A stretch of DNA of 63,793 nt, filler included, from Octopus bimaculoides (Eukaryota): NCBI RefSeq assembly GCF_001194135.2. It is 9 parts of 9 records of this genome, joined end to end, with 100 filler letters (N's around TTAATTAATTAA, not from the genome) between each part and the next. Parts side by side here need not be neighbours in the genome. Positions count along the whole stretch, not along the records: positions 24,256 to 35,400 come from NC_068994.1; 8 more parts are not named here. One strand, given 5' to 3'. How positions within the stretch are numbered: the stretch's first letter is position 1; the number at the start of each line of letters is the position of its first letter. The notes under the pieces were generated by a model that was not told the origin of the DNA, did not search any database, and was given only the letters and a program-made list of their open reading frames with translations. The position numbers and the translations under genes are program-made. Shown piece after piece: positions 1 through 63,793 of this stretch.

Positions 1-26987: not shown

Positions 26988-27585
26988 GTACACGCACACG
27001 CGCACGCACACGCACACGCACACACACACACACACANNNNNNNNNNNNNNNNNNNNNNNNNNNNNNNNNNNNNNNNNNNNNNNNNNNNNNNNNNNNNNNN
27101 NNNNNNNNNNNNNNNNNNNNNNNNNNNNNNNNNNNNNNNNNNNNNNNNNNNNNNNNNNNNNNNNNNNNNNNNNNNNNNNNNNNNNNNNNNNNNNNNNNNN
27201 NNNNNNNNNNNNNNNNNNNNNNNNNNNNNNNNNNNNNNNNNNNNNNNNNNNNNNNNNNNNNNNNNNNNNNNNNNNNNNNNNNNNNNNNNNNNNNNNNNNN
27301 NNNNNNNNNNNNNNNNNNNNNNNNNNNNNNNNNNNNNNNNNNNNNNNNNNNNNNNNNNNNNNNNNNNNNNNNNNNNNNNNNNNNNNNNNNNNNNNNNNNN
27401 NNNNNNNNNNNNNNNNNNNNNNNNNNNNNNNNNNNNNNNNNNNNNNNNNNNNNNNNNNNNNNNNNNNNNNNNNNNNNNNNNNNNNNNNNNNNNNNNNNNN
27501 NNNNNNNNNNNNNNNNNNNNNNNNNNNNNNNNNNNNNNNNNNNNNNNNNNNNNNNNNNNNNNNNNNNNNNNNNNNNNNNNNNNNN

Positions 27586-28400
27586 ATTCTTGACGTCACG
27601 GAGACAGGAAGACTCGTTTTTGTTTCGTTTTTGCATATCCGTCATTGTTACCACTGATGTCAGGGGACAAGCGGGGTGGGGGGTGGGGTGAGGGACGGGT
27701 GTGAGGTGTTGATGATGGTGACGATGCCTCCCCCTCCCCGTCTTCTCCCACCAAACAATCACGTGCCAGATGAAAAAAGAACTTGACTCATAACACAGTG
27801 CTGGAGCCGGGAAGACACGACGAAGAAAGAAAACTACTTGGCACTTTTAATATTTCGAAAGATGACTTTTCCTAGATGGCATTGCCACTCTCTACTCTTA
27901 GTCTGCTGATACCACCACCCCTCTTCTCTGTCTACCTCTCTCTCCTCCTCCCCCTCTCGATGTTTTACCGTGAAATGGTGTTCCTAACACCCTCTTTCTC
28001 TCTCTCTCCAGTTTGTTATTGTTGTACAACTCCATTTCTTCCCATTTTTCTTTCTATAAATACATCTTAGTTTGGAACACGGACAATAGTCGGCTCCTTT
28101 ATTATGTTTTTATTTTTTCCCCTCATTTCCATTTCGTTTTGCTTGCTCTATGTACCTTTAACCATACACCCCTTGTTAATATAATATGATATAATATAAT
28201 AATATATGGCAATCTTTCGGGAAGAGTTTATGACGTCATGAGTGAGTGTATGACTTTGTCTTTTTGCTTGACAGAGCTGAACAGTCAAACACACACACAC
28301 ACACACATTCGCACTCGTGACTGACGTCATGTACTAATACCGAAACACTGCATACTTATAATACTATATATTCCAGAGATGTATTTACCGGGCACGTGAT
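27586..28400. promoter_or_regulatory. Candidate CRE/AP-1/E-box enhancer or promoter
   Basis: TGACGTCA at 27591, 28231 and 28322; TGACTCA at 27784; CACGTG at 27760 and 28393; locally GC-richer, not recognisably repeat-derived. Confidence 0.5.
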
Positions 28401-28976
28401 TTGATCTGAGAATCTGAGTTGAAACTAAAACAATTGGTTATTATATTAGCCATTCAGAAACAAACAAACTTAAACATTTATTATTTTGTGTCTAAAGAAA
28501 ACGTACACACGCACACATACACACACGCACACGCCCGCGCGGACACACACACACACACACACACACGTGTGTGTGCGCGCGCGTATAGTATGTATGTATA
28601 TATATATATGTATGTATGTGTGTATGTATGTATAGGCGCTGGAACGATTGTGAAGTTTGCTGTACAACCACGTTGTTTCAGGTTCAATCTCAGTTTGCAG
28701 CACCTTGGGCAAGGCTCTTTTTCTATAGCAGAAGACACTTGCTCAAGATGTCGCGCAGTGGGAAAAAACTTTGAAAAGCTTCACACTCTTAAGAGATACA
28801 TAACTATCTACATTTTCCCTGGGATGCATGAAAGACATAGCCTTCGTAGTAAGTCGAAACAATTTTTCATCAATTAAAATTTTATTCTTAATCGATCCAT
28901 CTATTTTCTTCGCTCTCTCTGCCTAGGAGAATCGTTGTGGGGCAGAATCCCTTAGCACTGCTTCCATAGGGTCCTA

Positions 28977-29351
28977 TCAGTTGTTGTTGTTGTTGGCACT
29001 CCGTCGCTTACGACGTCGAGGGTTCCAGTTGATCTGGCGATCAACGGAACAACCTGCTCGTGAAATTAACGTGCAAGTGGCTGAGCACTCCACAGACACG
29101 TGTACCCTTAACGTAGTACTCGGGGATATTCAGCGTGACACAGCGGGACAAAGCTGGCCCTTTGAATTACAGGCACAGCAGAAACAGGAAGTAAGAGTGA
29201 GAGAAAGTTGTGAAAGAGTACAGCAGGGTTCGCCACCATCCCCTGCCGGAGCCTCGTGGAACTTTTAGGTGTTTTCGCTCAATAAACACTCATAACGCCC
29301 TGTCTGGGAATCGAAACCGCGATCCTATGGTCGCAAGTCCGCTGCCTTAAA
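28977..29351 (-). mobile_element. tRNA-headed SINE (ttggcactccgtcg... family), head runs into gap
   Basis: gtgttttcgctcaataaacactc...ggaatcgaaaccgcgatcc head (reverse) and a (GTT)n tail. Confidence 0.8.
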
Positions 29352-29899
29352 NNNNNNNNNNNNNNNNNNNNNNNNNNNNNNNNNNNNNNNNNNNNNNNNN
29401 NNNNNNNNNNNNNNNNNNNNNNNNNNNNNNNNNNNNNNNNNNNNNNNNNNNNNNNNNNNNNNNNNNNNNNNNNNNNNNNNNNNNNNNNNNNNNNNNNNNN
29501 NNNNNNNNNNNNNNNNNNNNNNNNNNNNNNNNNNNNNNNNNNNNNNNNNNNNNNNNNNNNNNNNNNNNNNNNNNNNNNNNNNNNNNNNNNNNNNNNNNNN
29601 NNNNNNNNNNNNNNNNNNNNNNNNNNNNNNNNNNNNNNNNNNNNNNNNNNNNNNNNNNNNNNNNNNNNNNNNNNNNNNNNNNNNNNNNNNNNNNNNNNNN
29701 NNNNNNNNNNNNNNNNNNNNNNNNNNNNNNNNNNNNNNNNNNNNNGCGTTAACAATGAATTTTGTCTAAAACCGAACAACACCGACAAAAATAAAATTGA
29801 TTAAAAAGTTAAATGGAATTTGAATTTCGGAGTTGTTTCCCTTCTTCTGCTGAAACCGAAAATTATCGTCGCTAATGTACAATATACACACACGTGTAA

Positions 29900-30175
29900 G
29901 GCGGCGAGCTGGCAGAGACGTTAGCACGCCGGGCGAAATGCTTAGCGGTATTTCGTCTGCCGTTACGTTCTGAGTTCAAATTCCGCCGAGGTCGACTTTG
30001 CCTTTCATCCTTTCGGAGTCGATAAATTAAGTACCAGTTACGTACTGAGGTCGATGTAATCGACTTAGTCCCTTTGTCTGTCCTTGTTTGCCCCCTCTAT
30101 GTTTAGCCCTTTGTGGGTAGTAAAGAAACAAGAAACGTTAGCACGCCGGGCGAAATGCTTAGCGGTATTTCGTCT
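29900..30175 (+). mobile_element. SINE family 2, full length plus partial second head
   Basis: aaggcggcgagctggcagagacgttagcacgccgggcgaaatgc...; head repeated at 30134. Confidence 0.9.
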
Positions 30176-30322
30176 GGAAAATTATTGCTCTGCTTTACGA
30201 GCAACCACCAGGAACAAATTAACTCGTATATCGAGGTTTTACTATATTCACAAAATGAAACATGAAATTTTGAGAAAATTTTATGATATATATCAATATG
30301 TATGAATGCGCGTCGTAATCTA

Positions 30323-30617
30323 CAGGGTGTCCACAAGGTCAGGGTACATGGAGTAAATAAAATCGTAACATAAATAATTAAATATAAGGAATAATAATTT
30401 CTTAAAGTATGTGTTAATCTCCATGTGGGTACATGGAGTAAATAAAATCATAGCATAAACAATTAAATATAAGAAATAATTTCTTAAAGTATGTGTTAAT
30501 CCCTCATGTGGGTACATGGAGTAAATAAAATCATAACATAAGCAATTAAATACAAGAAATAATAATTTCTTAAAGTATGTGTTAATCCCCATGTACCCAG
30601 ACTTTGTGGACACCCTG
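30323..30617. mobile_element. Tc1/mariner-type MITE containing three ~84-bp tandem units
   Basis: TIRs cagggtgtccacaaggtcagggtacatgg / ccatgtacccagactttgtggacaccctg; TA on the left; units start at 30342, 30427 and 30510. Confidence 0.9.
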
Positions 30618-31042
30618 GATACTATCTGAAAGGCATTTGGGAAAAAATTCAATAAATATAACCATTTTGTTTTCTGAAAGTTACGAGGAAGCAAAGTCCG
30701 CTCGTGGGTCCCATTTGTGTATGTATGCCAGTGTTTGTAGTATAGCATGTCTTTCAATGTATCGAACGATGTACTGCGGTCTATTTTTGTCCTTTTACTA
30801 TTTGGGAAAATCCCTTCGTACTCTTGTCAGAATAATCTTCTATAGCGCTGTGGGTAAAGGGAGGCAACTCTTTTCTATTGGTTTCAGATTTGGAGCAAAT
30901 TTCGGATGAATTTGCTCAAATGCGTTGAACGTCAATTTTCTATCAGTTACATCTTTACATTGTGAGTGTACGTGTGTGTGAGTGTGTGTGTGTGTGTGTG
31001 TGTGCATGAGTGTGAGAGTGAGTGAGTGCATGTGTGAGTGTA

Positions 31043-31235
31043 TGACTTGTTTCAGTCATTTGACTGCGGCCATGCTGGAGCACCGCCTTTAGTCGAGCAA
31101 ATCAACCCCAGGGCTTATTCTTTGTAAGCCTAGTACTTATTCTATCGGTTTCTCTTTTGCCGAACCGCTAAGTTACGGGGACGTAAACACACCAGCATCG
31201 GTTGTCAAGCGATGTTGTGGGGGGGGGGGACAAAC
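31043..31235 (-). mobile_element. SINE family 1, 3' half
   Basis: Reverse complement of the family 1 tail. Confidence 0.85.
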
Positions 31236-31578
31236 ACAGACACACACACAAAAACCGGGTAACCGGCCTTATGAGCCTTAGGTCTCAACACAGTAAGGTG
31301 CGGACCAATATGTTCGGCGTCTTTTGGGTTACATTACATATACAGCAAATAAAGTGCACCAGGGGAGGCAATACATGTAAAGAAATTACTACGGAGTGAA
31401 TTCCCCTGACGACTTAGGCGTGTGGGAGAGTGGATTTTGAAAAGAGGTTTTTTGCAGAATTGTTTTCTTTTTTAGGACTTTTATTGAAAAGGTTTGTTTT
31501 AAGTCTAATTCTCACAGCGTGTAATGTTAGGTACCCATAATCATTATTTTGTTATTCTCATTTATTCTTATTTCCACC

Positions 31579-31745
31579 TGACTAACCTCTTTTTTTTTTT
31601 TTTCCCTATTTTCAGGTAAGTCTAAGGTACTTGTATTGCAAAGCTCCTTTTATCTGGGAAGCCATTGTCATGAGTAAAAAACATTGAGCTAAAATAAGGG
31701 AAGAAATGCAAACATCTGGCGACCATCTTGACGTATGAGGTAAGT
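31579..31745 (+). other. Candidate recursive splice site with 124-nt RS-exon (31616-31739)
   Basis: TGACTAAC branch point 31579-31586, pyrimidine tract to 31612 (one A), CAG 31613-31615 directly followed by GTAAGT; second donor GAG|GTAAGT at 31740; stops in all three frames of the exon. Confidence 0.6.
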
Positions 31746-31883
31746 CACTCTCTGAACAAAAATATGAACAAGGTCTTTGGGTTTAAGATTTTATTTGGGA
31801 CAAGCATTTTAATGGTTGGATGGTAGACACAGATAAAACAAATGCCAACAAGATATTCTAAATTATTTGGGAATACTTTTATT

Positions 31884-32097
31884 CTTTTAATCTTTTACTT
31901 GCTTCAGTCATTTGACTGCGGCCATGCTGGAGCACCGCCTTTTAGTCGAATCAAATTGACCCCAGGACTTATTCTTTGTAAGCCTAGTACTTATTCTATC
32001 GGGCTCTTTTGCCGAACCGCTAAGTTACGGGGGACCTAAACACACCAGCATCGGTTGTCAAGCGTTGATGGGAGGACAGACACACACACAAACATAT

Positions 32098-32139
<42 letters not shown>

Positions 32140-32295
32140 GATGGGCTTCTTTCAGTTTCTGTCTACCAAATCCACTTGCAGGGTTTTGGTCGGCCCGAGG
32201 TTATAGTAGAAGACACTTGCCCAAGGTGCCACACAGTGGGACTGAACCCGGAACCATGTGGTTGGTAAGCAAGCTACGTACCACACATCCACTCC
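31884..32295 (-). mobile_element. SINE family 1, full length
   Basis: Reverse complement family 1 match. Confidence 0.9.
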
Positions 32296-33692
32296 TATGC
32301 AAAAAAAAAAAAATGAAGAAAAAATCCTTTTTCTCCGTCTTGCCCTCTACGATTTTTGTTACATGTCCATGTTTTTTCTGTAGGCACCAACCAATATAAC
32401 ATTTCACAAAGACCATAGACTGTCTTCTTGGTCTTCTGACTTTTGAAAAAAACAAAACAAAAAAAAAAAACAAAAGTGGCTGTGGGAGGATATCTGTCTA
32501 TGTGCAACTCCAGTTGTGTGTATGTGGGGGTTTATGATTTCTTTTTCTCTTGTTCTTACAGCCTCATGTGCTTGCATAATAATCAAAATGCTAACCCAAA
32601 ATATCAAACGAGCAAGCAAGCACAAACGAGGCAAACCTCAGGATGTTGTTATACATAATGTTAATTTATAAGCCGGTCACAAGATGTGAAAGCAGTTTGA
32701 GATTTTGTTGCGAATGATGTTTGTGATGTGTAACTGGGTTGATAAATCAAGGCATTAAAAAAAAAAGATTCTCAAAACTCCACTGATTGTCATCATGACT
32801 TCAAGAAAGAAAGAAACCAGGATGTTATATCTTTTTTATCTTTCACTTTTTTCACTCATTGGACAGCAGCCATGCTGTGGCACGTTCAGGGTTTTAGTCA
32901 AACAAATCAACCTTGGTTTCTTTTGCCAAGCTGCTAAGTTACAGAGATGTAAACAAACCAGCACTGGTTGCCAAGTGGTGGCAGTGACATGCACACACTC
33001 AGACACACAGCCACTCACACATGCACACACACACGCGCACACGGACATTCACACATGTGTGTGTGTGCATGATGTGATCACATGAACGTATTGTTCATCT
33101 GCCTGCATCCGACTTGAATTTAATTTTTTTTTTTTTATTATTAACCTGGAAACAGTTCTCACAGCAAAAACTCTATATATTTGCTTATATGATGTAACAT
33201 ATCACACACACACAATGTATATATTTATTTGTGTGTGTGTGCGTTCTTGGTAAATGCTACCCAGCTGCATAAATGGTTGGGTGTGACAAGACATTATGGC
33301 TCTGACACATTCATGCTACTCTTACTACTACTACTACCACTACCACTTCTCATAGCTAATTACATCATTCCTTCTTTAAGCTGTTCTGCAGTTTCGTGCT
33401 TCCATGCATCATTATGTGTATCTGTGAGCTCGCACATTCTTGTGTGTGTGTGTGTATGCGTGGTATGTGTACTTTTCTGTGTACCCTTGTTTATATATAT
33501 GTCGTTGTGTGTTTGTATGAGCTTCTATATGTGTATCGTGTATTCATTTGTGCATATGTGTTTGTGTGTGTGTAAACTTTTGTATATGTATGCTTGTGTG
33601 TTAATCTTTATATCTGTATATATGCATGTTTGTGTGTGTGTGTGTGAGCCTTTGTATATGAATATTTCATTTTGTGTGCGTGTGTGTACTCT

Positions 33693-34077
33693 TTTTACTC
33701 TTTTACTTGTTTCAGTCATTTGACTGTGGCCATGCTGGAGCACCGCCTTTAGTCGAGCAAATCAACCCCAGGACTTATTCTATAGCCTAGTACTTATTCT
33801 ATCGGTCACTTTTTTGCTGAACCTCTAAGTTACGGGGACGTAAACACACCAGCATTGGTTGTCAAGCGATGGTGGGGGAACAAACACAGACACACAAACA
33901 CACACATATATATATATACATATATATATATATATGACGGGCTTCTGTCAATTTCCGTTTACCAAATCCACTCACAAGGCTTTGGTCGGCCTGAGGCTAT
34001 AGTAGAAGACATTTGCCCAAGGTGCCACGCAGTGGGACTGAACCCGGAACCATGTGGATGGTAGGCAAGCTACTTAC
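33693..34077 (-). mobile_element. SINE family 1, full length
   Basis: Reverse complement family 1 match. Confidence 0.9.
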
Positions 34078-34410
34078 CGTGTGTATATTATGTATGAGTG
34101 TGTCTCTATCCATGTTGGATCTCATGTATATAGATTTATGAGAGCTTTTATGTGTAATGAACAAATATGTAAACATAGTAATACACAGGTAGCTATATAC
34201 ATGTTTACAAAATACTAAGAAATGTTCCCACACAAGCAAATGTATACATGTTCACTTAAGCTAATAATTTGTGACACATACACACATGGGCAGTAATATG
34301 CCTACAGACTAACAAATGCACACACACACACACACACACACACTAACACACATACACTTGCACATTCGCTAACATATTCGTGCATAGACACATACCTGTG
34401 CATATACACA

Positions 34411-34521
34411 CATGCAGATACACTAACACACACACATGCAGATACACTAACACACACACATGCAGATACACTAACACACACGCATGCAGATACACTAACA
34501 CACACGCATGCAGATACACTA

Positions 34522-34564
<43 letters not shown>

Positions 34565-34590
34565 CAGATACACTAACACACACACACACA
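34411..34590. repeat. 24-bp minisatellite (catgcagatacactaacacacaca), about 6 units
   Basis: Direct reading; units are embedded in CA repeats. Confidence 0.9.
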
Positions 34591-34740
34591 CACTAAAATC
34601 ACTATCACATGTATACCTACAAACCCTCACAGGCACTAACACACACTTATATGCATTTACATGCACACATTCACACGCACACACACACACATACACATGA
34701 ACATGCACTAACAACCACATGCCTCCTTTTGTATGTATGT

Positions 34741-34777
<37 letters not shown>

Positions 34778-34787
34778 NNNNNNNNNN

Positions 34788-34832
<45 letters not shown>

Positions 34833-35285
34833 GTTAGAAAGATAAGTGAATTGATAGAATGTGAGAGAGAAAGAGAGAAGAGACGTGAAGAGAATCTAAG
34901 ATTTGTAGAGAAGATACAGGATGGAGCAGACATGCAGAAATCAAGATAACGCTCTGTGTGTGTGTGTGTGTGTGTGTGTGTTTAGTCTCTTTCTTTGCGT
35001 ACCTGTGCATACAAGATATCAGCTGGCAGTGCAAATGATTACGAAAAATCTGTTGGGGGAAAGTTTTTGATTTTTTATTCCTGATATCTTGATAGTTTGA
35101 TAAGAAAGATTACGTATTTCTGGGTTTAGCTTTTTAGGTCTGCATGATGGATGTTGATGTTTCTACTCTCTCGGCTCCAATCCAATGAGTAGTAGTAGAT
35201 CAAGGTTTTAGGAGAGATATAGTTGCACTTTGTGCCATAATATATCAGTGAGGGTGATGGTGTTTCCGTGACAGTTTAACTCTAA

Positions 35286-35400
35286 GTGATTGAGACCTTT
35301 CGTGATTGAGACCTTTCGTGATTGAGACCTTTCGTGATTGAGACCTTTCGTGATTGAGACCTTTCGTGATTGAGACCTTTCGTGATTGAGACCTTTCGTG
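35286..35400. repeat. Perfect 16-bp minisatellite (gtgattgagacctttc) x7.2, truncated by the scaffold end
   Basis: Direct reading; no mismatches between units. Confidence 0.95.
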
Positions 35401-37522
35401 NNNNNNNNNNNNNNNNNNNNNNNNNNNNNNNNNNNNNNNNNNNNTTAATTAATTAANNNNNNNNNNNNNNNNNNNNNNNNNNNNNNNNNNNNNNNNNNNN
35501 CAGACAGTCAGACAGATAGATAGATAGATAGATAGATAGAATACGAAAAAAACTTGGAAAATGAATTTGAATGAGATAGGTAAAGAAGCAGTCTACCAAA
35601 GACACGGAGAGAAGGGAGAGAGAGGGTGAGAGAGAGACAAAGAGAGACAGAAAGAGTGACAGAGGGACAAACAGACAGTCAGGCAGATAGATTTAATATT
35701 ATAGAAACTGGCGAAGTTATAAAATAAATTTGAATGAGACAGGTAAATGAAGAAACAAGCTACTAATGAGACGGAGAGAGAGGGGAGAGAGATAAAGGGG
35801 AGAGAGAGAAAGGGGAGAGAGACAGAGACAGAGACAGACAGACAGATAGACAGAGGAGTTGTTGAGTTGATGCAGTTAGGAGGAAGGTGAATTGGGAAGA
35901 AAAGAAAGACTGTATAACTGTGGTTTGAAAGTGAGAATGGTCGACATATGGAGAGAATGAGGCACAGAGAGAGAGAGTGGGGGGGAAGAAAGGGCAAGAT
36001 ATAGGGAAAATAAAACAGAAAGGAAAAAAGAAAGAAGACAAAGACCAAAGAATAATATGAATAATAAGACCTGCATAAACGAGTTGGAAGATCCAGCGAA
36101 GCTAGAGGCAGTAGCTAGCAAGAACGATAAAGATAAAGAGGGAAGGGCGGGGTTACGTGACGAAGGCAGGCAGAAAAGCGGTTCAGTGACCCATTGTGTC
36201 CGAAGGGGGCTATTAGATAAAATGACCGTGTTGATATCTGTGCGTCTAATTTTNNNNNNNNNNNNNNNNNNNNNNNNNNNNNNNNNNNNNNNNNNNNNNN
36301 NNNNNNNNNNNNNNNNNNNNNNNNNNNNNNNNNNNNNNNNNNNNNNNNNNNNNNNNNNNNNNNNNNNNNNNNNNNNNNNNNNNNNNNNNNNNNNNNNNNN
36401 NNNNNNNNNNNNNNNNNNNNNNNNNNNNNNNNNNNNNNNNNNNNNNNNNNNNNNNNNNNNNNNNNNNNNNNNNNNNNNNNNNNNNNNNNNNNNNNNNNNN
36501 NNNNNNNNNNNNNNNNNNNNNNNNNNNNNNNNNNNNNNNNNNNNNNNNNNNNNNNNNNNNNNNNNNNNNNNNNNNNNNNNNNNNNNNNNNNNNNNNNNNN
36601 NNNNNNNNNNNNNNNNNNNNNNNNNNNNNNNNNNNNNNNNNNNNNNNNNNNNNNNNNNNNNNNNNNNNNNNNNNNNNNNNNNNNNNNNNNNNNNNNNNNN
36701 NNNNNNNNNNNNNNNNNNNNNNNNNNNNNNNNNNNNNNNNNNNNNNNNNNNNNNNNNNNNNNNNNNNNNNNNNNNNNNNNNNNNNNNNNNNNNNNNNNNN
36801 NNNNNNNNNNNNNNNNNNNNNNNNNNNNNNNNNNNNNNNNNNNNNNNNNNNNNNNNNNNNNNNNNNNNNNNNNNNNNNNNNNNNNNNNNNNNNNNNNNNN
36901 NNNNNNNNNNNNNNNNNNNNNNNNNNNNNNNNNNNNNNNNNNNNNNNNNNNNNNNNNNNNNNNNNNNNNNNNNNNNNNNNNNNNNNNNNNNNNNNNNNNN
37001 NNNNNNNNNNNNNNNNNNNNNNNNNNNNNNNNNNNNNNNNNNNNNNNNNNNNNNNNNNNNNNNNNNNNNNNNNNNNNNNNNNNNNNNNNNNNNNNNNNNN
37101 NNNNNNNNNNNNNNNNNNNNNNNNNNNNNNNNNNNNNNNNNNNNNNNNNNNNNNNNNNNNNNNNNNNNNNNNNNNNNNNNCATCACCACCATCACCATCA
37201 CTACCACCACCACCACCACCATCACCACCACCACCGTCGTCACTGCAGCCGCTTAAAGTCAACAACTCAAGCAACAACGGCACCGCAAGCATCATAACCA
37301 CTAACACCAACACTAACGTCAACGTCACAACTACCACCACCAACGCCACCTCCATCCAACAACAGCAACAACAATGCTATCATCAACAACAACAACAACA
37401 ATGCTATCATCATCATCAACAACAACAACGTTATCAGCGACAAAAAATAACTGCCATATTGGGAAACACTACGTGACCGTAAGAGCTGTTAGAAAGAGCA
37501 GCCAGATCACATCTGTAAAAAT

Positions 37523-37557
<35 letters not shown>

Positions 37558-37597
37558 AGTATTTTTCTTTACTACTAATTATGAAATAAAATTCAAG

Positions 37598-37997
37598 GAG
37601 TGGTAAGTAGCTTGCTTACCAGCCACATGGTTCCGGGTTCATTCCCACTGCGTGGCACCTTGGGTAAGTGTCTTCTACTATAGCCTCGAGCCGACCAAAG
37701 CCTTGTGAGTGGATTTGATAGACGGAAACTGAAAGAAGCCTGTCGTATATATGCATATATATATATATATGTATATGTGTGTATATGTTTGTGTGTCTGT
37801 GTTTGTCCCCCACCCCAACATCGCTTGACAACCGATGGTGGTGTGTTTAGGTCCCCGTAACTTAGCGGTTCGGCAAAAGAGACCGATAGAATAAGTACTA
37901 GACATCCAAAGACTAAGTCCTGGGGTCGATTTACTCGACTAAAGGCGGTGCTCCAGCATGGCCACAGTCAAATGACTGAAACAAGTAAAAGAGTAAA
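37598..37997 (+). mobile_element. SINE family 1, full length
   Basis: Family 1 match. Confidence 0.9.
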
Positions 37998-38034
37998 AGA
38001 GAGTTCACAACAACAGTATATTGAATTCATTGAA

Positions 38035-38325
38035 GGCGGTGAGCTGGCAGAAACGTTAGCACGCCGGGCGAAGTGCTTAGCGGTATTTCGTCTGCCGTTA
38101 CGTTCTGAGTTCAAATTCCGCCGAGGTCGACTTTGCCTTTCATCCTTTCGGGAGCGATAAATTAAGTACCAGTTACGATGTAATCGACTTAATCCCTTTG
38201 TCTGTCCTTGTTTGTCCCCTCTATACTTAGCACCTTGTGGACAATAAAGAAATAAGAATCGTTAGTACGCCGGGCAAAATAATTAGCGGTGTTTCGTCTG
38301 CGTTTACGTTTTGAGTTCAAATTCT
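38035..38325 (+). mobile_element. SINE family 2 plus partial second copy
   Basis: Family 2 match. Confidence 0.9.
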
Positions 38326-38328
38326 GTC

Positions 38329-38493
38329 TTTAGTCGAGCAAATCGACCCCAGGACTTATTCTTTGTAAGCCTAGTACTTATTCTATCGGTCTCTTTAGCC
38401 GAACCGCTAAGTTCCGGGGACGTAAACACACCAGGATCGGTTGTCAAGCGATGTTAAGGGAACAAACACAGACACACAAACATATACACACAC

Positions 38494-38526
<33 letters not shown>

Positions 38527-38693
38527 ATATATATACGATGGGCTTCTTTCAGTTTTCCGTCTACCAAATCCACTCACAAAGCTTTGGTCGGCCCGAGGCT
38601 ATAGTAGAAGACACCAGCCCAAGGTGCCACGCAGTGGGACTGAACCCGGAACCATGTGGTTGGTAAGCAAGCTACTTACCACACAGCCACTCC
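38329..38693 (-). mobile_element. SINE family 1, 3'-truncated, inverted
   Basis: Reverse complement family 1 match. Confidence 0.9.
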
Positions 38694-39383
38694 TACGCCG
38701 ACAAAAGACATTTAATATACTTTGTAGCATATTATGGTTGCATAATGAAATACTGTGTGTCATTAATATTAGGGTTGAAAANNNNNNNNNNNNNNNNNNN
38801 NNNNNNNNNNNNNNNNNNNNNNNNNNNNNNNNNNNNNNNNNNNNNNNNNNNNNNNNNNNNNNNNNNNNNNNNNNNNNNNNNNNNNNNNNNNNNNNNNNNN
38901 NNNNNNNNNNNNNNNNNNNNNNNNNNNNNNNNNNNNNNNNNNNNNNNNNNNNNNNNNNNNNNNNNNNNNNNNNNNNNNNNNNNNNNNNNNNNNNNNNNNN
39001 NNNNNNNNNNNNNNNNNNNNNNNNNNNNNNNNNNNNNNNNNNNNNNNNNNNNNNNNNNNNNNNNNNNNNNNNNNNNNNNNNNNNNNNNNNNNNNNNNNNN
39101 NNNNNNNNNNNNNNNNNNNNNNNNNNNNNNNNNNNNNNNNNNNNNNNNNNNNNNNNNNNNNNNNNNNNNNNNNNNNNNNNNNNNNNNNNNNNNNNNNNNN
39201 NNNNNNNNNNNNNNNNNNNNNNNNNNNNNNNNNNNNNNNNNNNNNNNNNNNNNNNNNNNNNNNNNNNNNNNNNNNNNNNNNNNNNNNNNNNNNNNNNNNN
39301 NNNNNNNNNNNNNNNNNNNNNNNNNNNNNNNNNNNNNNNNNNNNNNNNNNNNNNNNNNNNNNNNNNNNNNNNNNNNNNNNNNN

Positions 39384-39648
39384 AAAAGAAGCCTGTCGTA
39401 TATATGTATATATATGTATGTGTGTGTGTCTGTGTTTGTCCCCTCAACATCGCTTGACAACCGATGGTGGTGTGTTTACGTCCCCCGTAAACTAGCGGTT
39501 CGGCAAAAAGAGACCGATAGAATTAGTACTAGGCTTCCAAAGAATAAGTCCTGGGGTCGATTTGCTCGACTAAAGGCGGTGCTCCAGCATGGCCGCAGTC
39601 AAATAAATGACTGAAACAAGTAAAAGAGTAAAAAGAGTAAAAGAGAGA
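39384..39648 (+). mobile_element. SINE family 1, 3' two-thirds
   Basis: Family 1 match following a gap. Confidence 0.9.
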
Positions 39649-41027
39649 GTTTTCCGACAAAAGATTTTTATGTTAGCATTGCACTGTTCTTAAATGTTAA
39701 TTAAAATGCAGTTGGTACTTGTTATGCATCAGGCCAAGGACTATATAATCAAATTCATCCATCTTTTTGCTTATGTAATTTAATATTTTTAGATTAGTGT
39801 GCGGCATGAGGAAGATTTGGCTGCTATTTCTGGAACGTCTATCGAATGCTTAGAGAATACTTCGATGACGAGTACCAAGGTTTATTTCAAGAAATAGTGA
39901 AATAGCGTTGAATAAGATTGGTAACAGACGAAAACTAATATGGAGTTGTCTTAATCAATACTATCTTTCCACATCTCCCCCTCTCCCTCTCTCTTCCATT
40001 TCATATCTAACAAATGTAGAAAAAAAATACATTCCAAGCTTGTTACATATTCGATAGTTTATTGTCAATCGTCGATCATTTTGCTTGATGGCAATTTATT
40101 TTGAATGTGATAACGAAAAGACAAGAGGATCATTTAACAGGACAAAAAAAAATTGAACGACAACGAGAAGAAAATAGTTTAAGTCACTCATTTCCAGACA
40201 CACACAAGCGCACAAACACATACACACAGACGCGCGCGCGCTCTTGCAAAGCAAGTATTTATGTATGTGTGCGTGTTTATGCGCAGTGAATACATACAGA
40301 CGTACATATGTGTGTGTCTGTACAAACATGCATATCTACGTGTGCAAGAATATATATATCTATATATATGTGGTGGGGGTATATACATGTGTGTGTGTGT
40401 GCATATATACATGTGTGTGTGTGTGTGTGTGTGTGAGTGTGTATTACAGCAGTAATCAGAAAGAAGGATTTTTGTGGTGATTGTATAAACATAATAAAAA
40501 TATTACGGGATTTTCGTTCATTTGATAACTTCACGCTTGTTGTAGACTTAAATATAATAAGCCTGTAAAACATAAATAGTCCACACACACACACACACAC
40601 ACACACATACAGACACACACACACGCATAGAGACACACACACAAACACATTATAAAGTAGCATTCTTAAGAGGATTATTTCCCCTTTGACCTATTATCCC
40701 TATTATCCAAACTAACACATTCGACTCACTTCCGAACGATTTCGCTATCAGATTGCTCAAACACTACAGATTTGCTTCTTGCGAAGTTAAACCCATCAAG
40801 CAGAATTATATTTGTATCATGAAGCTCTGAACTAAACTCTTCAGTATCGGTTTAGATTAAGGAGAATTAAAGAAGCCAGACATCAGGAAACATCAAGCAG
40901 TTTCATAGTTAAGGTTCTGTACGCATAACGGAAGAGCAAAATGGCTGCACTGCTTAAGTGCCTCACGATATCCTAATGGTCCTTGCATGACGTCGTATGT
41001 TCCAATGCGACATTGGACGTGCTACAC

Positions 41028-41080
<53 letters not shown>

Positions 41081-41353
41081 CACACATGCCCCAATATAAG
41101 ACTATTTACCTTAGTCAATACTCCATGATAAGCTTTAAGCTTATAAAATATTAATATATATATAGATTGATTGATTGATATATAGATATATGGATAGATA
41201 GATGAGTACTTATCAATATGTGTATGTACATATATGTATGTGTGTGTGTGTATGTGCATCTATTTATATATACATACATATATAAATAGAGAGACACACA
41301 CACACACATATATATATTATACACACACACGCACACATATATATATATGCATT

Positions 41354-41395
<42 letters not shown>

Positions 41396-41523
41396 AGTGT
41401 GTAATCGTTTAATCCTTTGTGATCTCATTTTTCTATTACTGCGCTGCACTCGACTAACGCTTCGTTCTGAATTCTACACCAGGTTATTAGTCTCGGAATG
41501 CCTAAGCGGATTATTAAAACATT

Positions 41524-41557
<34 letters not shown>

Positions 41558-41796
41558 CTATATATATATACATGTGTGTGTATGTGCGTGTGTGTGTGTG
41601 CGTGTGTGTGTGTGTATGCGCGCGCGTATTATAATAAACACCACAAAAAACCTTGTGAAATGTGAGCTAGACCTATCCATGGTTTCGTTGCCGAAGTGTT
41701 AATTCATTTTGCCATTTGTCATTTATAAGGCTTGTAAAAGCAACATGACCATTTAGTAACTGCTTCATGTATGTGCGTGTGCATAACTATTGTATG

Positions 41797-41841
<45 letters not shown>

Positions 41842-42137
41842 CTATTGAAGAGTGCAAGAAGCAAGTGAAATCAAGAGAGTAGAAGTGTAGCGGAGTAAAC
41901 GGCAAATGAACCGTTACGTGGTAACGCGGACACAGTATTGCATTTTTCCTGAGAAAAATCATTTATCTTCAGACTTTGGGCTCGACGTCCATGATTACCG
42001 AGACATATAAGCATGGCAGTTGAAGACAGAAAGAAGTACCGGGACACATTTTGCCAGTTAATTTGTCCGACGCACTAACGATTCAGCTAGTTTACCGTAA
42101 TAATAATAATTATAATAATAATGATGATAATAATAAT

Positions 42138-43012
42138 AACTGGTCAATTACTGAAATATGCAATGTTGACAGAAAAATACGAAAACTGTTGACAATGCAT
42201 AGAAGAAGAAGTGCAGGAATTTTGGAATAAAATCTGGGCAGAAGATAAAACACACAATGAAAAGGCCCCTTGGATTGATAGAATATCTACAGACTTAGAC
42301 TCCTTAGAGGAGCAAAAGTGGGAGGGGGTCAAGGTAGAAGATATAAGATCTGCTCTCAGGAGGTCAATCAAATGGAAGGCTCCAGGAAATGATAAAATTC
42401 CTAACTTCTGGTTGAATGCCTTCCCAGAGAGTCATGAACTGCTAACAAAACTTTACAATGATGTTTTGCAAAATCCTAGATTGATGCCCTCTTGACTAGT
42501 TAATGGTTTAACATTCCTGCTTCCAAAAAAATGAGGAAACAAACGAACCAAAAACCCATAACCTGCTTAACAACAATGTATAAGACGCTAACATCTGTCC
42601 TAACTGAATATACCTATAGTTTTTTAATAGAAAGTAGCATATTCCTTAATGAGCAAAAGGGTTGTAAACGTGGATCTTGTGGTTGTAAAGATCAGCTACT
42701 CATCAATAAGATTATCTTAGAAGATTGTCACAAGCGACAAAAAAACTTGTCAATAGCCTGGATAGACTATAAAAAGGCCTTTGATAGCCTACCACATAGT
42801 TGGATTAGGAAATGTCTGGAAATGTATAAAATAGCTCCTATTCTGCGAAACTTTTTATCTGTAAGTATGAGATCATGGAGAACCACACTGACGTTGAACA
42901 ATGACAATGAATCTCTAGATGCTGGAGATGTAAGAATTTCATGTGGCATTTTCCAGAGTGAATCACTATCACCACTCCTCTTCTGTCTAGCTTTAATGCC
43001 TCTCTCAAAATT
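42138..43012 (+). mobile_element. R4/Dong-clade non-LTR retrotransposon RT pseudogene
   Basis: EFWNKIW, KAPGNDKIPNFWL, PITCLTTMYKTLT, EQKGCKRGSCGCKDQLLINK, WIDYKKAFDSLPHSW and GIFQSESLSPLLFCLAL; stop at 42493 and a frameshift; 5' end abuts (TAA)n. Confidence 0.9.
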
Positions 43013-43112
43013 NNNNNNNNNNNNNNNNNNNNNNNNNNNNNNNNNNNNNNNNNNNNTTAATTAATTAANNNNNNNNNNNNNNNNNNNNNNNNNNNNNNNN
43101 NNNNNNNNNNNN

Positions 43113-44845
43113 GAGAGAGCAATTGCACGTTTCACGGAACGTGCTCCGGCAAGGGCGGTGTGGATGGTGGTGAGGGGATATCCACGTAGGATGAAGTGGC
43201 AAGCCATGAGTTGAGACTGAGTCACAAAGTAATGGTTGTCACTGCAGAGCCTGCGTAGACGAAGGTATTAGGAATAGGGGATGGAAAGTTTGGTGTGTTT
43301 AGGGTGGGAGGAGGAGAAGTTGAGATAAGAGTGTGAGTCTGTGTGTTTGTAGTGGATGGAGGTGGTAAGAGTGGAGTGATGAATGCTGACCGAAATGTCG
43401 AGAAAGACGCAAGAAATAGTGCAGGAGAAGTGGAGGGCAGGATGAAAAGATTTGACAAAAGAGGTATCTAGATGTTTGCAGGAGAGTGAGGTCGCACCAA
43501 TGCAGTCGTCAATATAACGGCCATATAGTTCAGGAGTGGGCCAGGAGTGAAACTCGAGAATATTTGGGCCTCAACGTAGCTATCGAACAGGTTCGCATAG
43601 TTGGGGCCCATTCTCGTTCCCATGGCCACTCCAGAGAACATGTTGGTAGAAATCACCCGCGAACGAGAAGCAGATAAGTGAGAGGACAAGTTCGGCCAGA
43701 CGAAGGAGTGTGGATGTGTCGGGTTGGGGTTGGGTCAAAGGTCAAGGAAATGTTGGAGTGCACGCAGTCCTTCGTGGTGAGGGATCACCGCATATAGACT
43801 TTTGATGTCAAGAGTGAAGAGACGTTTAGAGGGGCCAGGAGGGAAGGAGAAAGAGTTGAACAAACGAAGAGCATGGTTGGTGTCATGGATGTGAGAGGGG
43901 AGGGAAGCCACTAGGGGGCAAGGACACGGTCAAGATATCTGGAGATGAGTTCGGTGGGGCAGTTGCAGGCGGAGACGATGGGTCGGCCAGGTTGTTAGGT
44001 TTGTGGATTTTGGAGAAGAAGTAAATTGTGGGAGTGTGANNNNNNNNNNNNNNNNNNNNNNNNNNNNNNNNNNNNNNNNNNNNNNNNNNNNNNNNNNNNN
44101 NNNNNNNNNNNNNNNNNNNNNNNNNNNNNNNNNNNNNNNNNNNNNNNNNNNNNNNNNNNNNNNNNNNNNNNNNNNNNNNNNNNNNNNNNNNNNNNNNNNN
44201 NNNNNNNNNNNNNNNNNNNNNNNNNNNNNNNNNNNNNNNNNNNNNNNNNNNNNNNNNNNNNNNNNNNNNNNNNNNNNNNNNNNNNNNNNNNNNNNNNNNN
44301 NNNNNNNNNNNNNNNNNNNNNNNNNNNNNNNNNNNNNNNNNNNNNNNNNNNNNNNNNNNNNNNNNNNNNNNNNNNNNNNNNNNNNNNNNNNNNNNNNNNN
44401 NNNNNNNNNNNNNNNNNNNNNNNNNNNNNNNNNNNNNNNNNNNNNNNNNNNNNNNNNNNNNNNNNNNNNNNNNNNNNNNNNNNNNNNNNNNNNNNNNNNN
44501 NNNNNNNNNNNNNNNNNNNNNNNNNNNNNNNNNNNNNNNNNNNNNNNNNNNNNNNNNNNNNNNNNNNNNNNNNNNNNNNNNNNNNNNNNNNNNNNNNNNN
44601 NNNNNNNNNNNNNNNNNNNNNNNGTAGATGGGACAGAAGTAGGAGGGGTGGGATGGAAGGCTGAGAGGGAAGGGATGAGGGGTATGTGGGTGGGGTTGGG
44701 AGGGATGGGAGTTTGGTGAAGGTGGGGGAGGGAGAGGATAGGGGAAGAGTTGGGTTAGTGGCATCGGCTGTGATGGACTGGAGGAGTGAGTGGAGTTTAC
44801 GTTGTTTGGTGTGAGCGAGAAATTGATGAAAGTGATGATACACTA
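43113..44845 (-). mobile_element. Penelope-like element RT (Neptune-like), frameshifted, with internal gap
   Basis: Minus frames PTIYFFSKIHKPNN, LFTLDIKSLYAVIPH, GVAMGTRMGPNYANLF, FHPALHF..FLDISV and YKHTDSHSYLNFSSSHPKHTKLSIPYS. Confidence 0.9.
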
Positions 44846-44959
44846 GAAAAACAACTAAATTCAATCAATTACTTAGATGTTACCCGTCAACCTAGAATCC
44901 AATATTTATATAAACCCTACAAGAAAGATAACGAGAGAATTCAGCATATTTATAGACAA
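44840..44959 (+). mobile_element. Penelope-like (Poseidon-like) fragment, left part
   Basis: LNSINYLDVT..YKPYKKDNERIQHIYRQ; continues in frame at 47418. Confidence 0.7.
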
Positions 44960-47417
44960 CTAGACAACCCGTAACCCGTTGATTCATCAATAGTTCAAGA
45001 TACCCGAAAAAACCGCGTATCTCGGGAACCCGTGGTCAGATTTACGCGCAACTTCTTTTATTCCGTTTGTATTCACATTTCAATATCTTACTTCCAAAGT
45101 ATTTTCTCATTATGTGCCGATTCGGTTATTTATAAAGGTGTTCACAGTAAAGGGCAATAACACCAGGTTTCACTGCTTAAATTTGTAGAAACAAACCCAA
45201 CAATAAACGTGTATCTCAGGAATCTGATTTACGCGAATCTTGGTTTATTCCGTTTGTATTCACATTTCAGGGTGTTGTGTCGACGCCCCCAGACGATGAA
45301 GTAGGATAGCCCAATACGTAGATATAGAGGGAGAAGTCTAGACGTCGGGGAGTTGAGTAGAGGTCATCCGAACGTGCGATATAACACAGGAGTACCTTAC
45401 TTTCAGAGTATTTTTCCATTGTGCACCGGTTTGGCTGTATTAAATTACAGACAAGCAAGCAAACACAGAGTTTTAGTAGTATACTAGCAGTATACCCCGA
45501 CCTTGTCCGGGTGTGACTTATTACGCCATCTACGATAAGTCTTGCTAGCTGAAAATCAACTAAAAAAGAAAGCCTTACAACGAAAAAACCCTTATGATGT
45601 AAATATGTTCATAATTCAAAAGACGATGAAATTAATAGGGAAAGTCTGAAGGCTGTTTTGCATAACATTATTAAGCGTCTAATTGACTATAGAAATGCTT
45701 GTGCAAAACAACTTTTTGCGCTGCCCTGATTATACATAGCAGGGTAATCCCTTTTCGCAGGACGTGGACGGCAATTTGTGATGAAGCAATTGCTGGCGAT
45801 CTGTTGCTACACAGTTTTGCCAGAATTCTATCAGATTGGGCAGATGTTGATGCAATATTTTGCATTATGTTCAAAGTAGCTTCTGGAATGTGGTGAATTG
45901 CTGCAGTTTGTTGCTGTCATTTTAAACCGGTTGCTGTCTTTCCCCAGCAAACTCTCTTCTTTGGAGGCATAATCTATGTATATATTAAACAGAACAACAA
46001 AAGTTATAATAGATGGCAGGGTCGGTAATTTTCACATTTCTGTAATTTTTCAGATTAATACCCGCACGATTACCCAACCCTAATCTTAAACCTAATCCTA
46101 ACACTAACCCTAACATTAACCCTAAACCCTAACCCTAACCCTAAAACCGTAACACTAATCCTAACCCTAACCGTAACCGTAACCCTAAACTCTAACCATG
46201 ACTCTAAAACCCCAACCCTAACACCCTAGTGAAGATGGTGGTATATTTAAAAAACATTGACGAACATGAGTTATATTTTACTGAATGATTGTGTACTTGC
46301 ACATGTATGCGTTTGAGTGATCGAGAGAAGAAGAGGGAGAGAGAGAGGGAGAAAGGAATAGAGATAGTTAAAAGTTTTCTTATGACAGCTTCTCTTCACT
46401 GCCTATTACTTCATTAAAAATCTACGGATGCACATAAGCAAATAATAGAGAAAAATGAAACAAATATGGACGACTTGCTCCGAAACACCACCGTGTGGGG
46501 AACACTTCAAAAGTAACCTACAGTTGTTTCCTTCAAAATTCCTACATGCTTGAAATGTACATACATCAAGGTATATTTGTAGAAAATTTCACGAAAAAAT
46601 ATTCATTTTCCTGGAAGTAAAATGAATATTTTTTCGTGAAATTTTCTACAAATATACCTTGATGTATNNNNNNNNNNNNNNNNNNNNNNNNNNNNNNNNN
46701 NNNNNNNNNNNNNNNNNNNNNNNNNNNNNNNNNNNNNNNNNNNNNNNNNNNNNNNNNNNNNNNNNNNNNNNNNNNNNNNNNNNNNNNNNNNNNNNNNNNN
46801 NNNNNNNNNNNNNNNNNNNNNNNNNNNNNNNNNNNNNNNNNNNNNNNNNNNNNNNNNNNNNNNNNNNNNNNNNNNNNNNNNNNNNNNNNNNNNNNNNNNN
46901 NNNNNNNNNNNNNNNNNNNNNNNNNNNNNNNNNNNNNNNNNNNNNGGGGAGAAAGGAATAGAGAACGAGAGCAATGTGTATGTTGTTGCACAGATCACGT
47001 ATGTGTGGTTGTGTGTGTTTTTACGTATCAATGTTATGAAAAATAGGTAAAGAATACTGTGAGGAAAGTTTAATCTATGACTTTGTATGTATCACTTTCT
47101 TTCTCTCTCTCTGTTTTTCTCTCTCTCCCTCTTTTACTGTTACTCTTTATTATTATATGCTGAGCGCGTGTGTAAGAACGCTGTTCCAGGTAGAAGGGAA
47201 GAAATATAAAAGTTGCTAGAAACAACAGCCAAATCTCCCTTAAATCACACAAAGTAAACGGAATTTTAAAAATCTAATTACTGCACTGAAAAGTTCACAT
47301 TGAGAAAATGCCATTGATGTAAACATTTTTACGAAAAAGTGGAAAATGTGGATTTCTATACACTTTTAAAAAGGCTTCACACAGACACACAACTTCAGAT
47401 TTATATATTAAGATAGA
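44960..47417 (-). mobile_element. Composite Helitron-like insertion (two 3' ends, at 44960 and 45484)
   Basis: Plus strand reads A|CTAG ... GA|T, i.e. TC...CTAG on the minus strand, inserted between A and T with no TSD; hairpin cccgac-cttg-tccggg at 45496-45510; removal restores the Penelope frame. Confidence 0.7.
46075..46230. repeat. Degenerate interstitial (CCCTAA)n telomere-like array
   Basis: accctaaccctaaccctaa core with variants cctaat, cactaa and ccgtaa. Confidence 0.85.
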
Positions 47418-47715
47418 TGTAACCGCTGTAGTAGCATTGTCAAAAACCTGGTAAAGATCATTTCTCTTAGACTTTCCTCTTTATTTTCAAACGAAAAAAA
47501 TACTAACTGAAATAGCAATTCCATATAATGAAGCTCTCAATAACAGCGGTTACAAGGAAAAAATGCAATATATAAGCAACAAACCTCCTACAGTAACTTA
47601 AAAACGCAAGAACAGAAAAAGGGAAAATCATCTGGTTTAATCCGCCTTCAACATACAAATCTCTATATTAATAACTAAATTATTTTTCAAAATACTCCAA
47701 AAACACTTCCACCTA
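47418..47715 (+). mobile_element. Penelope-like (Poseidon-like) fragment, right part
   Basis: CNRCSSIVKNLVKIISLRLSSL, PYNEALNNSGYKEK and a frameshifted RKIIWFNPP motif. Confidence 0.75.
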
Positions 47716-47724
47716 TGTGCCGAG

Positions 47725-49600
47725 CTTATAGAGACCTGATTAGCGAATTAGTTGAGCGGGCGTTGACAGAGTAATTCTTCAACAAATGGTTGTTCACCCG
47801 TAAAAGAGTGATTAGATTAGAATCAATTAGGTTTAGTGAGGATATAGTGATAGAAAAAAATAGAAAAGATGAAGACTTATAAACTTGAAAGAGGCACCGC
47901 ATCCAACATGTTCGCTGCGACATTGGCCCTCGAATAATTCTTTAACGTGAAGCACGAAGCCTGCATTGTCTTCCTTATCTTTTCCAACCATCTACTGTGT
48001 CCCGCCTATCATTCGGAACGAATGGCAGGCGGAAACATTAGATAAATTTCAGTGCCTATCTTGACGGTCTGCCTCGACTATCGGCAAGGGAAGCGAGGCA
48101 TTGCGAAGGGCCAATAGCAACCGCAGAAATACGGGAAGCAATGATTGGCTGCGTACGGGGTAATTCGCCTGGTCTGGACGGTCAATCATACGAGTTTTAC
48201 TTTTATATGCCAGACTTGTTTGGGAAACCTTTTAACAGATATCTACTGTAACAGGTAACAGAAGGAAAGAATTCCTAGATTTGTGAATCGAGAAGCGATA
48301 GCACTAGTAAGAAAGAATCCAAACAAGGGGAATCAAGTAGAGAATTTTAGACTCATAACACTGTTAAAGGCCGAGTTCAAAATGTTAACCAAAGTGTTAT
48401 CGAAGAAGTTGACGCTTGTCATCGATGGTCTAACTCAAGGGTTCTCAACCGGGTCCGTATAATATTTGGGATTGCACGGATGCAATATAGTAATATGGGG
48501 CTCCATAGTAATAAGAATGAAAGGGGTCCATGGGCAAAAAATGGGTGGTGATATTCTAACATGCGCAGTCCCATGCAGATCTGTCCACGACACCCTTCAC
48601 TTCATGCATTACATCAAGGTGGTATATCAAGGAGATGGTGGGCAAAGTACTTGGCATGAGTGAGACCTTGATTATGTTGGATCAATCAAAAGCCTTCAAT
48701 GGGGTCGGCCACCAATACTTAGCATTTTTTTCTCACGGTAGCCGGGTTCGGTCTCGTCTTCTGCGGTTGGATTGCCGCAATGAACAGCGACATCTGCTCT
48801 CTTGTTCAGCTGAATGGTTTATCTATCTGAGTGTTAAACATCATGCGCTCGAATCGTCAAGTTGTTCTCTCTTGTCCCTTCTCTACGTACTCTAAAGTCA
48901 GTACTACGGAATCTGGAGACGTTTAGGAGCATCCCGCACGAACAACGACGTGGAGGAACGGTGGTGGCGTCGTCGGTATACGCCGACGACATCACGTCAT
49001 AGTACCGGACGTCATGCATACAGACGACATCACGTCATAGTACTGGACATCATGCACACAGTATTACATGGCGGGAGCTTCCCTGCACGCTCTTGTCCAG
49101 TACCCTAGTATTCCTGATTTGTGGAGTTTTGTCGAACACCAGCTGTCACGTGTAGTGTAAACGGACACAAGTATCAGCTGGGTCCATTGTGAAGATTGTC
49201 CTGCTGTCTTCCTTTGTCCGGGAAGGTCTAGGCAATTAACAAAAGAGGTTGCGTGGTGGACTAGATTGAAAGGGTTGAAGACACACTTTCCTTTTTAGAC
49301 CAAGCCCTCATCAAAGGAAAGTGGTGATTGACCAAGCCCCTATCAAAGGAAAGTGGGGTTGAGAGGGACATTCTGCCTGCCAACAAATAGTCGGGCTGAG
49401 CGAACGGGTCTTCTCTAAGCATGCAGCTGTAGATTGAGGGAAGATGAAGAGGGGGCTCGTTATTTTAGTGGTCAGGGTGACCGTGGTTGAGTGGGATTTC
49501 TACGATCAACCTTTGGGTGTGTCTCTCTTTTTTGAGGAATTTATTCATTGTTGAAGTTTACCGTTATAGTTCTTTATCTTACACACGCCGCTTTATGTTA
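47725..49600 (+). mobile_element. Decayed L1/Tx1-clade LINE ORF2
   Basis: SPGLDGQSYEFY..PDLFG, NFRLITLLKAEFKMLTKVL, TCAVPCRSVHDTLH, LDQSKAFNGVGHQYL and VYADDIT (~48975-48997); interrupted by a small insert at ~48437-48550. Confidence 0.85.
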
Positions 49601-50207
49601 TTCCACAGTTTACCGTTTTGAACAATCGCCAACGTTTTTGTCAACGCTTAGTGGTTAATAAAGAAAACATACCGTCTCCAATCTTTTATATGAACCCTCA
49701 GTGGTTAATAAAGAGAAAATTATTATTGTTATTGTTGCTGTTGTTATTATTGTTGTCGTTTTTGTGCTTATTTGTTCTTATGAATATTATTATTATTATT
49801 ATTACTATTATTATTATTATTATTATTATTATTATCATTATTATCATTATTATTATGAACTGTGAGCTTGTAACAAGGCAGTCGTGTTGCTATTGTAATA
49901 GAGTTTGTAAAGAGCAAGGAAAACAAAGTAAATAAATACACACGAAGTACCACCAGACCCGCCGCCGCCACCACCACCTCCATCACCACCACTGCCACCA
50001 CCACTATCACCACCACCACCACCACCACCACCACCACTGTGGCCGCCGCCGCCGCCTAAACCACCACCATCACTACCACTATGAATTTTATTTGTGCGGT
50101 GGTAACAGATGTTTAGTAACAAGGGCGAGCGCGAAGGTACGTGTGTGTGCGCATGTGTATGTGTGTGCCTGTATGTATGTATATGCATGTGCGTATGTGT
50201 GTAGTGC

Positions 50208-50248
<41 letters not shown>

Positions 50249-50346
50249 TGTAATGAGAGTTAAGCTGTTCGTTTATACAACTAATGTTTGAATGTAACGT
50301 TTTAAGTAGCAGCAGCAGCAGCAGCATCGCTCAGAGTAACAACTAC

Positions 50347-50380
<34 letters not shown>

Positions 50381-50434
50381 ATAACAACAACAACAATAAC
50401 GACAACAAATCCAGTGGTAGCGAATATCATTGTG

Positions 50435-50474
<40 letters not shown>

Positions 50475-50552
50475 CATACACACATACGTATTCAACTGCA
50501 GTGTAGCAGTAAAAACAAAATCCAGCGGCAATGAATATCGTAGCGTAACTAT

Positions 50553-50587
<35 letters not shown>

Positions 50588-51199
50588 CATGTGTGTGTGT
50601 GTGCGTGTGTGTGTACACACATACACACACATATATAAAATAAGCAACTCGTGTGATGGCAGAGGCAAGAGCAGTAACAACAACACCAACGATAGCGACA
50701 GCGGCAACAGCAATAGTTTAGAATCCTGCTCACCTTATTGTCAGCGTACAAAGTGCAAGAACATAATCTGCATAACTGCTGAGCGAATCTTGAACGATAT
50801 ACCACCCCCTGAATCCTATCTTAACGTTCATACATCGACTACGTAATAGTTGACTTGGTTACTTGTGTGCCAATGTTAATACTCTTAAATAATACTCCTT
50901 GACATTTATAATACTTTTAAATAATGACTTCTGGCTGTCATAATAGTCTTAAAGAAGTATTTATAATATTTACCATACTCTCAAATATAACTTGTAGCAG
51001 TCATGTATCTTTTAAATAATCGTTTTGCAGAAGTCATAATATTCTTGAATAATGGCTTTTAACAGTCGAAATATTTTGAATGGTATCTAGCAGTCATCGC
51101 CTTTAATGGTTTCTTGAAGTCGTATTTCTTTATGAAAAATAGCTTACAGTGTAGCCCATCCATCATCACCACGGACTGTTCCTAGTAGGGTCGTGTGAT

Positions 51200-51800
51200 T
51201 ATAGTCCTCAAACACCTTCTCCACAGGGTCTTATAAACAGCAACCGTCATTGAGCCTTCTAACTGGATTCCCAAGCATGACCAATTGAGACTATGGATAT
51301 TATTCTTGGTCTACATTTCGTTCTTGGTCTACATTTCGTTCTTGGTCTACATTTCGTTCTTGGTTTACTCCATACGGTCTTATCAAAAGCAACCATCATT
51401 AGATTTTCCAGCTGAATTCCCAAGCTTCACCAATTGAGACTGTGGATATTAACTAACTGTCTTGTTCTTTGTTTGTCCCTAGGTTTCCTGCCTGCCATTG
51501 GGGATACATTCCTCAGGCACCTTCTCCACAGGGTCCTATAAGAAGCCACCGTAATTACACTTTCCGGTTGGATTCTCAAGCGTGACCAGCTGAGACCATG
51601 GATTTTATCTAACCATTTCGTTCTTGGTCTACCTCTAGGTTACCTGCTTCTCGTGGGGTTAGAATCCTCAGACACCTCCTCCATTGGATCCTATGAAAAG
51701 CAACTATAATTATAGTTTCTGGCTGGGTTGCCAAGCGTGACCAACTGAAAGAAATGGCTATTATCTAATCATCTCGTTCTTGGTCTCTTGCCTGTTGGCT
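51200..51800 (-). repeat. Four diverged ~153-bp tandem copies of an RTE LINE 3' end
   Basis: Anchor motif ccaagc/ctcaagc at 51270, 51419, 51575 and 51730; unit 3 reads PRGRPRTKWLDKIHGLSWSRLRIQPESVITVASYRTLWRRCLR on the minus strand. Confidence 0.8.
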
Positions 51801-52640
51801 CAGCTTGAAGGATCTGTCTTGTGGTTCTTACCTGTGACATTTTAATATAATATCCGTTAGTACCATAGGTGTGACGTCTCAATGTCGAGGAGTAGCGGCT
51901 CGGCCTGGAGAAACTCCCTGATCTCCGGACTACGCACACAATCAAATAACTCCAGAGTCTCAAGTTACTCTCGAGTAACTGTTGAGTTACTTCAGAGATA
52001 TTCGGAGAAACCCCATTTTGAATGCTTGTACTCACGATCGTGCTCTTTCGGTCATTACTCAACATTCGTGACCATAGATCAGTGGTTCCAAGACATTTTC
52101 GAACTACTGCTCCCTTTGACACCCAGGTCACATTCTTAGCACCCCCACCCCAACTAACCAATCACAAACACAGACCTCTTTCTGAAGCAAATTCAAAGCA
52201 ACTGTATTTAACAAATAAAACTTAACCTAATGAACCCATTATTTTGTTGTTTTTACATGAATCGCCACCCCATTATCACCCCCACTTTTTACATGAATCA
52301 CTACCACATTATCGCCCCACTTTTCTTCAACGCCCCCTTGGAACTTTCCACAACCCCCTTGGAGGGGGGGCAATACCGCCCACTTTGGGCACCACTGCCA
52401 TAGATGAATGAGCATAAGCACAGAAACCAAATTGAAGATTTTGAAGAATTTGGCATTTTTACCAACCTCTCCTTTTCTATACATCGAGTGCTGGAGCTGG
52501 CACATTATAGTGCCAGCACCTGAAAGTCTAGCATCCAATTCTCTGCTTCCTATCACTTGTAGATACAAGATGCTTAAATTCCTTCACTTGTCTCAGAGAT
52601 GTTACACAAATATACACCGCAACATGCTAAAGCAATGATT
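51770..52640 (-). mobile_element. RTE-clade LINE C-terminal remnant split by a MITE
   Basis: ELDARLSGAG, IYGHEC*VMTERARS*VQAFKMGFLR and QILQAEPTGKRPRTR. Confidence 0.75.
52080..52397. mobile_element. hAT-type MITE with perfect 8-bp TSD
   Basis: TIRs cagtggttccaa / ttgggcaccactg; TSD ccatagat at 52072-52079 and 52398-52405. Confidence 0.9.
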
Positions 52641-53209
52641 TCTAGAAGTCATAATTTTCTCGAAACAGTTCTTTTAATTAGTTTTGACAACTCTTAAGTA
52701 ATACGTCTAAACAACCATAATACCTCCAATATGGTCCTTAAATAACTTTCGCGTTAAACTATAATTAGTTCTACTAATAATAATTCGCTTATGCAATTCC
52801 TCATAACATTGACGATGGTTTCAAATAATGGCACTTCACCATTCTTAAAGCAGGCATCAACTATGATAAATCATCGTAACAATTCCTGTCCCGTTCTGCC
52901 AAATGTCATATAAAAGCACACCATTTTGACTGATCAGGTGAAAGAAAAAAAAAAGACTAGAAAAAAGAAAAAAAGCAATAAAAGACAACACACGAATCTT
53001 AATTGGGGGTAAAAATTCCGGGCAACGACCTGGGTACGATAAGCATAACCCATTTATGTATGTATGTATGTATGTATGTATGTATGTATATGTGTATAAG
53101 TATGTATGTATGTATGTATGTGTATGTATGTATGTATGTGTGTGGTAGGTATGTGCATATGTGTGAAAAAGACAGCGAGAGGGAATGTGTACATGTGCCT
53201 CTGTGTGTG

Positions 53210-53241
<32 letters not shown>

Positions 53242-53705
53242 NNNNNNNNNNNNNNNNNNNNNNNNNNNNNNNNNNNNNNNNNNNNNNNNNNNNNNNNNNN
53301 NNNNNNNNNNNNNNNNNNNNNNNNNNNNNNNNNNNNNNNNNNNNNNNNNNNNNNNNNNNNNNNNNNNNNNNNNNNNNNNNNNNNNNNNNNNNNNNNNNNN
53401 NNNNNNNNNNNNNNNNNNNNNNNNNNNNNNNNNNNNNNNNNNNNNNNNNNNNNNNNNNNNNNNNNNNNNNNNNNNNNNNNNNNNNNNNNNNNNNNNNNNN
53501 NNNNNNNNNNNNNNNNNNNNNNNNNNNNNNNNNNNNNNNNNNNNNNNNNNNNNNNNNNNNNNNNNNNNNNNNNNNNNNNNNNNNNNNNNNNNNNNNNNNN
53601 NNNNNNNNNNNNNNNNNNNNNNNNNNNNNNNNNNNNNNNNNNNNNNNNNNNNNNNNNNNNNNNNNNNNNNNNNNNNNNNNNNNNNNNNNNNNNNNNNNNN
53701 NNNNN

Positions 53706-53737
<32 letters not shown>

Positions 53738-54096
53738 CAGAGAGAGCGAGAGAGAGAGAAAGAGAGAGAAAGACAAATACCTAAATACATACACTTGTAC
53801 TTAAATATATATCATGGTGTGTGTGTGTGTATGTATATACCTATATGTCTATGAATGTATGTGTGTGTGCGTGCGTGCGTGCGTGTCTGTTTGTGTGTAT
53901 GTGTCAGTATGTCTGTGTGTCTGTGTAATATATGAGCAGACACGCAATTAAATATTAAGTCTGAATCGTTATTTGTATATATATCAATATATATGTGTGT
54001 GCATATATATATATATATGTATGTATATACGCCCATATATACATACATTTATGCATATACATATACACATATACACACATACATATACATATGCAT

Positions 54097-54128
<32 letters not shown>

Positions 54129-54951
54129 CGTGCATGCTTGTATGCATATATATATATGTATGTATGTATGCGTTTATGCATGTATGTATGTGTGTATGCG
54201 TGTATGCATGTCTCTATATATGTATGCGTATATGTGTCTATGTATGTATGTGAAATCTTTACAGCATTGGATCATCCACATTTCTCTATTGTCGGTTGCC
54301 ATTTTTTTCTCAGGGTGGGGTTCTTGTGTTATTCACTTTTGTTTTGTTTTACTTTTTTCTTTTCTTTTTCTTCTTCTTTTTTTTCTTTTTCTTTTTCGTT
54401 TTTTTTTACTATTTTATCGCAGTCAATCTTGCAGACATCCTAACATGATTACATCACGAGTAGTAAGTTAATCAATAAGACCAAAAATATGCTTTGCCAA
54501 GCGTTTCAATAGAACAGCGTCAACCAACCCGAACGATCACTTGTATATTAAAACCGACCGACTAGGACGTTCCACGTTTTATTGTTAAAACATTATTAAA
54601 CATGAGCCTGTTCGAGGTGCCTTGTTGTTGCTCTTGTTGTTACTGTTGGTGGCAAGTAATGGTAGTGGTGATCGTTGTGATGGGGCAGATGTCGTTGTTG
54701 ATGTTGTTGTTGGTGGTGGTGGTGATGGTGGTGGTTGTATCTGAGGAGGTGGCTGCGATGGTGTGGAAGAATTCGAGCAGAGTTGTCGCTGTTAATATAA
54801 ACGCCTTGGTATTTGCGATATTTCGTTTTTGTCTCTTTGTATTCTCTGTTCGAATTCCAAATCTCCATGGTGCCAACGTTGCTTTTCATACTTGTAGAGT
54901 TGGTCAATGAAATAAAGTACCAGTCAAACACTGGGGATATAAAATATAGAC

Positions 54952-55000
<49 letters not shown>

Positions 55001-55001
<1 letters not shown>

Positions 55002-55535
55002 GAGTGAGAGAGCAGTGCATGCCATCAAAGTGACACTGGGGTAAAATATACGAAGCCCATTATACCCATCATGACTACCCGTCTGATAAGGGTACACCAG
55101 GCACATGCATCACAACCATATGTGCTCGACATGGTGATCTCATATCAAGATAAACAGCAAGTGGGACCCAGTTAGAATTTTCTTCAAGTCAAGTAGCCCA
55201 TCCCGCTCAAAACGTCTCTGAATAAGGTTTGTTTAAGGAAGTTGAACGAAACACCCATATTTCTAGAGGTGAATTATCCAAACCCTAAAGAATTCCTCTC
55301 AACACAAGGCTATGATGCTCCCCCACTACTTCTGCTCGTGATCAGAGATGCACATATCATCAGCCACCAAGGGACATGCTCAACTAGTTAAGGTCAAACA
55401 ACTGACAAGTAAATCTGTGGTACTGAGCAGAATATTTGCTGTAGTCCATCTTTTATATCAAGACAAAACAATGTACATGATAACACTTCCAATCAGGTCA
55501 GATCAGAAGCCATGAGAACCACTGTCTGGTACTGC
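55001..55535. mobile_element. ~530-bp interspersed repeat bounded by (ATT)n on both sides
   Basis: Recognised as a common octopus repeat from recall (tgagtgagagagcagtgcatgccatcaaag...ggtactgcatcaaggca); flanks seen directly. Confidence 0.55.
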
Positions 55536-55566
55536 ATCAAGGCAATTATTATTGTTGTTGTTGTTG

Positions 55567-55621
<55 letters not shown>

Positions 55622-55759
55622 GGCGACTTTGCCTTTCATCCTTTCGGGGTCGATAAATTAGGTACCAGTGAAGCATTGGGGTCAATGTAATCGACTTAAC
55701 CCCCTCCCCTCAAATTTCAGGCCTCGTGCCTAGAGTATAAAATATTATTATTATTGTTA

Positions 55760-56020
55760 TGGCTTAGTGTTTGGGGGTATTGCACTCAAGACCTAGCGTT
55801 CGTGATTTCAATTCCTATACCTGGTGGTGTTGTGTGTTTTTGAGCAAAACACTTCACCTCACATTGCTCTCCCTTTTACGACTGACACGTGGTACACCAT
55901 GCACCTGTTCAGACAACATCGATTTCATGGAGTGAGTGGGCTAATGTGCTGCACAAACATTGGATCACCATAAACAAATCATTTGTGCAGGTAATTCAGC
56001 AATGGATGAACACTCATACG
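55760..56020 (+). mobile_element. tRNA-headed SINE
   Basis: ttgagcaaaacacttcacctcacattgctc core; counterpart of 18870-19295. Confidence 0.65.
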
Positions 56021-56039
56021 TCGACTTCGACGAGAGAGT

Positions 56040-56369
56040 CCGAGCTGGCAGAGATGTTAGCACGCCGGGCGAAATGCTTAGTGGTATTTCGTTTGTCTTT
56101 ACATTCTGAGTTCAAATTCCGCCGCGGTCGACTTTGCCTTTCATCCTTTCGGGGTCGATAAATTAAATGCTAGTGAAACAGCCAATGTAATCGACTCATT
56201 CCCTTCCCCAAAATGGCTGCCCTTGAGGCAAAATTTGAAACCATTACTATTATTACTATTATTACTATTATTATTAAGGCTGCGAGCTGACTGAATCATT
56301 GGCACGCTGGGCGAAATGCTTTGCGTTATTTCGTCTGCCGCTACATTCTGAGTTCAAATTCCACCGAGG
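56040..56369 (+). mobile_element. SINE family 2, two tandem copies
   Basis: Heads at 56040 and 56278. Confidence 0.85.
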
Positions 56370-56470
56370 NNNNNNNNNNNNNNNNNNNNNNNNNNNNNNN
56401 NNNNNNNNNNNNNTTAATTAATTAANNNNNNNNNNNNNNNNNNNNNNNNNNNNNNNNNNNNNNNNNNNNG

Positions 56471-57205
56471 ACCCATGCAGATATGAATGCACTGAGGAAG
56501 GCTTTACAAGCTTACGAAGACGATAAAAGTGCCAATGGATATCAGCAAGTAGCTGCTTTCCACGGTTCCACACAATGGTGTCCTAGCCCTGATGCTGCAG
56601 TCAAATATGCTTGCTGTCACCACGGAATGGCAACATTCCCTCATTGGCATAGATTGTTGACTATCAACTTTGAAAATGGTCTGCGACGAAATGGTTACCA
56701 GAATGGTATTCCTTACTGGGATTGGACTCGCCCAATTTCGGAACTGCCCGCTCTGGTGAAAGAAGAAACATATGTTGATGAAAATGGGGAAACTCACCCG
56801 AATCCATTCTTTAGTGGCGTTATTGATGAAGCTGGTGCTCAAACCACTCGAGCTCCTAATCCAACCCTATTTGTTCAACCGCCTTTCGGAGAATTCACTC
56901 CCTTGGCAAATGAAGTTATGTACGCTTTAGAACAAGAAGATTTTTGTTCGTTCGAAGTACAATTCGAAATTGCTCATAATCACATCCATGCACTTGTTGG
57001 AGGCGGAGAACAGTATTCTATGTCATCACTTGAATACACAGCTTACGATCCTATTTTCTTACTTCATCATTCAAATGTTGATAGAATTTGGGCCACTTGG
57101 CAAGCTCTGCAAAAGTTCCGGGGACATCGATACAACAGTGCTAACTGTGCTATTGAAACTCTCCGCAAACCAATGTCTCCTTTCAGTCTCACCAGTGACA
57201 TCAAT
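56471..57205 (+). CDS. Molluscan hemocyanin, functional unit c, N-terminal two-thirds (partial; both ends at gaps)
   Basis: Uninterrupted THADMNALRKALQAYEDD...AAFHG..WCP..CCHHGMATFPHWHR (CuA) ... EIAHNHIHALVGG...LHHSNVDRIW (CuB)...SPFSLTSDIN; matches recalled E. dofleini FU-c (DADMNALRKALQAYEDD). Confidence 0.95.
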
Positions 57206-57305
57206 NNNNNNNNNNNNNNNNNNNNNNNNNNNNNNNNNNNNNNNNNNNNNNNNNNNNNNNNNNNNNNNNNNNNNNNNNNNNNNNNNNNNNNNNNNNNNNN
57301 NNNNN

Positions 57306-57330
57306 ATTCCAGCTCGTGACTTTAAAGATG
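57306..57330 (+). CDS. Hemocyanin, last residues of FU-a before the linker intron
   Basis: IPARDFKD + G then gtgagt; recalled E. dofleini a/b junction is IPHNFKD-ADMVVVDKTG; phase-1 intron 57331-58112. Confidence 0.85.
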
Positions 57331-58112
57331 GTGAGTAATAATACTTTATATATTTTGAGAATTTTGAGAATTATATCAGGGACGTTTATATTGCCGTAAA
57401 CAGTGATTCCAAATGAATCTCCATTTACATTCTAAACATAAAACTGAGTCACCAAATACCCATTGGGTTCATCGTCACACATTAAGATATTTCCAAATGG
57501 GAGATTCTTTTCGGATAATACAACGAGATCGCATTATAGATGCAGAATAATTAAATTAGGATCGTCAGAACAACAGCATCCCTTAGAATCACTGGCTTAA
57601 ATTTCATATTTATTTCATTTACTCCTTTTCAACAGCTATTCCTTATTTTAAAAAAAAACTGTCCAGTTTTCCGCCAAATTTTGGACTTTATCTCCGTCTG
57701 TTAGTAACAATAATTCTGTATTATAAAATATGTAAATCTTTCGGTTTAATACACGACAAAATATGTTGCAACGGACTTACATGGAAGTTAACCTGTAAAA
57801 CACCAATTGTAGTATGAAAGTTAATAGATATAAAATGATACTTTCTTCAACATATGTTTTTAATTTTTCTTGACAACTTAAAAGCATTCTAAAATATATG
57901 TTTAACTTATATAATGTTTCTCCCTAGCGTCTTATTATATTGTATATGACTTAAATTATTATCAAGAGAGGTCTCTTAAAGTGACGTAATTTCATACACA
58001 GACATAACTGCATACACTAAACGGCCAGAGTATTAAAGCCATGTCCTAAAATTCATAAAGAACATATTGTATTGTGTATTTTTCAAAGGTTATCACTTTG
58101 ACTTTTTTATAG

Positions 58113-58575
58113 CTGAAATGGCACCAGTCGATAAAACTGGTTTAACCGTCCGTAAAGATCTTCGTAGTTTGACGACAGAGGAAGAGTATGAACTGAGAGT
58201 TGCCATGGAACGTTTCATGGATGATAAATCCATTGACGGTTACCAAGCCTTAGCTGAATTCCATGGTCTTCCAGCCAAATGTCCAGAACCTGATGCTATC
58301 GACCGTGTTGCATGCTGTATTCATGGAATGTCCACTTTCCCACACTGGCACAGACTTGTTGTCATGCAGTTTGAAGATGCTCTTATTGCCCGTGGATCCC
58401 ACATAGGTGTTCCTTATTGGGACTGGACGAAACCTAGCTCAGAATTGCCACCTCTGGTTGCTGCTGAAACATATGAAAATCTTTATACAAAAGAAGTAAG
58501 ACCAAATCCTTTCTTCCATGCACCAGTCGAGTTTTTGCACAGTGATGTTTTTACTACAAGAAGCATTGATGCAAG
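58113..58575 (+). CDS. Hemocyanin FU-b, exon 1
   Basis: Acceptor ttttttatag; AEMAPVDKTGLTVRKDLRSLTTEEEYELRVAMERFMDD..EFHGLPAKCP..CCIHGMSTFPHWHR..PYWDW..SIDA-R; donor AG|gtttgt at 58576. Confidence 0.95.
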
Positions 58576-59315
58576 GTTTGTAAGTTTCATAATATTCTAA
58601 ATATTGTATCTTGAAGTAGCTTCATTCGAAATTTAACAATAAACCTTATTTGTCATCCTCTTCCAAACCTAATTTAATTAACAATTAGTTGTACAGCGTT
58701 TCATCATCAATCACACAGAAACCTTTACGATATCTATAATTACAAAGGTAACAGCTAGGGCCACATGACGTTTTCAAGCTAGTAGATGTCTTCAAATAAA
58801 TCATTGGAATTTTGTTATTGTTAAATGTATAAATGTTAGGTTTGAATTTTTAATTTAATTTCTTCATCAATCACACAGAAACCTTTACGGTATCTATAAT
58901 TACAAAGAGTCACATATTTTCAAATTTTTCCAGTAACATAAAAATATATGTTACTGAAACTACTTCCTTAAAACTTTTGTAGTATCATTCAAACACTATA
59001 ATATATACTTTTCACCCGGGAGAGTATCTTTATTACTATTAAATGTATAACTGTTTCGTCTGAATTTTAAATTTAATAGAAAATTTAAATGTTCCTATCT
59101 GTTTGCGTCTCAATTCCTCATATTTAATAAACACCGTTGAGAAACTCGCAAAAGATGGCGCTAATTCCTTCTAAATAGATGTTAAATTAAATACCGGTCA
59201 GAAATATAAAGCCCTATATGTGTTGTATAAGTTGTATTTTAGTTATCATTTGTGTATGAATCTATGGAATTGATTCATTTTATATTTCTGCTCTGTTTTT
59301 ATTCCAATTGATTAG

Positions 59316-59668
59316 ATTGTTTGAGAAACCAACAAAAGGACATCACGGATATCTCTATGATGGTATGATGTTAGCCTTCGAACAAGAAGATTTCTGTGAT
59401 TTCGAAGTGCAGTTTGAAGTTACCCATAACGCAGTTCATGCTTGGGTTGGTGGCAATGAACCTTATTCTATGTCGTCTTTGCATTACACGTCATTTGATC
59501 CCCTCTTCTGGCTGCATCATTCACAAGTTGATAGATTGTGGGCAGTATGGCAAGCATTGCAGATCCATCGTGGAAAACCCTACAAACCATACTGCGCTCT
59601 TTCAGAGGTCCATCGTCCTTTGAAACCATTTGCCTTCGAACCACCACTGAATAACAACAAACATACAT
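59316..59668 (+). CDS. Hemocyanin FU-b, exon 2 (partial, ends at spacer)
   Basis: Acceptor ccaattgattag; A completes R, then LFEKPTKGHHGYLYDG..EVTHNAVHAWVGG..LHHSQVDRLW..NNNKHT; phase-2 intron 58576-59315. Confidence 0.95.
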
Positions 59669-60022
59669 NNNNNNNNNNNNNNNNNNNNNNNNNNNNNNNN
59701 NNNNNNNNNNNNTTAATTAATTAANNNNNNNNNNNNNNNNNNNNNNNNNNNNNNNNNNNNNNNNNNNNGTGGGACTGAACCCGGAACCATGTGGTTCATA
59801 AGCAAGCCACTTACCACACAATGTTGCAATGGCAGTGTGGTTAAGAGGTTTGCTTAGTAGCAACATGATTTCAGGTTCGGTCCCATTGCATAGCATCTTG
59901 GGCAAGAGGATGGTAACAAGCTGGTACCTTTTGCACAGATACGTGGATGTGGGGTTGCAACATACTCAGGCAGGTATTGCTACAACAGTCAAACTGCTTC
60001 AAACTGCTTCATTTATTTCTAA

Positions 60023-60216
60023 TAGGGATAGCAGTCAAAACTTGACTCTAAAACCACACCAAGTATTCATACAGCACCAGGAGAAAAGACAGATAGACAA
60101 ATAAGCTAGGAAAAAATTATTGGAGTTTGCTAGTTTATTTGTTTATCTGTCTTTTCTCCTAGTGCTGTATGAATACTTGGTGTGGTTTTAGAGCCAAGTT
60201 TTGACTGCTATCTCTA
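60023..60216. repeat. 87-bp inverted repeat with 20-nt spacer (foldback/MITE-like)
   Basis: Arms 60023-60109 and 60130-60216, 82/87 complementary, no gaps; TA at both outer ends. Confidence 0.9.
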
Positions 60217-60290
60217 GTATGGTGGTATCTTTTAGATACCCTTAATTATAATTTTAATAATAATTATTACCTATAAGGTTTTGGCTGGTT

Positions 60291-60331
<41 letters not shown>

Positions 60332-61410
60332 NNNNNNNNNNNNNNNNNNNNNNNNNNNNNNNNNNNNNNNNNNNNNNNNNNNNNNNNNNNNNNNNNNNNN
60401 NNNNNNNNNNNNNNNNNNNNNNNNNNNNNNNNNNNNNNNNNNNNNNNNNNNNNNNNNNNNNNNNNNNNNNNNNNNNNNNNNNNNNNNNNNNNNNNNNNNN
60501 NNNNNNNNNNNNNNNNNNNNNNNNNNNNNNNNNNNNNNNNNNNNNNNNNNNNNNNNNNNNNNNNNNNNNNNNNNNNNNNNNNNNNNNNNNNNNNNNNNNN
60601 NNNNNNNNNNNNNNNNNNNNNNNNNNNNNNNNNNNNNNNNNNNNNNNNNNNNNNNNNNNNNNNNNNNNNNNNNNNNNNNNNNNNNNNNNNNNNNNNNNNN
60701 NNNNNNNNNNNNNNNNNNNNNNNNNNNNNNNNNNNNNNNNNNNNNNNNNNNNNNNNNNNNNNNNNNNNNNNNNNNNNNNNNNNNNNNNNNNNNNNNNNNN
60801 NNNNNNNNNNNNNNNNNNNNNNNNNNNNNNNNNNNNNNNNNNNNNNNNNNNNNNNNNNNNNNNNNNNNNNNNNNNNNNNNNNNNNNNNNNNNNNNNNNNN
60901 NNNNNNNNNNNNNNNNNNNNNNNNNNNNNNNNNNNNNNNNNNNNNNNNNNNNNNNNNNNNNNNNNNNNNNNNNNNNNNNNNNNNNNNNNNNNNNNNNNNN
61001 NNNNNNNNNNNNNNNNNNNNNNNNNNNNNNNNNNNNNNNNNNNNNNNNNNNNNNNNNNNNNNNNNNNNNNNNNNNNNNNNNNNNNNNNNNNNNNNNNNNN
61101 NNNNNNNNNNNNNNNNNNNNNNNNNNNNNNNNNNNNNNNNNNNNNNNNNNNNNNNNNNNNNNNNNNNNNNNNNNNNNNNNNNNNNNNNNNNNNNNNNNNN
61201 NNNNNNNNNNNNNNNNNNNNNNNNNNNNNNNNNNNNNNNNNNNNNNNNNNNNNNNNNNNNNNNATCAGAGAGCAGCGTCTCATTTTGCACCTCCTCTCCT
61301 CCCATGACTTCCCTTTAAGAAAGCCTGCAAAGGGACCATGCATCCTGACCCCTTCTTTCTTCCTTCAGTATAAAACATACATAAATAAAACATGTAAAAG
61401 CCATACTTAC

Positions 61411-61504
61411 ATTTCGTAGACGGAGTAATCTACCACCACCAGGAGTTGAACTAGCAATTCATGGACTCCTCTCTTCCGCCTGCCCTTTGACTCAACCTCA
61501 GCCA

Positions 61505-61548
<44 letters not shown>

Positions 61549-61774
61549 TCTGCTACCGGTGCTACTGCTGCTGGGGACGGTGCCGTGGGTGATGGAGATA
61601 GTTTTGATGTTGGTGAAGACGAAAATACTGTTGTTGTTGTTGTTGATGGTGATGATGCAGTCACTGCTGACGGTGGTGGTGGTCGTCGTGGTCGTCGTGA
61701 CGATGAAGATGGGGATGCTGATTGTGATGGTGAGTCCTCTAGTTGGGTGGCCACCCTGCTCCTTTTCACATCTG
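61411..61774 (-). CDS. Probable exon of an M12B/ADAMTS-like metalloprotease (prodomain end and start of catalytic domain)
   Basis: Acceptor ctctctcattcag (NAGNAG), 364 nt open, donor AT|gtaagt at 61410; ends GRRKRGVHELLVQLLVVVDYSVYE, i.e. furin site plus the ELLVVVD first strand of reprolysin domains. Confidence 0.65.
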
Positions 61775-62018
61775 CTGAATGAGAGAGATAAGAAAGTCTT
61801 GGTAAATTGCTGTATATTGTGTATAGATATGTGTACATGTAGGTGTTATGTATATATGTATGTACATGTGTGTGTGTGTATGTATATATGTATATATATA
61901 TATATACATATATATATANNNNNNNNNNNNNNNNNNNNNNNNNNNNNNNNNNNNNNNNNNNNTTAATTAATTAANNNNNNNNNNNNNNNNNNNNNNNNNN
62001 NNNNNNNNNNNNNNNNNN

Positions 62019-62398
62019 CATGTTATAGGCCGGTAGTTTTTTGGGTCTTTGGTTTCGTTATTTTTGGGGAGGAGGTAAGTAATACCTTTTGCCATCCAAT
62101 GGGGAGTTCTTTCTGGGTCTTTCATAATACTATTAAATAGTATTACTAACATTTTGTGTGCGGACGAGAGTGATGAGAGCCAGAAATTTGGTACTCTATC
62201 AGTACCAGGAGATTTCTACTTATGAGCCTTCGTTAGTGCCCTCCTTAGGTCGGCGATTGAGATGTCTTCCCATACCTGTTCTTGTAGATTTTTGTAGGCA
62301 TCTTGGGTGCGTTTGATCCAGTCTGCATTTTCATTGTATGGTTTCTCATCACTCCAGATCCCTTTTCAAAAGTTTTCAACTTCTTCCATTAGGGGTGG

Positions 62399-62400
<2 letters not shown>
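62019..62400 (-). mobile_element. R4/Dong-clade RT remnant, 5'-truncated at (TAA)n
   Basis: EEVENF*KGIWSDEKPYNENADWI...SPGTDRVPNFWL...GITYLLPKNNETKDPKNYRPIT. Confidence 0.85.
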
Positions 62401-62432
<32 letters not shown>

Positions 62433-62672
62433 TTAGTGTCCTTTGTCTAAGCTCTTTCGTTTTACATCCTGTGACCTTCAACGACACTTTATCCCACGTG
62501 TCTCCTCTTGTGTCCATTATGGACTAGGCAAAACGAGAGGAAACACGTGGGATAAAACGCAGAAGTGGTCATAGACTGTGTGGACGAAAGAGCTTTGACA
62601 GGAAGCAACAACAACAACAACAACAACAACAAAATAATAATAATAATAAAGCTGAAGTGAAGACCAAACATA

Positions 62673-63517
62673 TTCGTGTTCTGATCAATAAGTATCCGGC
62701 TTGTTGCCATGGTAACGAAGCTAAAGCATGCAGAGTAAAGCTGCTTGACACTGTTTTAATGATCTAGCTTGACACTGTTTTAATGATCTAGCTCAATCCA
62801 CTGTTTACAGCCGTGCTTGGAAGGAAGGTGTGTAGCGTGTGATCTTCGCATTCACCATGAGAGAGGAAGTTGAGCAAAGAATCTGCATCAAATTTTGCCA
62901 AAAGCTTGGCGGTACCTGCTCAGAAGCTTGCGCAAAATTTTCAAAAGGCTTCCGTCGTTCTGGACACAATCTAGGAGATCTTTTTGGTCAGATGAAAGCA
63001 GTTTTGGCGCAAACTTGCCAGAGATGCGTCTTATACCCAAATCATCACTTATAACAGATTGAACTGAACTGTAACTATTCTGCACAACCTCTGATAACTT
63101 ACGGATGGTGATTCGGCGATTTCCCCTTACAGCTGCACGCACATCGATGTTTTTCTCAGTTCTGCTGGTTGTGGGTCTCTCAGAAGGTTCGCCAGTATCA
63201 ACATATTTTCGGCCATCATGGAAACAACTGAACCATTTGTACACTTGTGTGCAGCTCATACACTTTCTGTAACTTTGCGTAGGCCTCTGAGCATGTATCG
63301 CCATGACAACTTTCTCAATTATGATCAATGCGATATCACACGCTACCCACCTTCCTTCTAAGCGCTACTGTAAACAGAGGAAGTGAGTTAGAACGTTAAA
63401 AGTTAGTGCGCATGCACAGCAATGTTCAAGGTCAATCTTTGCCAAGCGGCTTTACTCTACGTGCTCTAGCTTCGTTACCATGGCAACAGTCCGGAAACTT
63501 ATTGATCAGACCTCGTA
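62673..63517. mobile_element. Mariner derivative made of two converging 5' halves
   Basis: TIR-like tctgatcaataagt at 62680 (+) and its reverse complement ending cctcg-TA at 63515-63517; plus arm MREEVEQRICIKFCQKLG; minus arm QVYKWF..FHDGR..RRITIRKL..VPKLL-like FAPKLL..DLLDCVQND. Confidence 0.85.
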
Positions 63518-63582
63518 GTGCATGCATTTAATTGGCAAAATATTACCATCCCTAAGTATAACAATATGTGTGTATGTGTATT

Positions 63583-63793
63583 CTTTTATTCTTTTACTTG
63601 TTTTAATCATTTGACTGCGGTCATGCTGGAGTACCGTATTGAAGGGTTTTAGTCAAACAAAGTCGACTCCAGGGCTTATTTTTTTAAAAGCCTGGTACTA
63701 ACTGTATCGGTCTTTTTTTTCCCGAACCGCTAATTTACGGTGACGTAAACACACCAACATCGCTTTTCAAGCGGTGATGAGAGGACAAGCACA
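63583..63793 (-). mobile_element. SINE family 1, 3' half, cut by the window end
   Basis: Reverse complement of the family 1 tail. Confidence 0.85.

What the first reader, a model, noticed from the sequence alone, without database searches (positions are those of the whole stretch)
31579..31745. Candidate recursive splice site (ratchet point) with a poison RS-exon in an octopus gene
Seen directly: near-consensus branch point TGACTAAC, a 26-nt almost pure pyrimidine tract, CAG, then immediately GTAAGT; 124 nt later a second perfect donor GAG|GTAAGT; the 124-nt exon has stops in all three frames. This is the architecture of recursive splice sites in Drosophila and of RS-exons in long vertebrate brain genes, where the regenerated donor competes with the downstream donor. 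I know of no description of recursive splicing in cephalopods, whose genes have very long introns. The alternative is an ordinary 5' UTR exon that happens to begin with GTAAGT.
Basis: partly seen in the sequence, partly recalled or inferred. Interest (0 to 1): 0.85.

Follow-up and report, generated by a model that had tools for sequence, protein, structure and literature searches.

The report
Candidate recursive-splicing exon in octopus DNA
A 124-base non-coding stretch in repeat-rich octopus DNA has the sequence layout of an exon that can be spliced in and then cut out again (recursive splicing), and the layout is far too good to be chance, but no RNA data could be reached to show that it is used.

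Summary
TGACTAAC is at 31579-31586 and a 25/26 pyrimidine tract follows. CAG|GTAAGT sits at 31613-31621. A second donor, GAG|GTAAGT, lies 124 nt downstream, and the 124-nt segment has stops in all three frames.

In an approximate splice-site scan of both strands of the 10-kb piece, the best acceptor and the two best donors are exactly these three sites. An order-3 Markov null predicts about 0.05 such full layouts per 2.7-Gb genome. So this is very probably a real exon-like unit, not chance.

Whether it splices recursively cannot be tested here. No RNA, no orthologous sequence and no gene model for this locus could be reached. The piece holds no coding exon, so host gene, strand and intron length are unknown.

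It has the TT at -5/-6 and a branch point at -31, as fly ratchet points do. It also differs from them. The exon is longer, and the downstream donor is as strong as any regenerated donor could be. That predicts donor competition with partial inclusion, as in vertebrate RS-exons, rather than silent "zero-nucleotide" ratcheting.

"Poison" and "in a gene" are unproven. Octopus origin is now supported through SINE matches. This is a good but unvalidated candidate.

The parts
31579..31586 (+). Branch-point-like sequence TGACTAAC. The predicted branch adenosine is 31585, 31 nt upstream of the exon start.
   Evidence: The distance falls in the -21 to -36 range, with a peak at -30, found for fly recursive lariats (10.1101/006163). 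Its use as a branch point is inferred, not shown.
31587..31612 (+). Polypyrimidine tract, 25 of 26 Y, including a T14 run. TT at -5/-6. No AG between the branch point and the acceptor.
   Evidence: It is part of the best-scoring acceptor on either strand of the piece (15.7 bits).
31613..31621 (+). Fused acceptor and donor, CAG|GTAAGT. The junction lies between 31615 and 31616.
   Evidence: It is the best acceptor and the best donor in the piece at the same junction. Combined score 28.4, against a next best of 15.4.
31616..31739 (+). 124-nt candidate RS-exon. It is non-coding (stops in all three frames, length not a multiple of 3) and 39% GC. ATGs are at 31670, 31706 and 31735. The last ATG is 5 nt from the exon end, and the two before it open short ORFs.
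31737..31745 (+). Second donor, GAG|GTAAGT. The intron would start at 31740.
   Evidence: It is the second-best donor of the piece (11.7 bits). Under the null model, the chance of such a donor within 30-250 nt is 0.004-0.005.
31295..31303 (+). Nearest upstream donor-like site on the + strand, AAG|GTGCGG (9.5 bits), at the edge of a truncated SINE. If used, the upstream intron would be only 318 nt and the regenerated donor would be AAG|GTAAGT.
   Evidence: This is a speculative alternative partner. No acceptor or start site for such an exon was identified.

Best explanation
This is a genuine exon-definition unit on the + strand of octopus non-coding DNA, built as an RS-exon.

Inferred mechanism:
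1. U2AF and U2 recognise the very strong acceptor (branch A 31585, T-rich tract, CAG at 31613-31615). U1 binds the consensus donor at 31740. Together they define the 124-nt exon.
2. The exon is spliced to an upstream exon that lies outside the piece.
3. This places GTAAGT (31616-31621) directly after the upstream exon's last bases and regenerates a 5' splice site.
4. That site then competes with the donor at 31740. Use of the regenerated donor removes the 124 nt together with the downstream intron, which is recursive splicing. Use of the downstream donor keeps a 124-nt, stop-filled, frame-shifting exon in the RNA.

The downstream donor (GAG|GTAAGT) is as strong as any regenerated donor could be. 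I therefore expect real competition and partial inclusion, as with vertebrate RS-exons and fly expressed RS-exons. I do not expect a silent fly-type zero-nucleotide ratchet.

Shown: the sequence layout and its statistical rarity. Inferred: transcription, strand, the order of the steps and the outcome.
For: - All motifs are present at the stated coordinates.
- The top acceptor and the two top donors of the whole piece, on both strands, are the three sites of the unit.
- The junction is a 4.3-sd outlier among 54 AG|GT sites.
- AGGTAAGT occurs only at these two places, on the same strand. It occurs zero times in a 25-kb control octopus locus.
- Markov null: about 11-13 junctions this strong per genome, times 0.004-0.005 for the second donor, gives about 0.05 full layouts per genome.
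- TT at -5/-6 and a branch point at -31 match fly ratchet-point features.
- A strong 5'ss downstream of the recursive site is what exon-definition models require (PMC6110457; PMC6224609; PMC8605326).
- The exon content is non-coding and out of frame, as described for cryptic RS-exons.
- The acceptor looks like real O. bimaculoides acceptors recovered from locus L001.
- RP-type motifs are enriched 4-22 fold on the sense strand of large introns in every invertebrate tested by Shepard et al. (PMC2773006).
Against: - There is no RNA evidence of any kind and no conservation data.
- The host gene, strand and intron length are unknown. The piece contains no recognisable coding exon.
- The downstream donor is not weaker than the regenerated donor, and the exon is 124 nt. 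Fly cryptic RS-exons are about 50 nt, mostly with the donor less than 100 nt away and weaker.
- In mammals, exons that begin with a 5'ss motif are overwhelmingly ordinary included exons: more than 6,400 against nine fully suppressed intronic sites.
- Real octopus DNA produces repeat-borne RP-like junctions more often than the Markov null suggests.
Confidence: 0.4

Rival explanations
1. It is an ordinary non-coding cassette or constitutive exon (a 5'-UTR exon or lncRNA exon) that happens to begin with GTAAGT. It is spliced in with the acceptor at 31615/31616 and the donor at 31739/31740. The regenerated donor is not used, either because the upstream exon ends unfavourably or because the exon junction complex represses it.
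For: - The same strong exon-definition signals apply.
- The downstream donor is maximal, which favours inclusion.
- An ATG lies 5 nt from the exon end (31735), compatible with a UTR exon carrying a start codon.
- In deuterostomes most exons that start with a 5'ss motif are normally included annotated exons (PMC6224609; PMC8605326).
Against: - GTAAGT at exon positions 1-6 is the full intronic consensus, not a partial match.
- Two upstream ATGs with short ORFs precede the terminal ATG, which makes it a poor translation leader.
- By Blazquez's definition such an exon would still be a putative RS-exon if the upstream exon ends suitably, so this rival differs only in whether recursion actually happens.
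Confidence: 0.28
2. It is an unused pseudo-exon. The motifs arose by chance or were carried in by an uncharacterised repeat, for example an antisense retroposon whose poly(A) tail now reads as the T14 tract. The locus is not spliced, or not even transcribed on the + strand.
For: - The piece is dominated by SINEs and microsatellites.
- The T14 run could be an antisense poly(A) tail.
- A repeat-borne RP-like junction (23.5 bits) exists in only 21 kb of control octopus DNA.
- No gene was found in the piece.
Against: - No target-site duplication, terminal inverted repeat or second copy of 31262-31877 was found in the piece or in L001.
- Three independent top-scoring signals at exon-like spacing are expected about 0.05 times per genome at the observed strength, and about 90 times at loose thresholds.
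- The control repeat-borne junction lacks a second strong donor.
Confidence: 0.2
3. The two GTAAGT sites are alternative 5' splice sites of one exon that begins further upstream, for example at the weaker acceptor ttgttttcttttttag|G with exon start 31476. CAG|GTAAGT at 31616 would be the proximal donor and 31740 the distal donor. The T-rich tract would then be exonic.
For: Acceptor-like sites exist at 31476 (6.1 bits) and 31518 (5.2 bits). Both donors are consensus.
Against: Those upstream acceptors are far weaker than the 15.7-bit acceptor that coincides with the first donor. The branch-point-like sequence, the T tract and the AG-free zone immediately before 31616 form a complete 3' splice site.
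Confidence: 0.07
4. The transcribed strand is the minus strand. A weaker exon-like unit lies there, with acceptors giving exon starts at 31751 or 31688 and a donor GAG|GTTAGT whose intron starts at 31586. The plus-strand motifs would then be irrelevant.
For: One search lists minus-strand acceptors of 8.5 and 9.8 bits and a donor of 7.6 bits. That donor is the reverse complement of the '+ strand branch point'.
Against: These scores are much lower than the + strand sites. An exon there would contain an A14 run.
Confidence: 0.03

Closest known systems
Drosophila intronic ratchet points with cryptic RS-exons (Ubx, kuz, Bx and others; Duff et al. 2015; Joseph et al. 2018, 2021)
   Same: A 3' splice site fused to a 5' splice site around AG|GT, with a prominent pyrimidine tract, TT at -5/-6, GTAAGT, and a branch point about 30 nt upstream. 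A downstream 5'ss defines a non-coding, out-of-frame exon.
   Different: The fly cryptic RS-exon is about 50 nt, with a donor that is usually less than 100 nt away and weaker than the regenerated one. Here the exon is 124 nt and the donor is equally strong. Fly sites are defined by RNA evidence, by conservation and by lying in introns longer than 11 kb. None of these could be tested here.
Vertebrate RS-exons in long genes (Sibley et al. 2015) and annotated RS-exons repressed by the exon junction complex (Blazquez et al. 2018)
   Same: [quoted passage not shown] Inclusion introduces premature stops. The balanced donor strengths and the ordinary exon length here fit this type best.
   Different: Vertebrate cases are tied to known long genes with RNA evidence. 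Here the upstream exon is unknown, and so is the exonic half of the reconstituted donor. Nothing is known about EJC repression in cephalopods.
Poison exons and decoy exons
   Same: A short non-coding cassette with stops in every frame and a length that is not a multiple of three.
   Different: A poison exon must lie within a coding region and trigger NMD. Neither could be tested. Ordinary poison exons do not begin with a full donor consensus.
Exonisation of antisense retroposons (Alu-type)
   Same: A long T run immediately upstream of a usable AG, in SINE-rich DNA.
   Different: No element body, target-site duplication or other copy was detected around the unit. This is a lead from memory that the tests did not support.

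Membership tests
Fly-type intronic ratchet point (zero-nucleotide recursive site with cryptic RS-exon) | Strong 3'ss and 5'ss fused around AG|GT | tested here: met
   T-rich tract, then CAG|GTAAGT. It is the best acceptor and the best donor of the piece at one junction.
Fly-type intronic ratchet point (zero-nucleotide recursive site with cryptic RS-exon) | TT at positions -5/-6 (196 of 197 fly sites) and a prominent pyrimidine tract | tested here: met
   Positions -8 to -1 read ATTTTCAG, and the tract is 25/26 Y. The criterion comes from 10.1101/006163.
Fly-type intronic ratchet point (zero-nucleotide recursive site with cryptic RS-exon) | Branch point 21-36 nt upstream of the acceptor | tested here: met
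   TGACTAAC with its A at -31 and no intervening AG (range). This holds at the sequence level only. Use as a branch point is not shown.
Fly-type intronic ratchet point (zero-nucleotide recursive site with cryptic RS-exon) | Lies on the sense strand inside a long intron (fly range 11-133 kb) | tested here: inconclusive
   No coding exon or gene was found in the 11-kb piece. The 7.3 kb upstream holds no + strand donor above 10.1 bits. The host gene and strand are unknown.
Fly-type intronic ratchet point (zero-nucleotide recursive site with cryptic RS-exon) | Short cryptic exon (about 50 nt, donor usually less than 100 nt downstream) whose donor is weaker than the regenerated donor | tested here: not met
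   The exon is 124 nt. The downstream donor GAG|GTAAGT scores 11.7 bits, against at most 12.7 for any regenerated donor. Criteria. These are typical features rather than absolute ones, but for this reason I do not file it as a fly-type silent ratchet point.
Fly-type intronic ratchet point (zero-nucleotide recursive site with cryptic RS-exon) | RNA evidence: exon-to-site junction reads, saw-tooth read density, and lariats that use the site as a donor | not testable with these tools
   No octopus RNA or read data is reachable. Protein-collection and DNA-collection searches for the locus returned nothing.
Fly-type intronic ratchet point (zero-nucleotide recursive site with cryptic RS-exon) | The AG|GT core is more conserved than its flanks across related species | not testable with these tools
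   Only one unrelated O. bimaculoides locus could be fetched. It does not contain this region.
RS-exon in the sense of Sibley 2015 and Blazquez 2018 | An exon-like unit with its own 3'ss and 5'ss | tested here: met
   Acceptor 15.7 bits, donor 11.7 bits, 124 nt apart.
RS-exon in the sense of Sibley 2015 and Blazquez 2018 | The exon begins with a partial 5'ss motif, so that splicing to the preceding exon reconstitutes a 5'ss above the species threshold | tested here: inconclusive
   The intronic half is the full consensus GTAAGT. The exonic half depends on the unknown upstream exon. With the PWM, the reconstituted site would score from about 4.5 to 12.7 bits (my arithmetic on that PWM).
RS-exon in the sense of Sibley 2015 and Blazquez 2018 | Inclusion disrupts the reading frame ('poison') | tested here: inconclusive
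   There are stops in all frames and 124 mod 3 = 1. Whether the unit lies within a coding region is unknown.
RS-exon in the sense of Sibley 2015 and Blazquez 2018 | Demonstrated two-step splicing | not testable with these tools
   No RNA data is available.
Exonised antisense retroposon | The T run is the antisense poly(A) tail of an element with target-site duplications and other genomic copies | tested here: inconclusive
   There is no convincing TSD (only an AT-rich 9-mer at chance level) and no inverted or direct repeat. There is no second copy in the piece or in L001. Only about 31 kb of octopus DNA was available for comparison.

The most novel reading that the evidence does not exclude
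This is the first recursive splice site seen in a cephalopod, and in Lophotrochozoa generally. It would show that octopus removes parts of its long, SINE-filled introns stepwise through exon-defined RS-exons with balanced donor competition. That is a vertebrate-like mode in a protostome. The 124-nt exon would act as a switchable poison or UTR exon.
Probability: 0.3. Interest if true: 0.6.

Novelty: new member of a known kind. Interest (0 to 1): 0.4.

Why it matters
Recursive splicing has been shown experimentally in flies and vertebrates. Motif enrichment has been reported only for insects and sea urchin (PMC2773006). The searchable library holds no report for molluscs or cephalopods.

Coleoid genomes are vertebrate-sized and SINE-rich (PMC9068888), so how they process long introns is an open and testable question. 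A validated site would extend the mechanism to a third major animal branch. It would also show whether a protostome with a large genome behaves like flies (silent ratcheting) or like vertebrates (competing donors, possibly repressed by the EJC).

One motif-based candidate does not settle this. Its main value is as a concrete locus to check in existing octopus RNA-seq, and as motivation for a genome-wide sense/antisense motif count.

Tried and rejected
1. Fishing for transcripts or other assemblies of the locus. I used six-frame peptides of 31262-31897 and 32 unique ORF fragments from the whole piece against the 5.8-billion-protein collection. There were no hits. An exact look-up of ORF 31842-32039 found nothing on record.
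2. Exact DNA scans of the metagenome, prokaryote-genome and viral contig collections, with an exon 27-mer and a SINE 26-mer. All gave 0 hits. Those collections hold no octopus DNA, so the negatives say nothing.
3. A SINE-ORF protein search. It gave O. bimaculoides hits and one retrievable chromosome locus (L001). Three of the other five proteins were looked up and are not on record; the last two were not tried. A meaningful sense/antisense RP-motif count in octopus introns was therefore not possible. L001 served only as a small control.
4. The antisense-retroposon idea. No TSD, TIR or second copy was found. It is neither supported nor excluded.
5. RNA structure of 31560-31780. It is no more stable than shuffles (z = 0.46), so I rejected it as a feature.
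6. Rfam and tRNA scans of the piece. They gave only sub-threshold microsatellite-driven miRNA look-alikes and no tRNA.
7. Pfam on five longer ORF fragments. It gave only sub-threshold HTH matches, so my impression of a Tc1/mariner remnant at 26460-26856 is unconfirmed.
8. A literature search for the SINE sequence, to name it. It gave 0 hits.
9. The bacterial promoter/terminator scanner was not used, because it does not apply to animal DNA.

Full report
**What is there.** The piece (24256-35400) is draft-quality DNA with five N gaps.
- TGACTAAC is at 31579-31586.
- A 26-nt tract at 31587-31612 is 25/26 pyrimidine and includes a T14 run.
- CAG is at 31613-31615 and is followed at once by GTAAGT at 31616-31621.
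- After a 124-nt segment (31616-31739) comes GAG|GTAAGT at 31737-31745.
- The 124 nt have 2, 4 and 3 stop codons in the three frames, and their length is not a multiple of three.
- The predicted branch adenosine (31585) is 31 nt before the exon start. No AG lies between it and the acceptor. Positions -5 and -6 are TT.

**Is it more than chance?** AGGTAAGT occurs exactly twice in the piece, both on the + strand and 124 nt apart. Dinucleotide shuffles expect 0.35. The fused motif Y12-N-YAG|GTRAGT with up to two mismatches matches only here, against 0.01 expected.

I scored every AG and GT on both strands with approximate splice-site weight matrices. These come from my memory of metazoan consensus tables, so the absolute bits are rough.
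- The best acceptor of the whole piece (15.7 bits) and the two best donors (12.7 and 11.7 bits) are precisely the three sites of this unit.
- Among the 54 AG|GT dinucleotide pairs in the piece, this one has a combined score of 28.4. The others have mean -0.6, sd 6.7 and a maximum of 15.4.
- I trained an order-3 Markov model on the piece, with or without the candidate region. A junction at least this strong occurs at 2.0-2.4e-9 per nt per strand, or about 11-13 per 2.7-Gb genome counting both strands. A donor of at least 11.7 bits within 30-250 nt downstream has probability 0.004-0.005. The full layout is therefore expected about 0.05 times per genome.
- At much looser thresholds (12, 10 and 10 bits), about 90 are expected per genome.
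- My loose-threshold junction rate (5-6e-7 per nt) is close to the empirical background of RP motifs on the complementary strands of large animal introns, 0.07-0.12 per 100 kb (PMC2773006).

One caveat came from a control. In the only other octopus DNA I could fetch (L001, 21 kb without N), the best AG|GT junction scores 23.5 and sits inside a repeat. Real octopus sequence is therefore heavier-tailed than the Markov null. That control junction has no second strong donor nearby, and L001 holds no AGGTAAGT at all.

I conclude that the unit is very unlikely to be a random coincidence. The remaining ways for it to be non-functional are carriage by an unrecognised repeat, or location in untranscribed DNA.

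**Surroundings.** The piece is mostly repeats. It holds at least seven copies, in both orientations, of one SINE with an internal CA/TA microsatellite. It also holds two other tRNA-related SINE-like elements, several tandem repeats and a foldback element.

The candidate lies in a 620-bp stretch (31262-31877) between two SINE copies. That stretch is not repeated in the piece or in L001.

No open reading frame looks like a coding exon. Pfam finds nothing above threshold in the longer fragments. Six-frame peptide queries of the unique parts of the piece found nothing in the 5.8-billion-protein collection. So the piece itself gives no host gene, no strand and no intron length.

The nearest + strand donor-like site upstream is AAG|GTGCGG at 31298 (9.5 bits). 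Otherwise nothing above 10.1 bits occurs in the 7.3 kb upstream.

**Organism.** SINE-derived ORFs of the piece hit six proteins, and every named one is from Octopus bimaculoides (61-87% identity). Two SINE families of the piece recur in several copies, at 75-88% identity, in an unrelated locus of the O. bimaculoides chromosome assembly GCA_001194135.2. The literature says that SINEs dominate the octopus repeat landscape (PMC9068888). The genus is supported, but the species is not determined.

**What it most likely is.** The three signals together are what the spliceosome needs to define an exon, so a real exon-definition unit on the + strand is the best reading. If its acceptor is used, GTAAGT is necessarily placed after the upstream exon's last bases. 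By the definition of Blazquez et al. the unit is then a putative RS-exon (PMC6224609).

Which donor wins decides between skipping, which is recursive splicing, and inclusion. In flies, competition between the regenerated donor and the RS-exon donor determines this outcome. Intronic ratchet points generally have the stronger regenerated donor and a short (about 50 nt) cryptic exon (PMC8605326; PMC6224609).

Here the downstream donor is GAG|GTAAGT. It is essentially as strong as any regenerated donor can be, and the exon is 124 nt. I therefore predict real competition and appreciable inclusion. That is closer to vertebrate RS-exons (Sibley et al. 2015, as summarised in PMC5126111) or to fly expressed RS-exons such as Ubx mI/mII than to a silent zero-nucleotide ratchet.

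**Rivals.**
- (i) An ordinary 5'-UTR or lncRNA exon that merely begins with GTAAGT. The strong downstream donor favours it, as does the ATG 5 nt from the exon end. So does the mammalian base rate of more than 6,400 expressed RS-exons against nine silent intronic sites. Two upstream ATGs with short ORFs make it a poor leader.
- (ii) An unused pseudo-exon, possibly repeat-borne. The T14 run could be an antisense poly(A) tail, but I found no target-site duplication, inverted repeat or other copy.
- (iii) Two alternative donors of an exon starting upstream near 31476. The acceptors there are weak, at 6.1 and 5.2 bits.
- (iv) A weaker exon-like unit on the minus strand.

I put recursion at about 0.4, an ordinary exon at about 0.28, a pseudo-exon at about 0.2, and the other two at about 0.1 together.

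**Comparison with what is known.** As a working model it behaves like an RS-exon. As for membership, the sequence-level criteria of fly ratchet points are met: fused sites, TT at -5/-6 and branch-point distance. The typical short exon with a weaker donor is not met. The defining RNA, conservation and long-intron criteria could not be tested. I therefore do not file it as a fly-type ratchet point. I call it a candidate RS-exon.

'Poison' is unproven, because nothing shows that it sits within a coding region.

No paper in the searchable library links recursive splicing to octopus, cephalopods or molluscs, apart from incidental co-mentions. Shepard et al. found RP-motif enrichment in large introns of sea urchin and four insects but studied no lophotrochozoan.

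**Verdict.** If validated, it would be a new member of a known kind of system in a new animal branch.

Noticed in passing
window 24256-24545, 24549-24790, 25787-26190, 31040-31260, 31885-32282, 32833-33060, 33693-34078: At least seven copies, in both orientations, of one roughly 380-nt SINE with an internal CA/TA microsatellite. Some are truncated, and one is cut by the piece edge. The same family occurs several times in an unrelated O. bimaculoides locus at 75-82% identity. ORFs derived from it appear inside annotated O. bimaculoides proteins, which suggests SINE exonisation or annotation artefacts there.
   Followed up: partly
window 29897-30110 and 30131-30176: A second, tRNA-related SINE-like element. 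A 46-nt piece of it is duplicated 217 nt downstream at 98% identity (D19). The family is present in at least four copies in L001 at 81-88% identity.
   Followed up: partly
window 28940-29351, minus strand: A third SINE-like element that runs into an N gap. Its minus-strand 5' end carries a tRNA-like B box (GGTTTCGATTCC). ARAGORN calls no tRNA there.
   Followed up: no
window 30316-30624: A foldback or MITE-like element. Three tandem copies of an 85-nt unit (30342-30594, D10) are flanked by terminal inverted repeats of about 36 nt, with 31 of 36 bases matching.
   Followed up: partly
window 35270-35400: A perfect 16-nt tandem repeat, (GTGATTGAGACCTTTC)n, that runs to the end of the piece (D7). 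A 24-nt tandem repeat lies at about 34382-34590 (D3).
   Followed up: no
window 26460-26856, plus strand: ORF fragments that reminded me of a decayed Tc1/mariner-type transposase. Pfam gives only a sub-threshold HTH_23 match (E = 0.016, 15.4 bits against a cut-off of 24.6) and nothing for the larger fragment. The protein collection gave no hit. This is unconfirmed.
   Followed up: partly
window 31579-31589 versus 31737-31747: The branch-point region TGACTAACCTC is 10/11 complementary to the second donor GAGGTAAGTCA, and the two pair in the minimum-free-energy fold. The fold as a whole is no more stable than shuffles (z = 0.46). On the minus strand the same bases read as a donor-like GAG|GTTAGT.
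   Followed up: partly
L001 5081-5420 (O. bimaculoides CM046624.1, sense strand of a Myb-domain gene called at 3642-8917): A repeat-borne RP-like junction, ttttttttttttatgtggcacag|GTGAGG (acceptor 10.7 bits, donor 12.8 bits), with no second strong donor within 350 nt. It is a useful reminder that octopus repeats can carry fused acceptor-donor motifs.
   Followed up: partly
window 32301-32314 and 32446-32472: A-rich runs (A14 and an interrupted A/C-rich tract) lie just beyond the SINE copy that ends near 32282. They may be retroposon tails.
   Followed up: no
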